Origin: Eukaryota sp. GEM-RC1
Lineage: Eukaryota
DNA: 64,000 bases
Assembly: GCA_040285855.1 (NCBI GenBank)
Contig: JAUFOQ010000013.1
Coordinates: 62,001 to 126,000 of the forward strand
Reading direction: 5' to 3'
Positions within the stretch are counted from its first letter, which is position 1; each line of letters starts with the position of its first letter. The notes beneath the pieces are model-generated. The model saw only the letters and a program-made list of their open reading frames with translations. It had not been told where the DNA came from and did no database searches. The position numbers and the translations under genes are program-made. Shown here piece after piece: positions 1-64,000 of this stretch.

Positions 1-335
1 CAGAATAAGTAATAAGTAATGACTCATAGGTTGATATTATTGATATACAACGAAAAAGTATCAGTAATGAAGTGATAGAACTTCTATATTCTAAATATTT
101 AATTACAGTGGTTGATCTTCAATGTAATCATTTTGATTCTCAAAAAAAATACATTAGAAAATTCCCAGTATCAGTGGATATTTTTGGAATTGGTTCTTGA
201 TTTCTGAAACAATTATCAAGGCAAAACAAACACAACTAGATCTAGTTTCTGTTTACTGATGAAGCTGTATTAAACTATTGGAGATGACTACATTTTGTTC
301 ATAGGTTTTCACCAATTTCTGTTAGTTGTTTAGAT

Positions 336-1032
336 CAGGGGTGAGAAAAAATATATTTATATTGTATATATTGCAATAAATATCTATCTATTTATTTATT
401 GTTTTGTGAGTTACCGACAATATATTTTTTGTTGGTCGATATATATTAATAACTTCTGCAAATGCATTTATTTCACTGACTGATCATAAACCCCGTTTTA
501 TATTTTTTTTGTTGGTCGAAACAATAAACAATATTATTGCAATATATTGCAATATATTAAAATATATTGGTGTCCTATTTTGTCTGTTTTTACAGTAATA
601 CATTGTGCCATATTTGAAGAAATGCAGTGTAAAGTGATCGATTGGAGGTTGCTGAGCACGATACAATTCTATCTGAGTCTTCTTTATGTCTGAAACATAA
701 GGAAATTGTTACCCACTACTTTTCAAATCTGTACTTGACACGATTTGTCCTGCTTAATACGACGGAAACCCAAGCTGTTCTGTTGTTGTGCAATTGGAGT
801 TACTCCAAAAGAGTATCTTCAATCAGAGTCTTATTCACTACACAATCTATTGAGCTCCTTTAGGACGATGACGAGTCTGAGGAACATTTGATATATCATA
901 AAAAATGTTAGAGCTGTTCTTGTCTGATCATTGACACATAGAAACTAAATGAAATTAACCAATATTTATTGACAATAAATAAATATATTTATTGCTTTCG
1001 CCAACAATAACAATATATATATTTCTCTAGTG
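336..1032. mobile_element. Possible non-autonomous DNA transposon (MITE-like)
   Basis: Imperfect inverted ends (CAGGGGTGAGAAAAAATATAT vs reverse complement of the right end CACTAGAGAAATATATATAT) and subterminal AT-rich repeats (TTGTTGGTCGA x2, CAATAA). No TSD seen. Confidence 0.3.
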
Positions 1033-1589
1033 ACTCCGTATACAATACTTCCCTCCACGTTTTTCGAATGTTTGAATACGTTGAAAACACTTGCCCCCAA
1101 TAGGGATTTTTCAACTATTTATGGAGTATTACGAATGTTATAATCGATGATATCGTTTATACAGTTCATTCTTGAACGTCACAGCTGGTCGATCTCTTTT
1201 GATCACCTTTATATGTCATTTTATTTTCCTCTTTTACTTTTGAACCACGGCTACTTTTCTACATCTTATGAGTTTCTTCAGTACTGCGCATTTTCTCCGT
1301 CGCGCTAATAGTACAGGATTCTCTTAGATATGTGGACTTTTCATCGCACTACATTTGTTCATGCGGGTGGTTCCTGCACGTAGGCATTTTGCATAGAATT
1401 TTCCATAACTGCTGTAGTCTTTTCTCTTTATCTTTTTCTTTAAGGCATACCGTTTATTACTCCCATCACATTCATATCCAATTTTTACTCCGGGGTTTCT
1501 TCAGTGATTATTCATTGTTGTTGTTATTATTAGCAGGTTTTTCATCGCTTAGCGTTCCTGTGCCCCCAAAAAATATTTATTTTTTGTAG

Positions 1590-1616
1590 AAAAGTGAATG
1601 TATGTATCTAAAATGA
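1590..1616 (+). promoter_or_regulatory. Bipartite AAAnTGA motif (19-bp period) upstream of a small gene
   Basis: AAAAGTGA (TGA 1595) and AAAATGA (TGA 1614); ATG at 1647. The same geometry occurs at 9 other sites. Confidence 0.6.
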
Positions 1617-1646
1617 TTGAAATTTATAATTGCATTACTTCTTCAA

Positions 1647-2096
1647 ATGATTAAACTTATTTGTGTCTCTAACGAACTTGAAGCTTTTATAATACCAAGA
1701 ACGAACCATGATGACTTTTCATTCACATGCGAATATGATCATATGAAAGAATTGGAAAGCAATATCATTTGCAGTACTTCTAATTTTAGAAAAGACTCAC
1801 TAATCGAAATTTTCAACTACGAAAGGACAATTGATTCTTATCTTTATGTTCTAAGAAAATCTGAATCATCATTGTTTTCGAAATTTTTTGGAATAAACAT
1901 TGTCTCCTTCAAAGATGTATCTGACAATTTAGTAAATCCTAATGTTATAAACTTCCATGTCATGGATTTGATTCGTAGTATACACCTGATATACGAATCT
2001 AGAGTTTGTTCTTGGTTTGCTAGACCTAAACCAGTTTTGCCTTCTCCTTCTGGTTTAATGTTTTTCAGCGATTATGAAGATTCTGATAGTGATTAG
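1647..2096 (+). CDS. Unknown ~149-aa protein, member of the cassette family (MIKLICVSNELEAF...IYESRVCSWF), acidic tail
   Basis: Open frame from ATG 1647; motifs shared with the ORFs at 29555, 30438 and 30992. Confidence 0.6.
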   Translation: MIKLICVSNELEAFIIPRTNHDDFSFTCEYDHMKELESNIICSTSNFRKDSLIEIFNYERTIDSYLYVLRKSESSLFSKFFGINIVSFKDVSDNLVNPNVINFHVMDLIRSIHLIYESRVCSWFARPKPVLPSPSGLMFFSDYEDSDSD

Positions 2097-2182
2097 TTCG
2101 TTCCCTCCTTTTGTCAATCCAATTTTACTGTAGAGCTTACTTCGGTGGTTACAAGGTTTCCCATTCTGTCAAAATATTCTGA

Positions 2183-5143
2183 ATTAAAAGATTTGTAGCA
2201 AAAAACAAACTAAAAAAGTAATGAAATTCTGAGTAACGAAAATTCCTTCCTCCACTGAATAGAATTACAAAAACACATTGAAGCAAATATACAACGTATA
2301 AAAAACACACGTTCAAATCCAACACTAACAGAACAAAAAACATCAAATTCAATAATGATAATAGAAACAACCAGGCTTTTTTTGGAAATCATTGTGATTT
2401 TGAATCATTTTAGAACAAATACACAGTAGACCTGGACCAAGAAGCGCAAGTAATTCAGATATATGTACTAAAGTTATCAGACACTCCTAATAACAAATAA
2501 CGTAGACCAATTCTGTGAGTTTGATTGAAGAATATTTTCCCTTGCCATTACATTTTTTAACATTTCTAATGTTAAAGAACTCCTTATATGAGTTTTCAAA
2601 ACTGTTGCAATTAATTAACAAGATAAGAATAGTGATGTGATAATTGTGCATTGTAAGTCTGTGTTCAGAATACAAGCATAATTAAGCATAAACAAGAGAT
2701 TGATCACGTCAAGAATTGACACGTGTCCACTTGGCACAGACAGAATGAGAGTAAAACCCGCCTAATTAAACTTCCTGTGGTATAACAGCTTGGTAAAAAT
2801 ACAACTGAAATGATACCAACACTGATTATAGTGACAATTAAATTGGTGTCAAAATAGACATAAAAGTTGAATCATTGTCGTTGTGAAACTTAGTCCAAAT
2901 TTCCCTCAGATTGACCTTCATAAGTTCGTGATTCATTAAAAGTCTGGATCTAAGTTCAAAATGACTCAGCTTAATCAAATGGTTAAGTTACATTCTTACA
3001 AATAGTTTTGATTGTGATTTGTAACTTAACTTAGAAATGACACCGTCAGAACTGAAGATAAAAGTGGTAGCAAGACGTGAAATTTAGAATCACACTAGTT
3101 GAATTTCAAAATATTGAGAATTATAAAGTTCAAATTGCAAATCTGAGTTAAATATTAGTTATCGTAAAATATGATCATACAAGTCCTGATTTTTGGCCAG
3201 AAATAATCGATTTCTGGAATAATAGTGAGTAATGATTTTGAACAAATTGGTGAGATGCTAAACTAATGACAATTTTAAAAGTTCAGCAATTTACAGTTTT
3301 AATAAAACCATTGATGTTGGACAAATTATAATTGTGTTTTGGAAAGATTCAGTTATTGACTCGTCAAAAGTGAAGGTTTACTTAGACCTTTGGTTCACCA
3401 ATCATGGAACAGCAGAAGCATATCTTTTAGTTAGTTGCTGATATTCAACTGAGCAATGAGAATAAAGAGCAGTATGTTGACCAGGAATGTAACCACACTA
3501 CAAGACAAATGAAACTCGTTGAAAGGGTTCAAAGAGTTAAAGTGGGAAAGTTCTTAGAATAATCACAATCAGCAACTGTGACATGGTCATTAACTGGAAG
3601 GAAAGTGGATGGATTGAAGTGACCATGAAGAAGGTTTAGATAAAGACACTTCTATATGCGGTGTTTTGTTGGAGTGGGTTTACGATGGTGTTTGTTGTCA
3701 GAATTTTTCGGAAGGGGGAGGAGAGAAGCTTTCTTCCCAAAGCAAAATCAAGACTGTCAATGATAGTGGTGCAAATATCAAACAGAAGAGAGGGGAGGTT
3801 CAGAAGGAAGAAGAAGATTAAACAGGGAGAAGTTGGAGATGTTCCTTCCCTGGCAGAGTAGATAAAGTGACGACAACGGCAGAGAGAGTACACCATTCAG
3901 AAGCGTATACCTCATCGAATCCACCTTCTACAATCGAGTTTTGGAGAAAGATATGATCGGAGAGAAATTTGATGTCCTGTGAATACGCACGAAATGCTCC
4001 GACCAACTCACTCAGAGAAGAGTGTCATCTCAACTCCTCAGGAAACTGGAGACCACAAAGGATACAATGCTTTCAACACGTTAAGAACAGAGAATACACT
4101 GTACGTTATATGTAAGAGAAAGAGACGAGTGCTATATCAAGGGAACTGGAGATGTTTGATATTGACTAGGAGAGAACGTGTATGGTCATCAATACATTTT
4201 GCTTGAATACCACATTCTTGTTTTTGTTGTGTCCTATGTCGAACTATGTAGAGTGGTCAACAACAAGGTACTGACCTTGTTAAGGAGATATGTCAAAGTT
4301 TAAGGAGAATCTTTTGTTCTGTAGTATGTGAAGTTGATCTACACTGGTACCAAAAGGCTGTTTGACACTGATACTTCACTTCACAACTTACGTTTTTGAA
4401 CGAAACAACATTGAAAGTCCATTATTATAGTACGTTTATCTACTACCTTATTGTCTTTAACATAAAAGTGATTTGAATATTGAGTATTTGAGAAGACAAA
4501 TAACGCATTTGAAATACGGAACCAAAACTTTCAACTTGTGCTGCATATTTGAAAGGGATTTTAATAAACATATGGTCTGTTTTGTCCCTCTGCGAAAATT
4601 GTTTGAATAGAAATCAGAATAGAAAGTTCTTGTTCTCACAGACAATCTCAGTAATTTGAGAAGCAAACATAATTGTAGTAATTCCAGAGATTACTGCAGT
4701 AATCGTAATTGTAGGAATTCCAGAATTCATGACCTAACAATTGACAACAACTCAGTAATTTTGAAGAATGTTTGATATATCTTTGAAACAAACCTGAACA
4801 AAAGGGTTGAAAGAAGTACATATTCAAAAATGCAAAGGTAATGATGTTGTATTATCTGTAGTTTTAATAATTGGCAAAGACAACAATAATGTTAGATGAA
4901 CGACTACATGTACATGTTTTTAAATTCGTTTCTATTTATACTATAATTCCTTGAGTAAATAGAGACTGATCAATAGTTTCTCACTTCTAGTCTGACTCAA
5001 TTCTTTCTTCTTGGTTTGCTCCTATTTTCTGCCCTGCTTTTGGAGAAACACAACCAAGAAGCAATTTTTCCCTCCGATTATTCCTAGACCGTTTTCCAGT
5101 AGACTACTTTGTTCATCTGTCTTCTGTTTTGGTTATGTACACT
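2183..5143 (+). repeat. ~3-kb dispersed repeat, copy 1
   Basis: Colinear and highly similar to 31947-35043 (e.g. GATTGATCACGTCAAGAA, CATACAAGTCCTGATTTTTGGCCAGAAAT); no recognisable intact protein. Confidence 0.9.
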
Positions 5144-6204
5144 TTTCGAATCGAAGGTGAGAGAAATCGAAGAAATTCTTTCAGTTGATAGAAGTCGAAT
5201 CCATCTACCTCTCCATCAGTTTTGTAAGAGCTGGACATTGGAACAGCAATTGAAGCATTATTATGTTTCTCTGCCATGGTTTGGAAGGAGACTGAGGGAG
5301 TCATTGTTCGATTGGGAGTCATAATGTTTTCATTTTATGTTCTTCGAGGAGCTGTAATTGTTTTTGTTGCTTTAGACGTTAGTCCGCCGCCACCCATGAT
5401 GGCCGATTTATATCATGAATTGTTTTTGTCTTCATCATCAGCATTACTAAAAATAGTAATATATAAGATCCAAATGAAAACGAGAAGTTCCAATGTTATA
5501 ACCAACAATACTATGTAATTTGTCGGTTTGTTATCTATATTAACAGCTTCAGTTTTTGGATTACCACTTGCATCCGTTATTGGTAATGATCATGGAGGGG
5601 TGAGTGACGTGAATTTCTGTGTGTTTGGTGTTTCGAATCAAAAGGCAATTTCCTGAATAAAATTTATAACATTTCTACAAAAATCAAAGTTTCTGGGGAG
5701 ACACACATCTTTGATGTTGAGGTATTCATACAATTCAAGTTTAGCACAAATTATGCTTCCTAACCACCCGACGGAAATTCCAGAGGAGCTCATGAAGATA
5801 TCTGCATTACACATTCCTTTTTCGTCATTAGTTAAATCATATCCGATCTTCAAAGTCAAAAACCAATTGCGGAACCTAGTAATTTCCAGTTGCATTTAAT
5901 TTGAAAAATATAATTTTTGAAGAAAAATGACAAAAACATCAGATCTAATATTATGCTTCTCTACGGACTTTATTCCACAGAGGTTTTCGAACATTATCGT
6001 AAAATTGGGAAACACATTGAGTTTTTCTGTCCCTTCCATTAGGACCATTTTTTACCGAACTAATTAAGATTAGAATTTTCGCATATCTCAAAGTATTGGA
6101 TGAATGATCGATTGATTCTGAGGCGAATAAAGGAATAACAGAAACAAAGTGATTAAAAAGCTTGATTAAAACCATTCATTAAAGAAGCAGATGAAAGAAA
6201 TGAC

Positions 6205-7343
6205 TTGAGAGCTCTGGAATTCGTTGGTCCTTTCTTTTCTAAGATTGATGACTTGTTGAATGATGACGTGATGGCCATCACTACTGAAGGGTTTAAAACT
6301 CTTGTTAAGTACTGTACTTCTACTGAATCCCAATCGTGGTTTATCAAATCAATTGTGGAATCAATTTTGAATCAACGTTTCGATTTGAATGAATTTTTAA
6401 ATATCTTATATTCTTGTTCAATTGAAGCCTTTTCTTTTCAACAATGGAATGAGTTGTTGTTTATTCCTTTAACAGATGTTGAAGAATTGGAAGCCGATTT
6501 GATGAAGTTGCTGTTTACAAGTGTTAAGAATCTTTATTTTGACTCTTTGGTGAAGGAAAATTCGGTTTTGAAGGAAGATATGTCTGAATTAAGAATTAAC
6601 AATTATCATTTGGAGCGCAAAAATTCTGATATAACATCACTTACTGCTGATTTGACAAAAAAATTGACGCCTTGAAGACAACAATTTTTGATTTAGAAAC
6701 CAACAATTCTGATTTAGCAATACAAGTTTCTAGTTTAACAAGTGAAATTCACAATTTAAGTGCAACAAGTTCCAACGAAATAAGAAAAAGTAATCTACAT
6801 GATGAAGAAGTACAACTAAAAAAGACAGGACCCCAACCGGTGTATCAATCAATTCCTCAATCAAACGTGATTAAGTTTTCTCCAAATAGGAAACATATTC
6901 AGTTACAAGTTAGTGAGGATGGAAAGAGAGTTGTTGTTGGAAGTGGTGGTAATGTACGCAGAAATATTTTGGGAGAAAATCCACTTCTTCCAGGTAATGT
7001 TTATACTTGGAAGTTGAGGTACCAGGGGTATACTAAGAATCTTGTTGTTGGAGTCATTGACGAGTCAAAGTTTAGTGTCGATGGTGATTGTTTTGAAAAT
7101 GCCCACTGTTTTCACAATTATGCCAATTACGTTTCTGGTTGTCTCTCAGGTAACAAGACTCATTGGAATCTTGATGAATTACTCGAAATTAACGCAAATT
7201 TAATCACTTACACTTTAACAATCAAATCTATGAGTTATACTTCAATTAATCTTACTGGAACTCTTCCCAGGGTAAGTGAAGGTAATTATTATCCATGGGC
7301 TTGGATATATTGTAGTAATCGTGTTCTTGAAATTGTTGAATAA
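6205..7343 (+). CDS. Coiled-coil + SPRY/B30.2-like protein, frameshifted at ~6672; 5' part probably extends upstream to ~5700
   Basis: Heptad-like region followed by VSEDGKRV, GNVYTWKLRY, NLVVGVID, YYPW motifs typical of SPRY-type beta-sandwich domains. Confidence 0.6.
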
Positions 7344-7790
7344 AAAACAACAATTTTGAAATATTCAAATGATTTTGGTTTAAAAATCAGTGAATATATT
7401 GATATGTGAGGACTTCTTAATTCAAAAATGTAGTTACAACATGTCACTCAACAAGGAGTTGCATGATAATGAAGCAGATTTATGTACTGAGACAAACATA
7501 CAACAAGAAACTAGATATAAACAAAGACTATTAGAATTTAAGTGCAAAAAAACTCCATCATTGGATATATTTCAAAAGCTTTTTTCCAAGTTAAAACTAC
7601 ATAAAAAACTAGCCCAAGTGAATAAATATCACTAGCAAGTCAAAGATCTGAAAAAATCTACTCAGGGATAGTATATTTTTGTTGGCCACAGGTGTTATGA
7701 TGTGGCAGTGTTGAAGTATAGTGTAGCTAATTATAAATCATATCATCGTTTCCCCCTTGTTATGTCTACCCATTCAGGTAACAATAATTA

Positions 7791-8690
7791 GTGTCCTTAG
7801 AAGCTGGAGCCGAGACAATTGCCCATATTGTAGCGAACGACCTATCATCTAATAACTTTGAAATAGTTGTTAAGCTTGACATACGAAACGCTTTCAACTC
7901 AATAAACCGTCAAACCTTGGCTGCTCATCTTGAACACACAATCTTCGCAGGCTACTTTAATGTCATGTATTGCTCTCCCTCTTATCTATGCTGCAACAAC
8001 ATGAACATCAAATCCACCTCTGGCGTTCGTCAGGGTGATCCCATATCCTCCTACTTGTTTGCATTGGGAATGAATTCCGTTCTTATCCAAATTGCCTCAA
8101 ACTTTCCTAGTGTTAAGACATTAGCGTATCTGGATGACTTATTCATCTTAACCAATAAAAGTCAAATTGATAAGATAACCTCGTTTCTTGTAAAGGAACT
8201 TGCTGCCATCTCTCTCGATCTTAATCAAGAAAAAACAGAAATTCTATCCCTACCTTTAGGTGGAGAAATCCTTGGTTGCTTCTTTGGCAATTGCACAACT
8301 AAACATCTACTAAAAACCAAAGATTCCCTTACTGAGAGTATCCACCTCACAAGGCACATTGATATTCAATCTGCATTGCTATTAATCAGATTTTGTATCA
8401 ACAGCAAGCTTACAGCAGGCTTGCAAGAACATGCAACCCTAATCTTTCAACTCAATTCTTTCATGAAGTTCATCAAGTAATTATTGATGAACTGGAACTC
8501 CACCTGGATTCCAAACTACCTTTTCCCGAACTCTTCCAATCTCCATGGGAGGGCTGGGCATTACAGATTTTTCTGCTATCTCTAACCAGTGCTTCTCTGC
8601 TTCCCTGGCTGCCGCTTTTATCTGCTCCAGCTACTACTTTATTAACGATACGTCTTCTTTTGACAATTCCATCATCCTTTCTTTAACCAA
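7791..8690 (+). pseudogene. CRE-like non-LTR retrotransposon reverse transcriptase fragment
   Basis: GAETIAH, LDIRNAFNSI, GVRQGDPISSYLF, YLDD, LLLIRFCINSK, then MGGLGI in a shifted frame. Confidence 0.85.
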
Positions 8691-11600
8691 TGACATTAGT
8701 TCTCGTGGTAGAAGCGACAAAGACTCGACAGCTCTCAAGATCCCTCGACAGCTTCTTGGAGCCCTCGAGATGAAGGATAGTTCTACTACAGCCTTATTTG
8801 GCCCTCGCATTCACAGTCCTTCTGGTTACCCACCAGGTTCCAGAGAAGATGAATCTCCATTTAAAGATCCCCAGACAACCAATCCTGGTCCTCTGGATGA
8901 TGGTATCTCCCAAACAACCCCTCAAGATGCTTTGGATGTCGCTGCTAACCAGACAACCTCTCACGGTCCTCTGGCTGGTTCCTCTGTCGTATCCCCCTGA
9001 CTTCGTTCAAATTGAAGATTTAACACGGGAGGAAGAACGTCTGTTCCATAAACAACGTCTTGAAGCAACTCAGAAACAACTAAAAACTGCAGCTGATAAA
9101 GTCGACAGGTTAATGTACCCCAAACCTACTCATGGTTGGGCCGTCCCGGTTCATAAGTTAATGACAGACGAGGAACGTCGGAGATATAACAACGCAGAGA
9201 AGGCTAAGCTAGTCCAGCGCCAGTTCCCTGAGGCTACTCGGAACCCGCATAATTGGCATATAGCCGCGATACCGAATGGGCTCATTCCGTTCGCCAACTG
9301 CCAAGACTCGCTCATTGGTATCGATGATCAACTTTGTTTGATCCCTACAATGTGACCCTTCGAAACAGATTGAAGAAAGCCAAGCATATTTTAATCAGAA
9401 ACGTACCACCGATGACTCTTTTAGAAGTGATCAGTGGTTATCTTGCAGATAAGTTTGGTCCAAGACGCTGAGATACCTGTAGATTTCCCCTCAACGAATC
9501 TTGGGATCCAGCACATGGAATTTCTGTCAAGCCGTTAATGGAAACGTTTCACCCATCTGGCCAGAGTCTGATGTACGAGTACCCAGCATGGTACTAATAC
9601 AGCTTGTCCATTAAGAGATGCTGCTGTAAGCACAGCGTGAGTTCCTACTGTCCCTGAATACTACAACTTGCCACCTGGCAAATCGTCAGATCAAGTTTGG
9701 AGTATTTTGCCTCCTACTCGATACGAGTCAATCGTCCTATGGTATGAGAGGCGACCAATTATCGACTCCAACTGAGGGCTCAAACAAATGGGAACAACAG
9801 ATCCATGATCCTCTGTAGGAAGAACCGCGACTGTTTAGGTCCTCTCAAATCTTCACGGTAATCCACCGTTGTATCAACTTTCTCTCCCATTCCCATCAAT
9901 TCTTGATCAATATTTCAAATGATGACGTGACTCTCGAGCTAGATCTTTTCAACCAAACCAATGAGTTCCTCTCTCAGTTCATTGACATTGTTTACCATGA
10001 GTTCTGGTCCTCTAATGACACTTACTCTCTGATCAAAAGACCGCGATTTACTCGATGCGACCAAACATCCAGTAATTTAAGCTTAAATTTAATCAAGTGT
10101 GATCAATTACAGTGTCACACTGAGTAAGTGCGAGATACTTACTTGGGACAATCCTGGTGAAGCTCTTGGTGGATTTGTCGGTAACAACAATAATTCTTGT
10201 ATTGCTGACAAAGTTAATTCGATTGTAAGATATGTTGAAAAGTTACGATGCTAGGTTGTTGTTACAGTAAACTCTCACTTTAAATCAGAAAATCTGAATC
10301 AATTGAGAAGTATCATCAAAGTCACAACGATCAATGGAGATTCTGAGTAGTTGAAATTACTTCTTCCACTGAATAGAATCACTAGAGGTTGACTTTTAAA
10401 AACTGAATGACATTGCTTTGTTTGAAAACAGTATTCATATAAAATCATTAAATTTTAAATCTAGGATAATCGAGCAATATTCAAACTGATGATTTAAATC
10501 AAGACTTATCAAAAGTTGATGCCACAAAGTGAAACACTAGTCAAAAGAGAGCATTGTTTTGACTAGTTCAAACAACTAAATTACAGCGCAATGGTGTTTC
10601 TCAATTATCAAGCCACAACATTTAAAAACAATTAAAATATGAGAAACAAAAAGATTCTTGAAATAATCCGAATTAATAAAAAAGTCAAAAGGCCCAAAGA
10701 AAATGTGAAAAAGAGATGTCATCAGTACTGATCCATAGAAACGTCATCAAAGAGAAAATCACGAGGACTGAAAGAATGATTGGAATAACAACGCTCAAGG
10801 CTTCCAGAAACTGATGGGTTGATTATAGAAGGATACGTTCATTAGAAAGAGTGTCTATAGATTCCGAAAAGTGACAAGCTATTGAGATGAGTGTCGCCAC
10901 GTATGACATGACGTGTCATTGGTGTTATCTGATCTGTTGCTATAAATAAACACTCTTGTCTCTCTTTGTTCTTCGTGCCTAGATACGTGATTTGCCAACA
11001 TGAGGTAGAACTTCTTAAGAAGTGACAGTAAATCTGCCTCTTTACATCCCGTTAAAGAAATAAAAAGAAACAACAGAAGATGTTGTAAACAAGTAAGAAG
11101 TTGTAGACAATCAAACAAGACAAGATCACTAGGTTAAGATGTTAGACATGATAGATATGTATAAGACCAATCATTAACAGGAGCGCACCTTTTCATTTGG
11201 GCATGGCGTCGCTCTCAATAGAGTAGTTGTTGATGACGTCATCATGAAGAAGAAGCAGAATACCTACGTGCATTCTTCGTCCATCATTCCTACTCAAAGT
11301 TCTTCATAGAGCGGTACATTCGTAAGACGTATGGAACCTCCTTACCTCCTTAAACGATGAAAGGAGGAACCAAACGGAAGTGTAGTGACAAAGTTTCCCC
11401 ATTTGTTATATTCCCATGAAAGATGATGCGAAACTATTACAAGATGTTATCTTCTTTGAAACTGTTTAGAATCTGATGTCCATGAATAGTTTAGAAGTAA
11501 CAGATATAAAAGTAAGGTTGAGACTGTAAGTTATGAGTATGCTGTTTCACACGGAAGTAGAGAAAAGGGAAAAGTCGCATGATCAGGATCACCATAAGGA

Positions 11601-14600
11601 TTTCTTAAAGGGTTTCAATCTCCACTGTTGCTGATTTAGTCATGCATGTTGTCTAGGTGTAGTTGTGACCTTATTAAACATCCTTCAATCCATGACGTCA
11701 TCATTGAAGACGTCATTGGAACATCACTAACCTTCCAAAGACCGTTAATATCGAACAAGTGATCTTCATTCAAGTTTTTTTAACCTTTATGGGATCTTGA
11801 TATACACTATTTTACATTTGATTTTAAAGTTGATGTAATTACGATAATAACATTTCTGAATAATCATTTTATTTAAAAAGGTTGATCAAGGACGCTGACG
11901 TGATTACTGCCGTGTATCGGTAAAAGCGATGTAATTGCAAACTTCAGTAACATTGGAACAAGACAATCTGAGTCACAATCACGACCTCTAACGTCATCAA
12001 TAGCAGAAACATATACAACACTTGCAATTGAACATCATCATATCTAAAAGACCAGTTCAAAGAATCCTGATCTTTAAGCTGAGAGCACATACAACCTAAT
12101 GAGAATGTTCTTCCCGCTCTAAGTACAAGGTGAGGTAACAGGTTGAGAAGACTTGAGTGTTCGAAGCAGGAGAAATACAATGACTCCTAGAGTTCTGACT
12201 TCTAGACCCAGTCAAAGTATATAGAGTAGGTAGAAAGTGGATCTAGTTGAGATACTTGTTGAGTATGAGTAGACATAGCGTTCGAGAGACTTGCCTTTCG
12301 TTCCATAGGACTTATGTGGGAAATAAGTTTAAGTTGTCCCTTCCAGATTTCTAAACTTGTGGATACATCACCGAAGAGGAAAAGAAAGCGCTCACAGGAA
12401 GAAAGTTGTTGCAAAGGCCTGCTTCAAAGGAGGCCAAACACGTGACTAGCAGATGTAATATGTTGGGTCATAGATGGTAAGGCTCCAGATCAGAGTCCTG
12501 TTATGAAGCAGTTCAGAGGACTTTTGAACTTCAAAAAAACTCAAATACAATAGCATCATCTACTGCTATACATGAGATACAAACATCATAAAAGTCACCA
12601 CTAACTATCGAACTTGACGAACTTGACATGTCTTCTTCTTATGTCCAACGATTGTGACTTTTCCATATGATCTCAAACACACGATCTTGCTAGTCCCAGC
12701 TAATTCTTCTCGTTCTTATACTCCAACGTCAGCAAGAATTCTGACTGTACACTGCTGTGCTAGCGAAATGTTCAGAACATCAGACGATCAATTATGACTA
12801 AAGAGCCATGAAGACGATCACGTTTGATAGTGTCATGTTATTCAAACAAAGATCTAGAAGACAAAAGGAGCGTGAGGTCTTCGATAGATTTTCCTATCAC
12901 TATATCCTTCCACTTAATAGAGACACTGTTTCCGGTATTTACCATCAGGATCCAGAAGTGCTACCGTATTTGGAGAGTTGAGTCTGCTTCTACATGAACT
13001 GACATCTTTCGTATAACTTATTGTCCTTGATTCATAAATCACATCTATAAGACATCACGAATTTAGTTTCAGATACAAATCTATAATGGGATTTGTCAAA
13101 GCATACATTACAACTCGTACAGTAGTTTTGTTGAGTCTTCCTAAAAAATATTTTATAAACACAAATACATCTGGGTCATCGACACTTTCAGTCACTGTAG
13201 AAATATGTATTTGAAGAAGGGTCAAACTACAATGTCAATGCTCAGTCTAGAATTCAGTACAACCAAATCTTACATTATGAGATTCACTCCTTGTTTCCCT
13301 TGTTAGACTATCTATAGGCTGTAAGAGACAACTAGCGGCATCTGATAGATAACGATGATTTTCATCTATACATGATCTCACTTTAATACAATGCCTTCAC
13401 AAGCCAAAGTCTATTCAACTTGCTCTATAAAAACACACTTGTTCATGAATTCATGCATCTTTTGGGATAGAATCATCCACAGATCGGTCTCACATTGTTG
13501 TTTCTTACTCTTCCCGCCAATTAAAGAAGCCTTCTCTATCAAGCTTTCCTCCATCAATACTCCTGGACAAACGTATCTTTCTGCCACAAATCTGCTTTCT
13601 TCGTAGTCTCATTGTGTTTAACAGCGGAAACGTCTTTGTCATATACTTGATGGCTGTTGCCACGTATGAATATTCCTGTAATACTCTTGTCACGACTGTC
13701 TCCATTTCTTCTCCAAAAGAAGCAACATAGGGAAAGACTTCCTCAGTGCTTCTTCTTCTATAACTAAAGGCTGTTGAAGGAAGCTGCTCCGTGCCCCCAC
13801 AGCCCAACCCCCCCCCTTCACCATTGTTGAATGATCTTTGCTCATTTACTGATCAATAACAATTCTCTTCTCAATCACGTCTCTCTGTAAGTCTTTCTCT
13901 TCCTTTGAAAGGTTCTCCCTCTTTTCATACTTTCTGTGATCTCTTCTAAATCAAATAATTCTATTGATTGGCAGTCACGTGATTGTATCTCAAAGATCAC
14001 GTTTTGATGGGAAATCTATTTAGTATAACGAAACTGACTTGTGAATTAGTAATAATTCAGAATTTGAATATTTTGTCTGATTTTTCCTCCCATGCTGATT
14101 CCATCAACAACAAACACTTACTTGTCTGACAGAACAACAATTTTAGTAGTTATAAAGAACATTTTAAAACATACTTGAAATGATCAAGATATTGGTATCT
14201 ACTTTATTTTTGAAAATGTTTTTCTCCAAAATACTCACCACTTAAAGCTAATAATAGCTAGAAAACTTTTGACTTTTTAATAATTTTCTTTAGATGATGT
14301 CTTTGTTAAGTGCTGTTTCTTTGCTGCATCAAATTCTCTCACTTCAACAATTTTCTTTATTGTATTTTTCATTTAATTCATTCTGTCATTTAGTGATTCT
14401 ATTCAGTAGAAAAAGTAATTTTCCCTACTCAGCATCTCTTCTTGATCTCATGAACTCATTTGTTTTTTTTTCAAATAGCTAACCAGTTTATTTTAAGATG
14501 ACTGTTTTAATTAAAATGAAAGTGACTCAATTTCAGTTGCTCCTTTAGTCTGACCAATCCTAAGAAGTCAGTGAGCCTTATAGAGCACGTCAAGTCTGAT

Positions 14601-16500
14601 GACGTCATCAGCAAAGAGGCTGATATGATTGGTCTAATAAACTAGAGTTAGATTGATAGTCCAGTGTATGTCGTAGAACAAGTAGCTGCGGAACGGCTTT
14701 TGATGGAATGAGAAGTGGAAGAAGAGTTGTGATTAAGAGATGAAGATTGTTTTTTCTTCATAGCTGCTGAAGACGTTGGTTGGACTGAAGAAAGATAGGA
14801 TTTGGAACTTGAAGATGACTTTCTTGAAGACAAAGATTTTGTTGAAGTTTTCGAACTAATAGGTACTTGCTTAGCCTCAGAAGGAGGTTGTCTGGGCATA
14901 AGTTAGTTCTCAGGACAAAAGCTGTAAGAAAGTATGTGGTATTGTCAATGTGGTGTGATTAAAAATGTAGAACCAATATCAATGTCAAACACCAAAAGTC
15001 AATCAAAATTGTATCACAGTCAATCAAACATCATTCACATGAATTACACTCAGACACATAACTTAAATCCAAAATATCAAAAATCAACACCATCTAGTCC
15101 AAAAGAAACAATTAAAACAGTATATCAGTACATTGGTAGATCGTTTCTACATCAACACAACACTTTTACAAACAATGACTATTACCACTGCAATACAATG
15201 TAAACTAGCAATATTGACCCTAATGGATCAACTCAAGTCTTTATATTTTTGAAACTTTTCACCTCATCTATAGTGTCAAATTGACCAAGTATAAAATGTT
15301 CACCAAAGTACATGTGAAAAATAAAAAGTCTTTGAAAGTTGATATATGTTATACCAATGGGTTGTTAACATCGTTTAGATGATGTATTTGTAATATCAGT
15401 GACATTGGTTGGTAAAGTGTATGGTCTTTAGTTATTGGTAATTTTGAAGTGTACATGAAAGTTGTAAATTTCCACTTTTAACACCTTAACTGATGATCTT
15501 GAGAAGTTATATATTGGTTTGGAATCAATTTTATCTGAGTCGAATGTTTTTCGTTTCAACTTGGTAGTACTAGTGTATGAGTATCAAAGTGACAAAATGA
15601 ATGTTATGGATATTGAACAGTTGTACTAGTACTAGTTGTCGTATCACTGTAGTAGTGTTCACAGTGAATATTAGCTGTTGAATTAAATTCTGTGGTAATA
15701 AGTGGTCATTGGTGGATTTTGTTTTGCCAGTCCTTTGATGTCACTTTGGTTTTATTAGTTTTTGATTTTATAGCAATGTATAGTGGTACTATAGTTTACA
15801 AGTGTGTAATCCAAATTAGGTTTGGTCAAGTCAAGTTGTACATGTTTGGTATATAATGAGTATTTTGGTATTAAAATATGAGTCACTTGAACACTAGTTT
15901 TGATTATTACATAGTGGTTTGGAAAGTGTTTTTGTATATTGTGGTGGATGAAAAAATTTAAAATTCAATATGTTTGATTTCTGTTTTTATTACTTTATTG
16001 TATGTAATTGTGTTGTAATTCACTACGATGGACTTAATGAATATGGTTTGTGAATTCTAATAAACAATGTGATGTTATATATGGGTATATATCACAATCA
16101 ATCAATTTTGATTGGTACCAAGTTTTAAGCCCAATATTGGTTCTACTTACTACCTTGAGTTTTGTTTAGGTGTTTAGACTTGTTTAATGGACAGAGTAGT
16201 GTGTGTATTGCTGGTTGAAGTTTCACATGATGAGTATAAAGTTGGTGTATCTGACAGTAGTGGAATTATTAATGTTTATTTAAAGTATTACTAATATTTT
16301 ACAACAATATTAGTTGAATTTGAATCTTTGCTTTTTGATTATACTAGTGATACTGTCTATGTGTTATCATTTGTTGTACACCTATAACTTAATTTTACAT
16401 TCATTTATTCAACAGTTGCAATAAGTTTTCAAAGTTTTCGACCAAACATCACATAAATCACTACCCAAAGGTACAAAATAACTACCCAATAACAAACAAA

Positions 16501-16553
16501 AGAATGCAGCACTCAGTGTTCGCTTGTGGTCTCCCACCAAACTACTAACTAAG
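16501..16553 (-). rRNA. 5S rRNA gene, 3' part (nt 68-120)
   Basis: Minus strand CTTAGTTAGTAGTTTGGTGGGAGACCACAAGCGAACACTGAGTGCTGCATTCT, running into a T4 Pol III terminator (16498-16501). Confidence 0.92.
16539..16553 (+). repeat. 15-bp target-site duplication, left copy
   Basis: AAACTACTAACTAAG, identical to 18464-18478. Confidence 0.95.
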
Positions 16554-18463
16554 TATTATCAACAATTCTTTAAATGATGCTCTTTCCTCTACTCTTCTCT
16601 GTTCTAAAATCATAGCCCTTAAGAAACCTAACGGTGGGGTTCGACCAATAGCTATTTCGGAAATTTTTTACCGGATTAGTTCACGTTATTTATTGAAATT
16701 TGTTGATGCTCCTTACTTTGAAAAATACAATCAGTTTGGAGTCAAAGTTAAATGTGGAACTGAAAAAATTGTTCACAAAATTCGACAATTGAAAAAAACT
16801 AACAGTTTTCACACTCTTATTTCTCTGGATATTCGTAATGCATTCAATACTGTGAAAAGATCACACATTTATGATTTGCTTCAATCAGAATTTCCTGATT
16901 TCATAAATTTTTTCAATTTTGGATATGGGAAGAATTCTCCTCTTATATTCAATCATTCTTTAATAAGTTCTTCATCTGGGGTTAAACAGGGTGACCCTTG
17001 TTCACCTTTCTTTTATTCTTTGGCTACACTTGGTATTCTTAAGGATTTTTCTTCTTCTCCAAACGTTGAAGTATTATCATATCTTGATGATACTTACTTG
17101 CTTTTAAAAAATGAGGAATCTGCAGAAAGTGTACTTGAGGGTCTTTCTTTTAAATTTCAAAATTTGGGTTTAGTTTTAAACTTGTCTAAAACTAAGATCC
17201 TCGATGTGGATGATGATCTGTTAGTGCTTGGATCTCCAGTGGGTTCAAAACAATTTGAAACTGAGTTTTTGAAAACTATGTTTCGACTAAAGTCCATTGT
17301 TTCCTGTCAAACATCCAGGATCTGCGTCTACAGTTTCAGTTTTTACTTTTTCGATATTGTATTAATTCTAGACTTATGTACTTTTGTAGAACTGTTCCTG
17401 CTGACAATTCCTTTCTGGCACTTAGTCAATGGTCAAAAGATTTCACTGATTTTCTTTTCACAAAAGTAGGTCCATTACCATTTCCTGAAATCGTATATTT
17501 ACCTTTCAAATTGGGTGGTCTTGGCTTACAAGACTTATCTAAAATTAATCATTTTGCGTATGCAACATCTCTTTTCATGCTGTGAAAGATTTGAACTTCT
17601 CTTCTCTTCTAACCACTAATCAATTGAATTTCCTTTTTCAACTTTAAATTCCAGTCTTGTTGATAAGGATGATTTATTTGATATGTCCCCGGTTCAAAGT
17701 TTCTTAAGTTATGAACTTTATTTAATTCAATTAAATTCTTTAAAAGAGAAATTATCAAAGACACAACTTCATGTGTTAGACTCCTTTCAAATGCGTGGGA
17801 GTTCTAAATTTATGTCAGTTCTACCTATTGCTAATGATTTTTGGTTTTCTGATGATCAATATTTGTCATTACTTAAATTACGTTTATTTTTTGAAAATGA
17901 AATGGACAAATGTGAGTTGTGCTCTTACAAATTTGTTGGTTGTGACCACAAATTTCAGTGTCGCAAAACGTCAAAACTAATTAAATTAAGACATGACGAT
18001 ATTAAATCAATTTTATCTAAAAATTTCAATTTGGAGGAGGAAAAATTATTTAAAGTTGGTTTAATTGAATTCTTTTTAGATCTTGTAATTCCGAAGCAAA
18101 ATATTGCTTTCGATGTGACTATTGTTGGTGGAAATGGCCATCATCCGATGGATTCTTTCTATTATAGCTACGCCAAAAAAATCAAAAAGTACAAGGTGTT
18201 AAAAGACTTGAAATTAATTAATGATTTAATTCCACTTGTATTTACCGTACATGGTGGAATTTTCAAAGAAACTTTTCAAACTTTGAAGAAATTTGGTTAT
18301 ACCCAGATTCTTGATGAAGTTTCTTGTAAAATTGTTAAAGGAAGTGTTCGTTGCAAGAATGCGTATTTGAATATATGTAATTATGTTAGTGAAAAAATGT
18401 ATTATTAGTTGTTTAGGTATTTCCATTAATTTTTCCATGTATTTGATACTTTTATATTAATAA
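16554..18463 (+). mobile_element. 5'-truncated CRE-like RLE non-LTR retrotransposon inserted in the 5S rRNA gene
   Basis: Frame open from 16555: IIALKKPNGGVRPIAISE, LDIRNAFN, GVKQGDPCSP, YLDD; then CINSRLMYFCRTV, PFKLGGLGL; then CELC-x8-H-x3-C, RHDDIK, FLDLV..FDVTIV, KKIKKY, PLVFTVHGG. Short 3' UTR, AATAAA at 18459, A-tail merging into the TSD. About two frameshifts. Confidence 0.93.
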
Positions 18464-18545
18464 AAACTACTAACTAAGCCTTTGGCCACTTAACTTCGGA
18501 ATTCGGAATGGGATCCGGTGCTATGGACCACGTATGGCCGCATTC
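18464..18545 (-). rRNA. 5S rRNA gene, 5' part (nt 1-82)
   Basis: Minus strand GAATGCGGCCATACGTGGTCCATAGCACCGGATCCCATTCCGAATTCCGAAGTTAAGTGGCCAAAGGCTTAGTTAGTAGTTT. The 5' GAAUGCGGC pairs with the 3' GCUGCAUUC (helix I). An ATTTAAA box lies at about -30 to -24. Confidence 0.92.
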
Positions 18546-20699
18546 ATGAGTTACATTGTGATTGTGGGTTTAAATTTGGTGAGTACTATACTATTGGTGT
18601 ACTAATACTAATACAATTGGTATGTGATTTGTAATTTTGTATTGTACAGAGTCATGTTCAGAGTAGTAGATAGATTGTACATAGTTATGTTGTATCTATT
18701 ATACAATTTTGATACGAACTTGCAATCTTTAGAAGTTGAGTCTGACCAATTATCTTGTATATGTGTGACATAGTATTACACTGTTTTATCAATATGTTTG
18801 TGTTGTATAGTTATATGTGGTATTGTCATTGTTGTGTAATTCAAAAATTTGTATAGTTTCAAGTATCAGTATTAAGATGTATGTAACACAAGTGTGGTCG
18901 AGTGATATGGTATAGTAGTTAGTACAGATGAATTATCATCAATTTTTGTGATTCTGTATATACTTATAAAACTATTGGTATAAAACCTTACAAAATATTT
19001 AACAGTATTTAAAATTTGTCACACTCAAGTAGTACTGTTCTATTCGATTAGATGTGAATATGAGTACTGATAGTGTAGTGTTGGCAAATAACCTGACGCA
19101 ACGCAACGTCTGACGTAACGCAAGTATTTTTCTCATCACGTTGCGTCACGTCGTGACGTACTTTGACTGTTTTTTTTATATAGTGTTATGCAACCATCTC
19201 TGTGATGACGTGATGAGGTTATCCTTCTGTCATTTGCTGTTATTCTTTTTCTCTATGCCAACGACAACATAATATCTGTTTATTTCTCAAACAAAATGTT
19301 GTTCATCAACAAGTGGGTTCAAGTCGACTTGAATTTCTGACACCTCACATCAAGTCGACGTGAATTTTTCAAAACTAAAACAGTAAGATAAGTGCAACTA
19401 CCAGAACTGAATCAAAGAAACATATTAGATAAAAAAGTTCAGTCCGATCGGATGTTTCGGATCGGATCGGATTTTCGATAAAAAAATCCTATTCCAAGGT
19501 CTAGTAAAAACACAGAGTTACAAGTATGACTACCACTTTTTAACTTAATTGTAGCAAACGAGGAAAATCGATGAGGTGAACATGCAACGAACGAAATCAA
19601 TCTTAATCCTGTTGTAGATGGAGCTATCAGGCACTAACATGGAAGGCGATGAGGTAGAAGAAAACAGGAGGTTCACGTCAGTCACGACAGTAGAAGACAC
19701 TAGACTAAGAGTTCTATGAGAGTCTGTGTGTAAAGGAAAAGAAAACGGCATGAAGAAGAAGTGGCGGATCGTAATCTAAAAAGAAACTTTAAAGAAGTGA
19801 TGTTCGTACTCCTCTCTTTTTAGAGGGGAGAGGGGTACTTTTAGAGGATCATTGGGTTACGCGCCACTACTCGAAATGTTGGTTATCGAAATGTTGATGT
19901 TAATGTGAAAGGAGAAGCAACAAGAGAAGCAGAAGAAACCGACGACTGATCGGAAGGTACTGATAGAGAGGAGATGTTAATCTCACAACTAACTCATGTT
20001 CATTCGAGGAGTAAATCGTGAGATGAATTTCCTTGAAGGCAGATATGTGAATCATTAAGCATTGCTCCTTCTTGATGGATCTCAGTGCCTTGTGACACTC
20101 TCTCTTTAAAACAAGCTTCAGTTGCTGATCATCTGTAACATCTTTTAATTCTCACTTCTCAGTATTTGTCTGTCTGGATGTCATGTTTCTCCTCTACTTT
20201 CTACATCTCTCAACATCATTTCTTCACTTAGAGTCTTTGTCAGGGTTCTTCTTGAACAGAGCGACTCCGCCAAACGTATTCCCAGCATGAACATTCTGCT
20301 AGTGTTGTTATCTCTCTCATAATCAAAGAGAGATCACACTGTGTCCTCAATCATTCTTTGAAATCTCTGATAACAGATGAGATCACTATGACGTCCATTT
20401 CTTTATGTTATTCATCGATGATAGTGACCTGATATGTAGATCATTTTAATATGACTGTAATTAGTCAGAAAATTGATTGTAAATTGAATGATTGTTTTTG
20501 ATCGATTCACGAGGGATCTTTTATTTGCTGAAAAGAATTCTTGTTAATTCTATTTGCTTTATAATGAAAGAGCCTTTTGTTATTAATTTTTACTCTCTGT
20601 GTTCTTTTTCTTCCATTGTTTTATCGGTCTGGTATTGAAACATTAATTAATTAATTAATTTTGAACTAATGATCATCCCTCAACTGTACAGAAAACTAA

Positions 20700-23320
20700 A
20701 TAATTGACATACAAAGCCACGCTATTTTGTTAAATTTTGTCTGGTTTTCGTGCTATTTATTCCGTTATAACACGTGTATTTTTGACCGCGTTTCTTTGAC
20801 AAATCACTCACCAATCTTAGCGCACATCATTTCAAGAAAGTGGGTAATGGCAATATATGCATTCATTCATTCAACCAAATTGCTAGTTATGTGTCCCCAA
20901 TGATTTCCCAGAACGCATACTCAGGAATTCTTTTGCTTTTAAACAATCTTATAATCTTTCCCAAAGACGTAACCAGTCTCGACACCCAAAGATTGTTATA
21001 TACCAAATTTTAAAATGTTTGGTTTCTTTCTTAGAGGAAACTAGTAGACGACAAAAGCCCTCCCTTTCTGTCTGTTATTCACTACATCTTTAACACAAAA
21101 ATTCTCTAAAACAATTTGGTGAAATGTCAAATACAGTCTATTTCCCTTACCATCGTTAAATCAGGAAAGCCAAGATTCCCACAATCCTGTCAGAATAATA
21201 CTGGTTTTGTTTGAATGGCTTTTAAGTTCTTCCATAGTGAGAGTTCTTACTTCTTAAAATTCCTTTTAATTCCTGTTGAGATACTGATCATACACTTTGG
21301 CATTGATCTCGGCTTGAGCACAAACTTTTAATTGAAATGCAAATAAGTTAGAAGCAAGAAAGCTGCTTATCCAACCCTGGATAGTGGTTGTTGTTTTGAG
21401 GTTACAGTTCTCAGAAGTCTTGTAGGTAACGTCACGGTTGGCTTCAGGATGAAGGACTTTGGAAAGTTTATTAACATCCTCTTTGTAATTACAAGCAAAC
21501 GGATTGACTAGTGATTCAGTGTTTCATACAACAAACCTACTAAAAACGTTCCAAACTTCTTTGCTCCAGCAACCAGATAGTTGCTGACCTTAATAGGTAT
21601 AGTTTAGGGGTGTTAACACCTCTAAGTCGACGATCTACATGTAAACTGAGTGAGAGAGAATATATTTTGTATGTTGGAATTACTGGTGAATTGGAAGATG
21701 ATAGCTATCTATAATATGATCTCTATGTTCAAGATTATATTTCTCTCTTCAACTTCTCTTATTTTATACATTGTATATTTTAATTTATACATTTCACCAT
21801 TAATATATGCTCCATAATACTCTAAAACATCTAATACAACTCCACTCCCAAACCCCAAAAATTAGGCGGTGGCGCTCTATTAGATTTATGATCTGTCCCC
21901 TATCAAATCAACATTTGCTACAACATTGTATCTGTCGGTTGTTATTCTTCTGACAACAACACTAAAGAATCTTCTCTGTTTGATGCCCACATTTCAACAT
22001 CCAAAAGAACAGACGTACTCTAGATTTGGTCTCAAGTATTTCGTTGAGAATACCGAGATTCAAATTTTTGGGTTCTTGTTAAAGAAGATGAGTATTGAAA
22101 TGAATAATCATCATGTCATCCAAATGATCGTTGGTCAATTTCAACCTTCTTTTGGACACCTGGAAGTCAAATGATGATCAATTCCTTTGTCTTGTAGATG
22201 CTGTTCGAGGATGACCGGTAATTCGTTGAGCTAATTGACTCAACTGTGGATAAAGCTGTTTACCAACAGAGTACCACCATTGATGGGGGACAGCCAAATC
22301 AATGACTTCAGAAGTAGTAAGTTTTATGGTAAAATTTTCCCACTGATAGTAAGAAGTTTCTCAAATTCTACAAAATTTGTAAAAAGATCAGTCACACACC
22401 TTATGAAATTAGCATTGTTGAACAAATCTAAATTTACGTTTCTTGAATATAATGCAGGATTCAACAATCACGCAGCAATCAGACAACGATTGGTAATATA
22501 GTCCATCCTTTCTTTAAACTGTTCGTCGAACGCAGTCATTCTTTCACTTAAGATATCAAGATCATACGTCATTCTTTGGCCATTATCAAACATCATTTTC
22601 TTCAGTTTATTGCGGATTAAAATGCGAAGTCTGCAAATGCCACAAATCCTGCGTTAAACTTGTCTGAAAGACGCAACAGGGACACAACTGGCGCAGACGT
22701 TTTAATAAACAGTTCCACATCATTCCAGAATCAAGAATTATCCTGTTCGAGTATAATTGAGTAAGTCTCCACTGCAGAAGTTCTTACAGCTTTTACCGTA
22801 TGATTCATTAAGTTCTGAAACTTCCAAGATTTTTCAATTGACATCAACATTTCTCTGTTATCCAAAATCCGCTTTAAAATGAGTAATAAGTAGGCAAATC
22901 GTGCCTTTGGGTAAGATCTAAGTACGGTACCAACTTCCTTCACGGACCAACCACTTGGCAGGAATTCTTTTGCTTTTAAACAATCTTATAATCTTTCCCA
23001 AAGACGTAACCAGCATCGACACTTAAAGATTGTTAGAATAATGTTTGAGAAGTAATGAAGGCGAATGGGTGATGCATTTCGAATAAAATAACAAAGGATT
23101 CAACATCTTCATGGCACTTATTGCAACAGTGTTTTCTGAAGCTTCGTCCAATGTGATCCAGTAGATTGAACTTAACTTGCGGTGGTGTTCCATCTTCTTC
23201 TTCAACATGTTCAGCCGAAAGGTGGTTCTTAACATTTGTTACTATCTTATTAACAATCTCAGAATTAACATGTAATAACTTATTGAAATCATTAATGATT
23301 AATTGTGATACTGATTTCAT
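20700..23320 (-). pseudogene. Degenerate hAT-like transposase fragments
   Basis: LRSYPKARFAYLLLILKRILDNR aligns with LRSYPVDRFCYVVLFVKNILWNR of the 41989 hAT; a ~75-bp segment is duplicated at ~20922 and ~22960. Boundaries approximate. Confidence 0.5.
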
Positions 23321-23698
23321 TCATAATGTCGAGGCAATGCACTTAAATATTGCATTACCTGAAGAGATTAGAAAAGTAGATGATCACGATAAAGGAGGTA
23401 TTCATATTCATTTAAGTAATAGATTATTTCAAACTAAAACTAAAGTAAACATTTATAATACATTTATTAATTGTGTCAAGAAAGATAAGATTTTGTTAAA
23501 ATATTTGAATAATGCAGATGTTAATGAAGTATATGATAGAATGCCATTATTTAATTCATTCAGTTGGTTATTTAGTCCAGGTATTGGAGACAGAAAACAA
23601 TATCTTCCTTTTAAAATTTATAAGGTTGTAGATGATAGAAAATTAAATTCTTCTTCTAATGAATTATTATTTGAGACAACTCAATTTCATATTGATGG

Positions 23699-24187
23699 AT
23701 GATTGTTAGAAATCATAGTGGTTGGGATGAACGGAAAAGATCTTATATTGTAAAACGTATTGGATTAGATGCTGCTAAATATGAAAAAATAAAATGTGGA
23801 ACATCCGCAAAGCATGTAGGAGTAGGAACTGATCTATATAATCATTTCACTTCACCCATAAGAAGATATGATGATATCTTAACTCATCATTTATTATTTG
23901 ATGAAAAGATTGATAATCTTGAATTATTATGTCATGAGATTAATGAACAATCGAATGCTATTAAATATGTTGAAAGAGAATATAATGAATTCTTGATTAC
24001 TAAATATTTAAAAGCAGTTAATATAAATACTTTCAAGGCATATGTTGTTGATAAGAATAAAATCTATGTTGAAGAATTTGATTTGATTAAAAAAATAAAT
24101 GTTGAATCTTTTGATATAGATTCTCAAATAAAAATAAAATGTGAAATCCTTGATTATATAAAAATAATTAGTATTGAAGAAATCTAA
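23699..24187 (+). CDS. RNase II/RNB-family C-terminal fragment
   Basis: AKY...[25 protein letters not shown] is the RNB signature, followed by a short S1-like region. The N-terminal catalytic D-motif is not seen. Confidence 0.75.
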
Positions 24188-24205
24188 TTAATAAATATTT
24201 TTTTA

Positions 24206-24722
24206 GAAAAATGATCAGAGATTAAAAAATTGAATTTTTCGAATAATAGAACCGGACCTTGCACAGACAACTATTTTACAGTAGTATTTTCTAGCTTTGT
24301 TATAAACACCCTTTTTCAAGGATTGTCTTGATTCGTTGTTCGCAACTTTGATGGATGTATTCCTTGGGGGTGATAAAACAGGTGCCTTGAGCAAGCACTT
24401 GCTAAATATGCATACAACATATTTAGATAATCTCAATTTTTTTATGTAGAAAAGTGAATCAATTTTGAAAAATTGAATTTTTCAAATAATAGAACCTGAA
24501 CCCACTACTCTAAAACATTTCGATGTTGAAGTTTATTTGTTTTTAATATATGTTGCCTTTTTGGCCTTTGATGAGATTGATATTGCCCATTTCCGAAAGG
24601 GGTGTGCAACTTACGGTCTTGTAAATATATAATTATGATGTAATGGAGGTTGCCAGCGTTACAAATTGATTATATTTACCAAACTAAATTTGTAGAAAAG
24701 TGAATACTTGATTAAAAATTGA
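24206..24722 (+). promoter_or_regulatory. Three bipartite AAAnTGA motifs, each ending in an exact AAAATTGA
   Basis: TGA pairs at 24212/24231, 24455/24474 and 24701/24720; AAAATTGA at 24226, 24469 and 24715. Confidence 0.6.
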
Positions 24723-24762
24723 TTAAAACTTTTGGGTGTACCGAATCGAATTAGATTTGGAA

Positions 24763-24860
24763 TGAAGTGGATCGAAGTGGATCAAAGCGGATGGAAGCGG
24801 ATGGAAGCGGGTCGAAGTGGATCGAAGTGGATCGGATGGAAGTGGATCGAAGTGGATTCG
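24763..24860. repeat. (GGATCGAAGT/GGATGGAAGC)n 10-mer tandem array, likely a subterminal repeat of the adjacent hAT
   Basis: About 9 imperfect units read directly. Confidence 0.8.
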
Positions 24861-25092
24861 AACAAACAGGATCTGGTTTCATCGCACCCGGATGGGTGTT
24901 TAAGCAAATCTTAATGTTTGTATTTATTAAATTTGTATTTGTTTGTTTATTATTATGATGATTAATGAATAAAACATGCAAATATCTATTTATTCGGCGT
25001 CAGCAACATACTGATTCTTGTATCGTCGGCTTTCAAGATTTCGTTTCTTTCTGTTGCTGACAAAAGTTTGGAAAACTGGTTCCGATTTCCGA

Positions 25093-26378
25093 TCAGACGG
25101 TTGCATTTGTGGGCACAATTCTGCTGATGTAATGTGCCTCCGAATCAACCATCTGTAAAAATACAACCACCGGCTTCCAGAAAGAGATGATCTGTTTCAC
25201 TTGATTCCAGAAGAACAGATTTTGAGTTTCATTCTGCAAAGCAGTGTAATCACCTCTCTGATCACGATTCTGTTTCTTCACCCAATTCTCGAATAGACGG
25301 TCAGCCAGTGTTTCAACAACGGCTTCTCGTAACTCATAGATTCGAGACAAGCTCAAAAAATGAGTATAAAATCGTGTGACAACATACTTGATCAACATTT
25401 TTGAGATTTTTCAAGGAAGAGACGTTTTACTTCAACATGGTTGTTGATAACTTTAACAATTTTGTTAGCAATACCGATTACTGTTTTAAATTCTTGGCGC
25501 TTACAAGAATCTTCGAGAAAAAGATCCAAACAATGTGCAGCACATGAAGTTGTGTAGATTTTTGGGTGTACTTCTTTAATAAGCCTCGTAGCTCTGAGAA
25601 AATTTGACCCATTATCTGTCACAATTTGAACAATTTTGTCTGCTCCGAATTCTTGAATGTGAGCCAAGAGATAACGAGCAATAACCTCTCCGCTGAGTTT
25701 CTCTTCTAAATTCTTTTGCTTCTCGAAATACATCACCATCAGCTGAAAACAAAAGCACATTGACAATAGTTTGATCGTTGACATTTTTCCACCCGTCACA
25801 GATCATTGTGCACTTTGTTGTTGAAAATCTTTGCATTATAGGAATAAGACGATCTGTAGTATCGAAAACTGTTTCGTTAAGAGTCACAGTTCTAACAGTG
25901 GTGGTACTAGGAGGTTGCCAATGCTTACCGTATTTAATGGCTGATAGAAGTAGGTCAGAAAGTTCAGAAGATTCAATGGCTCTGAATGGAATATTGAACC
26001 GCGCAAACAGCTTCATTGCGTTTTGGTTCATTTTATCATGTCCCACTGTTTGAAAATCATCCAGTTTCGTTTGTTTAAGTGGAGGTTGAGTTGTATCTGA
26101 GGTCTGTGGGACTAAAACTACAGCTGAAAGAGAATGAGGAGGGGATATCGGATTTATTCCAAAAGATCGTATAGAACTTCTAATTGCCATTGTGAGAGAG
26201 CTTTGCGGATTCTGACAAGGATCACACCCAACATTTTTAATCTCAAGAACAAAGTGACCCAAGATCCGTGACTTAATGTTCGAGGACAGTGGCGACAAGT
26301 AGCAACTAAGTTTCCATCGATCTTATGAATATCAGTGAGTTGTTCTGCAAGAGCAGTGTTTCTAAAGAAGCTCGACAT
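25093..26378 (-). mobile_element. hAT (DUF659-type) transposase, frameshifted
   Basis: BED-like CRHC, FARFNIPF, CDGWKN, VTDNGSN, CAAHCLDL, TRFYT; GTAC-rich subterminal repeats at 26493-26556. Confidence 0.88.
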
Positions 26379-27567
26379 GCAAGATGGAGGGAAGCCTATG
26401 TATTCAGTAGAGTATAGTTGATACCAAATTAATTCTCACAAGGGTTATCATCTACTAGTACATATTTGGAATCAATCATATTTATTTTTGTCGGTACACG
26501 TACTGTACGTACGTACGTACGACACGGTACGGTACGCCTAAAATCGCCTCGGTACGCAACATTTGCGTTCCATGATATCAATTAACTATTCAGATCTTTC
26601 TTCTTTAGCTCGTTCATAGACATTCAAAAATTCTTCAATGAGAAATTTTATGTATAGTTCTACTTAGGACACAACAAAAACAAGAATGTCAAAAAACAGA
26701 TTGGTGAGCTGAAAATTGGTGAGCATATTTCTTTTTCCCTTTTGACGACTTGTTTTGCGTCCAAAATCAATCACTTTTGCGCTCAATCAATCCTGAACTT
26801 ACTATTGATTCAGCCAAAAAATTTTACTCTTTGAGAACTAAGTTCTTAAGTGATCTTGTAGAGGTTAATGACTCGAAATTGCCTTATCACGCGTTTTCAG
26901 CAGCTAATTTTGGCGGTGTGGGTTTTTCACGAGCATCATACTTAACCAAAAGTGCGTTTATTGGTGGAATGAAGAATTTTCTATTTGAATTTAAATCCAG
27001 ATACGGCTTCTTGTTTAATGAAAATCTCATTCAGTCTACTCATTGGTCAGTTCCGTTAGTCTTAGTTATTGACGATTTGGATTTGGATATTTGGAATAGC
27101 TGTTTTCCTTCTCATTTACCCAGTATTCCTGAAAAATCTCCATTGTTTCTCCCTTTATGTGTAGTCAAACTTTAGAATAAGCTTTTGAAGGTATTTGAAA
27201 ACCTGGATTTTGAAAATCGTTTTAGTATTACTAAAATTAATAATCCCGTTTTTGCTGCTTTCTTAAATGATATTAAGAATTCAACTTGTTTGATCACTCA
27301 ACAACCACGTCCTTTTGGTTTGCATTTGTCTGATGAGGCTTGGAAATTAAATATGCGATTGCGTTTAGGTTTGTTTCTTGTAGAATTGCTGGACAATTCT
27401 GAGTGCATTTGTAGTCATCGTCGCAGTGCAACTTTTAGACATGTAATTAATTGCACCAAATTTCTTTAATTTCGCTCAGTTCTTCATAATGCTGTAAGAG
27501 ATGTTACATTTGAAATGTTTAAGGCTCATGGATTTCATGCCAAAGTTGAACCTTTATTCAGTAAGTT

Positions 27568-27815
27568 CTTTTGTGTATTCTTTTATTTTATTATAAATGT
27601 AATAGATCAAACAACTAAAATTTGATATCATTAAAACAACACCCGTCGCTATCAAACCTTACAACAGCTTTGTCCTCATAAAAGGAACTCACTGCTAATA
27701 CAGCTTTGGAGATGATTAGGGCAATTGTTTTAAAAACAGTAAAAACCATCCGATTCATTCATAACATATGATCAAAACATTTGTTCATCCTATTTTTTAC
27801 GATTTTTAAAAAAAA
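27568..27815 (+). mobile_element. 248-bp non-coding poly(A)-tailed retro-insertion with 10-bp TSD
   Basis: TCAGTAAGTT at 27558-27567 and 27816-27825, A8 tail at 27808-27815; removing it restores the frame EPLFSKLGLALINNFRRG. Confidence 0.85.
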
Positions 27816-27956
27816 TCAGTAAGTTGGGTCTTGCTTTAATTAATAATTTTCGTCGAGGTGAGTTATATAGCCTTTTTATTAAATCCAGTCTTGATGTTAC
27901 AACATTAGATCCATGTGCTCAAATTTATGTTAATGGTAAGGTTGTTAAAAAGTTAA

Positions 27957-28707
27957 GATAAGATCATCGGAACTCGGGCCAGGTCATGTCTCGGGTCACG
28001 AACAACTTTACACTCACAACCATACTTGTGGATCACAAACACATGTGATCACACTGGCCTTTTTTTGTGATCACATCAATTGTGATTCAAATGTGATCCA
28101 TACTGAAGTGAAGTCATTAATATAATACTGTACATGTATGTGATAATCCTAGACCAGTTTTAATTGTTCAACAACACTCTACAGTTTAGAGCACAAGTTT
28201 AGAGTCTAATCTGGTGCTCAAAAACTACATTTACCATTTCCCCACAATGTCATCACTTCGTTTTCTCCAATCCGATTGTAACAAGGACAATCCGGTTTAC
28301 CAGCCTGTGAAAGTTCGTGAAAACACATCAAGTAAGGAAGACTTTCAATGTCAAGGGTGCTATACGATATCAAACAGTAATATACGGTATCATACAATAG
28401 ATTTTACCACAAAACTTACTATTTCTGAAGTCATTAATTTGACTGTCCATCAATGGTGGTACTCTGTTGGTAAACAGCTTTATTTTTTTAGCATAAAGTA
28501 ATTCAGCTATGAAACACAACAGATTATACACCCAATGTAGTTGATCAAGACAAGCAACAGGTCAGGTCAAGATACCTACCATCGGATCAAAGGTCAGGTC
28601 AAGATATCAAGCAACAGGTCAAAGGTCAGGTCAAGATACCTTCCATCGGGTCAAAGGTCAGGTCAAGATAGCGTCAAGACTTTGACCTGACCTGTGACCT
28701 GATATCT
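27957..28707. mobile_element. Possible TTAA-flanked non-autonomous DNA transposon with AGGTCA subterminal repeats
   Basis: TTAA at 27953-27956 and 28708-28711, GA...CT termini, multiple AGGTCAGGTCAAGATA repeats at 28558-28670 and inverted TGACCTGACC at 28683-28702. Confidence 0.45.
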
Positions 28708-29554
28708 TTAACAGCCTTAGTTAATGGCTTCAATTCAAAACGTTTCAAACACCTAGAAATCATCCTTTTATAGAACAAAAACACTAAAATAAACACAAAA
28801 ACAGAAGAGAAATACTGTATACAGCTGAAAAACGTACAGTTGATTTGTATTCCAAAGATGTGGCTAAACTCAATCAAAATTTCTATTCAAAATTTATATT
28901 TGTTCCATTTGCTATTTCTATTTTCGGTCGTATTGGTGAAATGGCTTCCAAGTTTTAACTGATTTTGGATCTATGTGTAAGTCTGAGAATAAGAGATTTA
29001 ACTTATCAATTTGGCATAACCGTTTGATTTTTTTCTTTGTTTCGTTCGGTGCCTAATTTTTTTAAATCAATTTTCACAAAGTTGTATAAAAACTGTGGTA
29101 CTGTTGACCGGGAATTTTCGGTGTCTAGTGTTTCATAGCTTTTATTATTATATTTTTGTACCCTCCATCAATAAACTGTATTATTTTATATATAATTGTC
29201 GTATTTATATTCCTTATATTATCTAAACTAACTAAAAAAATAAAATTCCATCATGCTAATACACTGGTATTTATAATTAACATGTCATACATGTCTAATT
29301 TGTGTTAATTCTTCTTCTATGATTTATAATATGATAGTTACTGGAGCATTGTTAATTATTTTAATAATGAATGAATTCTTAATGCGGGATACAAATGAAT
29401 CTGTTTTTGTTTTTAAAAAAGATAAACTTAATATATTATCTATTGCTGTTTTGTTACTTGCAATATCTATTTATGACATACAAATATATGTTACTGGAAA
29501 AATGAGTGAATTCCGTCAAAGTGAGTAAATAATTAATTCTTACTCTACTTCTCA

Positions 29555-29920
29555 ATGTATAATTTCATTGTTGTCCCCGAACTAGAGCGTATTCTTATCC
29601 GCGTTTCAATCTCAAGAATTTTCACTACTTTCCCTTTTGGTGCATTGAATCCATCTTTTAACATAGCACTTCCTTTACTTACTCCTCAACTTTCAATTCA
29701 ACTGACTGAAGATGTTACTTTCTTAGAACTTGATGCAACAACCGCAATGTACATCAAAGCACATGATAAATCCCTTTACTTTGCAACCATCCCTTGCTAA
29801 AATCAACAATACCGGACCGTCTCCTTATTCCGGTGAACCTCTTGCAAATGTGTTATTTGAGCAAACGTTATCAGCACTTCAGCATCTTGACATCTTCTCT
29901 GGACTTACAGTCTTGCTTCA
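29555..29920 (+). pseudogene. Cassette-family protein (MYNFIVVPELERI...LAK...LFEQ..DIFS), frameshifted
   Basis: Family motifs across a frameshift at ~29790; preceded by the bipartite motif (TGA 29503/29522). Confidence 0.55.
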
Positions 29921-30187
29921 CACCAGGTCCCATATGACCAATAGTTGGAGACTGCAATCGTCCCTTATTTCCTCCTGAATCTTCAATGCTAGTGCCACTA
30001 CATTTATGGGCTAGTCTGTAATACTCATTATATCAGGATCGCACTATTACTGTGCAACATCGTTTGGTTGCAATACGGTTGTTTCTACTAAATTTTGAGT
30101 AGCCGTATTTGTGTGTGTCAATATTTTTTGGAAAAAATGAATGGGTGTCACTAAAATGAGTAAATTAGTAATTCTTACTCTACTCCG

Positions 30188-30373
30188 ATGACATATCTTT
30201 TGATTGTTTCTCCTCATGATAACACCCTCTTAGTCTCACAAAAAGACGATGGTACAATGGATGCAACCGTACGTGGTCACTCAGAATTAGTTAATTACTT
30301 AGAAGATCATGTTTATTACATTTTTGAAAATGAATTCGATAAACCCTTCATATTTTGCAAATCTCGTGATTAA
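30188..30373 (+). CDS. Unknown 61-aa protein in the cassette array
   Basis: ATG-initiated ORF after the bipartite motif (TGA 30138/30157); leader AATTCTTACTCTACT shared with the 29555 gene. Confidence 0.5.
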   Translation: MTYLLIVSPHDNTLLVSQKDDGTMDATVRGHSELVNYLEDHVYYIFENEFDKPFIFCKSRD

Positions 30374-30437
30374 TAAAGTGAATGGTTGTAATTAAAATGA
30401 TTAAAGTTCAATTTGTATTTTCATCCCCCGAACTTAA

Positions 30438-30809
30438 ATGCCTTTCTCTTTGTTTGTCATCCCCAGCTTAGAATCGTTCGTGATTTCTTTCTATCCATAT
30501 GAAGTGCTTAATCCAACCACGTTTCAATTTACGTGTTCTCAGGAAGAAGCAAACCTTTTCTTCCCTAAGGACGTGTATAAACGAATCGAAGTATCGGATG
30601 CAGTGAATCTTGTGTTGATACCTGAAGAAGATGCGGATCTCATGGAAAATTCTGAAGAATGGAAGATGATACATGGATACGAATTGTCCAAGATGTTTGT
30701 CTTTGGTTCCCCAGATGCTCCCAATCATGGGATCAAGAATGTAGAAACGCAGTTATTGTTCAATACTGTGTTTGATTTACACGACCAGAAGATGTTCTCT
30801 TGGCACTAA
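30438..30809 (+). CDS. Cassette-family protein, 123 aa, intact
   Basis: MPFSLFVIPSLESF...GYELSKMF...QLLFNTVFDLHDQKMFSWH*; bipartite motif at TGA 30379/30398. Confidence 0.65.
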   Translation: MPFSLFVIPSLESFVISFYPYEVLNPTTFQFTCSQEEANLFFPKDVYKRIEVSDAVNLVLIPEEDADLMENSEEWKMIHGYELSKMFVFGSPDAPNHGIKNVETQLLFNTVFDLHDQKMFSWH

Positions 30810-30991
30810 GCTTTGAAAATACCACTTTGGAAAACTCAATTTTATCACCCCGAGCCCACGTATTAGTATGTGGATTGATGAGGTTACGCGTATATTAATT
30901 ACCTCGGCTCGAAAAGCGTTATTTATTTTTTTAGAAAAGTGAATGAACTACAATAAAGTGAGGAAAGTAGAATTTGTATTTTCTACTCACA

Positions 30992-31320
30992 ATGAACTAC
31001 ACTCTTATCGCAGTTCCCGAACTTGAATCTTTTGCCGTTGTGGATCACCCATTATGCCCGGCTAAAAACAAATTTCCCCCATGTGAAGGACTTGCTCTCC
31101 CTAGAATCGAGATATTACACAACGTCAGTCTCGTCACTTTGACGAAAAATCAGTGGAATGCCCTACCTTCCCGAACAGCTTTGACCCTTTACGGGGGGAT
31201 TTGAGTTGGCAAAAATGCTGACTTTCGATATTTCTTGCGACATGATGGAAGGGGGAGTTGCAGACTCTCTTCGCCGCTGTTCAAGAGATTTATGAGCTCG
31301 GGATTTTCTCCTGGTTTTAG
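30992..31320 (+). CDS. Cassette-family protein with two frameshifts in G-runs
   Basis: MNYTLIAVPELESF...GFELAKML...QTLFAAVQEIYELGIFSWF*; bipartite motif at TGA 30940/30959. Confidence 0.6.
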
Positions 31321-31412
31321 TTCTTGAAAATACCACTTTGGAAATATCTCGTTAAGAGTTTCAATCTTGGTCTGATGTCGAAGAGCCTACTATTGAATTC
31401 AGAAATAATAAG

Positions 31413-31664
31413 ATGTATTCCAATTTCACGGATGTAGAATTTCTTAAAAATGATCGTTTAGGTCCTACAGGAAACCCCATCCCCTCAGATGACGAATCAA
31501 CAGAACCAATCATTGAGGTTTCGACTATTTCAGTTTCCCCCACTCCTTTAACCGTTTTCTATTCATCTTCAGGAGAGGAACCAGAAGAATTATCAATTGC
31601 TGCATTTACTTCAGTCCCAATTATGTTTGATTCATCTTCAGATGATGAGGAATTACTCTTCTAG
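31413..31664 (+). CDS. Acidic Ser/Pro-rich ORF of unknown function
   Basis: 83-aa ORF ending DSSSDDEELLF; composition like the acidic tails of other cassette ORFs. Confidence 0.35.
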   Translation: MYSNFTDVEFLKNDRLGPTGNPIPSDDESTEPIIEVSTISVSPTPLTVFYSSSGEEPEELSIAAFTSVPIMFDSSSDDEELLF

Positions 31665-31946
31665 AACCTAGTTCTGGACCACTCTTCTCTTCTTTCAAGG
31701 TCCCAGGTACCTCCCCAATTAGCAGAATCACAATGCCGAATCCTCCTAGCTGTTGTTTCCTTTTTCTCATACACAGTTGGTTGGCCTAGGCTACACGTCT
31801 TGCCACTCTCTCATGAATTATGATGATGCTCTTGAGTTTGAAGAACCTGTGGAAGAAGAAATTCTTGCAGCTGAAGATATGGTTAATCACAAGCTTACAA
31901 ATTTAACAATCTAATAGATTGAAATTGGTGCATTATTTTGACCAAA

Positions 31947-34900
31947 TTGTAGCAAACAAACAAATTGAAAATTATTGAAATTCTGAGTAGCGAAAATTCC
32001 TTCCTCGACTGAATAGAATTACAAAAACACATTGAAGCAAATATACAACGTATAAAAAACACACGTTCAAATCCAACACTAACAGAACAAAAAACATCAA
32101 ATTCAATAATGATAATAGAAACAACCAGGCTTTTTTGGAAATCATTGTGATTTTGGAACAAATACACAGCAGACCTAATACCAAGGAGCACAAGTAATTC
32201 AGATCTATGTACTAAAGTTATCAGACTCTCCTAATAACAAATAACGTAGACCAATTCTGTGAGTTTGATTGAAGAATATTTTCACGTTCCATTAAATTCT
32301 TTAACACTTCCAATGTTGAAGAACTTCTTACAATGAGTTTTCAAAACTGTTGTAATTAATTAACAAGATAAGAATAGTGATGTGATAATTGTACATTGCA
32401 ACTTTGTGTTCAGAATAATAGTATAATTAAGCCTATACAGGAGATTGATCACGTCAAGAAATGACACGTGTCCACTTGGCACAGACAGAATGAGGGTAAA
32501 ACACGACTAATTGACTTCCTGTGGTAAAACAGCTTGGTATAAATATAAAGGAAATGAAGCCAGGATTGATTGTAGTGACAGTTAAACTGGTTTCAAAATA
32601 GACATAAAAGTTGAATCGGTATGACAGTGAAACTTAGTCCAAATTTCCCTCAGATTGGTCTTCATAAGTTCGTGATTCATTAAAAGTCTGGATCTAAGTT
32701 CAAAATGACTCAGCTTACTCTAATGGTTAAGTTACATTCTTAAAATAGTTTTGATTGTGATTTCTAACTTAACTTAGAAGAAGTGACACCGTCGGAACTG
32801 TAGATAAAAGTGGTAGCAAGACGTCTAATTTAGAATCACACTAGTTGAATTTCAAAATATTAAGAATTAGAAAGTTCAAATCGCAAATCTGAGTTAAATA
32901 TTAGTTATCGTAAAATATGATCATACAAGTCCTGATTTTTGGCCAGAAATAATCGATTTCTGGAATAATTATAGTGAGTAATGATTTTGAACAAATTGTT
33001 AAGACGATAACTAATGACAATTTTAAAAGTTCACCAATTTACAGTTTTTATAAAACCATTAATGTTGGACAAATCATAATTGTGGGTTGGAAAGATTCAG
33101 TTATTGACTCGTCAAAAGGTGGAGGTTTACTTAGACCTTTTGGTTCACCAATCATTGAACGGCAGAAGCATAAATTTTGAATAGTTGCTGATATTCAGCT
33201 GCGCAATGAGAATAAAGATCAGTATTTGGACCAGGAATTTAACCACACTACAAGACAAACAAAACTCGTTGAAAGGGTTCAAAGAATTAAAGCGGGAAAG
33301 TTCTTAGAATAATCACAATCAGCAGCTGTGACATGATCATTTACTAGAAGGAAAGTGGATAGATTGAAATGTCCAGGAAGAAGAAGGTTTAGATAAAGAC
33401 ACTTCTATACGCGGTGTATTGTTGGAGCAAGTCTAAGATGGTGTTTGTTGACAGAATTTTTGAAAGGGGGAGGAGAGAAGCTTTCTTCCCGAAGGAAAAT
33501 CAAGGTTGTCAAAGATAGTGGTGCAAATATCAAGCAGAAGGGAGGGGAGGTTCAGAAGGAAGAGGAAGATTCAACAGGGAGAAGTTGGAGATGTTCCTTC
33601 CTTGTCAGAGTAGATAAAGTGACGACAACGGCAGAGAGAGTACAGCATTGAAAAGCGTATACCTCATCGAATCCACCTTCTACAATCGGGTCTTGGAGAA
33701 AGATATGATCGAAGGGAACTTTGATTTCCTGAGAATACGTGCGAAAGGATCCAACCAACTCACTCAGGGAAGAGTGTCATCTCATCTCCTCAGGAAACTG
33801 GAGACCACAAAGGAGACAATGCTTTCAACACGTTAATCACGGAGAATACACGGTACGTTATATGTAAGAGAAAGAGAAGAGGACTATATCAAGGGAACTG
33901 TGAGATGTTTGATATTGAGAGAACACGCATGGTCATCAATACATTTTGCTTGAATACGACATTCTTGTTTTTGTTGTGTCCTAAGTAGAACTATGCAGAG
34001 TGGTCAACAACAAGGTACTGACCTTGTTATGGAGATAGGTCAAAATTTAAGGAGATTCTTGTGGACTTTGACAGACTCGTCCAGACTCTCCTAGTGACTC
34101 ATCAATACGTCAACAAACATGTCTTCTTCTTGATTCTTTCCTCAAGAAATCGTTGTCCATGTCAACCCCTTCTACAAGACGATTAAGCCATAATGGAACT
34201 CAGTGGCTTCTGACTCTTTGCTTTCTTCTTTTCACAAAAGTCTGTGTTCTTGAATATGTGAAGTTGATCTACACTGGTATTACAAAGCTGTTTGACACTG
34301 ACACTTCACTTCACAATTTACGTTTTTGAACTATACAACATTGAAAGTCCATTTTGCTAGTACATTTATCTACTACTTTATTGTCTTTAACATAAAAGTG
34401 ATTCGAATATTGAGTATTTGAGAAGACAATTAACGCATTTGAAATACGGAACCAAAACTTTCAACTTGTGATGCATATTTGAAAGGGATTTTAATATACT
34501 TTCGGTCTGTTTTGTCACTTTGCGGAAATCGTCTGAATAGAAATCAGAATAGAAAGTTCTTGTTCTCACAGACAATCTCAGTATTTTTAGAAGGAATCGT
34601 AATTGTAGGAATTGCAGAATTCATGACCTAACAATTGGCAACAAATCAGTTATTTTGAAGAATGTTTGATATATCTTTGAAACAAACCTGACAAAAGGGT
34701 TGAAAGAAGTACATATTCAAATATACAAAAATACAAAGGCAATGATGTTGTATTATCTGTAATTTTAATAGTGGACAAAGACAACAATGATGTTAGATGA
34801 ACGACTACATGTACATCTATTTAAATTCGTTTCTATTAATACTATAATACCTTGAGTAAATAGAGACTGATCAATTGTCTCTTACTCCTGGTCAGACTCA

Positions 34901-35043
34901 ATTCTTTCTTCTTGGTTTGCTCCTATTTTGTGCCCTGCTTTTGGAGAAACACAACCAAGGAGCAATTTTTCCTCCGATTATTCCTCGACCGTTTTCCAGT
35001 AGACTACATTGTTCATCTGTCTTCTGCTTTGGTTATGTACACT
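31947..35043 (+). repeat. ~3-kb dispersed repeat, copy 2
   Basis: Colinear with 2183-5143; carries an extra ~190 bp near 34060-34240. Confidence 0.9.
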
Positions 35044-37318
35044 GTAGTGTTGTTGTCAATAAAAATTGTTGTCTGTTCTGGTTACTGATAAACTACTACA
35101 GTACAACTACTTCGTTTTGTAACTTGATTGATTTCATGTGTTAATTTATTTCATTAAATCTCATGAAAAGAAATTGGAGATAAAAGACATCCAACATAGG
35201 TACTTTTGGATGTAATTAAGTTCAGAAATTTATTCGTAAAAAATACAGTATTTTAATACTGAAAAATAAAAAATACAAATACACAAACACAAGAAATACC
35301 GAAACACAAAATACAGAAAAGTGTACATTCCAGGTACACTTTGAAACGTAAACCGACGCAATCCTACACTCCAGAAAACATTTATTCTCATTGCAAAATT
35401 AGTATCACTGAAATTGGTTTTATAATACACTTTATTCACAAGTTCTCTTGTGAGACTATATTTGTCGTGCAATTAAAAATACAACAACTTTTCTTGAATT
35501 GAAATGTTCTTGACAGTCCATATATTTAATGTACTAACAACAAACAGCTATAATGAATTACCTCTGTGTGTTAAATTGATATACTATTGGCTCACTATCA
35601 TATATTATCTCATGATATAAAACAGTACTTTAAGAAGGTTGGCACACAACGTAAAGTTCTGAAAACAACATTGTACAGGTTCACCAACTGTTCTATCTTT
35701 ATGCTGGACTGGCATATTATCTAGAACTTGCTTCAATAGAACAGTCTGAGCAAATATAAAAGATTTTTGAGCTACTGAAAAGGACATTATTCTGAACAAA
35801 CTTTGTGGGGAAAACTATGTAACATATATCTAACCGGTTGTTATACATCATGAAGACGTACGGAAAAAGCAGGTGTTTATATCAAGAACAACACGTTCAC
35901 ACTGTTGAACACCGCCACTGAACCACCCAAGCACTCTCTTCAATTGCAAATTCTAATGATCCTCCTCACAATCAATGAAGGATTGACGATAAGTATACTG
36001 TTTCAGGGCTATCGAAAAATATAAACTAACATATTTATTGTCTCTCTATAATATATCTCTCTCTATTGCGGTATTGCACCTCAGTTTTAACATAATCTTT
36101 ACGGACATCCTCTAGTTGTTCCTCTTCTCTAACCCAGTCTGATAGTGTCAACCTAATTCCACCCATTCTGACTCTTAGATAGCTCCTTTCTCCCTCTACG
36201 TACCATCAGAATATGCTGGAAAAACGGTCAAGCGCATCCCTCGTAATCAACATCCTCAGTAAAATTTGAGTTAACAATGATGCCGAAACATTACCAGACT
36301 TCATTTGTGTCACATAGAATTAGTTGCTGATACACTTTTCGCTTCACTCAGAAACATCTCATAGATTGTCAAGGTTGGCCCTCAGACTCAATTAAAATGG
36401 TTTCCTTAAAACAGAGAACTTTAGCCAGAAATCTAACCGAAATCTCGGTAAATGCCTACACAAATGGCCAGTTAAGCGGATTTCGTTACTAACATTGTGA
36501 GGTCCGTACAGATATCGACTCTTTGGTGATCGCTCATGAAGCAGATGTAGTATTCAATGATGATGTAGATTGGCATTTGGCTGAAATAGATGCCAGAAAA
36601 CAATGTCAACGAGGAAAGTGAAGAGATTACGGTAATTGATGATGACGAATTATTTAGTTTCTGTTCGGAAACGAAGGAGAAAGTGATCATGGCATCTTTA
36701 TCCAAAGAGGCAGATGAAAATATGACAAATTACAAAAAAGACTGTGAAACGTGTTGTGGCTGATGATCAGATTTGTTGTTGAACAAAGTATTTTCTATAC
36801 ATCTATGTGTGGATTTAATTGTGTTTGAACTGTTACTTAGTGTATAATCTTTCCTTGTCTTTTTTCCCAGAGTTCGTGTATTACTTACAGGATTTGAGTT
36901 TCGACTATACAAGAAGGAAAAGAAGTTTAAGGATGCATCCCCCAGAGCATCTACTTTCCTACATCATCACCCCCTGATGACCATTCACTGAATGAATTTC
37001 TTACATATCAGTAAAAAGATGAGGCCTCTAGAAATAATTTGACTGAGGTGTTTACAATCTTGGATTTTTATGATGATGTGAACAAACTTACAGCAAAGTT
37101 GAAGTTGGACATGCCGCCTGATCAATGAATGGTAGTATCGCTCAATTGAAGATGATAAGTTATCAAATAACTTGTGAGCATGCATCAATGATAATCAAAG
37201 AATTTTACTGTACACCCACGAATGTGATTATCAGGAAATCACGCAGCAAATTTTACAAAGAATTGATTGACTCCATTCTTACTACTTGGACAACACATGC
37301 TAGTGAATCTCAAACCAA

Positions 37319-38060
37319 ATGTTTTACAAAAAGGTCCTAACCAGAGTATTAAATTCACAATCCGCCTTTCTTTTGATTAAGGAATGTATCAATGTAAAAA
37401 TCAATTGGATTGCTCGCACTGTTGATCCCACTGCTACTCACTTCTTTCTTCGCTCTATCTTTCAAGACGTCGTGAGTGAGTTGGCCACTCGCACAGAAAT
37501 GCACATTCCACATCCCAACTTGGTTTCTTTACCAGTCATTCTTGGAGGTCTTGGTATTACTTAGTGATCTCAACCAGTTTACTGATGCCAGTATTGCGTT
37601 TGCTGTTGTAGTTGCTGATTTCTACTCGGTGAACGACCAATCACTGTTCTCTCAAGAACGGCGTACTGAACTGGCATTAACACTGCAACTGCTCCTAGAC
37701 AAACTGGACACTGCCTTTGTCCAGCTCATCCCTAATCAGCTCCAAGGTCTACAAGTTTTCCTAACCGAAAACTTTTTTAAAGGAAAACAACAGACTTTGA
37801 TTGATCACATCTACTCCTCTGATCCCTCTTACCGTCCTTATTTGGATCTCCTTCTCTAACAAGTACTTTAATCTTGTTCTGAAAGTGAGACTTCTTGCTC
37901 CTTTATCCAGAAGACTTGAAACAGGTAAATGTCTCCTGTGTAATTCACCTGCTTCCCCTGTGTTCCATTCCTTCAATTGTAGCAGAACCGATCGTTTGCG
38001 ATTGGTGACGTCACGATGAAGTAGTCAGTATCATGGCAAACGGCTCTAACTTCGATGCTG
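37319..38060 (+). pseudogene. CRE-like RLE retrotransposon fragment
   Basis: LLIKECINVKINWIARTV, LPVILGGLGI, CLLC..FHSFNC, SR(H)DEV. Confidence 0.8.
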
Positions 38061-40964
38061 AAGTAAACCCTCCTGATCTACTTTGTCATTTAGTACAATA
38101 AACTATGTTCCATTCATACCATTGGTGATAGCAATAACAATAATTATTGATGTTGCAATGATTCCGTCTAATCAAATACCTCGTTTGTCCACAGTGTCTG
38201 TGTCCGACATTAATGAGTTACTACACTCAGTCGAGGTTTATCAGTTAGTCACTTATAAGCCTCGACAAATATCTTTGATAACATTTGCTGAACAATTTTT
38301 TTTAAAAATACAGTCTGATCAAACCATGAGGTAAACACATGCAAATATAGATCAGGAAATAAGTAGTATTCTTCTTCAAAGAAATCGCATCACGTCATCA
38401 GCTAGTGAACTCGGTGGTTTCAACTATGACTAGATTGTTGGTAGAAGATCTTCCATGTGTCTTCGTTGAAAGTTCTCTTACTGAATCTCGGCCAACTAAT
38501 AGTCGTAGAATTAGTGAATAGTACAAATGATAGAGAAATCTTTAATTTCACGTGTAATTCATAAATAAGGAACTTTAAGAAAACAAAAATGTAAAGTAAT
38601 AAAAACAGAAAGAAATGATGTTGTAGAAGGTGGACAACACAATGCTGAAATGTACTTTCACCATCTTCGAAGTCTTAAACAGATTGATCAAATTTAAAAA
38701 GTTTCAATATTGAATGCAGATCGCAGTACAAACATAGAAACTCACATCTTTCAAATAAATACTAAATAAATTTTCCTTCAATCACAAATAACGTGGAGTA
38801 AAATGGTCAACCTGTAAAATGGTCAAATATATCACTGGAAAATTCTACACTTTACTTTAGAATTGAGTAATTGGATAAATGAAAACTCTAAGAAATTGAT
38901 CACGTCAACATTGAAGCTGTGAAAATGACTACATCCACAAATATAATCTGCTCATGGACAGGGTCAGAATAGAAAATGAAGTTTAATTTCTCTCCTTGGT
39001 TCTCATATATGAGGTTGAGACACAAACATTCTTGACAACAACAATGAATCTAATACATTCCACTGTTTCTCTTCAAAAATTCTCTCTTCAAATGATTTCG
39101 AGCATCGAGTTGAGATGAGAGTTTGAGTTTTAGTCCTTTTAAAAGTTGAGAACTGGGCAAGATTTCAAGATCTTTCTTTTGATTGGAGTTCTAAGAGTCT
39201 ATCACGTGATAATAATAGGAGATGATGTAAGAGGAAAGAGACGCGAAGAGGTCATGGAAAATGAGAGGTATTCAGAAGATGACGTGAGCAAGGAAGCACG
39301 ACACTTCTTGAAAGAATGTATGATGACGTTTACGATATCTGTAACACTATTGATCTCCCAGAACTATTTGGAACTATTTCCCAGATCAAGATTCTATCGT
39401 CACGATGTAAAATAACGAGGTTGCCCGAGTAACGGAGAGTAGACCATTCTGGTCCTCCTAGAACAGCGTTGTAAGTGATGTAGGAGAGGTAGTATTAGAG
39501 TAAAAGTAGTGATAAAGAGGAAATGAAGTCTAGGTTGTACCATCTCCCAACCCTTCCAATCCTGGTATTGGTCGTTGTTAAAGTCAGTCCCTTCGTCCTT
39601 CTGGCACGACTTCCTCTATCAATATCTTTAGAGGGAGTACCTCCATCTCTATAATACATTCCCCAAGATTCCATCTCAGCTCACATACACCTTCTGTAGG
39701 ATATAGGACCATTCAATCTAAAGTTGAACTAAGCGATCTCTGTCACGTGATCACTTTCATCACGTTCTATCATTGAAAGTCATCTCAAACTGATATTAGA
39801 CAGGATGTTTGTTTCTCCACTTCTAACTGCTTCCGGAAATCATTCTCTTGAATCTTAAGCCTGATCTCTAACATCAACTTCTACTTCAAGAATCAACTGC
39901 TGGATAACGTTCCTTTAACGGATACTACTCTCCCTCTCACGTCATCATCCCGTAAGTCTCACACTTACATTGTCTCATGACTTCCATACGCCATAACCAT
40001 ATGAGAGTTTTGTGGTCGTGACGTGTTGACACGTGTTAATAAATCATATTACTTACGGTTAGTCATTGGTGGTTATACTATCAAAACATTGCCATAACCA
40101 TATGCTCCGAATGGCATTGTCCGTACGCCATTGGTACATGGCTTTTGAAAATAGGGTCATAGTACAACATTGCTCCTCATGCAATTCCTCCTAGTTTTTT
40201 CTCTCTTCAGAGTTGCCAATCAATGTGCTTTTTGATACAGTGTTACACTTGTCTCAAATCTGAATATTCACCTGTTTTTTTAACATTTGAACTCTTTTGT
40301 ATATCATCAGTTTAAAATTCTTCACTTATTAGTCCCATGTTTATCACGGTCTCAAGAAAGATGTTTTCTGTGTTTGTTTAACATCTATTTCGATATCATA
40401 ATGATTGTTTTACGTGTTTTCCATGAGTTTTTTCCTAGCATTTGTCATTAAAATCTCAATTTCTTTCATGAAAGTACAATTTAGCTCTTAGTGTATGACT
40501 TAACTGACATTCTAAGTAACTTAAGGTTATCCAGAAAACATTAAGTGCATCATATTGTATTAGTGCTATCCAATTGACTGTAAATAAAGTTTTACTGCAG
40601 CTGATCGTTACAATTCATTTACAAAATCCTTTGTTAGTTTCCAATGTTAAAAGTAATTTTTGATCATAAACCCCGTTTTTTTATTTTTATCATGTTGTAT
40701 TGATCAACATTTGCTGTTACTATTATATATCATTTTTTGAGTTGACTAATACTCAATCTTGAAAAAGTCCTTGTCGATTTTTGAGGAAGCTGAGTTTTCA
40801 AAAAAAACATATTGTTTGAAGATTTTTTCCAAGACAAACCTAAGAACGTCATCATAACAACCGTGTTGATTAAAAATGATGAGGTCAAAACCATCATGAT
40901 CTCCTCAAATATTAAGTCAAATTTTAACTGTTCAATCAAATTCGGTGTTGTGGGATAAACATTA

Positions 40965-41801
40965 TCATAAATCGAAACAGTTTAGAACCGATAAAGATTT
41001 AAAAGGAAAAGAATCCGAATTTTTATATGAATACTGATCTCCTTCGTGAAGATCTCTGTGCATCCTGCCAATACGAACAGAAATGCCAGATTTAGTAATG
41101 ATAGTTTTGCAACAATCGAGGCAGAAACATAAACTGAACTTGGAAAGAAACGAAATTGAATTCGTTTTTTGAGACGAAGTGATCTGGGCACTTACTCGAG
41201 TTAAAATGTTGATACATGGCTTTTTTTTGTACCAAGAGAAGAAGCACAATAAGGACTGGATAATAACTTCATTGTGGCGTTGGCTTCGAAGTTTGTTTGT
41301 TGACTGGTAATTCATTACGTGAAAGACATGAGACTTTGAAGTGACTTTTTTGTACAGACCAGGCACTTATTGTCTGTGATGAGAACTGTTAGAGGGAGTA
41401 CCAATTTACTTTTAACAAAAATTTTAAAGTAATTACTCAAGAAGCTATTGACCTGATTAGTGAGAATCTAAGTAAGATTCTTGACAAATCATCGGTAATC
41501 TGTTCAGCATCGGATAGGAGTGATGTTTCTCTACTCTTAGAATAAAAGGTTATGAAACTTTCCTCGTGAATGGGTAAAGTGAGGAAACACAGGATCTTGA
41601 AGAATCAGATGAAACTGTATGAGACCAATACATAAGTTTTGAGTTAATACAGTACCTAACTAGCAACAATTTGGATTGAAGAGGCAAACCAATTAATGAG
41701 TCAAAAAGAGGTAAAAGAGCACGACTTTTAGAGGTCAACCAATTTCTTTCAAAATATGTTCTTAAAAGATATGTATGACACTTTGCAGAAATTGCTTTCA
41801 T
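40965..41801 (-). pseudogene. CRE-like RLE retrotransposon fragment
   Basis: LLLVRYCINSKLMYWSHTV; zinc-finger remnant followed by RSQRHNEV. Confidence 0.7.
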
Positions 41802-41988
41802 TTGGGCAATCTTTTTGAGCTATGTTAAATGGAACTTCATCTGACACCTTAGCAGCAGATCCTACCCTCATGTTGACAATTGGTAAACCTTTAACAGACA
41901 ATAAGTCATACTATGACGTTCCAGGTCTTGTGAATATATCGTAGCCATTCAAAACGTACACGAGTCTATTGTTCCAACCCAACATTGA

Positions 41989-43297
41989 TTACCTTTTGGT
42001 ACGCTTGTTGAGACTTGTCTTATGAAAAAACTCATTAATAAGTAGAACCATGTAGTGAGCAAAATTTTCATGATCGTTCACCATGTATTTGTCGACAACT
42101 TTTAGCAAACATTTCCTATTCCAAAGAATGTTTTTAACAAAAAGCACAACATAACAAAAGCGGTCAACTGGATAACTTCTCAACACTTTACCTCCTGCGT
42201 TTTTCAACCAAGCAGTTGGTCTACTTTGGTTTTTGAAAACAGACAGAAGAACTTTCACCTTGGAAACTATTCTCTGAATCCAAGGTTCTGAATTCAAATC
42301 ATTTAAAAGTAGATTTAACGAGTGTGAGAAACCATGAGAAAGAAGGAACAGAGGTTTAAGTGGGGCAGCATTCTGAACCTTAGAGTGGATTAAATCTTTT
42401 GCTGAACTGTTGACACTAGCTCCATCCAATGCTAACATATAAAGATTTGGAGACCCGATTAGTATCTCAGGACGTAGATGTGGATCAGTAGAGTAAATTG
42501 AGATCATAGATTGAAGAAGATAAACCGCACGGTCCAACACTTTTGCAATATGTTCGGCGTTTGCCGAATCACCTTCTACGGAATAAAACCCAAGTAGAAA
42601 GAATTTACATTGCTAGATACAATGATATTATGGATTGGAGATGTTTTAGCCTCATAAGCATCAACGGAAATCTCTGCTCCATATGCCAGTAATGAAGGTA
42701 AGAATTTGTCCCGAACTAGAGCGCTGACCTTATCAGCTATGGCAGGCAAATAATCGGAGGACAATTTACGCCGTGTGGGGCCTAAGGATTCTTTAGGTAC
42801 TTGACATTGACGATGAGCCGTCGCAAAAATTTTCAGCGCTTTTCTAAAATACTGATCATCCACTAACTGATGTGGTAACCCATTGGCTGCAACAACCATA
42901 GCAAAGTCTTTGCCTATGGTGTCAATCATATCAGTTAAGGGGAAGAAGCTGTTAGTGATTTCCTTATCGCTCTCGGAAATAACGACTTCCTCGAGGATGT
43001 TTGTTCGTATAGATGACGATAGTTACTTGCTGTTTTTAACTTCCAGCTTATTGTTACAGTATTTGAGAAATTTCAACTGTTTTGCCGTCCAGAGCATCCA
43101 AGAAGATGACGTTTCGAAACGTTTCGGGTCGTGTTAGAGTTAAGAAAAACACAACGGTAGCCAATGCAAAAGAGAACGGGTTGTATCATAATTGTTGAGA
43201 GAAGTAATTTACCAACTGTATTAGCAGTAGCAGAGATGTTACCGCAACAACTAGAATCAAATTTATGAACCAATGCCGTTAGTTGATTGATCTTCAC
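41989..43297 (-). mobile_element. hAT-like transposase, frameshifted
   Basis: AANGLPHQLVD, ISVDAYE, LDGASVN, FSHSLNLLLND, YPVDRF; AAATAC-rich subterminal repeats at 43370-43410. Confidence 0.75.
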
Positions 43298-45929
43298 ATA
43301 CTAACCATGGATTTCAACGGTTTAAATAGTTAATTAGAGCAATGTTGAAATCTAGCGAAATTCGTTCAAAAAATACAAAATACAGTATAAATACACAAAA
43401 GTGTATTTTTCAGCTATGATTTGAAATACCAGAAATTATTTATTCAAATAAATTTAATAAATTATTTGAATTAAAAGATGAACAAGAAGTAATATTTATG
43501 GTTGTATGTATACTGTAGTTTGCAATTTTCACGGATATATGAAGGAACTAATTTCCTCACAAAATACCTCTTGTCCCTATATCTCTCATGGGCTTGAAGT
43601 ACGAGATGCTACTTAACCCAGACATCGATCTACGTATACTCAAGCGTCATGATTCTGAGCAGGTTAGAGCAATCTACACATACATATGGCTCGATAAATC
43701 TCAGTCCGAAGTCGCTCAATTCTGTATTTTATCTAGAACTATTGCAAATGCATTGGGAAAGACTCGTTCTTATAATTATAACGTGGTTGCTGACAACATA
43801 AGATTGCAGAATTTTACCTTGAGTCCTAAAAACTGCAATAGTATAGTATGATTGCGACCAAAATTGTATTGAGTGTGTTTTTTAGTACTTTTTCTTCAAA
43901 TAAATAACTATACATCAAATACATGTTGTTAGTGTCCTGACAAAGAATTTAATAACAACCAGTACCTACTTGCTTTCTAAAAAAATACTCTTTAACAGTA
44001 GAACAATACATCGAGCAAAATTTTTATGAGCGTTTACCTAATAACTAACTGTTTTTGAATAGTTTTACATCAATGAGACTTCTTATTGGGATTTAAAATC
44101 AGCTGAATATTGTTACCGGCTTTTTGATGGAGATCAAAATACAAATTTTATCTGGTTTCTTGAATTTGAAGATTTTGATCTTGCCTATATAATCTTGCAT
44201 GTGTGAATTTATACCGAATTTCCAACATTTACAGAAATTGATTTTTTGTAGGCAATTTCGACAGTCTCCTACTTTTTTACACTAGTCTTTACTTCTTATA
44301 TACTTAATGTTTATTTTTAATGCTCAAAAAACTACAGAAAAACACATTCATCCATCTACGTGTACAACATATGAGATGACACGAGGTCACGGACCTAAAT
44401 TAAGGAACTACTCCGTCAAAAAGAAAATCAGGCGACATTGATTCCTCTTAAAGTCCAACGTTATTTCTCTTGGTTAGAATGTATTTTATGTGATCAATTG
44501 ATCTTCTACTTCGTTCGTTTTCAAAAGACATGCAAATACTTTACATTGACATATGTTTGTTACAACACATTTGTTAAATGGTCTAATACTTTCTTCGGTT
44601 CTGTCAAAATTGGAATCCCATAACAATTGCAGGAAAGCTGTTACGCCATTGTTATCTACTCCTAGAAGTGTCCTGATACGAGACTCGACTATCTGGGTTT
44701 CTTTGCTACTGCTCCAAATCCACTACATCCCATACTTCTTGGGTTTACTCATTTTGAGTCTGCGATGTGAGACTCTTTGTCATTCTCGTACCTGGGGTGA
44801 GATTGTCAACTTTGCTTTGAGTAAGTGATACTTCCACATAATAAATTCTCTTCCTTTCACACTTAACTCGCACATAAGCTCTCAACGTCTTGAATGGCTA
44901 TGAACCTTGCTTATAGCTCAACCAATCTTGATGACTACTTTCAAATTATAAGACATCCAGTTAAGAACAACAAAGGAAACCATATTCATGGAAGTTACAT
45001 GTGTCAGGTTTGCGACCATAATGTTACTGGCAGCAAGTGACGAAGAGTCTTGCACTTCTTGGATACTTCAACTGATGTAAAGAAATGTCCTAATCCTCCC
45101 GAAGCTCTGCTACAACAATTTAATTTTGGCAATATTTCATCGAGAATAGAACAAATACATAGAAGAAAATGAATATTAATTACTCTTGAAATGTTTCAGT
45201 TCTATTCAAAGGCTGACATTGGTTCAAAAAGAATATCCGAAACAGTGCTATGTGTATACAATTGAGTACTTACATGGTTGTTTTGATAAATTGTTTCAGT
45301 ACAAGATCGCTAAAAACTGAACTAGTTTTATTGTTCATACTTGTACACTCCAAATGTAAGCGACTTGAACGATTCCGAAATCAGCAAAACTTCTAAGTTC
45401 ACAATTTTTAAACTCGAGCAGGTATCAGTTTATTCTGAAATGAACTCATCCGAAAGCAAAAAGAACTGGTCAATTACACAGGAAGAACTCTACGTGATCG
45501 TAGCCACTATTAACCTAACCTGAGTTACCTTTAACTTAATCTCAAAATCAAACGACTACAAGAACCTCGCTAACTTATTCACAAATCTCGTATTGTTAAG
45601 TGATAGTTTCCGACTTTATGAGCCCTCGACTTTGACACATACAATGTAGATGATGCTTCCAAACTAATTGCAGACCTTTTGTCCCCTACAGTTCCCCCAA
45701 CGAGGTCAACTAAAGTCACAATCATGACCACCTTTGGAACAAACTCGTGACTCGGCCAGAGGCTTAGTAAGCAAGATTAGTAGCTAGTTTCGATACAACA
45801 TGAACAGAAGACGTACTAAGAAATGTACCCAAAAAAAGAATCAAATTGTGACATTCAGAGTGAGTAAAATTTCTTTCTCCACCGACTCAAAATCACAAAA
45901 CTAGAAAAAAAATTGTACCACTGTTGGTG

Positions 45930-46772
45930 ACGTGGTTATAACTGACTGGATGGAGAATTGATTATGCTTCATGAAAACCCAAAACTCTAAGTGACTGTAA
46001 GAGAGAATGTCTATTTACTACAAAAAACTGAGAACTCAAAACGCCTTATTTGATTACTGTATCACTTTGAATGATGAAGTGTAAACGTGATCAAGTGTAA
46101 GATATTAGCCAACATCTACATAACTCGAAAAACACTTCAGTTCTGAGGTTTTAGAGATGGACAGGGTTGATTGTATACACTTACTAGTCATTCAAGATTT
46201 CAAACAATGACAGACTCTCGAGGAGAAACCTTAAAGTAACGGTAAGACACCCTCGACTCATCACTGTTCATATGTTGGAAGATCGATCAACGAGACCCTC
46301 ATACTAGGGTAGAATGCAATCCAAAGAAGGAAGGGGGATGTGGGGAAATGTAAGAGACATGAAAAGAGGACCCATAAGCAACGCCATACTACCATTAAAA
46401 GTATCTTTCACGGCGACTTGAGGATGTAAGAGAGTGAGTGGAGGAGAATTCTCTTTCCCCATTATGAAGCACTTATCTCATAGGGAATGCTGTTTTGAAA
46501 GCATTGTGGTTGCCGGGCTGTCGTTTTAGTCGTGTTGGTTCTGTAGTAACGTCTTAATAGTTCTATCCATCGATATTCTTCCACTTCATCTCCTTGTCTC
46601 TCTTAACGTCAGCTTCATCTTCTCCTCCATACTGTTCTCCCCCTTCACACCGCCGTAACTTCTCGTCGTCTTTCCATCACGTCTCTCATTGATCTTCACA
46701 TGGTTCTTGTCATGATCTCTTCTTGGTGACGTCATCTACTATTATACTAACTCATTTCTCTTATTCTCAAGA
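45930..46772. repeat. ~0.84-kb dispersed repeat, copy 1
   Basis: Direct repeat of 51893-52740 (e.g. CTCGAGGAGAAACCTTAAAGTAACGGTAAGACACCCTCGACTC). Confidence 0.9.
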
Positions 46773-47589
46773 CCGTCTCAAATCTCTAAGTCTCTCGTCC
46801 TGGTCACGTGCTAACACGTGATGTGGGTTGTTACACTTCCTATACAAATCCTTTATTAGTTTCGATGTTAAAAGTAATTTTTATCATGTTGTTTTGTTTA
46901 AGATTTGCTTATAATGTTTTCTATGAAGTTTTTCATTTGGCATCTAGTATCATTGACTTCATAAAATTCGTATTTGTCGATGAAGTGTTTGACGTCTCTC
47001 ATACTGATGACGTCATCAGTGACGGTCATGTTTTAAAGGTCAGGTTCGAATTCTACGGTTTTTCGTAGAAAGTGGATGACGTGTCTCTATCTGACGTATC
47101 ATCAACAAAATCAGTTACAGCAACCATAACAACACAAAACTTCCTTAAAACAGCTAAATTGAGTAAATATACATCGACTTCCTCTTCATTGATTCTAAAT
47201 TGTTTAAAAAAGTTCTGACCTGAAGTTCCAACATTTTCCTTGTTGTGTATAGCAGACAATATTCTTTAGCGTTTAGCCATTTTAACCAAATGATGTTCGA
47301 AGTGATCCATGAAATAGTGGATACCAGCTCCACATTTTAAAAAAGTCCATAAACTATAGGAAATTAACGTAGAATAGTTTCATTTCTGAATCAAACTAGC
47401 ACCCTCAAGAAGCCAGTTAGGCCAGTTGTAACTGGGTTCTTTAGAAAACACCCTCCTTTTCTATGGTAAATCATACCCTAAGAGTCTGATCGTCAAGTAA
47501 ATCAAACTTTCTGCATCTACAGACGGTGAAAAGTAACCGCACAGTTGAAGAAGAGATGCAGCGTGATATCAACCAGAGAAACCCTTTTG

Positions 47590-47790
47590 TTATCGAGCTT
47601 TTTTCCTGGAGCTGTAATGTCCAAACTCAAAATCAACGAGGGCGATGATAGGGTTTCCATTAGTGGGTTTAACCAAGATGTTTTGAGAATGAACATCACC
47701 ATGTGTGATAGAGTGACTATGGAGAAACGCGAAAGATAAGAAGATGCGTTGGATGACCAAGGATCGGAAAGTGTGGTCATACTCTGAGTT
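47590..47790 (-). pseudogene. Protein-kinase-like fragment not shown in the ORF track
   Basis: Manual translation: FAFLHSHSITHGDVHSQNILVKPTNGNPIIALVDFEFG, matching the catalytic loop and a DFx motif. Confidence 0.65.
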
Positions 47791-49299
47791 CGTAATTTTT
47801 TTTATATTTTTTATATTTTAAAATTTTTACTCTGATCAGAAATAGATCAGAAATAGGAACATAGTCACCAATAAGACGTTCCCATGTGTGTTCTCGTCAG
47901 AAGAGAGTACACTTACAAAATGAAGGAATGTAGGAATCTCACAGTCATTGAGCTTCTGGTGAATCGGAACTTCTCTGAGGCTTCTTTTTCTGAAAGCCTG
48001 AGGAAATCTTTCTCGTTGATGAATAGATGAGTTGTTCTGAAGATCGTTTGTCATTTGAAGGTGAAGAAGTGAGATTCTATGCAGCCTCTTTGGTACTTAA
48101 TTTTCTTCTGAGTTTCTACATGATAGTTGCTACCCAGTTTTTTTCAGAAAGGAACTGTTGCGAACTGTCTTTGTCGATGAACAATATCTACATCTTCTTA
48201 TTTCAACCGTAACTTACTATGTGTACGCGCAAGTCATCCAATAAAGCCAGTTACACTGAACAAGCGTTCAAAAGAAATTGATGTTGCTGCGATCTTAGAC
48301 AGTACATGAAAGTTAGTTTGGTGTATTTTTCACCGAATAAGTGTATCTTCATTCAGAAATTCTCTTAAAAATCTTCAATATCTCAACTTCATCAACATCT
48401 TCTCTTTCAATCTCAGTATCTGTATCAATCATCTCTTTCAGGAAGTTGCTTTGACGTTCAGAATTGCATTGGTTAATCTTCAACTTCTATGACTTCATCG
48501 TCATCAGGATCAACGGCTTGATAGACTTTTGCCACCATTCTTCGAATTTCAAGTAAGTAACCCTCAGGCTTCAGTGATGATGGTATCCGTTGGTATCCAA
48601 TACGAAGTTCAACAAACATTGCTACAAACGAAGTGAAATTGTAGATGGGATCCTCGTATTTAGTGATCGTAGCTACAACTGTCATTGGCAATTAGTCTTA
48701 CCAAGACTAATTCTTGATGATTTAATTTTGTCCTGGTCAATTTCAAGTTTTATTGACACAGTTTTTGTGATAAACAAGTAACAGAAAACTATTCTAGATC
48801 AATAACATCATCTTCATTGGGTTGTTGTACATCAACTTCCACAATATCCTCTTCAACAGGTACAACGTTGTGTTCAACCTCAAGCGGTTGTCCATCACGT
48901 TGCGAAGATCTTCTTGTTCTGGAAACGTTTTCGGAGGAAAGTAGACCATCAAAGTTTGACCGATAGTTTCTTATAATTTCTTGTGCGATAGGCTAAAAAC
49001 TTAGTTTTTTTGGTTGGTACCTTGAGCTTGAATTTCCATGATATTGTTTCACACTTTGATTAAAATTGATCGTGATATTTCACCAAGTTCTCTATGAACT
49101 TGGTGAAATACATTGATCTTCCTAAAGGAATAGACCGTTTTCTTCTTTCATCGTCCGTCGTAATTCTCATTAAATTACAAACTTTTTATTTCCAGAAAAT
49201 TAGTAATCTTCTGAACTGCCCTATTAGTGGTTAAAGTAGATATTTAGATTGAGATAAGAAACCAGATTTGGGAATGATGAATAATCATCTTTAATACGT

Positions 49300-50529
49300 C
49301 TTTCCACTTCATCATATTCTGGTTCTGTTCCAGCCAAAATATACCTCCTTCAATCGTGGAAGCAAAATTTGGAAACCTCTTTCAGTTCCAGATAGAAATC
49401 CAACAACGTTTTCACAAATATTCTTCCACAAGTGCCAAGAACACAAATTACGTCAACTATGTGGTAGTTGGTTTTTGATAGATGCCATAATGGCTCTATC
49501 ACTGTCAGTTACTACAACTGCAGGCAAAAATGGATTCAGAATCTTCTTAATGACTTGAAGACACCAATCATAATCAACAATTTTCTCCCCTGAAATTAAC
49601 ACGAATCATAAATGAAAAACGTTTTCGAGATGTGTTGTACCAACAATCGCTAATAGTGGCATCTCTTTAACAAGTTAGAGTAGTACATGTTAAAGTTTTA
49701 TAGGTACAATCCAGCCGTGAAACATATGGATATGTTTTCCACAAATTTCTATTGTGAATAAATAAAAAATGTGAAATAATTTCTTTTTGTTCTGTCCCAT
49801 TTGAGCTCCACAATGTAGCTGGAACTGTGCGATTAATTAACTGATTAATTTCACGTATAATATCAGGATCTGTTTGGTACAGATTAGTTCTGAGATTTAT
49901 GAATGTTTTTAACATTAATGGGCAATCTGAGTACTTAAGTTTGAGAAACTCGAGAACATCAGGTGCCGGAATTAATGCCTTCAACATCTGACCAGCAAGC
50001 TGTAGTGCTTCATCGCTCAACCATGAACGACTGAATGTGGCAACTGCAGCTTTACTATTAATAACGTTATGATTATGTTCAAACACACATTTATCTTCAT
50101 CAGTGAACCAGACATATTCTACCTCTTGTGATAACTTCTTCTTGGCTTCATTGTTCAAACAAATCCCATCAGGCAGTTTTCTACGAATCATAATTTGAAA
50201 CTGTCATCCACATTTTTCGAGGAGGTCAAGCATAGTGCAAAAACTGTAGTACAAGGATATTCACTACCAGTGGTATCGCCAGATTTACGTTGACGTGGTT
50301 CTCCAGCTTGATCACAAAGAAAGAGTGTAGATTTCTCTTTGCTTCTGCATATTGAAAGGGCAAAATTACTGGAGAAAGTCCTGTCTTGAATTGCAAGATC
50401 AACATGATCTTGACGATTGGTATATGAGTTTGCTTCAGGAAAAACATCGGTAATGGTAATGGTGTCCGATTTATCATTGATATGAGAAGACATCTGTGAG
50501 ATAAATCGGTGGATATGAGAAGGAATCAA
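49300..50529 (-). mobile_element. Mutator/MULE transposase, frameshifted
   Basis: FEHNH, LDCTYKT, MPLLAIVG, SGEKIVDYDW, VVVTDSDRAI, LCSWHLWKN. Confidence 0.85.
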
Positions 50530-51360
50530 GCAGGGTAAGAATTGTTGTATGGAAAATAAATTGTCGTCCGTGGGGGGGTATATTTAGTCTGGACCTTTCT
50601 TGAAGTTGAGGATACAACTGAGAAATTTGTCATTGTCCCCACACCGTATATGGTCCCCACGATTTTAGAGCAAAAGAGTTACCTGAAGCATGTTGTCTTG
50701 AGTTAACATAATCAACTGATTCCTTATCAAAATCCAACAGTAATCTTTTTCCTAGATTGTTGATCTTCTCTGAGCCTTCCGCACATAGATCACTTTCAAT
50801 TAGCTCCAACTATTGAGCACCCCATAATCTCTTTTACTCTTTTTTTTAATAAGGATAAAAGAGTCACAGGGTTGACATAAATCAGTTGCGATCCGAGGTA
50901 GAAATTGGATTTTCTGTATACAGTTTGTCAAGACCTTCTTGACTTATGGCTACTGACATTGTCACAAAACAAGAATTTGTTATTCAATAGACATCCCTTT
51001 GTGTTCACTTTTCTTTCAGCGAAGTACTTTGTTTTCAGCGAAGGCGTTTGCTAATACATCGGAAGATCTTGGTCAGACATGAAGAAAGAATTATATGTAA
51101 AATGAAAACAACAATACTACATCTACTGGTTCTGAAGATAATTGCTGATTATAATGGCAAGGTAAAAGTAAGATTGCAGTACAAAGGTTGCACTCAAAAT
51201 ACATGTCTAAACACTTGAAATTTATTGTTTGTAAACCAGGTTCATAACATTTTGTAAGTCGGTTCAAGCCAAGTAAGTTAACAGCCCGACTTCAGACATA
51301 ACTCGTGACTTTTGTTTTCATGTTTAGTTGCTGATACATAAATACCAAGCAATAAATAAT

Positions 51361-51580
51361 GATTAATGGTGACTCATTTTTTTAGAAAAAATAATTTTTG
51401 AATGTCTTTATGAACTATAATGAATTTAACGTAGTCATTTGGTTCCACTGCATCTTAAAATACTAATAACGATTAATGGTGACTCATTTTTTTAGAAAAT
51501 ATACTTTTTGAATGTCTTTATGAACTATAATGAATTTAACGTAATCATTTCGTTCCACTGCATCTTGAAATACTAATAAT
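51361..51580. repeat. 110-bp tandem duplication
   Basis: GATTAATGGTGACTCATTTT...TACTAATAA at 51361 and 51471. Confidence 0.9.
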
Positions 51581-51892
51581 TGAGATAACATTTAACATCA
51601 AAGTATTTCAAAAAAACAATTTTCTTGCGGAATACTAAATGGACGATTTTCATAAATATCTTGATCACGTCAGTCTCTGAGACGCTCAATTTCCTGAGCT
51701 GGCATCAGGTCTATCGGGGTGACACTTACAAATTACAGTCTTGGTGATTGTAACAAGCCGAAGAAAATTTATATAACAACATTAAATTATTGATTATTTG
51801 TAGCCTTTTATGTCGTTCTAACTATAATTTAAGAAAATATCAGTGCTAATGGTATAATTGTTTGTTATTAGTAGAGTTAAAAGAACTAGTAA

Positions 51893-52740
51893 ACGTGATT
51901 ATAACTAACTGAATATAGTATTGATTATGCTTCATGAAAACGTAAAACTATAAGTGAATGTGAGAGAAATTGTCCATTTACTACAAAAAACTGAGAACTC
52001 AAAACGCCTTATTTGATTACTGCACCACTTAATAATGAAGTGTAAACGTGATCAATTGTTAGATTAGACAACCTCTACATAACACGAAAAAACACTTCAG
52101 TTCTGAGGTGTTAAGGATATACAAAGTTGACTCACTTACTAGCATTTCTTTCAAGATTTCAAACAATGACAGACCCTCGAGGAGAAACCTTAAAGTAACG
52201 GTAAGACACCCTCGACTCTTCACTGTTCATGTGTTGGAAGATCGATCAACGAGACCCTCATACTAAGGGATAATGTAATCCAAAGAAGGAAGGAGGATGT
52301 GCGGAAATGTAAGAGACATGGGAGAGGACCTATAAGCAACGCCGTACTACTAGAACAACTACCATCGACAGTATCTTTCGCGATGACTTGAGGAAGTAAG
52401 AGAGTGTGTGGAGGATAATTCTCTCTCCCTATCATGAAGCAATTCTCTCATAGAGAATGCTGTTTTGAAAGCATCGTGGTTATCTGACTGTCGTTTTAGT
52501 CTTTCTTTGGTTCTGTAGTAACATCTTAATGGTTCTATCTACCGATATTCTTCCACTACCTCTCCTTGTTTCTCTCAACGTCAGCTTCATCTCCTCCTCC
52601 ATACTACTCTCCCCACACTGCCGTAGCTTCTCGTCGTCTTTCCGTCACGTCTCTCATTGATCTTCACATGGCTCTTGTTATGATCTCTTCTTGGTGACGT
52701 CATCTACTACTATACTAACTCATCTTTCTTATTCTTAAGA
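51893..52740. repeat. ~0.84-kb dispersed repeat, copy 2
   Basis: Direct repeat of 45930-46772. Confidence 0.9.
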
Positions 52741-53524
52741 TCACGTGTTTTTGGATTCTTGAAGTATTTTACTTTTAATCATTACAGTATCAAGCGTAAT
52801 CATTAACTTCACTTAGAATAGCTATTTCCTAGAGTATCTGCTTTTTCACTTGAAGTTTACTTTTCAAAGAAGTAAACGAAGTTTCAAACACTTTACTAAA
52901 CTTGGTTTTTGATTTAATCTTGGTGACACTCTACAAACACATTGTATTAGATATCACTATTTTACTTGATTCTACTTGTTCAGCACGTAAGTATTTGTTG
53001 TTGAGGGTTGTTTACTGAATTGTTTGACGTTCTGATGTTTTTATTACAATGTTTTTCTTTAAATACCAGTGCTATTTTTGGTAGTCAAATTCTATTATTC
53101 AATTTCCCTTTGAATACTTGTTTAATGTGTAGTTCTATTCGATGGAGGAAGGAATTTTTCACCATTCAGGACTTCGCTTATTTTAAATTGATTTCTATGT
53201 TACTTTTTCCATTGTTTAGATACCTTTATTATTTTTATTCTAGTCGATATTGAAATTATTTGATATTGAGTGTTTAGGTATTGCATAAACCAAATTACCA
53301 ATTAACATTAATTATAAAAAAAATTATTCAATAAATCTATGGTGCAAGTTTTTTAACAACCATTAGAAATGCACGATCTAAATCTGATGAATCCATTAAA
53401 AGAATTCTATGAAATGAATTACTATCATATTCAATTCTCTTCATTTTCTTCTTAGGTTCCATAGATCCTTCAAGTTCACGAAGACGTGCATATTGAGCTT
53501 TTAAATACTCATAGTACGTCTCAT

Positions 53525-53707
53525 TTACTGGGACAAATTTTGGTTGGACAGGGAGGGAGAGGGCGAAACAGGGATTTCTTCTTCTTCGGAAAATTCTTCT
53601 TCTTGAAGATTTGAGATTTCTTCTTCATGTGCATTTAATCGTTCAAGTACACGATCGAATAAACGATCAGCAACTGCGTCGAGAAATTCAGCAATAGGAT
53701 CAGACAT
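53525..53707 (-). CDS. Small acidic cassette ORF (probably longer, frameshifted)
   Basis: MSDPIAEFLDAVADRLFDRV...EEEFSEEEE; bipartite motif upstream (plus-strand TCA at 53730/53749). Confidence 0.5.
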   Translation of the reverse strand: MSDPIAEFLDAVADRLFDRVLERLNAHEEEISNLQEEEFSEEEEIPVSPSPSLSNQNLSQ

Positions 53708-53774
53708 CTTATCTTACTTTAAATAATAATCATTTTTGTCAGCCCTAATCATTTTCCTTCAGATAAAAAATAGA

Positions 53775-53792
53775 TAATGGACGAATCCATTA
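53775..53792 (-). terminator. Intergenic hairpin TAATGGA-TTCG-TCCATTA
   Basis: Perfect 7-bp stem; identical copy at 54595-54612. Each lies after a stop codon and before the next promoter-like motif. Confidence 0.45.
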
Positions 53793-54201
53793 AAAGAATA
53801 TTTATTATTGTATAAGGAATTTATCAAAAAGTAGGGCACGAGATTTTAATGTATTATAATCAATACGATCAACCCACATATAATCTTCGGGGATCGAAGG
53901 AAACTGCTGACTATCATAATCAGAATATTGGTCTTCTTCGGGATAATCATCATAATCATCATATGACTATTCAATGGGGGATTCAAGATCTTTGGTTTTG
54001 TTCTTTCTTCGTTTGGTTATTATCACAACAGTTGCAAAAGGGGAGCAATGCAAATAAAGAGATAAGCGAACATCTTACTTAAATCATTAATCACTTTTAT
54101 TAAGCCCAATCATTTTTCTTTCGGAAATTAATATTAATCATTTTCCTCCCAATAAAAAAAATAAGTGAAATGAATTAAAGAATTTATAAACTAATAATAC
54201 A

Positions 54202-54552
54202 CTATTTCTCATCATCATATTTGGATCGTTTAATTTCCAAAGAGTCAGTAGTTGGAGCAAGTCTAGCACGAGATTCATCATCTTCTTCTTCATTTCCTTC
54301 ACTTTCATCTTCATAAGATGAAATTTCATAAGGGTCGCCATTTGTTGACCACCCTAAATTGATATCAGCCATCGTCATCGTATATTGAGGTTCATCATTA
54401 TTGATACTATCATTTTCATGGGGACAAATTTCAACATCCGGTACATAATCATCATCATCAGGACACAAATAAATAGTATTATGTGGACGAGGACATGATC
54501 TTACAGGATCTTCGTCAAAATTGTGGTAGACAAAACGGTGGGGATCTATCAT
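54202..54552 (-). CDS. Small acidic cassette ORF, 116 aa
   Basis: Intact ATG-to-TAG ORF, D/E-rich; upstream TTTTTTATCTGGAGGAAAATGATT shared with the 53707 gene. Confidence 0.55.
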   Translation of the reverse strand: MIDPHRFVYHNFDEDPVRSCPRPHNTIYLCPDDDDYVPDVEICPHENDSINNDEPQYTMTMADINLGWSTNGDPYEISSYEDESEGNEEEDDESRARLAPTTDSLEIKRSKYDDEK

Positions 54553-54594
54553 ATACTAATAAATTTAATCATTTTCCTCCAGATAAAAAATAAA

Positions 54595-54612
54595 TAATGG
54601 ACGAATCCATTA
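54595..54612 (-). terminator. Intergenic hairpin, second copy
   Basis: Identical to 53775-53792. Confidence 0.45.
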
Positions 54613-54728
54613 AAAGAATATTTATAAGCTAATATACATCTTCATCATCTTCTTCATTTCTGCATCGTTTCAGATTGGGTTCTACTTTATGATCGTATAG
54701 TCTGGCACGTCTTTTTAATGACTCATAC

Positions 54729-55272
54729 TCAGGACACATTCACAGCTACATAATCAACACAATAATCTAAAAATTCCGGAGTGGAATCATGACGTTCAGG
54801 TTCAATGATTTGATTTGCTCTTTTGCTTAACGCAATTTCATCAATGTTAGCATCTTCTTCAGATACTTCGGATATGATTGTTTGATGAATATGATTGTTT
54901 TCATATTCTCTTCGTAAATTCGTATCAAATCCAATAATGGTCGGTAGTTGATCAAAGTTAATGCTATAGGGTTCGTAGACTCCATCATTTTCTTGATCAT
55001 TCATCGAGGTAACACTCTTTGGAATAAGTTCGTTAATATCAGGTATCATATGCAACGCACATTTTGAATTGGTGTATTTGGAACAAGTTTGATTTACAAA
55101 AGGAGGTTCCATTAGAAGACATAATAAAGGAATGATCATCATTCTGAGAACCAATATAAGTTCCAATAGCCGAGGTATGAGAGAAAGTAGCATTGTCATT
55201 GTAAGAAACTACTAAGTGTGCTTCTATTAGCTGGATGTTCCTCAAAGACAGAAAAGGCTGTAGTTTTGACAT
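54729..55272 (-). CDS. Unknown acidic protein, frameshifted (55272-55039 joined to the 54729 frame)
   Basis: Two overlapping ORFs at the head of the minus-strand array. Confidence 0.4.
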
Positions 55273-55555
55273 TTACAAAGGAATAAATTGATTATCTTGT
55301 TTTATCAAATGCAAAGCCTTTAAGATAAACAACTCACGTACATCTGCAGACAGTTGAAGTGTAAGCGAATTATCTAATCTATATTTAATAAACTCTAAAC
55401 CATAATTGAAAAGTTAATAATAACAAAGCAAAATAGAAGATTTTAATGATAATTGAATCAACTGGATACTGTACATGTGGAAAAAAAGATATGATGACAT
55501 ACTGCCACCACTTTTAAAAAAAAATTAAACAAACAAATATTCTAAATTTCCCAAA

Positions 55556-56425
55556 TTATTCCTGCACTAACGCTAACATTTCCTCATAAAGATTCTTATG
55601 AAACCCCCAATCAAATCCATCTACACTTTCCTTTCCTTCTCCAGATACTCCATCCTTGGCTCCAGCTTCTACTATCCTAATCAAACAATCATGTTCTTCC
55701 TCAACTGATGGCATTACACTAGAATTATTCAACTCGAGCGACAATGCAATGACCAAAGCAAAACATCCCCAATTAGACACTCCAACAACAAAAGGAAGTG
55801 AGCAGAGTGATCGAGAACAAATAACAGATCCTAAAGGAACATTGGAGTGGACAATCTCTTTAAAGTTACCCATTCCCAACTCGTTCCCCCCATCTCCAAT
55901 ACAAACACTAGGAACTGCAAGATCTTGTGCTCTCGTTAATACTGAGTCTAAAGAGGGACAAGCAAAGTTTGAACAATCAAAGCCTCTCATTGTGTAACAC
56001 TTGCCATCCTCTGCGGCTCCCACTGCTTCAATAGTAATGACAGCGTCGAAGGAAAGCTCGGGGATAACGTTGTCAACAGAGAGGAGAGAGAGGAGGTTGG
56101 GGAAAGTGGTTGTAAGAGGAGATAATGCAGCAGAAATGATGGGCAAGCATGACTTTGGTGTTAGAATTGTGAGTTTAGATCCTAGTTTTAAAAGGCAATT
56201 GGCTAGAGTAAAGAGTCCAGGAGGACCATCTGTCTCAGCTACTTGAAGAGAGGGAATATAAAAGCCAGATATGAGTACAAAATGAGATCGAGGGAAGTCA
56301 AAGGATGCCAGTGCTTGAGTGGAGTTGATCAGTTGAGAAGGATCGAACATGTTGGAGATACCACGTTTGCCAACATCATATTGTACAAGTTTCGATAGAT
56401 TCGGAAGATGATTTTGGTTAGGCAT
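55556..56425 (-). CDS. DUF4392 / D-glutamate cyclase C-terminal-like protein
   Basis: RGI, SGFYI, ETDGPPG, YTMRG, IGDGGNELGMG, GVSNWG, GAKDGV, SVDG motifs; intact 289 aa. Confidence 0.88.
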   Translation of the reverse strand: MPNQNHLPNLSKLVQYDVGKRGISNMFDPSQLINSTQALASFDFPRSHFVLISGFYIPSLQVAETDGPPGLFTLANCLLKLGSKLTILTPKSCLPIISAALSPLTTTFPNLLSLLSVDNVIPELSFDAVITIEAVGAAEDGKCYTMRGFDCSNFACPSLDSVLTRAQDLAVPSVCIGDGGNELGMGNFKEIVHSNVPLGSVICSRSLCSLPFVVGVSNWGCFALVIALSLELNNSSVMPSVEEEHDCLIRIVEAGAKDGVSGEGKESVDGFDWGFHKNLYEEMLALVQE

Positions 56426-56805
56426 TGTTGTTTGAGGACGAAACTGGTGGAGTGATTTCTGAACTACGCGGAACTACATTTAACCTTGTATCTTGCTTTA
56501 CTTGCTAGACTGCCTCGTTCTTCTTCTTATGGAAGTTGTTACATTAGAATACAACTTGCTACAAAATATATTAACAACGCTAAAAACTTCATAATAACAT
56601 ATCTTACTCGACTGTTCAAATGAATTCCTTCTTTTTGTGTCAGAAAGTTGTAGAGTAACATCTCCATTATGATGAGAGTTAAGTCATGTTTAGCAGTTGA
56701 TTGATGAAAAGGTTATAATTATAAGAGTTGAGTGATCTTAATATAGAACTATTACCAGGCTTATAACGACAGTTTATAGTGTGTAGAAACGAAGCGTCAT
56801 GATCA

Positions 56806-59043
56806 ATGCCTAGAATAAGAGTAAACATTGATGTTTACCAAACATCCTACCTTCTCCCAGTAGTTCAATTTGATATACTGAAGCAACACACTTCTCTCAT
56901 GGATAAGCTTCTCGATGATCAGTTCTTGAATCGCTTTAAATTGGCTCAGTCTCAAGGACTTCCTTCTGAGTACAGAGGGTTTCTCCCTCCTTCCTATATG
57001 GTCTACACTGTTTTTGAGGAGGGTAGACGTACAGCACCCACAACTAGTCAAGAAACTTTTTCAATCAACCATTCAATGGGTTCTGCCATTAGACACAGAG
57101 TTATACCGCCGATCCACTCCTTACGGCATATCTCTCTCTCTAGTGTGGTTAAAAGAGTTAACCACATTCATTCCGGCAGAGTTCTCTTTGGTCGCATTAT
57201 AGCAGATCCTTGGCGAGTAACTGGAACTCAAATACTCATTGAGGATCTAAACAATGATATCATTCAACTCTCCAGTTATAATCTGGTTCCTAACGACCAA
57301 TCTCCATCCAACTACTTTCCAAAAGGTTCTTACATTGCAGTCATTGAGCCTTACATGAAGAATGTGATGGATAGTAGAGAGAACATTGTTCTACTTCGAT
57401 GTGATCACCCGGAAGGCATTGTTGTTTTCCATACTGAGGAGGAGTGGCTTTTGTTTCAAAATATTGATTGCGATCTGGCACGTGATCCACATCGACTTAA
57501 AGATCTGGGGACTAAAGCTTTCGTCAGTGGGCAGTACAGTAGAGCAATTGATCTCTACAAAAGAGCTCTTGATTTAGACCCACCTTCCTCTTTGAAAGTT
57601 ATTCTTTTTCCAATTGTGCTGCTTGTTATATCAAGTTGGAGCTCTGGCATTTGGCTTACGATGCTTCTTCCCATGCTCTCTTCCTTAACCCTGCCCATGA
57701 GAAGGCCGCCTTTAGAAAAGCAACGGCGGCCTTGATGATGGGCAGAGTTGAGGAAGTCATGGAATGGAGCCGTTGGGAGTTATACGTGAGAACCAGATGA
57801 AGTTGTTGATCAACAAAGCTAGTCGAGCTCAGCTTGAGTTAAAAGGGATCTACGATTACAGAGAACTTACCAGGGAAGCTAAGAAATCGTTTTACCTCGA
57901 CCGATCTCATGCTGACTTTATCTCTCCCCCTTGTTGAGTTCTATGAAACTAAACAAATGGGCAGAGGTGTTAGAGCTAAATCCGACATTGACAGGGGAAT
58001 ACTCATTATGGGTGGAAAGGCTTTTGCAGCTTATTCTGACTTTTCAGAGAAATCAATGACAATGAAGTTAAACCCCTATAATAAGTATGCTGATGATTTT
58101 GCTGGAACGATGGTAGTAGAAAAGGTGATTAAAAAACTATCTTCATTACCTGCTGATTCTGAACTAAGAAGAAAGTTCTTTGATCTAACTACTGGAAAGT
58201 CTTTGAATTCAAGTGCTGATCAATTAAACATTGAGGTCATTGGAGCAAACAACAAGAACTAATTGGTTTAAGATTTCTAATAATGGAAATTCCGAAGGTT
58301 CTGGACTTTTTCTAGATCAATCATTGTTTAATCACTCGTGTGCTCCTACTTGTTCTCATATGTTTATTGGGGATTTCATGTTTGTGGTTTCCACTGTTGA
58401 AATTAAAGCTGGAGATGAGTTGTTTATAAGTTATGTCGATCCTCTTCTTCCATTTACTGAAAGAAACAAACTTCTTGAAAGTTTTAATTGTGGGCGTGGC
58501 TTTGCTTGTCAATGTGAACGTTGTTGTTTGACGAGACATGACAAATCTTTAATCAATGATGAACAAACCTCTTTTGATCTGTTAAATATGGTTTTAAGTC
58601 AGAATTCAAAAACTTCTCTAAAGAAACAATATCGATTTCTAAGTAGCATTAATGGGTGCCAATTAATCTTCAAGATGGAAACGTCACCAAACTGCCTCAA
58701 AGTAGGATACCTAAATCTACTTAGAGCAGAAGCCTTCAGTTTGAAGAGAAAGAATTTAGAAGAAGATGCTGTATTGTTACTTGAAAAGTATGTTTCAGCT
58801 CATAAGCTAATTGGATTAGATGGTTTTCTTCACCTTTCTTCTCATCCAGTACTTGTTCTATCTGATCTTCTGCTACATTACATTCTAAATTTGTCTAAAT
58901 CTTATGAAAAATTGATGGAAATTCTCAAGCGCTTTAAGAAAATCGCGTGGGTAAATGACCACTCTGATGATTTTATCATTGATTCTCTTAGTAAACACTC
59001 AGGTATTTCTGCTTTTATTCTATCTATGCATTTAAAGAGATAA
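56806..59043 (+). CDS. TPR + SET-domain protein, split by about 3 frameshifts
   Basis: IQLSSYN..IEPYMK..LRCDHP N-terminus, TPR (LKDLGTKAFVSGQYSRAIDLYKRAL), SET-N (MGRGVRAKSDI), SET-C (FNHSCAP, GDELFISY), post-SET FACQCERC. Confidence 0.8.
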
Positions 59044-59297
59044 TAATCTTCATTTCCTTCCTTTGATGCAAAAACTTTCAATTTCACAATGTAATGATTA
59101 CAAATGTTTGTCTCTTCAATAAATTTAAAATTATTAGATTTTTTATGGATAATGTTGGATTGTTGATAGGATCATGGATAAAAATGAGTTATTATGTTAT
59201 TGATTCAATAATAACGAAGAATCAAACAGACAATCAAACAGCTAGGACACTAAAGAAAAGCACAAATTTCCCAACTTACAACAAAACCATCACGTCA

Positions 59298-61296
59298 TCA
59301 ACACGAAATTCGATTGTTCGACATCCTACGAATTGAAGAAGTAATTTCAAAGTCAAATTCGTTAGCCCACAAATACAATTCAGTTATGGAACAATTATCC
59401 TTTATACCTTCTGCCAACGCCAAGGCACCTACATTTCCGATAGAGTTACATCCTAGATCAACCATTGAAACTGTAGAATTCAACCTCAACATCTCAGCAA
59501 ACGCAATAGCACCCTTGTCACCAATGCTATTACTTCCTAAATCAACGTTAGTAACAGTGTAATTGGCCTTAAAAACATCAGCCAATGCAATAGCACCTTC
59601 ATCGTCAATAGAATTGCTTCCCAAATCAATATCAGTAATTGACTTGTTGATTTTCAATTGGTTGGCTAATGTGATAGCTCCTAAGTTTGTAATACAATTT
59701 ACACCTAGATTAATCTTAGTAACAGTGGAATTGATTGTTAATGTTTCAGCCAATGCAATGGCTGCTTCATCTTCAATAGAGTTTTTCCCTAAATGAATGT
59801 CAGTAACAGATGAATTAAATTTTAAATTTTGAAACAAACAAATAGCACCTTCATTTCCAATGGAGTTTTTTTGTAAATCTAAATCAGTAATTGAGGAATT
59901 AACGTTAACAACCTCTGCCAATGCAATAGCACCTTCAAAACCAATAGAGTTGTTACCTAAAAAAATCTGAGTAATTGTTGAATTTACTTTAAATGCATCT
60001 GCCAATGCAATAGCACCTTCAAAACCAATAGAGTTGTTAGTTAGATTAATCTTGGTAATTGTGGAATTAACTTTAAATGCATCCGCCAATGCAATAGCAC
60101 CTTCAAAACCAATAGAGTTGTTACCTAAAAAAATCTGAGTAATTGTTGAATTTACTTTAAATGCATCTGTCAATGCAATAGCACCTTCAGGACCAATACA
60201 GTTGTTACTTAGATTAATCTGAGTAATTGTTGAATTTACTTTAAATGCATCTGCCAATGCAATAGCACCTTCATTGCCAATAAAGTTGTTCTGTAAAAAT
60301 ACATCTGTGACTGTACAATTAACTTTCAAAACCTCTGCCAATGCAATAGCACCTTCAGGACCGATAGAGTTGTTACCTAAAAGAATTTTAGAAAGTGTTG
60401 AATTCAGTTTCAAAGCATCCGCTATTGCAATAGCACCTTCATTAGTAATAGAATTATCCTGAAGGTTTAAAATGGAAATTGTAGAATTAACTTTGATAAC
60501 TTCAGCCAATGCCACTGTTCCTTTATCCCCATTAAAACAACCTTTAAAAACAAGACTCAGCTCAGTAATTCCTCTTGAAAAAAAAGATTCAATCTTTAAA
60601 GCCTCAACCAATTGAGTAAGTATATCAGCTTCAATTGTTAAAAACAAACGTTTCAGACATGGGAAATGAAAAGGAGAATCTTTCATTAGGAATGCCACGT
60701 CATCACTACAACTGAGACCTGTAGATAATCCTGTAATTACTTGGGAATAACTCAAAAACTCTTCAACTTTAAATTGTTTGTCTACAAACAAGAAAACAGA
60801 GTGTACGTTGGCTCCAAAGAAAGAAGCAAGAGAAGAAAGTAGAGGGAGATCTTCAGCAATGACTGGAACCGTGTTTCTTTGGAAAAACACGTTTACTGCT
60901 GAGGTGGACACTTCGTAGAAATGTTGGCTTACAAATCCAGCTGATTTCATGAAGGATTGTAGTTTCATTAGTGTATTGCGGAGACAACGTCGAGGGAGCA
61001 GTATGGTTGCCTTTGAGAGATGTCTTAAGGAAGCGTTGAAGCAAGTGAAGATTAATGAGAACCAATAAAGAATCCTGGAAGTGTAATGAGACGGGAGATT
61101 CGTGGGAAGAAGATGAAAGAGTTGTAAGTTGAGTAGAAGCGATGTTTGCTCGTTCTTCTGCGGAATCAGACATATCGTTTGCGACAGTGTTATCTAGGGA
61201 GCGTAAGGGTTCTGTGGGAGTCATTATGAGTGCTGGAAAAAGTTTGACTTTAGAGTTGTGGTCAGGTGCTGTGTTAGATCTGCTATTATTTGACAC
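59298..61296 (-). CDS. NLRC3/RI-like leucine-rich-repeat protein; 5' ORF 60853-61296 probably fused
   Basis: About 14 28-aa repeats LxxNSIGxEGAIALAxxxKVNSTIT in 59298-60968. Confidence 0.9.
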
Positions 61297-61584
61297 AATC
61301 TCGCCTTTTGTTTCTCAAATCTACCGTTCTTCACATTCACTATTCACGAGTGGCAAGTAAATGGATCACTAGGTGCACAAACGCTATTGTTTGTATACGT
61401 TGATAAATGTTGCTGGTTTTGTAATTAACACTTGACATTTGGGACAATAAATTGACAACCGCCCAGTAGTCACTACTGTACATGCAGTGACAGTACATCA
61501 CTAACAATATTCTCAAATCATAATTATCACCCAAATTCTTCTCTAAAATACAGATCAACATATGATATACACGTATTTACAAGA

Positions 61585-62100
61585 TTAAAAGTACTTACAA
61601 GGATCAGTCTCACCACAAACCTTACACCCTCCAGAAGAAAACGAACTACGAGGGAAATATGATAGGGTATATTGCCCATTCAAGAAGCGGGTAGACTGAG
61701 TATTTGCCCAAGCAACGCATTGGTTGTAAGTTCCAGTGAATCCCCACTTACAAGTTCCATCGTGGCACTTACAACGACGGAGAGGGAAAACAACCCCATT
61801 ACTAGTTTCGATTCCAAGTATAGCATCGGCAAGGCTCTTTTCAAAGATTTCCACAGTAGAAGTTTCAGAGCTGAGACTGTTGATGTTAGAAGCACAAAGG
61901 GAGCATCCACCAGAGCTGAAGGAGGCTTGAGGAAAATAGTTACATCGAGCATCAGGAGAAGCTCTGAGAGTGTTTGCAGTTCGTTGGCACCAACAGAAAC
62001 ACTCATTAGCAGGGCGAGAGTATGAGTTACATGTATTAGGACAACGGCAACCAGCATAAGCCAACGCAATAAGCAAAGTGATTACGAAAACGATTTTCAT
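61585..62100 (-). CDS. Secreted Cys-rich protein, 171 aa, with two internal repeats
   Basis: Signal peptide MKIVFVITLLIALAYA; two domains, each CxC...W...YFPxxSFSSGGCxxC. Confidence 0.75.
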   Translation of the reverse strand: MKIVFVITLLIALAYAGCRCPNTCNSYSRPANECFCWCQRTANTLRASPDARCNYFPQASFSSGGCSLCASNINSLSSETSTVEIFEKSLADAILGIETSNGVVFPLRRCKCHDGTCKWGFTGTYNQCVAWANTQSTRFLNGQYTLSYFPRSSFSSGGCKVCGETDPCKYF

Positions 62101-62648
62101 GATGAGATGTGGGAAAATGGGAAACTGAATCGAGTGTTTTACTTCAACCAAGTCTGTGTCATTTTTGTAATCTAGTTTGTGTACGTTCATTGAAAGTTTC
62201 CGATAACGTATATGAACATTAGTTGATGCAGCAACCGCAAAGCGAAAGTATAACATTATTTTGTCAGCTCAGGCTTTACTTTTGACTCAAAAGTAAAGCC
62301 TTCAAAAGTTTTGAGAGAACCATAGTAACAGGTATTCGCTGAAGAAGTGGCATCACTTCTACCTCATTAAACGGAACTATTTCTTATTTGTCTTCTACGT
62401 TCTTGATGTTATTACTGCTTAAAACAACACAATAAAATGATACATTAATCAATTGTTTGCTGACCATAAGTTGTTGTTGCAAACCTACTTCAACTGATGA
62501 CTCCATTTAACATGAAAATCGACTTCCATCTTGAAAGTATATTCTTTGATACGTTGGAAGTTTATAAACAGAAATTATAAAGATAGTGTAATGTTGTTGA
62601 ATTAATGGAGATAAAAGAGATATACAAATTTGGGTTTATAGACAACAG

Positions 62649-63637
62649 TTACAAGATTCCAGCGGCTGTCTGATGGACTTTTCGCATTTCTTCAGTGATT
62701 TGGAGCTTGCCAGTCTCAGCAGAAAGTAAATTTTGTGATCGAGCAAACGCTGGAAAGTTTTGAAGATTATTGAAATTCTCATTAATGAACTCCAAGTCAG
62801 GTCGAACCTCTTCTAACTGCAAGAAAGCGAACAGCATTTGCTCCATCTTATCCTCAAAAAGAGTTGGAGCACATTGTTCATATGATACTTGAAGGAATGA
62901 AGCGATCTCATTAGGACTAGTCTGCTGTTAGAGTAATTAGAATAGAAACATACTACATCTCCTACCAATTCACAAACATTGTCATGGAACTTTAAGAGGT
63001 TTCTGTTCATGAGACATTGTGAGAGAGCAAAACCAGTATCTTCTATGGACACACCAGGGATCTTGGTTTCAGGATGGAGAGGCATTGTCAACTTTCCTTG
63101 AGCCAAGGATGTCACCAATGTTTTGTTCACAATAAGGTTGTCAAAGAACCAAGCAGGTCTTACGATGGAAACAGAGTTGAACTTTGATTGTTTTGCTTTA
63201 AGACACTGTTCCAAGTCATGTTTGCTTTTGAAGGTGGGAATACTTTGGGCAGTTCCACACGCAGCATAGGATGAATACACAAAGTCTACATGATGTTCGG
63301 AGGCAAAGTTGATGATGTTCTGTCCGATTTCATGTTCCAAACGCGATCCCTCAATACTGTTTCTTGATGGAGAGAGAGAAACAGGATTGAGAATGAGACA
63401 AACCTTGTTCATGTCTTTCATTGCTTCTCTGATACTGTTTGGACCATTGAGATCTCCTTTGAAACATTCAAGTTTTCCACCACCTCTCAAGTTCTGTAAA
63501 TCTCTGAAGGATTGTGATTCACGAAGGCAGAATCCTCGGATCTTGGTGATGCTGTCAGCATGAGGATGTCTCAAGAGAGCCTTGATGGTGGCAGAACCTT
63601 GGTGTCCACAAGCTGAGAATACTAGAATGTTGAGCAT
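62649..63637 (-). CDS. NmrA-like NAD(P)-binding protein with one tiny intron (62925-62953)
   Basis: ILVFSACGHQGSA, GDL, FVYSS, FKSK, IVRPAWFFDN; splicing out GTATGT...CTAACAG joins the frame to ORF 62649-62846. Confidence 0.88.
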
Positions 63638-64000
63638 TGAAATAAGTGAAGCTGGATATCAGTGGTGATTACTTAAAGCTCTGCCTTCGGATATCTGTTT
63701 GGTCTACAGAGTTGTCTTGAGTAGACAAGTTACATGAGTGAGTTGAGACAATGTCTACAGTTGTTTTTGAAAAACAGATTTGTTCATCACTTCTTCCTAG
63801 AAAAACTAAGATTGAGATTTCAATACTCAGGTAAAGTTTCGTAGGAAGGAACGTCCAACAACGGCCACAGACAAAGAACTTTTTATAAAGTACAGTCGTG
63901 ATCCTAAGAGAGCACTCTTCTTCTCAGCATTTGAGGATTATCTTTGATATCTAGCCAATCCAGTTTGTGAGTTCCACCACTTCGTCGAAAACCTTCCTAC

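Follow-up and report, generated by a model that had tools for sequence, protein, structure and literature searches.

The window, meaning the whole 64-kb stretch of DNA that was analysed, contains a 5S rRNA gene on the minus strand that is split by a non-LTR retrotransposon with a restriction-like endonuclease (RLE). This identity of the insert (16554-18463, plus strand, 1,910 bp) is confirmed by a non-LTR reverse transcriptase (RT), by a C-terminal CCHC knuckle, RHD motif and endonuclease, and by the marks of TPRT that it carries. The element is a recent, 5'-truncated copy, and its source, on a reading that we favour with middling confidence, is a CRE-like family of low copy number with specificity for this 5S site. 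The first-pass annotation of this DNA had placed an RLE-type retrotransposon inside a 5S gene, and the detection of both gene halves by Rfam together with an exact 15-mer at both junctions bears this out.

The split 5S rRNA gene and its junctions

The 5' part of the gene (nt 1-82; 18464-18545, minus strand) is covered by a match to Rfam family RF00001 that spans 18545-18438 (48.2 bits, E 5.8e-07). The 3' part (nt 68-119; 16502-16553, minus strand) has a match ending at 16501 that scores under the gathering threshold (22.6 bits, E 0.0085), and it pairs with the 5' part to form helix I. Excision in silico of 16554-18478 gives a 119-nt 5S with a 9-bp helix I containing one G-U pair, followed by a run of four T's at 16501-16498 (minus strand) that is likely to be the Pol III terminator of the gene. 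The rebuilt gene, helix and terminator had all been noted from the sequence, with a length of 120 nt that counts the first T. The rejoined 5S has a fold energy of -40.5 against -30.2 ± 3.4 for shuffled sequences (z -3.0), and none of 300 shuffles folds as low. As the split 5S is the sole gathering-level Rfam match in the window, and no tRNA gene was found there, the gene lies outside any short-period array. Approximately 550 bp upstream of the gene, ACGT/TGACGT words are unusually frequent over a short interval (19080-19165).

The longest repeat common to both junctions is an exact 15-mer (16539-16553 and 18464-18478) corresponding to 5S nt 68-82, the stretch that the first-pass annotation had named as duplicated. 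It has no further exact copy in the window, where three other sites match it with three mismatches. The 15-mer opens with AAA and is preceded by just two further A's, which are the only ones that are certainly not target sequence. Since the three leading A's of the right copy may belong to the tail, the duplication measures 12-15 bp and the position of the nick is certain only within 3 nt. The earlier reading of a perfect 15-bp duplication is therefore right as to the exact repeat at both junctions and too precise as to its length, and the first nick stays on the 5S sense strand with its position resolved to within these 3 nt. Similarly, the element end given previously as AATAAAAA (18459-18466) includes three A's that belong to the repeat, while two are surely non-target, so that the tail has at most five A's as assembled. 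The 3' UTR (18409-18463, plus strand; 55 nt) is T-rich, ends in AATAA and is continuous with the A's of the duplication.

The insertion cut falls in a stretch of the 5S that agrees with the Rfam consensus. In Xenopus numbering, nucleotides 68-82 take in the intermediate element together with the beginning of box C, so neither part of the gene retains a complete internal promoter.

The inserted element

The element begins abruptly at the point that corresponds to residue 650 in the related protein P0220, from which it follows that it is 5'-truncated; its coding strand is the plus strand and the 5S gene lies on the minus strand. Both its truncation and its antisense orientation had been recognised from the sequence. 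The RT domain (16555-17270, plus strand), with RPIA at 16642 and YLDD at 17080, matches PF00078 (E 5.5e-23) and is 50% identical to residues 650-906 of P0220. Sequence matches to the RT in the PDB are group II intron RTs and R2, those to R2 being weak (E 1e-06 to 7e-03). A post-RT thumb or linker region (17265-17575, plus strand; profile E 5e-18) contains an LPxxxGGLG motif. The CCHC knuckle (17911-17997, plus strand) has the spacing C-x2-C-x8-H-x3-C with RHD nine residues on, and its C, C, H and C are present in 97, 99, 95 and 94 of 100 aligned proteins. The RLE follows (17998-18408, plus strand), with an LD motif (D at 18079), a second aspartate at 18112, KIKKY at 18178 and the stop codon at 18406-18408; the two aspartates are present in 97 and 93 of the 100 proteins.

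A profile of 45 homologue C-termini matches the knuckle and RLE together with E 5e-21, which, with the PF00078 match, upholds the earlier call of an encoded RT and CCHC finger. The predicted structure of the RLE reaches pLDDT 79 when built on the 100-protein alignment and 36 without an alignment. In Foldseek all seven matches to this model at E <= 0.001 are R2 structures (E 4e-07, TM 0.58 over the query for an R2 match). The profile and the predicted fold agree with the PD-(D/E)xK type proposed previously, except that the PD reads LD in this element by a change from P to L. Word-indexed protein searches with the RLE piece gave no match, and matches in the ESM Atlas are to unnamed or RT clusters only.

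The marks of TPRT in the insert are the target duplication, the 5' truncation, an A-rich 3' end with a very short tail and the absence of LTRs. An LTR retrotransposon or DNA transposon was rejected because there are no terminal repeats, and a SINE3-type capture of 5S because the 5S halves flank the element, in antisense orientation and with an overlap.

The coding region is not a single open reading frame. A frameshift-aware alignment places three one-base shifts at the same breaks against both P0220 and P0082, and at every break a single base is missing from a T run on the plus strand: a T5 run beside an A4 run (17266-17270), a T4 run (17572-17575) and a T5 run (17634-17638). No stop codon occurs along the aligned path. 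This pattern is that of long-read homopolymer error, and the assemblies of the named relatives are nanopore-based (PMC11316075; papers given by PMC number were available as excerpts, and what is drawn from them holds for those excerpts). The shifts are thus likely to be sequencing errors and the copy young, an age with which the exact duplication and the paired helix I are also consistent. Programmed frameshifting was rejected as first choice, as there are three shifts and every one is a single base short in a T run. The same losses suggest uncorrected long-read errors in this stretch, and to that extent they would suit an assembly artefact in which a 5S gene and a retrotransposon were joined chimerically. 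A misjoin would not preserve the order of the gene halves and give them an exact overlap at each end, nor place the 3' end of the element exactly at one junction, and we consider it very improbable.

Relatives and architecture of the family

In a first protein search the relatives of the element were 27-39% identical, and many came from Eukaryota sp. TZLM1-RC, TZLM3-RCL and GEM-RC1, which are Skoliomonas metamonads (PMC11316075). The host is likely to be an anaerobic protist and a metamonad of this type. An exhaustive search identified a skoliomonad protein, P0074 (KAL0246879.1), that is 98% identical, with three substitutions in 245 residues. Its first two residues differ, and its out-of-frame tail is identical to that of the element, the first of the three frameshifts being common to both; judged from the sequences, P0074 is probably a second copy or an allele of the element. 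The next relatives are P0075, P0220 and P0221 (52%) and P0076 and P0077 (46-47%). Gene models KAL0215424.1, KAL0208496.1 and KAL0205782.1 belong to a sister family.

Among the 76 RTs placed in a tree, ten form a group that includes the element (SH-aLRT 97) and is separate from the abundant CRE-like clade found in these hosts. This tree is a quick maximum-likelihood search with SH-aLRT support only and a Tx1-like RT as sole outgroup, and it places the element among CRE-like database proteins, including one from Kwoniella, with no named CRE reference in the set. The CRE-like assignment made in the first-pass annotation is one that motif supports, with a knuckle and RHD that fit the SLACS/CRE pattern and E and D-D spacings that fall short of it. 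A search of viral contigs by RT alignment gave no relative. Many CRE-like RT loci (L002-L072, contigs CAXXBX01) were seen in a single 'Dehalococcoidia' MAG, which is likely to reflect eukaryotic contamination of the bin.

The full-length sister proteins P0220 and P0082 contain an RNase H (PF00075 E 9e-14 and 3e-18), followed by C2H2-type fingers and the RT, and in P0081/P0225 the RNase H-like match is weak (E 0.13). The N-terminal zinc fingers are seen in P0220, P0082 and P0225, and the corresponding region is cut off in the copy inserted in 5S. P0082 and P0225 also have a short RLE spacing and a D-x-T-x-VGG motif in common with the inserted element. By comparison with these sisters, the full-length parent of the element would have an RNase H at its N-terminus together with C2H2 zinc fingers, and the group appears to be an undescribed RNase H-bearing CRE-like lineage.

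The subclade has few copies: its clusters at 90% contain 1, 3, 6 and 4 gene models, whereas those of the other CRE-like clade in these hosts contain 46, 33 and 20. These counts are unreliable, because gene models in the assemblies concerned were called after repeat masking (PMC11316075).

Evidence for and against recognition of the 5S site

One junction pair is known for the element, and the evidence for its specificity is otherwise indirect. A related RLE family, NeSL-1_TV, has Trichomonas as its host. This family targets tRNA-Pro genes, and four of the five RLE clades, CRE included, are mostly target-specific (PMC4640811). A chance hit would more often involve an abundant family, so that the low copy number of the element favours 5S targeting. 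The small share of the genome that 5S genes would occupy, the agreement of the cut stretch with the Rfam consensus and the youth of the copy count on the same side.

The principal alternative, which is a real possibility and somewhat weaker than the reading that we favour, is that a weakly specific or non-specific CRE-like family struck the 5S by chance, with the aid of a few T-to-A pairs at the nick. Pairing of three T's with the A-tail would aid priming at any T-rich nick and counts against 5S specificity. CRE-like relics are dense in this DNA, abundant families in these hosts have a scattered distribution, and the 64-kb window contains four other decayed relics, all of other families (7740-8570, 26682-27571 and 37349-37998, plus strand; 41613-41747, minus strand), of which 26682-27571 is close to the abundant skoliomonad clade (E 5e-51). 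None of the four adjoins an Rfam RNA or a tRNA. If a genome of 12-25 Mb with 10-200 5S genes is assumed, 5S makes up 0.005-0.2% of it, and random insertion would give 0.07-2.8 hits in 5S per genome for 1,400 copies and 0.01-0.6 for 300 copies, or a number of order one if there are 50-200 5S copies. Scanning many windows also selects for such hits. Against chance, the copy belongs to a rare family and not to an abundant one; decay has affected most of the relics in the window, so that insertions as young and clean as this one must number far below 1,400; and five random insertions in the window would hit a 119-nt gene with p of about 0.01.

Other parts of the window also contain repeats. Two long dispersed pairs with 86-96% identity (2193-5071/31947-34972 and 45930-46772/51893-52740) are probably other mobile elements, an 84-bp tandem array at 59337-60539 overlaps an open frame of 631 codons (minus strand), and 24749-24873 is a minisatellite with a 10-bp unit.

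A second 5S junction, the lack of which also speaks for chance, was not found among viral contigs, metagenomes or 74 loci of distant relatives. The 5S-junction motif has one match in the window, none in the viral contigs and one in the metagenomes (contig L001), which is not 5S and was rejected as a chance match, having no Rfam match at E <= 1. No split 5S was present at any of the 74 loci, which are 24-38% identical and many of which lie on short contigs; one has a 5S gene, intact and unrelated, and one has tRNAs, the latter being two oppositely oriented genes that lie some 2.9 kb upstream of a CRE-like RT (L067, 1667-2121). Locus L074, where an intact 5S lies near an RT, was rejected as a second insertion since its element is APE/Tx1-like and ends at a U2 gene. 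There (3231-8749) the A tail joins U2 at a Keno-type site, followed by U1 and the intact antisense 5S, on what is a eukaryotic contig within a bacterial MAG. No subclade gene model was found to run into 5S-like sequence, and the translated 5S halves gave short chance matches only against 226 proteins and 12 subclade models.

The arrangement of the sister families bears on a further alternative. In TZLM1-RC, 13 subclade models reduce to ten loci of three sister families, and 3 of 33 cross-family pairs lie 20 or fewer locus tags apart where 0.09 would be expected (p 0.0003). The association is weaker at a tight threshold (one of 33 pairs within 10 tags, p 0.048), and control comparisons with 29 other CRE-like tags, among the matches listed, are near expectation (1/290 and 2/406). 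This test is post hoc and based on ten loci; one control cluster entered it with 15 of its 20 members, among the matches listed, and 14,500 genes were assumed from the highest tag. The co-location fits shared target zones, and subtelomeric or repeat-rich zones would give the same pattern. In one gene model, P0227, a partial member of one sister family is fused to a complete copy of a second. The junction (residues 147-175) includes seven consecutive F, which reflect a long T run and not 5S, and may mark the target of that family or its 5' end. The sister copy P0081/P0224 lies, by accession order, no more than ten gene models from the start of a 6.9-Mb contig, which hints at a telomere-linked family like GilM/Cnl1.

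The family could be specific for another repeat or motif, such as a repeat linked to telomeres or a different Pol III gene, with the 5S as a secondary look-alike site. Besides the co-location and the copy near a contig start, this would be in keeping with CRE-clade relatives that target telomeres or spliced-leader genes (PMC12857005, PMC12278014, PMC10088271) and with Utopia families of relaxed specificity whose insertions lie in sequences resembling their target (PMC4640811). There is, however, no candidate for such a primary target, tandem repeats of TTAGGG type are absent from the duplication and tandem telomeric hexamers from the whole window, and we regard this alternative as unlikely.

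The insertion would have followed the TPRT scheme (PMC13708176). From the geometry of the junctions, the RLE would nick the 5S sense strand at nt 79-82, and the freed 3' end, with up to three T's, would prime cDNA synthesis on the A-rich end of the RNA. A second nick in the other strand 12-15 nt away would give rise to the duplication, and cDNA synthesis would have halted after about 1.9 kb to leave the 5' truncation. The site is likely to be read by the zinc fingers of the full-length protein, to judge from the sister proteins, and the RNA strand may be removed by the RNase H. The antisense orientation means no co-transcription from the 5S promoter, so the element would need another promoter. 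Read on the 5S strand, the A run is T5, a sequence that would end Pol III transcription at the junction.

Comparison with known elements and implications

The element resembles the CRE clade (CRE1/CRE2, SLACS and CZAR; MoTeR, FoTeR and Cnl1; GilM/GilT) in having an RT followed by CCHC-RHD and an RLE, in its target duplication and A-rich end and, in its full-length sisters, in the C2H2 fingers. Its knuckle, C-x2-C-x8-H-x3-C-x9-RHD, fits the printed SLACS/CRE consensus, whereas the RLE spacing is shorter (RHD-x12-14-E and D-x10-D against x19-33 and x12-14 in the consensus; PMC12857005). It further differs from the clade in that PD reads LD, the sister proteins have an RNase H before the RT and the tail has so few A's. 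The known CRE targets are spliced-leader genes and telomeres, unlike the 5S here (PMC12278014, PMC12857005, PMC10088271).

With R2 the element shares the predicted RLE fold and TPRT insertion within an rRNA gene, although the RLE region is only 12-19% identical and the R2 target is 28S. R2 is co-transcribed with pre-rRNA. The antisense position of the element does not allow co-transcription with a host RNA of this kind (R2 rDNA context in PMC13580325). Utopia, of the NeSL clade, and NeSL-1_TV are likewise low-copy RLE elements in small-RNA genes, with U2 and tRNA-Pro as targets in place of 5S, and oomycete Utopia also has an RNase H upstream of the RT and several families in one array (PMC4640811). 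That position of the RNase H has been called unique to oomycete Utopia (PMC4640811); here it occurs in a CRE-like lineage.

Mutsu of zebrafish is also a non-LTR retrotransposon that disrupts 5S genes. It has an APE endonuclease and belongs to the Tx1 clade, and the element described here has a C-terminal RLE and a site at nt 68-82. Mutsu has two ORFs, carries L1-group Repbase names and inserts about 20 nt from the 5S 5' end (PMC5340908). The first-pass annotation named Mutsu as the 5S-specific element, a list that is incomplete, as Dada-5S and Starships also target internal 5S sites (PMC8869645, PMC11162782); both are DNA elements without an RT, and neither is an RLE retrotransposon. The printed target of the Dada-5S DNA transposons falls downstream of the nt 68-82 site when compared with the 5S of L074 (PMC8869645), and 23% of 222 Starship sites, which comprise at least five target sites, are in 5S (PMC11162782). 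These DNA elements show that 5S targeting has arisen on several occasions.

In the excerpts of the literature searched, no RLE retrotransposon targeting 5S was found. The 2025 survey of Fell and colleagues reportedly may have 5S among its RLE target preferences. According to reviews, it mined RT-RLE elements, CRE included, in 4,464 animal assemblies and gives several preferences (PMC13586686, PMC13580325). RLE targets described elsewhere are 28S, U2, spliced leader, tRNA-Pro/Arg/Glu and microsatellites (PMC4640811). A 2024 review names just two LINEs in 5S, Mutsu and, on FISH evidence, Rex3 (PMC10946416), 5S arrays of Tribolium contain Jockey-like elements (PMC11202950), and the excerpts of PMC9977147 and PMC9940879 hold nothing relevant to 5S-targeting RLE elements.

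A bolder reading, less likely than not, is that a CRE-like lineage of metamonads acquired an N-terminal RNase H and split into several low-copy, site-specific families, one of which, still intact and active, cuts 5S at nt 79-82. Should the flanks of other copies not be 5S, the result would amount to a clean but unremarkable LINE insertion and a new subclade of modest interest. The RNase H upstream of the RT would represent a second origin of that arrangement, in a deep-branching protist group that lies outside animal-only surveys. R2-like site-specific RLE elements are becoming tools for gene insertion, for which new natural targets are sought, and a 5S-specific RLE, if true, adds a conserved multicopy eukaryotic target and a compact single-ORF gene writer. 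Such an element would be the first of the RLE type with 5S specificity, cutting within the internal promoter of the gene, and it would add one more independent origin of 5S targeting to those of Mutsu, Dada-5S and Starships.
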